From Candidatus Iainarchaeum sp. (GTDB lineage: Archaea; Iainarchaeota; Iainarchaeia; Iainarchaeales; 0-14-0-20-34-12), in assembly GCA_030649345.1 (NCBI GenBank), contig JAUSKK010000053.1, forward strand, positions 1 through 6,518: DNA of 6,518 bases. Direction: 5' to 3'. The notes under the pieces are model-generated. The model did no database searches. It saw only the letters and a list, made by a program, of their open reading frames with translations, and was not told the origin of the DNA. The position numbers were made by a program, and so were the translations under genes. The first letter of the stretch is position 1. Each line of letters starts with the position of its first letter. This document shows positions 1 to 6,518 of this stretch, one piece after another.

Positions 1-969
1 CAAACTTAACTTTGACTCAATAGTATCTAATATTCGGTCAATTCCAAAAGATATCCCGCAAGCCTTCAAATCTTGCCCGCCTAAGATACTAATTAACTGA
101 TCGTATCTTCCTCCGCCTCCGATGGATGGCCCTTGTTTAACTTTGACTTCAAATACCAGTCCAGTATAATATCCTAAGCCTCGCGCTAAACTAAAATCCA
201 AGCACACAAATTTTTCTAAACTAATTTCTTTAGCTAAATCCATGAATTGCTCCAATTCTTGTACTCCATCTAAATTTGCTTTTTTTTCTTTCAAAAATTT
301 CTTTACAATACTCAACTCTTTTTCTGCACACCATTTCAAAATATTTGCATTCAGTCCTTTTTCATTTAATTCTTTTTCAACACCTGTTTTTCCAATTTTA
401 TCTAATTTATCAATACTTCTAAAACAATCATTCACTTTTCCTTTTTCAATTCCGCAAGCTACAGCTAGGCTTTCCAATAATTTTCTGGAATTGACTACAA
501 CTTCAAAATCTATTTTTAATTTTTGACAAATTTGTACTGCTATTCCCAAGCATTCCAATTCACACAACAAGCTAGAGCTTCCAATAATATCTACATCGGC
601 TTGTGTAAATTCTCTATATCTTTTTTCTCCCGGCTTATCGTATCTATACACTCGTTCAATGGCATATCTCTTAAACGGCAAACTCATCGAGGTACTATTT
701 GCTGCAACTACGCGAGCTAAAGGTACAGTTAAATCAAATCTTAATCCTACATCTCGTTCTGCTTTGTCTTTGAATGCATAAATTTCTTCCACTATAGCTT
801 CGCCGGCTCCGCCTTTTTTAGTTAAAGTTTCCAAATATTCTAAAGCTGGAGTTTCCATTGGCTTAAAGCCATAGCTTACAAAAACCTCTCTGCAAATATT
901 TTCAATATACTTTTTCTTTCTTGCTCTTTCCGGCAAAAAATCCTGCATTCCTTTAATGGTTTGAGTCAT
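1..969 (-). CDS. hisS: histidyl-tRNA synthetase (class II aaRS), N-terminal catalytic region; C-terminal part lies beyond the window
   Basis: Hand translation of the reverse complement from ATG (969-967) stays open for 323 codons to base 1. Sequence: MTQTIKGMQDFLPERARKKKYIENICREVFVSYGFKPMETPALEYLETLTKKGGAGEAIVEEIYAFKDKAERDVGLRFDLTVPLARVVAANSTSMSLPFKRYAIERVYRYDKPGEKRYREFTQADVDIIG...FSLARGLGYYTGLVFEV...GGGGRYDQLI...CGISFGIDRIL. It carries HisRS signatures: GxxDxLP near the N-terminus, LRxDLTVPxAR, motif 2 RYREFxQxD, ARGLxYYTG, motif 3 GGGRYD. Missing from the ORF track only because no stop falls in the window. Confidence 0.93.
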   Translation of the reverse strand, partial: MTQTIKGMQDFLPERARKKKYIENICREVFVSYGFKPMETPALEYLETLTKKGGAGEAIVEEIYAFKDKAERDVGLRFDLTVPLARVVAANSTSMSLPFKRYAIERVYRYDKPGEKRYREFTQADVDIIGSSSLLCELECLGIAVQICQKLKIDFEVVVNSRKLLESLAVACGIEKGKVNDCFRSIDKLDKIGKTGVEKELNEKGLNANILKWCAEKELSIVKKFLKEKKANLDGVQELEQFMDLAKEISLEKFVCLDFSLARGLGYYTGLVFEVKVKQGPSIGGGGRYDQLISILGGQDLKACGISFGIDRILDTIESKLSL

Positions 970-970
970 A

Positions 971-2011
971 TTATTTTCCTTCTTTAAGATTTCTTTGTCC
1001 TTCTTCTTCAATTACTCTTCCAATTTCAGCTCGCATTCTAGGTCCAGCAGCTAAAGGAATTATTACATCGGCTAAAATTCCATTGTAATGACTGGAAGGC
1101 ATCCAAATTCTTGAATTCTGTCCAATCGGATAACCTGTAATAAAACCATCGCTATAATCTGAGTACGTGTACCTATATCCTCGTTCTTTCCAGCGTTCTC
1201 CACGCGGAAGAGCTCCAGTTTGCACTTCACTTATCTGAGTAAAGTTAAGCCACTCACTTTGTCTAAATTGCCATCGCAACCAATGTTTTTCGTCATTGGA
1301 TGCTCGTCTGTTTTCTCTAACTGAGGCATTCGCTAAATCATCTCTTGCGATTCCACCCAATCTTTTTTTCTGGCTCCAAAAATTTCCCTCAGTTTCATTG
1401 AATTTTTTTGCCTCTGCTCTATTTTCTAAATTTCTCATAAAACGATTGTAGGCAACAATGAATACACTTTGTTGATAGTAACGATTGCTTTTCATTTGTT
1501 CTAAAACTTTTAGTACTCCTGGTTTTCCAGTTAATCCTTTTGGAATCACGCGTTCTATTGCTTTATCTATAGTCTCCTTAACTTTTTTGTCTCTTTGACT
1601 TTCTGCAAAATCGCGTAATTTCAATACTTTTCCCCCGCGTGTGTTTTCTATTCTTTCTGCTCTTCTTTGAGCTGCTTGAATTCCTAGTGTATAGTCTGCG
1701 ATTCCTGCAGCAACTCCTGCTATTGCCAATCCTGTTATGATTCTAGAAGCACGAGGTCTAGGTCTGCCTGTTCTTTTTGCTAATTTTCCTTTTTCAGGTT
1801 CTACTGCAACAACAGTTGGAGCTGTTGTGCTTGAACTAGCTGAAATTATTTGAGTTGGTGGTACGTTTTTTCCTAAAACTTTTCTTTGCAAACTGCGAAT
1901 TTCTTGTAGAGTTAAATTTCTTCCATTAGGTCCAATTTTTCGTGTGCGAATTGCTTGGGTTATTATTTCTCGTTTTCTTCTTGGACCCAATCTTGTTTTT
2001 TTTAATTGCAT
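971..2011 (-). CDS. hypothetical protein, 346 aa: very basic N-terminal ~90 aa, one hydrophobic segment, then a ~230-aa Arg/Trp/Tyr-rich C-terminal domain; no family recognised
   Basis: Long ORF in the track. Stop TAA (973-971) is 1 nt from the hisS ATG (969), suggesting translational coupling. TTTAAAAA box at 2034-2041 lies at -23 to -30 from the ATG. Hydrophobic stretch IITGLAIAGVAAGIADYTLGI at about aa 91-111. I recognise no catalytic motif. Confidence 0.8.
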   Translation of the reverse strand: MQLKKTRLGPRRKREIITQAIRTRKIGPNGRNLTLQEIRSLQRKVLGKNVPPTQIISASSSTTAPTVVAVEPEKGKLAKRTGRPRPRASRIITGLAIAGVAAGIADYTLGIQAAQRRAERIENTRGGKVLKLRDFAESQRDKKVKETIDKAIERVIPKGLTGKPGVLKVLEQMKSNRYYQQSVFIVAYNRFMRNLENRAEAKKFNETEGNFWSQKKRLGGIARDDLANASVRENRRASNDEKHWLRWQFRQSEWLNFTQISEVQTGALPRGERWKERGYRYTYSDYSDGFITGYPIGQNSRIWMPSSHYNGILADVIIPLAAGPRMRAEIGRVIEEEGQRNLKEGK

Positions 2012-2033
2012 ACTTTCACATCTTTATTTTTTG

Positions 2034-2041
2034 TTTTTAAA
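2034..2041 (-). promoter_or_regulatory. archaeal TATA-box candidate (TTTAAAAA on minus strand) for the 346-aa gene/hisS unit; implies a leaderless mRNA
   Basis: The octamer lies about 23-30 nt upstream of ATG 2011. No Shine-Dalgarno motif lies between it and the ATG. The same octamer sits at an equivalent distance from the 78-aa gene. Confidence 0.45.
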
Positions 2042-2047
2042 CTTTCA

Positions 2048-2069
2048 GTGCAATGCTAAAGCATTGCAC
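2048..2069. promoter_or_regulatory. perfect 9-bp inverted repeat GTGCAATGC-N4-GCATTGCAC just upstream of the TATA box; candidate operator or hairpin
   Basis: Read directly: gtgcaatgc (2048-2056), taaa, gcattgcac (2061-2069). It ends about 7 nt from the TATA candidate at 2034-2041. Confidence 0.4.
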
Positions 2070-2095
2070 AATTCTTTTTCTTTTGGCAACTTACA

Positions 2096-2124
2096 TTTTC
2101 TTTTTCTTGCCAAGAAAAAGAAAA
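2096..2124 (-). terminator. A/T-only perfect palindrome with T-runs directly after tRNA-His; probable terminator or processing hairpin
   Basis: ttttctttttcttg (2096-2109), c, caagaaaaagaaaa (2111-2124) are exact reverse complements. On the minus strand the element starts TTTTCTTTTTCTT, 5 nt after the tRNA discriminator base. Oligo-T tracts are archaeal termination signals. Confidence 0.45.
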
Positions 2125-2129
2125 GGCAG

Positions 2130-2331
2130 GACCGCGGCCGAGAATCGAACTCGGGTCCGAAGCTATCAGCAACAACTTTTTGTTGTTCACGGAAAAGGTT
2201 CGCGCGGAGCGCAATTTTTCGTAAACCTTTTTCTAAAAGGTTTCGCCGAAGGCCTTTTCCGTTAACGCTTTTTTGCGTTAGCAAAAAAGGGTTACCACAG
2301 GCTTCTATTCTACCTCTAAACTACCGCAGTC
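2130..2331 (-). tRNA. tRNA-His (anticodon GUG) with genome-encoded G-1, discriminator C73, no encoded CCA, and a ~130-nt intron (2165-2294) between positions 37 and 38
   Basis: Hand-folded cloverleaf, part 1: G-1; acceptor ACUGCGG/CCGCGGU; U8 A9; D-arm GUUU-AGAGGUA-GAAU with A14, G18G19 and A21; A26. Part 2: anticodon stem GAAGC/GCUUC; loop C32 U33 G34 U35 G36 G37 | intron | A38; variable GGAC; T-arm CCGAG-UUCGAUU-CUCGG; C73. A G-1:C73 pair is the hallmark of tRNA-His. Confidence 0.9.
2165..2294 (-). other. tRNA-His intron (~130 nt), highly structured
   Basis: RNA sequence: UAACCCUUUUUUGCUAACGCAAAAAAGCGUUAACGGAAAAGGCCUUCGGCGAAACCUUUUAGAAAAAGGUUUACGAAAAAUUGCGCUCCGCGCGAACCUUUUCCGUGAACAACAAAAAGUUGUUGCUGAU. 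Helices seen: CUUUUUUGC/GCAAAAAAG (9 bp); long-range ACGGAAAAGG/CCUUUUCCGU (10 bp); AAACCUUUU/AAAAGGUUU (9 bp); UUGCGC/GCGCGA (6 bp including one G-U); AACAAC/GUUGUU (6 bp). Exact splice boundaries are inferred from the cloverleaf, not demonstrated. Confidence 0.7.
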
Positions 2332-2343
2332 ATACGAAACCGC

Positions 2344-2452
2344 GGGAACCAAAGTTCAACAGAAAACTACTGTTTTCTGTGCCTTACAAAACCATTGGTT
2401 TTGTTTGGTCCCCTCAGTTTGAGGTTCCTCCTGATCCCCTTCCTTGATTATA
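2344..2452 (-). ncRNA. candidate structured 5' leader or novel small RNA immediately upstream of tRNA-His, with a three-way junction core at 2344-2412
   Basis: P1 is GGGACCAAA (2412-2404) paired with UUUGGUUCCC (2353-2344), 9 bp with one bulge. P2 is CAAAACC-AAU-GGUUUUG (2403-2387). P3 is ACAGAAAAC-AGUA-GUUUUCUGU (2380-2359). An extra hairpin CCUC-AAAC-UGAGG lies at 2424-2412. No TATA-like box lies within 30 nt of the tRNA-His 5' end; the nearest one (2473-2483) would start transcription near 2452. Confidence 0.4.
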
Positions 2453-2472
2453 GGGCAATCTGAAGAAACGTG

Positions 2473-2483
2473 TATAATTAAAA
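2473..2483 (-). promoter_or_regulatory. TATA-box candidate (TTTTAATTATA on minus strand) for the leader/tRNA-His transcript
   Basis: A/T box about 22-30 nt upstream of the start of the GC-richer structured segment. Positional inference only. Confidence 0.3.
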
Positions 2484-2588
2484 GTACTTAAAAAAGTAGT
2501 TAAAACTTGCTTGTTTGGGTTTAAAAAAAAGAAATTCAACAAATTAGTCTTATTTAGAGCTAATTCATTGTTTTCGGTGTTGTTTTTA

Positions 2589-2630
2589 GCATCCGCATCC
2601 TGGGCCTCTGCATCCGCAGCCTGGTCCAAG
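2589..2630. repeat. GC-rich 21-nt tandem duplication (gcatccgcaTcctgg / gcatccgcaGcctgg cores) in an AT-rich divergent intergenic region
   Basis: 15-nt cores at 2589-2603 and 2610-2624 differ at one base. The period is 21 nt, about two helical turns. This is the only GC-rich island between the divergent promoters. Confidence 0.6.
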
Positions 2631-2679
2631 ATGAAGTAAATCACTTAATTTTATCATATACTAATAGTCTTTGCTTGTA

Positions 2680-2687
2680 TTTAAAAA
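2680..2687 (+). promoter_or_regulatory. archaeal TATA-box candidate (TTTAAAAA) for the 78-aa gene; leaderless mRNA predicted
   Basis: The octamer lies at -32 to -25 from ATG 2712. No Shine-Dalgarno motif is present. Confidence 0.45.
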
Positions 2688-2711
2688 AGTTTCTTTGATT
2701 CAAATAAGTAT

Positions 2712-2948
2712 ATGGGAGAACCGCATTTAATTAAGCCTATTTTGTTGTCATTTGTTTTTTTGATTATTGTGGTTTTTTTAGCTGCTGTAGCTGTTACTGC
2801 ATTGATTGAAGGTTTGTTGATTCATTTAACCGGAAATATGCTGGGTGCTGGTTTGTATTATTTAATTTCCATGACTGCCATTGCTTTAGGTATTACTGTA
2901 TACAAAATTGGTGCTTCCAGCATTAAGGCCTTAGATGTTTACGCCTAA
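2712..2948 (+). CDS. small hypothetical membrane protein, 78 aa, two predicted TM helices
   Basis: ORF in the track. Hydrophobic segments are ILLSFVFLIIVVFLAAVAVTALI and GAGLYYLISMTAIALGITVY. The TATA box is at the correct distance. It lies on the same strand, 73 nt upstream of the large surface-protein gene. Confidence 0.6.
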   Translation: MGEPHLIKPILLSFVFLIIVVFLAAVAVTALIEGLLIHLTGNMLGAGLYYLISMTAIALGITVYKIGASSIKALDVYA

Positions 2949-2980
2949 TTTTTATAACGAATTTTCCTGCCGGCTATGTC

Positions 2981-2988
2981 TTTAAATA
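2981..2988 (+). promoter_or_regulatory. TATA-box candidate (TTTAAATA) for the 728-aa gene
   Basis: Lies 34-41 nt upstream of ATG 3022, predicting a short ~8-10 nt 5' UTR. Confidence 0.4.
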
Positions 2989-3021
2989 CATTAAACCCAT
3001 TTAATAGTGTGAGCAAATTTT

Positions 3022-5208
3022 ATGAAACCAGTTAATACATTAGCTATTGTTTTTGCAGTTTTATTAATTATTTTAGGGTTTGTTTTGTTTATTGTTCCGC
3101 CTCAGCCTGGAACTGCTGGGCCTTTTACTGGTCAAAATTCTTTGCGCATGAAATTGGTTTCTTCAGATAATGTTCCGTTAGAGAATGTTCGTGTTGAATT
3201 AATTGATTTAAATTCCAATCAAGTGGTTTCCACTCAGACTGCTTCAGAAGATGGAACTGTTAATTTTGAAGGAGTCAATCCAGAAACAGATTATGCTGTT
3301 ACTGTAATCTCTGGATCTAATGAACACGGAACCCAAGTAAGAACTACTAGTGTTGTTTCTGCAGTGAGTGATTCTACTGGAACCAATTCTAGTCCGCGTG
3401 TTTTAGAAGTATCCAATCAAACAGTACGCGAAGTTGTTGCAAGCACTGAAACCAGTTTACGAGTAACTGTTTTGGATTCTTCCAATCGTACTCCTTTAAG
3501 CAATGCACAAATTCAATTAACTCAAAACAATCAAACAGTTTCCAATACAACTACAGCTCCGACATTTATTTTTTCCACAGTATCTCCTGGAACCAGTTCT
3601 TTATCTATTTCTTTAACAGGATATGTAACGTATGTTCAATCGGTTACAATTGCTCAAGGAAGCAATCGTTTAACTGTTAATTTACTTCGATTGAATGATG
3701 ATTTATCTGGAACTACAGATACTGATTCTGGAACCAGTACTTCAGATAATTCAGATAATGTTAATGATTCTCAAATCAACAATTCAGATAATTCTCAAGA
3801 CACTGGAACCAATCAAGATGGAACTCAAGTTACAAAATTTTCTTTATTGTTTGCAGTTACCAATACAGAAACTTCGCAACCTGTACAAAATGCAATTGTG
3901 ACTTTAAAAAATTCAGTCAATCAACCTATGGATGAAAAAACAGTTGACTCTCAAGGAAAAGGAAGTTTTACTGATTTGAATGCTGGAAATTATTCTTTGA
4001 TTGCTTTTAAAGACGGTTATTCTTTGGACACAAAACAAGTAACTTTGAATGTTTCTACTACAGCAACTGTTGTCTCTTTGCGTATTGCTCCTTCTGGAAT
4101 TTCTTCTGATTCAAGTACTGGAAGTATGCGATTTGTAATTGTAAAAGATTCTGATTCAAGTCCTTTAAGTGGAGCCAATATTTCTGTGACTGGAAATAAT
4201 GTCTTGAAATGTTCTGGTGTTTCCAATGCTCAAGGACAATATACTTGCACTGATTTGAATCAAAATGTTTCGTATTCAGCTACTGTTACTTTACAAGATT
4301 ATAATCCAAAAACAGAAACATTTACTTTAGGAACATCTGATAATTTAACAATTCGTTTGACTTCAACCAGTCAACAATCCGGAAATACTGCTGCTCAATT
4401 AACTGTTTCAGTCAAAGATTCTTCCAGCAATCAAGCAATCTCTGGAGCCAGTGTTACTCTAAATTCAGGCAGTTCAACTGGTCCACAAGTTGGTTCTACT
4501 CAAACCAGTGCTAGTGACGGAACTGTAACTTTTACTGGTTTAACTTCTGGTACAACTTATTATGCGAATGCCAGCAAGTCAGGGTATACTTCTAGTTTTT
4601 CAGCTGCTCCAGTTGTTGCTGGTTCGAATACTTCAACTGTTTTTTTAACAGCTAGTTCACCCCAGCCTTCAAATACAGCTACTTTGAATGTTTCAGTTAC
4701 TTGCGGCGGAACACCAGCTTCCAGTGTTTCTTTAAGTTTATGTCCTTCTGGTCAAGCATGTGCTAGTGGTACAACTGATGGCTCGGGCAATTATACTTTT
4801 TCCAATATTGCAACTGGCAGCTACAATATTAATGCCAGCAAAACTGGATGCAATGCAATCACCAATCAAGCTATGACTGTGAATGCTGGAGCTAATAGTT
4901 ATGTGGTAACCATGACTCAAGAAGTACAATCTCCGAATGCCAGTGCAGATTTAGTGATTTATCAATGGGGTAATAGCGAAATGCGCATTTCAGGCGCTTT
5001 GGTTGAATTCTTGAATGCTTCTCAAACTGTAGTAGCTTCTGGAACTACCAGTGCTCAAGGTACTGTAGTAGTAACTGGATTAACTTCTGGCACAAGTTAT
5101 ACTTTGCGTATTTCTGCTTCAGGTTACAATACCTACACCAATTCTGTAAATATCAATAATGCAGGAGTCAATTATTTAGGAGACGGTGCATTAACTCCTT
5201 CTGGCTAA
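3022..5208 (+). CDS. N-terminally anchored secreted surface protein with ~7 tandem ~80-aa beta-sandwich repeats (carboxypeptidase-regulatory-like / PEGA-like) and an acidic Asp/Ser/Asn/Thr linker; probable glycoprotein
   Basis: 728-aa ORF. N-terminal MKPVNTLAIVFAVLLIILGFVLFIVPP is a signal anchor. A recurring pattern appears seven times: hydrophobic-x-V-x-V/L-x-D/N...PLxGAxVxL...(D/Q)G(T/x)vxFxgL..G.Y...A.K.GY. The repeats start near aa 41, 146, 272, 369, 459, 553 and 643. The low-complexity linker is aa 225-269 (nt 3694-3828). About 19 N-x-S/T sequons by hand count. Confidence 0.85.
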   Translation: MKPVNTLAIVFAVLLIILGFVLFIVPPQPGTAGPFTGQNSLRMKLVSSDNVPLENVRVELIDLNSNQVVSTQTASEDGTVNFEGVNPETDYAVTVISGSNEHGTQVRTTSVVSAVSDSTGTNSSPRVLEVSNQTVREVVASTETSLRVTVLDSSNRTPLSNAQIQLTQNNQTVSNTTTAPTFIFSTVSPGTSSLSISLTGYVTYVQSVTIAQGSNRLTVNLLRLNDDLSGTTDTDSGTSTSDNSDNVNDSQINNSDNSQDTGTNQDGTQVTKFSLLFAVTNTETSQPVQNAIVTLKNSVNQPMDEKTVDSQGKGSFTDLNAGNYSLIAFKDGYSLDTKQVTLNVSTTATVVSLRIAPSGISSDSSTGSMRFVIVKDSDSSPLSGANISVTGNNVLKCSGVSNAQGQYTCTDLNQNVSYSATVTLQDYNPKTETFTLGTSDNLTIRLTSTSQQSGNTAAQLTVSVKDSSSNQAISGASVTLNSGSSTGPQVGSTQTSASDGTVTFTGLTSGTTYYANASKSGYTSSFSAAPVVAGSNTSTVFLTASSPQPSNTATLNVSVTCGGTPASSVSLSLCPSGQACASGTTDGSGNYTFSNIATGSYNINASKTGCNAITNQAMTVNAGANSYVVTMTQEVQSPNASADLVIYQWGNSEMRISGALVEFLNASQTVVASGTTSAQGTVVVTGLTSGTSYTLRISASGYNTYTNSVNINNAGVNYLGDGALTPSG

Positions 5209-5238
5209 GTTTAAATTTATTGAATTATTATTCTAGTA

Positions 5239-5247
5239 TTTGTTTTT
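5239..5247 (+). terminator. oligo-T tract (tttgttttt) downstream of the surface-protein gene
   Basis: T-run about 31-39 nt after stop codon 5206-5208, in the 44-nt convergent gap. Archaeal terminators are typically T-runs. Confidence 0.3.
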
Positions 5248-5252
5248 GAAAG

Positions 5253-6137
5253 TTAATTCTTTTTATTTCGCTGCTGTAAAAGAACTCCTGCAATAATCAA
5301 AATCAAACCCAGCACAGTTGATAAAAGAATTTCTTCTCCAGGCACCATAAAGTGAATTACAATCAATGAAAGAAACGGAGAAAGATAAACTAAATTAGTA
5401 ACTTGCGCAGTTGTTTTCGATAACTGCAAGGCTGTTAACCATACTGCAAATGTAAAACTCATTTCAAAAAGTCCAACATATACACTTCCCAATAATCCAC
5501 TTACATTCGGCCAAGTAATTGGAGCTATGAGTAGTGAAACCAGTGCAATGAACATAAATCCAAACAAGCCATTCAAGAAAAGTTTTACAACTGGATCGCG
5601 TTTATCTTTTACATTGTAAATCCAAAATAAAGCCCAAATTAAAGAACTTCCCAATGCAAGTACTGCGCCATAGAGGTTGGTGAATTGTAATCCGAAAATA
5701 TTTCCATGCGTTGCAATAACAATGGTTCCCAAAAAACTTATGATTATTGCCAAAATACTTGTAAGACTAATTTTTTGTTTTAATAAAGGAATCGAAAGTA
5801 TAGCCAGCATAATGGCCCAAGTATAATTTAATGACTGTGCTTCTTGCGCTGGCAATACTGCATAGGCTTGAAATAAAACAAAATAATACAAAAATGGATT
5901 CAGAAATCCCAGTAAAGCTGAATTCAAATACTCTTTTTTAGAATACGTAAACAAAATATTTAATTTTTTTTGAAACACTACAATTGCAAACAATACAATG
6001 GCTGATGTTCCGGAGGCAAAAAATAACAACTGAATAAAATTTAAATGCTGAAGCGACAGTTTGAATGCCGAAGCAACAGTAGACCAAGCAAGAATGGCTA
6101 AAAAAGTATATGCATAGGCTTTGGTCTGTGAATCCAT
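5253..6137 (-). CDS. EamA/RhaT-type permease of the drug/metabolite transporter (DMT) superfamily, ~294 aa, ~10 TM
   Basis: ORF 5253-6254 in the track. From MDSQTKAYAYTFLAILAWSTVASAFK onward it is a typical double-EamA hydrophobic protein. I place the start at ATG 6137-6135 (M40 of the track ORF). The upstream 39 codons are hydrophilic, GC-richer and overlap a structured, tRNA-Leu-like element. Confidence 0.85.
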   Translation of the reverse strand: MDSQTKAYAYTFLAILAWSTVASAFKLSLQHLNFIQLLFFASGTSAIVLFAIVVFQKKLNILFTYSKKEYLNSALLGFLNPFLYYFVLFQAYAVLPAQEAQSLNYTWAIMLAILSIPLLKQKISLTSILAIIISFLGTIVIATHGNIFGLQFTNLYGAVLALGSSLIWALFWIYNVKDKRDPVVKLFLNGLFGFMFIALVSLLIAPITWPNVSGLLGSVYVGLFEMSFTFAVWLTALQLSKTTAQVTNLVYLSPFLSLIVIHFMVPGEEILLSTVLGLILIIAGVLLQQRNKKN

Positions 6138-6168
6138 TAATTCAGCTCTTTTGTTCAATAACTTGGTT

Positions 6169-6254
6169 TGCACGGAGAAGAACCCAGAAATCCAAACCAC
6201 TCCGTGGTTTCGATGCATCCGGGGTTGAGGATCTTCACTTCGTTCGATCCTCAT
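6169..6254 (-). other. structured spacer the size of tRNA-Leu that shares both tRNA-Leu termini; possible decayed tRNA-Leu copy or att-like duplication
   Basis: tttgcacggagaag at 6167-6180 repeats 6270-6283, the tRNA-Leu 3' end. ttcgatcc at 6243-6250 repeats 6344-6351, near the tRNA-Leu 5' end. The spacing is almost identical (about 81 vs 79 nt). No cloverleaf can be drawn. Local hairpins are GAGGAUC/GAUCCUC and AAACCAC-GGA-GUGGUUU. Confidence 0.3.
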
Positions 6255-6271
6255 GATTATTATTAACTTTT

Positions 6272-6354
6272 TGCACGGAGAAGGACTCGAACCTTCGGAC
6301 CCACTAAGGGACAGGCTTCTGAAGCCTGCGAAATTGCCGCTATTCGATCCGTGC
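6272..6354 (-). tRNA. tRNA-Leu (anticodon CAG), class II with long variable arm, no encoded CCA, no intron
   Basis: Hand fold, 83 nt. Acceptor GCACGGA/UCCGUGC with A73. D-arm GAA(U)-AGCGGCAA-(U)UUC, then G26. Anticodon arm CAGGC-UUCAGAA-GCCUG. 15-nt variable arm UCCCUUAGUGGGUCC. T-arm GAAGG-UUCGAGU-CCUUC. The 27-nt A/T-rich spacer upstream (6355-6381) contains AATATTTATTTTTT on the minus strand, which could act as terminator and/or promoter. Confidence 0.9.
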
Positions 6355-6381
6355 GTTTTGCTTTTGAAAAAATAAATATTG

Positions 6382-6518
6382 TGACCCCGCTGGGATTCGA
6401 ACCCAGATCACAAGCTAATTGCATTCTTTCTTGCGAAGTATTTACCTTCGGCTTTTGCGTAAGCAAAAAGTTTTGCCGTGAGGCACTTTTTGCTCACGTT
6501 TTCCGTAAACGATTTTTT
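6382..6518 (-). tRNA. partial intron-containing tRNA of undetermined identity: 3' exon 6382-6417, intron from 6418 running off the window (more than 100 nt)
   Basis: Minus strand reads ...U-AGCUU-GUGAU-CUGGG-UUCGAAU-CCCAG-CGGGGUC-A. That gives a 3' anticodon-stem strand, a 5-nt variable loop, a canonical T-arm, a 3' acceptor strand and discriminator A. No D-arm or matching 5' anticodon-stem strand (AAGCU) occurs in the 101 nt upstream, so the interruption is long and the 5' exon lies outside the window. Confidence 0.65.

Follow-up and report, generated by a model that had tools for sequence, protein, structure and literature searches.

Introduction

In the hBHBh' form of the archaeal bulge-helix-bulge (BHB) motif, two 3-nt bulges are separated by a 4-bp helix and bordered by flanking helices, and the introns excised from archaeal BHB motifs are circularised by RtcB. 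The tRNA-His of Nanoarchaeum equitans is reportedly split, a finding that Randau et al. are said to have made in 2005; the gene is broken at 37/38 and complementary sequences join the halves into a BHB-like substrate. Families of transposed introns are likewise said to occur in the tRNA genes of Thermoproteales, as Fujishima et al. reportedly described in 2010. A review published in 2014 (PMC4090602), which also covers split tRNAs, gives the length of archaeal tRNA introns as 11-129 nt with medians mostly of 12-25 nt, describes the canonical introns at 37/38, one nucleotide 3' of the anticodon, and includes an intron of the euryarchaeal tRNA-Trp in which a box C/D RNA is nested. In DPANN archaea the disruption of tRNA genes is increased and has been tied to EndA variants (PMC5829648). 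This disruption is known, though poorly catalogued.

Here we describe a tRNA-His(GUG) gene interrupted by 130 nt. The stretch of DNA that was analysed, called the window below, corresponds to an entire contig, 6518 bp long, from a 'Candidatus Diapherotrites' (DPANN) MAG, which is assigned to an archaeal (Diapherotrites) host on the strength of its NCBI naming and the homologues of its HisRS. Like Nanoarchaeum equitans, the host belongs to the DPANN; the two exons described here, however, are contiguous in cis, on the same strand, in order and 130 nt apart, and the gene is thus neither split nor permuted. The intron families of Thermoproteales may find a parallel in the two introns of this host (His and probable Arg), which are possibly related, with the differences that the likeness consists of two short blocks (p about 0.01-0.03), that both introns lie, the second one presumably, at the canonical site and that the host is a DPANN archaeon and not a crenarchaeon. 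The His insert shares with the canonical archaeal 37/38 BHB introns (PMC4090602) the site, the two 3-nt bulges, a cloverleaf restored on its removal and an archaeal host, and differs from them in its greater length, in a U.U mismatch and a G.U pair, in an inner helix of 3 bp and in a splice motif that is not part of the minimum free energy (MFE) structure. It resembles the euryarchaeal tRNA-Trp intron in being long, in occupying a canonical site and in a D-box-like CUGA at its 3' end; in contrast to that intron it lies in another tRNA and has no C box, C'/D' boxes, K-turn or Rfam snoRNA match. We consider it probable that the insert is a protein-spliced BHB intron of the ordinary type, at the canonical 37/38 site of a DPANN tRNA-His, with no support for a function of its own.

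Results and discussion

The tRNA-His gene is interrupted between G37 and A38

The tRNA-His(GUG) gene is located on the minus strand at 2331..2130, with G-1 encoded and CCA not encoded, and the 130-nt insert lies between G37 and A38 (Table 1). The 5' strand of the anticodon stem reads GAAGC and is followed by the loop nucleotides C32 U33 G34 U35 G36 G37, i.e. CUGUGG. The 3' exon is composed of A38, GCUUC, the variable nucleotides GGAC, the T arm CCGAG-UUCGAUU-CUCGG, the acceptor strand CCGCGGU and C73. When the window was searched with default ARAGORN and with Rfam at the gathering score, the gene was missed by both, and the only tRNA returned was tRNA-Leu(CAG) at 6272-6354. With introns allowed, ARAGORN reported a tRNA-His at c[2129,2330] with the anticodon gtg and a 130-nt intron after position 37, and when the gene was aligned with its six syntenic, intronless counterparts, the insert mapped exactly to G37/A38, with both exons collinear. 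The two approaches agree that an otherwise canonical tRNA-His is interrupted at 37/38, as had been proposed in an earlier reading of this DNA made from the sequence alone (hereafter the sequence-only reading), and the intron coordinates and length given there proved to be exact. Since default tRNA finders miss the gene, the MAG would seem to be without a tRNA-His, which is a practical warning.

Table 1. Coordinates of the features at the interrupted tRNA-His locus and elsewhere in the window
Feature	Position	Strand	Basis
HisRS gene, truncated by the contig end to its N-terminal 323 codons	1..969	-	Pfam tRNA-synt_His, translation, homologues
ORF346 between tRNA-His and HisRS (MDO8428936.1, Q7S92_07035, hypothetical protein)	971..2011	-	sequence
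T-rich run and near-perfect palindrome UUUUCUUUUUCUUGGCAAGAAAAAGAAAA just downstream of the tRNA	2095..2124	-	sequence
tRNA-His 3' exon	2130..2164	-	sequence, ARAGORN -i, orthologue alignment
Discriminator C73 of tRNA-His	2130	-	sequence
A38 of tRNA-His	2164	-	sequence
Intron, 37/38 site, 130 nt	2165..2294	-	ARAGORN -i i(37,130), fold, orthologue alignment
3' half of the relaxed BHB: G122U123U124, G125C126U127G128, bulge A129 U130/A38	2165..2173	-	explicit pairing, constrained fold
tRNA-His 5' exon: G-1, acceptor, D arm, anticodon stem/loop	2295..2331	-	sequence, ARAGORN -i, alignment with six intronless orthologues
G37 of tRNA-His	2295	-	sequence
Anticodon GUG of tRNA-His	2298-2296	-	sequence
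Acceptor 5' strand ACUGCGG of tRNA-His	2330-2324	-	sequence
G-1 of tRNA-His	2331	-	sequence
84-nt structured element, 6+9-bp closing stem (G.U-containing) and two hairpins	2337..2420	-	fold; ends 5 nt before G-1 (2331)
Candidate archaeal TATA box TTTTAATTATA	2474..2484	-	sequence, analogy with TATA-like boxes of orthologues
Interrupted second tRNA, truncated at the contig end	6382..6518	-	sequence
3' exon of the second tRNA, A-GCUUG-UGAU-CUGGG-UUCGAAU-CCCAG-CGGGGUC-A	6416..6382	-	resembles intronless L085 tRNA-Arg(GCG)
Second intron, at least 102 nt, hairpin-rich, runs off the contig	6518..6417	-	sequence; fold z -2.61

The intron is absent from syntenic relatives

Homologues of the HisRS encoded in the window were at best 64% identical to it, so that the databases contain no close relative of the host. 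Six related loci were reached through HisRS (L083, L084, L085, L087, L089 and L090; HisRS 58-64% identical), and at each of the six a tRNA-His(GUG) gene was found just upstream of the HisRS gene and was intronless. With the window included, the order tRNA-His then HisRS was observed at 7/7 loci, and this kept gene order indicates that the tRNA-His of the window is the orthologue of the gene in the relatives. The distance between the tRNA and HisRS in the relatives is about 20-330 nt, and two of them have an ORF of 84-85 aa in this gap. In the window the gap is occupied by ORF346, which reads as an insertion into the conserved tRNA-His-HisRS pair. This ORF is an orphan that matched nothing except itself among 5.8 billion proteins, and it gave no Pfam or PHROG match above threshold.

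Judged from these loci, the intron was probably gained, or greatly expanded, after the host lineage had diverged from the relatives sampled here, although each relative may instead have lost it independently. Being present in the host and absent from six syntenic relatives, it offers a dated example of intron gain or expansion. The exons themselves differ from those of the orthologues by two compensatory double changes (A1-U72 for G1-C72 and U12-A23 for G12-C23), which indicates continued selection on the interrupted gene to keep the cloverleaf and argues against a pseudogene.

Searches for further copies covered genomes, metagenomes and viruses. A pattern built on the 3' exon, applied to one genome per GTDB species, retrieved at least 80 loci, all of them tRNA-His and mostly intronless Poseidoniales, and no homologous intron was present among those listed. 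A stricter 3'-exon pattern gave one chance match, in a high-GC coding region, among metagenome contigs. Viral contigs scanned with the 3'-exon pattern, with the block shared by the two introns of the window (see below) and with the 5' junction yielded nothing or chance matches in coding sequence. When the His intron, the second intron and the upstream element were compared by blastn-short with every locus retrieved, the one match worth noting, of 21/22 positions in L039, corresponded to an A/T-rich palindrome within apparent coding or terminator sequence and was judged to be due to chance. Covariation among homologous introns had been put forward as a check on the helices of the intron, and the genome, metagenome and viral scans supplied no homologue for such a comparison.

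The splice junctions allow a relaxed bulge-helix-bulge motif

When the anticodon loop was paired explicitly with the 3' end of the intron in the canonical register, three of the four positions of the central helix were paired (C32-G128, U33xU127, G34-C126 and U35.G125, that is, with one G.U pair and one U.U mismatch). The register places two 3-nt bulges, G36 G37|U1 and A129 U130|A38, on the two sides of this helix, and the inner helix A2A3C4/G122U123U124 has 3 bp. The partners of the 3' half listed in Table 1 are A2A3C4 at 2293-2291 and U35 G34 U33 C32 at 2297-2300. The sequence-only reading had described the motif as relaxed, with CUGU against GCUG giving three of four pairs and a short AAC/GUU helix, and the explicit pairing matched that description exactly. 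The register one position further, 38/39, gave two of four central pairs with C32 unpaired in a hand pairing and was rejected.

The motif is not part of the MFE structure. For the anticodon arm together with the intron, the fold constrained to the BHB had an energy of -41.5 kcal/mol versus -51.4 kcal/mol for the free fold, a cost of 9.9 kcal/mol, and each of the three central-helix pairs that could be tested had a probability below 0.5% in the unconstrained ensemble, because the hairpins P1 and P5 sequester A2A3C4 and G122U123U124. This distance of about 10 kcal/mol between the BHB conformation and the free fold, together with the U33xU127 mismatch, stands against the explanation we prefer. 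The same test applied to other DPANN tRNA-His 37/38 introns mostly gave four of four central pairs, with inner helices from 0 to 9 bp, and one of those introns (L054) has a central-helix mismatch too. According to this pairing model, the BHB of the intron lies at the weak end of the real DPANN range and is comparable to its weakest examples. It would provide a demanding natural substrate for asking how relaxed a BHB the splicing endonucleases of DPANN tolerate.

If the gene is expressed as we propose, it would be transcribed with a structured 5' leader, which RNase P would trim so that the encoded G-1 stays in place. EndA would then cut in both 3-nt bulges, G36 G37/U1 and A129 U130/A38, which flank the imperfect four-position helix formed by loop nucleotides 32-35 with intron nucleotides 125-128. 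RtcB would join the exons and would probably circularise the released 130-nt intron, as in other archaea. The 6518-bp contig itself carries neither an EndA nor an RtcB gene.

The imperfect and thermodynamically disfavoured BHB would also be expected if the tRNA-His were a pseudogene hit by a palindromic MITE-like insertion, with an intact second tRNA-His gene elsewhere, and this reading gains from the lineage-specific nature of the insert and from the presence of other lineage-specific insertions at the locus, namely the upstream element described below and ORF346. It has to contend, however, with an insertion point that coincides exactly with 37/38 and keeps the two 3-nt bulges in register, with intact exons that carry the compensatory pair changes, with the conserved position of the gene upstream of HisRS and with junctions in which neither terminal inverted repeats nor a target-site duplication were seen. 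Moreover, the neighbouring cut tRNA has a comparably long insert whose end could form a perfect 4-bp helix with an Arg(GCG) loop, which suggests that long introns are processed in this host. In archaea each isoacceptor is generally served by a single gene (PMC4307357). Read from a single 6.5-kb contig, the gene described here is probably the sole tRNA-His gene of the host, and we hold a pseudogene to be quite improbable.

The intron matches no Rfam family

Group I introns have a conserved P3-P8 catalytic core and are typically longer than 200 nt. An Rfam/Infernal scan, which had been recommended for the intron, was run at the gathering score on the window and up to E 10 on 1950-2700 in both strands, and no intron-related family was matched. 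What the search did return in and around the intron was noise, such as RAGATH-19, which scored 19 bits against a cutoff of 85.6 bits, and miRNA-like hairpins, and there was no match to a small self-cleaving ribozyme (hammerhead, twister, HDV-like or others) over the same range. The statement of the sequence-only reading that the insert is too short for a group I intron agrees with its 130 nt and with this result. A self-splicing or self-cleaving RNA, of the group I type or a small ribozyme, would have a precedent in the anticodon-loop introns of bacterial tRNAs, which are group I, and in the group I introns reported in archaea (PMC6125680). The insert is too short for the group I core, it matched no intron or ribozyme family, the host is archaeal and the junctions are in BHB register, and self-splicing is by these observations effectively refuted.

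A box C/D guide RNA nested in the intron was no better supported, in line with the doubt already expressed about it. The C box RUGAUGA, allowing at most one mismatch, was absent from 2165-2294 on both strands. The intron ends in GCUGAU, in which CUGA at i126-129 is D-box-like and has no partner, and neither a K-turn nor an Rfam snoRNA family was found.

The intron and an upstream element are predicted to fold densely

The MFE of the intron was -46.6 kcal/mol compared with -26.6 +/- 3.6 kcal/mol in 200 dinucleotide shuffles (z -5.65), and none of the 200 shuffles folded as well. The MFE structure consists of five helical elements (P1, 4+9 bp; P2, 10 bp; P3, 4+9 bp; P4, 6 bp; P5, 6 bp) in which approximately 96 of the 130 nt (about 74%) are paired. 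P2 is a long-range 10-bp stem, i33-42/i97-106 (2262-2253 / 2198-2189), which closes a three-way junction holding two hairpins of 4+9 bp and 6 bp; there is in addition a 5' hairpin of 4+9 bp and a 3' hairpin of 6 bp. The dense folding described in the sequence-only reading is thus borne out. The antisense of the intron, with -51.0 kcal/mol and z -5.67, was as well folded as the sense strand. The helices predicted for the intron lack G.U pairs; they are Watson-Crick palindromes of A-runs and U-runs, of low complexity, for which several alternative pairings are possible. The equal folding of the two strands together with the lack of G.U pairs indicates that the helices are palindromic at the DNA level and bear no mark of selection at the RNA level.

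Structure of this kind is local to the tRNA-His unit and is not general in the non-coding DNA of the contig, since the non-coding segments 2471-2610, 2611-2711 and 2949-3021 gave z values of 0.0, +1.9 and +1.0, respectively. Its concentration in and around the tRNA is not what pure neutrality predicts. The upstream stretch 2332-2470 (139 nt) had z -5.78 on the tRNA strand versus -2.97 on the other strand, and it includes an 84-nt element whose tRNA-strand fold had -36.2 kcal/mol and a z of -5.90, compared with -28.7 kcal/mol and a z of -4.35 in antisense. In the syntenic relatives examined nothing comparable to this element was found, and A/T-rich TATA-like sequence lies directly upstream of the tRNA there. 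The element has no similarity to the intron, as 706 of 1000 shuffles scored as well.

The fold of the intron and its confinement to the tRNA unit, together with the strand-asymmetric upstream element, which is of similar size and three-way-junction design, are what would be expected if the excised intron were a stable, probably circular RNA with a protein-binding or regulatory function, built from a three-way-junction core (the 10-bp closing stem and two hairpins) and flanking hairpins and released as a by-product when tRNA-His matures. Such RNAs have precedents in the box C/D RNA of the euryarchaeal tRNA-Trp intron (PMC4090602) and in the circular tRNA introns of animals (PMC4536317). The sequence-only reading had taken the dense folding as a pointer to an RNA with a function of its own, and this part of it did not hold up: the antisense folds equally well and the predicted helices, with no G.U pair, leave the RNA strand unmarked, the low-complexity palindromes permit alternative pairings, the intron is missing from all six syntenic relatives and has no homologue in the loci searched, no Rfam family was matched at E<0.1 apart from noise, and there is no C box. 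A functional RNA is in our judgement unlikely.

Long hairpin-rich introns are common in tRNA-His genes of DPANN

With 130 nt the intron is 1 nt above the reviewed archaeal range (PMC4090602) and far above the medians given there; if it is spliced as predicted, that range would be marginally extended. Among the matches listed, 32 complete tRNA-His genes were from DPANN (Micrarchaeota, Iainarchaeum and Diapherotrites) and 17 of these were interrupted, whereas the Poseidoniales tRNA-His genes among the matches listed were intronless. The other DPANN introns at 37/38 among the matches listed were 15, 43, 43, 46, 56, 56, 70, 84 and 94 nt long, so that the intron described here is the longest example at this site in that set. 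Some DPANN tRNA-His genes have an intron in the D loop, whose length at one homologous site varies with the species from 8 to 135 nt (135 nt in L014), and two genes carry both introns. This range at a single site indicates that intron length is plastic in DPANN. The claim that the insert is unusual is therefore correct as far as length is concerned, and has to be qualified because it is common for DPANN tRNA-His genes to carry long introns rich in hairpins.

The closest counterparts in tRNA and site are the 37/38 introns of L047 (94 nt), L025 (84 nt) and L051 (70 nt), and the long introns of DPANN tRNA-His genes also have palindromic hairpins, of A-runs and U-runs or in a purine-run/pyrimidine-run style, as the host intron does. 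In L047 and L051 the inner helix adjoins the splice sites, as it does in the host intron; in L047 the central helix is complete at 4 bp and the inner helix has 6 bp, in contrast to the relaxed motif of the host intron. No likeness in sequence between the host intron and other DPANN tRNA-His introns was detected. In these respects the host intron is an extreme case within a kind of intron that is known and locally common. Its length and helices are best explained if palindromic hairpin modules of A-runs and U-runs accumulated neutrally in an intron that was tolerated, on account of the plasticity of length at a single site in DPANN, the absence of the intron from the relatives and its strand symmetry.

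A second interrupted tRNA gene shares sequence blocks with the intron

A second interrupted tRNA gene runs off the other end of the contig, and its 3' exon suggests that it is probably a tRNA-Arg. The visible part of its intron ends in GCAA followed by UU. The GCAA could pair at all four positions with U32U33G34C35 in the loop of a tRNA-Arg(GCG), which would give a perfect 4-bp central helix next to a 3-nt bulge, and the insert would then be a second intron at the canonical site. The two introns share a block of 18/20 positions (i21-40 of the His intron and the first 20 visible nucleotides of the second intron) and a block of 16/17 positions. With stricter gap scoring the local score of the shared blocks was reached by 23 of 3000 dinucleotide shuffles (p about 0.008); looser gapped scoring of the two introns gave z about 2.2-2.3 and p about 0.03. 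The comparison is suggestive of a shared origin.

By analogy with Thermoproteales, the insert might be a member of a proliferating family of long BHB introns that is spreading among tRNA genes. Of the three tRNA genes that the 6.5-kb contig carries, at least two have inserts of at least 102 nt at 37/38, these inserts share the two blocks with a score above that of 2977 of the 3000 shuffles, and the orthologues of both tRNAs are intronless in the relatives. On the other side of the balance are the weaker result under looser scoring, the low-complexity hairpin sequence of which the shared blocks consist, the second intron being visible without its 5' junction, and the failure to find more copies in approximately 90 other loci or in the viral collection. 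The suggestion of a mobile intron family made in the sequence-only reading thus retains a hint in the shared blocks and gained nothing from the wider search, and we regard it as a doubtful, though conceivable, origin of the insert. It concerns origin only and is compatible with the splicing by EndA and RtcB proposed above; our appraisals of the alternatives overlap for this reason and are not intended to sum to one.

A broader version of this idea, to which we give similarly tentative standing, would join the His intron, the second intron of at least 102 nt and perhaps the 84-nt element in a recent lineage-specific burst, in which long palindromic inserts invade the tRNA units of Diapherotrites as a mobile DPANN BHB family, possibly as a stage toward split tRNA genes. 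The locus would be of larger interest if the two long introns prove to be a mobile family; the host intron taken alone opens no new question.

Flanking sequences of the tRNA-His gene

The nearest TATA-like sequence upstream of the tRNA-His gene is the candidate box TTTTAATTATA, approximately 140 nt away. If this box is used, the transcript would have a structured 5' leader of about 120 nt. On the other side of the gene, the stretch 2012-2128 folded with z -3.82, and the region of UUUUCUUUUUCUUGGCAAGAAAAAGAAAA within it is likely to be an oligo-T terminator region, as judged from its T-rich run and palindrome.

Second tRNA, probably interrupted by a long structured sequence

A second tRNA is represented at the contig end by its 3′ exon, with the T arm CUGGG-UUCGAAU-CCCAG, the acceptor CGGGGUC and the discriminator A, whose closest likeness is the tRNA-Arg(GCG) of the related locus L085. 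The sequence 5′ of this exon is rich in hairpins, extends over at least 102 nt before the contig end cuts it, and has two blocks in common with the 130-nt intron of tRNA-His (18/20 and 16/17 nt). It probably represents a further 37/38 intron of great length; conceivably, the exon is instead the 3′ half of a split tRNA.

Among the matches listed from a pattern scan of one genome per GTDB species, an intron was present at a single homologous site in the D loop of Micrarchaeota tRNA-His (loci L006, L014, L033, L041, L042, L046, L053, L054, L073 and L076). Its length varied between species, being shortest in L006 (8 nt) and longest in L014 (135 nt). The intron start AGGCCUUUU was common to L054, L073 and L076, and the tRNA-His of L053 and L054 contained both D-loop and 37/38 introns.

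Features of the window discussed in this section
Feature	Positions	Strand	Basis or location
ORF346, orphan ORF	971-2011	minus	protein and family searches
Strong palindrome GUGCAAUGCUUUAGCAUUGCAC	2045-2068	minus	downstream of tRNA-His
Strong palindrome UUUUCUUUUUCUUGGCAAGAAAAAGAAAA	2095-2124	minus	downstream of tRNA-His
84-nt three-way-junction element	2337-2420, within 2332-2470	minus	predicted fold
728-aa protein	3022-5208	plus	
Second tRNA, 3′ exon and preceding sequence	6382-6518	minus	sequence

Structured element and gene order around tRNA-His

The 84-nt element, whose 3′ end lies 5 nt before G-1 of tRNA-His (2331), may be a co-transcribed leader RNA of that tRNA. Its fold had a z of -5.9 on the tRNA strand and was weaker on the opposite strand because of G.U pairs in the closing stem. 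No match was detected in Rfam and no counterpart in the six syntenic relatives, where a TATA-like sequence was present instead. In another Diapherotrites genome, tRNA-Thr(UGU) is directly preceded by ~150-200 nt of G+C-rich hairpins (L085, ~9352-9554), GAACAUCCGCCUUCGGCAGGAUGUCC and GUGCCACUGAAAGUGGCAC among them, an arrangement reminiscent of the 84-nt element 5′ of tRNA-His.

Each of the seven Diapherotrites-like loci examined (window 1-2331, L083, L084, L085, L087, L089 and L090) had tRNA-His(GUG) immediately upstream of the histidyl-tRNA synthetase (HisRS) gene; in four of the six relatives, HisRS was in turn followed by tRNA-Thr(GGU). This cognate pairing may reflect co-regulation. The spacing in the relatives was 20-330 nt, with an ORF of 84-85 aa in two of them. 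ORF346, inserted between the two genes in the window, has a basic N-terminus; the search of 5.8 billion proteins returned only its self match, and no Pfam or PHROG family scored above threshold. An independent Logan assembly of the same DNA (SRR13727527) ended at window position 2011, just short of both palindromes.

LAGLIDADG-type homing-endonuclease-like ORFs were observed downstream of HisRS, among or near tRNA genes, in two related genomes (L085, 8336-9028; L089, 5524-6540). The 728-aa protein, with a hydrophobic N-terminal segment, at least seven CarboxypepD_reg/prealbumin-like repeats and a Ser-, Thr- and Asn-rich composition, is probably a surface protein.

Follow-up and report, generated by a model that had tools for sequence, protein, structure and literature searches.

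The window analysed here, a stretch of 6,518 nt, is the entire contig C31 of an assembly of 1.32 Mb in 55 contigs that is 94.6% complete, and all of its tRNA genes lie on the minus strand. An intact tRNA-Leu(CAG) gene was found at 6272-6354 (-) by both ARAGORN and Rfam. With introns allowed, ARAGORN also placed a tRNA-His(GUG) gene with a 130-nt intron at 2129-2330 (-). At the end of the window lies the 3' half of a further tRNA gene, and direct reading of 6382-6416 (-) bore out the first-pass annotation, which had seen a clean T-arm and acceptor half there. This half consists of A38, the anticodon-stem strand GCUUG, a 4-nt variable loop, the T arm CUGGG-UUCGAAU-CCCAG (a partial and sub-threshold match to Rfam tRNA), the acceptor strand CGGGGUC and the discriminator A, while CCA is not encoded. 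It had been described as preceded by at least 101 nt without any D arm or 5' anticodon-stem strand, and as interrupted by a very long insert. Both descriptions are correct: the 102 nt at 6417-6518 contain neither element, and they form the last 102 nt of a 122-nt intron. The features referred to below are the following.

2072-2129, minus strand: 3' trailer of tRNA-His, a pyrimidine/purine hairpin with a mirror purine tract; 93% identity over 60 nt with the opening of the Ser(UGA) intron on C44.
2165-2294, minus strand: 130-nt intron of tRNA-His(GUG), a paralog of the Arg(GCG) intron; the segment with 37/39 identity spans 2255-2293.
6382-6416, minus strand: 3' exon of tRNA-Arg(GCG), from direct reading and from the ortholog alignment of the spliced product.
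6416-6422, minus strand: predicted 3' splice site, with the bulge UU/A38 at 6416-6418 and GCAA at 6419-6422 pairing with UUGC, exon positions 32-35 (on C12).
6417-6518, minus strand: last 102 nt of the 122-nt intron at 37/38, from the BHB scan; its first 20 nt are at C12:17-36.
6426-6434, minus strand: GCAAGAAAG, able to pair over 9 bp with CUUUUUUGC (5' part of the intron, on C12) as inner helix h' in the minimum-energy fold of the whole intron.
6452-6470, minus strand: UA2, a 7-bp U/A hairpin, homologous by position to His 2224-2242 and to the second hairpin of the Glu(CUC) intron.
6458-6498, minus strand: predicted 14-bp hairpin with an inner 3-bp GC hairpin, in the minimum-energy and centroid folds.
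6499-6510, minus strand: linker motif GUUUACGGAAAA, which follows UA1 (UA1 itself on C12), from a genome-wide motif count.
6503-6518, minus strand: contig junction (same 16 nt as C12:1-16), at the edge of the segment in common with the His intron.

The missing 5' exon and its anticodon, which the first-pass annotation had proposed to recover by extending the contig, were found on another contig of the same assembly. The first 16 nt of C12 are identical to the last 16 nt of the window, and the other contig ends gave no match, so C12 most likely begins where C31 ends. The minus strand of C12:1-98 supplies the rest of the gene, with the acceptor strand GGCCCCG, a D arm, the anticodon-stem strand CGAGC and the loop UUGCGG, from which the anticodon GCG is read. 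Across the join, the acceptor stem GGCCCCG/CGGGGUC pairs at 7/7 positions and the anticodon stem CGAGC/GCUUG at 5/5. Since this 5' exon exists, the 3' half is no fragment and, most likely, no half of a split tRNA. The break between the contigs falls on an exact repeat of 25 nt that is shared with the His intron, and as repeats are an ordinary cause of assembly breaks, we attribute the break to it. A search of metagenome contigs with the exact junction pattern returned 0 matches.

The joined gene is the only tRNA-Arg(GCG) of the genome, as ARAGORN returned no second copy, and it should therefore be the working one. It is predicted to give a 219-nt precursor, with a D-loop intron of 23 nt and an intron of 122 nt between positions 37 and 38, and a 74-nt product. 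For the intron at 37/38, a scan for bulge-helix-bulge (BHB) geometry gave a textbook motif, with a central helix UUGC/GCAA (4/4) flanked by the bulges GG/A and UU/A, and an outer helix h of 7 bp that runs through the anticodon stem; two 3-nt bulges and a 4-bp helix are the criterion for archaeal introns spliced by EndA. The D-loop intron has a relaxed BHB, in which a central helix CUGG/CCAG (4/4) and an inner helix GGU/GCC of 3 bp are combined with an outer helix of 1 bp. The spliced 74-nt product has all four stems and folds into a complete cloverleaf. It is 89-92% identical to intronless tRNA-Arg(GCG) of related genomes (66/74 with G009 and 66/72 with G012). Its D arm reads GUAU...ACA-GAAU-G, and both the stem strands and the flanking bases equal those of the G012 ortholog, which also carries the same A12-A23 mismatch in the D stem.

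Both enzymes that such a precursor would need are encoded in the genome: EndA by a single 174-aa alpha-type ORF on C53 (PF01974, 89 bits), and RtcB on C35 (PF01139, 510 bits). A plain alpha4 EndA is classically strict about its substrate. Alpha4-type EndAs with an extra loop have been reported from DPANN lineages with many disrupted tRNA genes (PMC5829648), and the relaxed motif in the D loop fits that report. The BHB introns of archaeal tRNAs are cut by EndA and the exons are ligated by RtcB (PMC4090602, PMC7714728), and from its motifs we infer that the Arg(GCG) precursor is spliced likewise. Two other readings of the gene were tried and rejected. On the joined sequence ARAGORN called a tRNA-Ala(CGC) with a 130-nt intron, which has a poor anticodon stem and no BHB, whereas Arg(GCG) fits the orthologs; an alternative D-arm splice with a perfect GUAU/GUAU stem has no BHB support, and the G012 ortholog carries the GAAU strand. 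Searches for Rfam intron families with a ribozyme core gave nothing up to E = 1 in the window and nothing up to E = 10 in its end region and C12:1-400, where sub-threshold noise was the only return. A reading of the intron as a C/D-box sRNA of the tRNA-Trp type was likewise discarded, because neither a C box (RUGAUGA) nor a D box (CUGA) is present in the Arg(GCG) intron; the His intron holds one CUGA only. Directly upstream of the gene, an 8-bp U/A hairpin (UAUUUUUG, a 5-nt loop and CAAAAAUA; C12:99-119, minus strand) ends at the first base of the tRNA, so that a hairpin unit abuts the 5' end of the gene as well.

The portion of the long intron that lies in the window (6417-6518) is predicted to fold with -28.3 kcal/mol, at z = -3.75 relative to dinucleotide shuffles. 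The dominant structure predicted there is the 14-bp hairpin at 6458-6498, which competes with UA2: in the best fold, 6452-6470 forms mostly the 3' arm of the 14-bp hairpin, and the 5' arm of UA2 is engaged in it. The stretch CUUUUUUGC has alternative partners in the predicted folds, as it can pair either locally or with GCAAGAAAG near the 3' splice site.

A comparison of this intron with that of tRNA-His showed that the two share a module, which is not the one first proposed. The first-pass annotation had matched a hairpin at 6452-6470 with a nearly identical one at 2268-2289. Both hairpins sit exactly at these positions and the match exists, but taken alone it carries little weight (a 17-nt BLAST match in the genome with E of about 2-3). 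The strong homolog of the His intron is found instead at the 5' end of the Arg(GCG) intron: nucleotides 2 to 40 of the two introns are identical at 37/39 positions (z about 22 relative to shuffles), and the Arg copy of this segment, C12:1-36 plus 6503-6518, lies mostly beyond the end of the window. UA2, a second and weaker copy, resembled the first hairpin of the His intron (UA1) because the units are internally duplicated. A third intron, of tRNA-Glu(CUC), belongs to the same set. Its nucleotides 71-112 are identical at 39/42 positions to nucleotides 19-60 of the His intron (z = 24). The Glu(CUC) intron, too, opens with AACCC-U6GC, and its hairpin loop holds a nested insert of 57 nt. In a three-way alignment the Arg, His and Glu(CUC) introns are collinear over ~90 nt, with identities of 66/101, 68/86 and 58/83. 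Starting one base after the 5' splice site, the order of units is AACCC, UA1 (the U6GC hairpin), a GUUWACGG-AAAA linker, a short GC hairpin, AAAC(C) and UA2. The three introns differ at their 3' ends only, which must pair with the anticodon loop of their own gene.

The finer claims about the shared elements were checked as well. A common GUUUACG(A/G)AAAA segment had been noted, and the linker GTTWACGRAAAA does sit in both introns. The supposed 'UUCG-type' element arose from reading the plus strand; the RNA has GCCGAAGG, which is part of a CGAAG...CUUCG hairpin. Since the introns are collinear, the elements do not stand in a different order, as had been thought. Motif counts agree with a shared family. 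The word TTTTGC-N4-GCAAAA occurs 2 times in the window where 0.01 are expected, a number that none of 200 shuffles reached (0/200), and with loops of 3-5 nt it occurs 11 times genome-wide against about 0.5 expected, with 5/11 copies in tRNA introns; tRNA genes with 150-nt flanks make up 1.5% of the genome. The linker GTTWACGRAAAA is found 9 times genome-wide (1.7 expected), and four sense copies lie in tRNA introns, namely those of Arg-GCG, His (twice) and Arg-UCU.

Related introns are found throughout the genome. ARAGORN predicted introns in 27/45 tRNA genes, 17 of them at least 70 nt and about 8 at least 100 nt long, in a census that rests on this program, some of whose calls are wrong. One such call was a 'tRNA-Asn(GTT)' with a 204-nt intron (C44:5626-5916); the gene there is in fact a tRNA-Ser(GGA) of class II, whose intron measures about 200 nt. 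Comparison of the introns, which takes up another of the checks suggested at first reading, revealed several sequence-related groups anchored at the 5' splice site, and two further pairs show the same pattern as Arg and His. The introns of Pro(CGG) on C15 and Ser(GGA) on C44 are 100% identical over 53-54 nt from the splice site (the first 54 nt of the Ser intron), and those of Arg(UCU) and Asp(GUC) have 92% identity over 51 nt. Many introns open in one way: N1-5-CC comes first, then a pyrimidine arm and a purine arm on either side of a loop, and behind them a conserved linker and a purine tract. In modules of differing sequence this final tract mirrors the purine arm at 12/12 to 14/14 positions, compared with 10-11/12 as a direct repeat and 4-7/12 for the control strand; in the UA1 unit of Arg(GCG) the mirror is matched by AAAACG only (6 of 8). 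The trailer of tRNA-His is built likewise: a 13-bp hairpin is followed by the linker UGUAAGUUGCC and by a purine tract with an exact mirror match (13/13). Because of its likeness to the start of the Ser(UGA) intron, we conclude that one element stands behind a splice site in one case and behind the 3' end of a tRNA in the other. Perfect 7-bp U/A hairpins are common genome-wide, and scanning for them in general gave too much noise for a census.

Several further repeats were seen near tRNA genes. On the plus strand of the window, 6190-6223 repeats the first 34 nt of the Pro(GGG) intron on C20 with 100% identity. This stretch lies on the strand opposite to tRNA-Leu(CAG), just downstream of that gene, and overlaps the predicted N-terminus of an EamA-family ORF (5253-6254), and this intron-like overlap makes the predicted start codon of the ORF doubtful. 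A separate module of 28-32 nt, consisting of AAUCAGAACC, a tetraloop and GGUUCCGAUACCUCCC, has about 12 copies, for example at C38:5971-6001 and at other sites on C1, C2, C5, C9, C12, C17, C18, C25, C27, C42 and C44. It opens the introns of Leu(CAA) and Glu(UUC) and elsewhere abuts tRNA genes, sometimes antisense, and a copy is also present in the related genome G025 (L078). In addition, the '200-nt intron' of a doubtful second tRNA-Lys(CUU) call (C20:25812-26085) holds the C-box- and D-box-like words GUGAUGA and CUGA; its repeat of about 60-90 nt has at least 8 further copies in the genome.

Comparison with relatives showed introns present in some genomes and absent from others. The Arg(GCG) orthologs of G009 and G012, which represent two related families, have no intron; in two genomes of the same family the ortholog was not found by pattern search. 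Between the congeneric genomes G001 and G002 the tRNA-His exons are identical and the flanks can be aligned, and the two genes differ by an 84-nt intron. The tRNA-His intron is thus absent in G001, 84 nt long in G002, where it has one hairpin module, and 130 nt long in the genome studied here. The interior of the His intron is also collinear with intergenic tandem arrays of G017, a complete genome from another family of the same order, and similar arrays of hairpin units lie between genes of the own genome. The hairpin building blocks are therefore not specific to introns; outside of them they occur in tRNA leaders, trailers and intergenic arrays. The arrays of G017 (L064-L072) and G016 (L076) include, for example, exact repeats of about 27 to 41 nt in three to four copies. 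Unique spacers are missing from them, so that they do not qualify as CRISPR arrays, and there is no tRNA nearby.

Taken together, the data make it probable that these are paralogous, EndA-spliced introns that were built from a dispersed family of hairpin repeats and copied between tRNA genes. The 37/39 identity of the Arg and His introns, the collinear Glu(CUC) intron, the other pairs and the absence of the intron in relatives agree with the first-pass annotation in that the inserts are related and show the pattern to be expected from a propagating family of introns or insertions, in contrast to independent events. That two of them lie within 4.3 kb, to which it had also pointed, is incidental, as the family is genome-wide. 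In this explanation, the 219-nt precursor would be transcribed, EndA would cut at both BHBs and RtcB would join the exons to give the 74-nt tRNA, with release of the introns. At the DNA level, introns would be copied from tRNA gene to tRNA gene, a route suggested by their paralogy, their anchoring at the 5' splice site, the nested insert and their presence or absence among relatives. Copied introns would then grow or shrink as short hairpin units are duplicated, inserted within one another or decay, and these units themselves would be members of the repeat family dispersed over tRNA leaders, trailers and intergenic arrays. Because splicing removes them, the introns could persist without a function of their own and would probably be neutral.

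Several observations count against this explanation. The D stem of the product has its A12-A23 mismatch, which G012 shares, the outer helix of the D-loop BHB is only 1 bp, and a RAYT/IS200-type transposase that might copy introns was not found in the genome. Oligo-T runs are a terminator for the archaeal RNA polymerase, and a T6 run stands 6 nt into the Arg(GCG) intron, where it should act as such; a simple model of transcription in cis leaves it unexplained. T5-T6 runs occupy the same place in at least 9 other introns; the introns with such a run 4-11 nt inside the 5' splice site include those of His, Arg(GCG), Glu(CUC), Arg(UCU), Asp, Val, Gly(CCC), Lys and Ser(UGA).

A bolder version of the copying explanation, which we consider possible but put forward tentatively, is that the chain of hairpin units is a non-autonomous mobile element that lands directly after tRNA exon ends and thereby creates new BHB introns. 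The units in question are the U/A hairpin, the GUUWACG-AAAA linker and the GC hairpin, together with the related pyrimidine/purine hairpin and its mirror tract. The oligo-T/hairpin head of such an element might be derived from tRNA trailers or terminators. No match to a RAYT/IS200-family Y1 transposase (PF01797) was found in the 94.6%-complete genome.

We also considered that the introns have a function of their own that is kept by selection, be it as a stable circular RNA, a platform for a protein, a fold-back triplex of DNA or RNA, or a shield of the tRNA gene against integration. Different families of the order have kept the same grammar of units, the third purine tract of the sister module mirrors the purine arm exactly in many copies of different sequence, and units abut exon ends at intron starts, in the His trailer and at the C12:99-119 hairpin, all of which speak for such a function. 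On the other hand, orthologous genes of relatives work without the intron, some copies carry nested insertions and decayed arms, there is neither an Rfam family nor a C/D box, and the modules of Arg (6 of 8) and His follow the mirror rule only in part. We therefore regard a selected function as unlikely.

Less likely still, and in our judgement improbable, is that the 3' half on C31 and the 5' half on C12 are separate transcripts of a split tRNA that is trans-spliced as in Nanoarchaeum equitans. The contig break does fall between the halves, the T6 run right after the 5' exon could end a 5'-half transcript, and, in the manner of split halves, CUUUUUUGC after the 5' exon can form 9 bp with the GCAAGAAAG that precedes the 3' exon. 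However, the 16 nt shared by the contig ends are identical and in the same orientation, which speaks for adjacency and not complementarity, and it is this overlap that led us to rate the idea low; moreover, the break sits at the 25-nt exact repeat shared with the His intron, and the paralogous His and Glu(CUC) introns are contiguous within their contigs. Finally, that A/T-rich hairpins arose independently in A/T-rich introns, the low-complexity coincidence raised in the first reading, is hardly credible: the match of 6452-6470 with 2268-2289 has an E of only about 2-3 and perfect 7-bp U/A hairpins are common across the genome, but this coincidence is contradicted by the 37/39 identity at z = 22, by the collinearity of three introns with linker and GC-hairpin units included, and by motif words that exceed expectation 5- to 20-fold and cluster in tRNA introns.

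Copied, EndA-spliced introns remain the explanation that we prefer, and a protein-spliced archaeal tRNA intron with paralogs elsewhere is in itself of an ordinary, known kind. With other archaeal BHB introns the Arg(GCG) gene shares the 37/38 site plus a non-canonical D-loop site, the 3-nt bulges and the 4-bp helix, and its intron has neither an ORF nor a ribozyme core. Archaeal tRNA introns are usually a few tens of nucleotides long. The present introns are much longer, at 122 nt in Arg(GCG) and 130-204 nt in its sister genes; their difference from the usual kind lies also in an interior that is, for Arg(GCG), a chain of reusable hairpin units, and in the T5-T6 runs just inside the 5' splice site. 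The closest precedent is provided by the transposed tRNA introns of Thermoproteales, which, according to Fujishima et al. (2010) as cited in PMC4090602 and PMC4033280, are near-identical across isoacceptors and were gained in a lineage-specific manner, with copying thought to occur at the DNA level. Similarity between different isoacceptor genes (His/Arg, His/Glu, Pro/Ser) and absence of the intron in relatives are found here as well. In contrast to Thermoproteales, the present genome is small and A/T-rich and belongs to another phylum-level lineage, the likeness has its anchor at the 5' splice site of canonical introns, whose 3' ends are gene-specific, and the units also occur in trailers and intergenic arrays.

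As dispersed short palindromic units arranged in mosaics, the repeats also resemble bacterial REP/BIME elements and the PIT/TMECO triplex repeats (PMC4666352). One module type here, a hairpin with a mirror purine tract, is like the triplex repeats of that study, triplex formation being putative. Unlike REP/BIME, the units are archaeal and tied to tRNA genes and introns, and no RAYT/IS200-type transposase accompanies them in this genome. With the split tRNAs of Nanoarchaeum equitans the gene shares a BHB between the sequence after the 5' half and that before the 3' half, but here the parts are most likely contiguous, and they lack the complementary, GC-rich leader and trailer that split halves typically have. 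In the literature that we searched, we found no description of long, modular tRNA introns that are built from hairpin repeats and have very recent copies.

There are practical consequences as well. The shared intron module broke the assembly, which serves as a warning, and because ARAGORN missed or mislabelled several such genes, the tRNA complements of such genomes are under-called. How tRNA introns arrive was still described as open in a 2026 census of Asgard genomes, which found no general route (bioRxiv 10.64898/2026.10.13.758758). The lineage studied here offers fresh events, with 95-100% identity, from the splice site onward, between introns of different tRNA genes, a nested insert in one copy and congeneric genomes that differ only by an intron, and these make the copying route testable. 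If the more tentative idea of a mobile hairpin chain were true, this chain would be the long-sought vehicle of tRNA intron gain in archaea.
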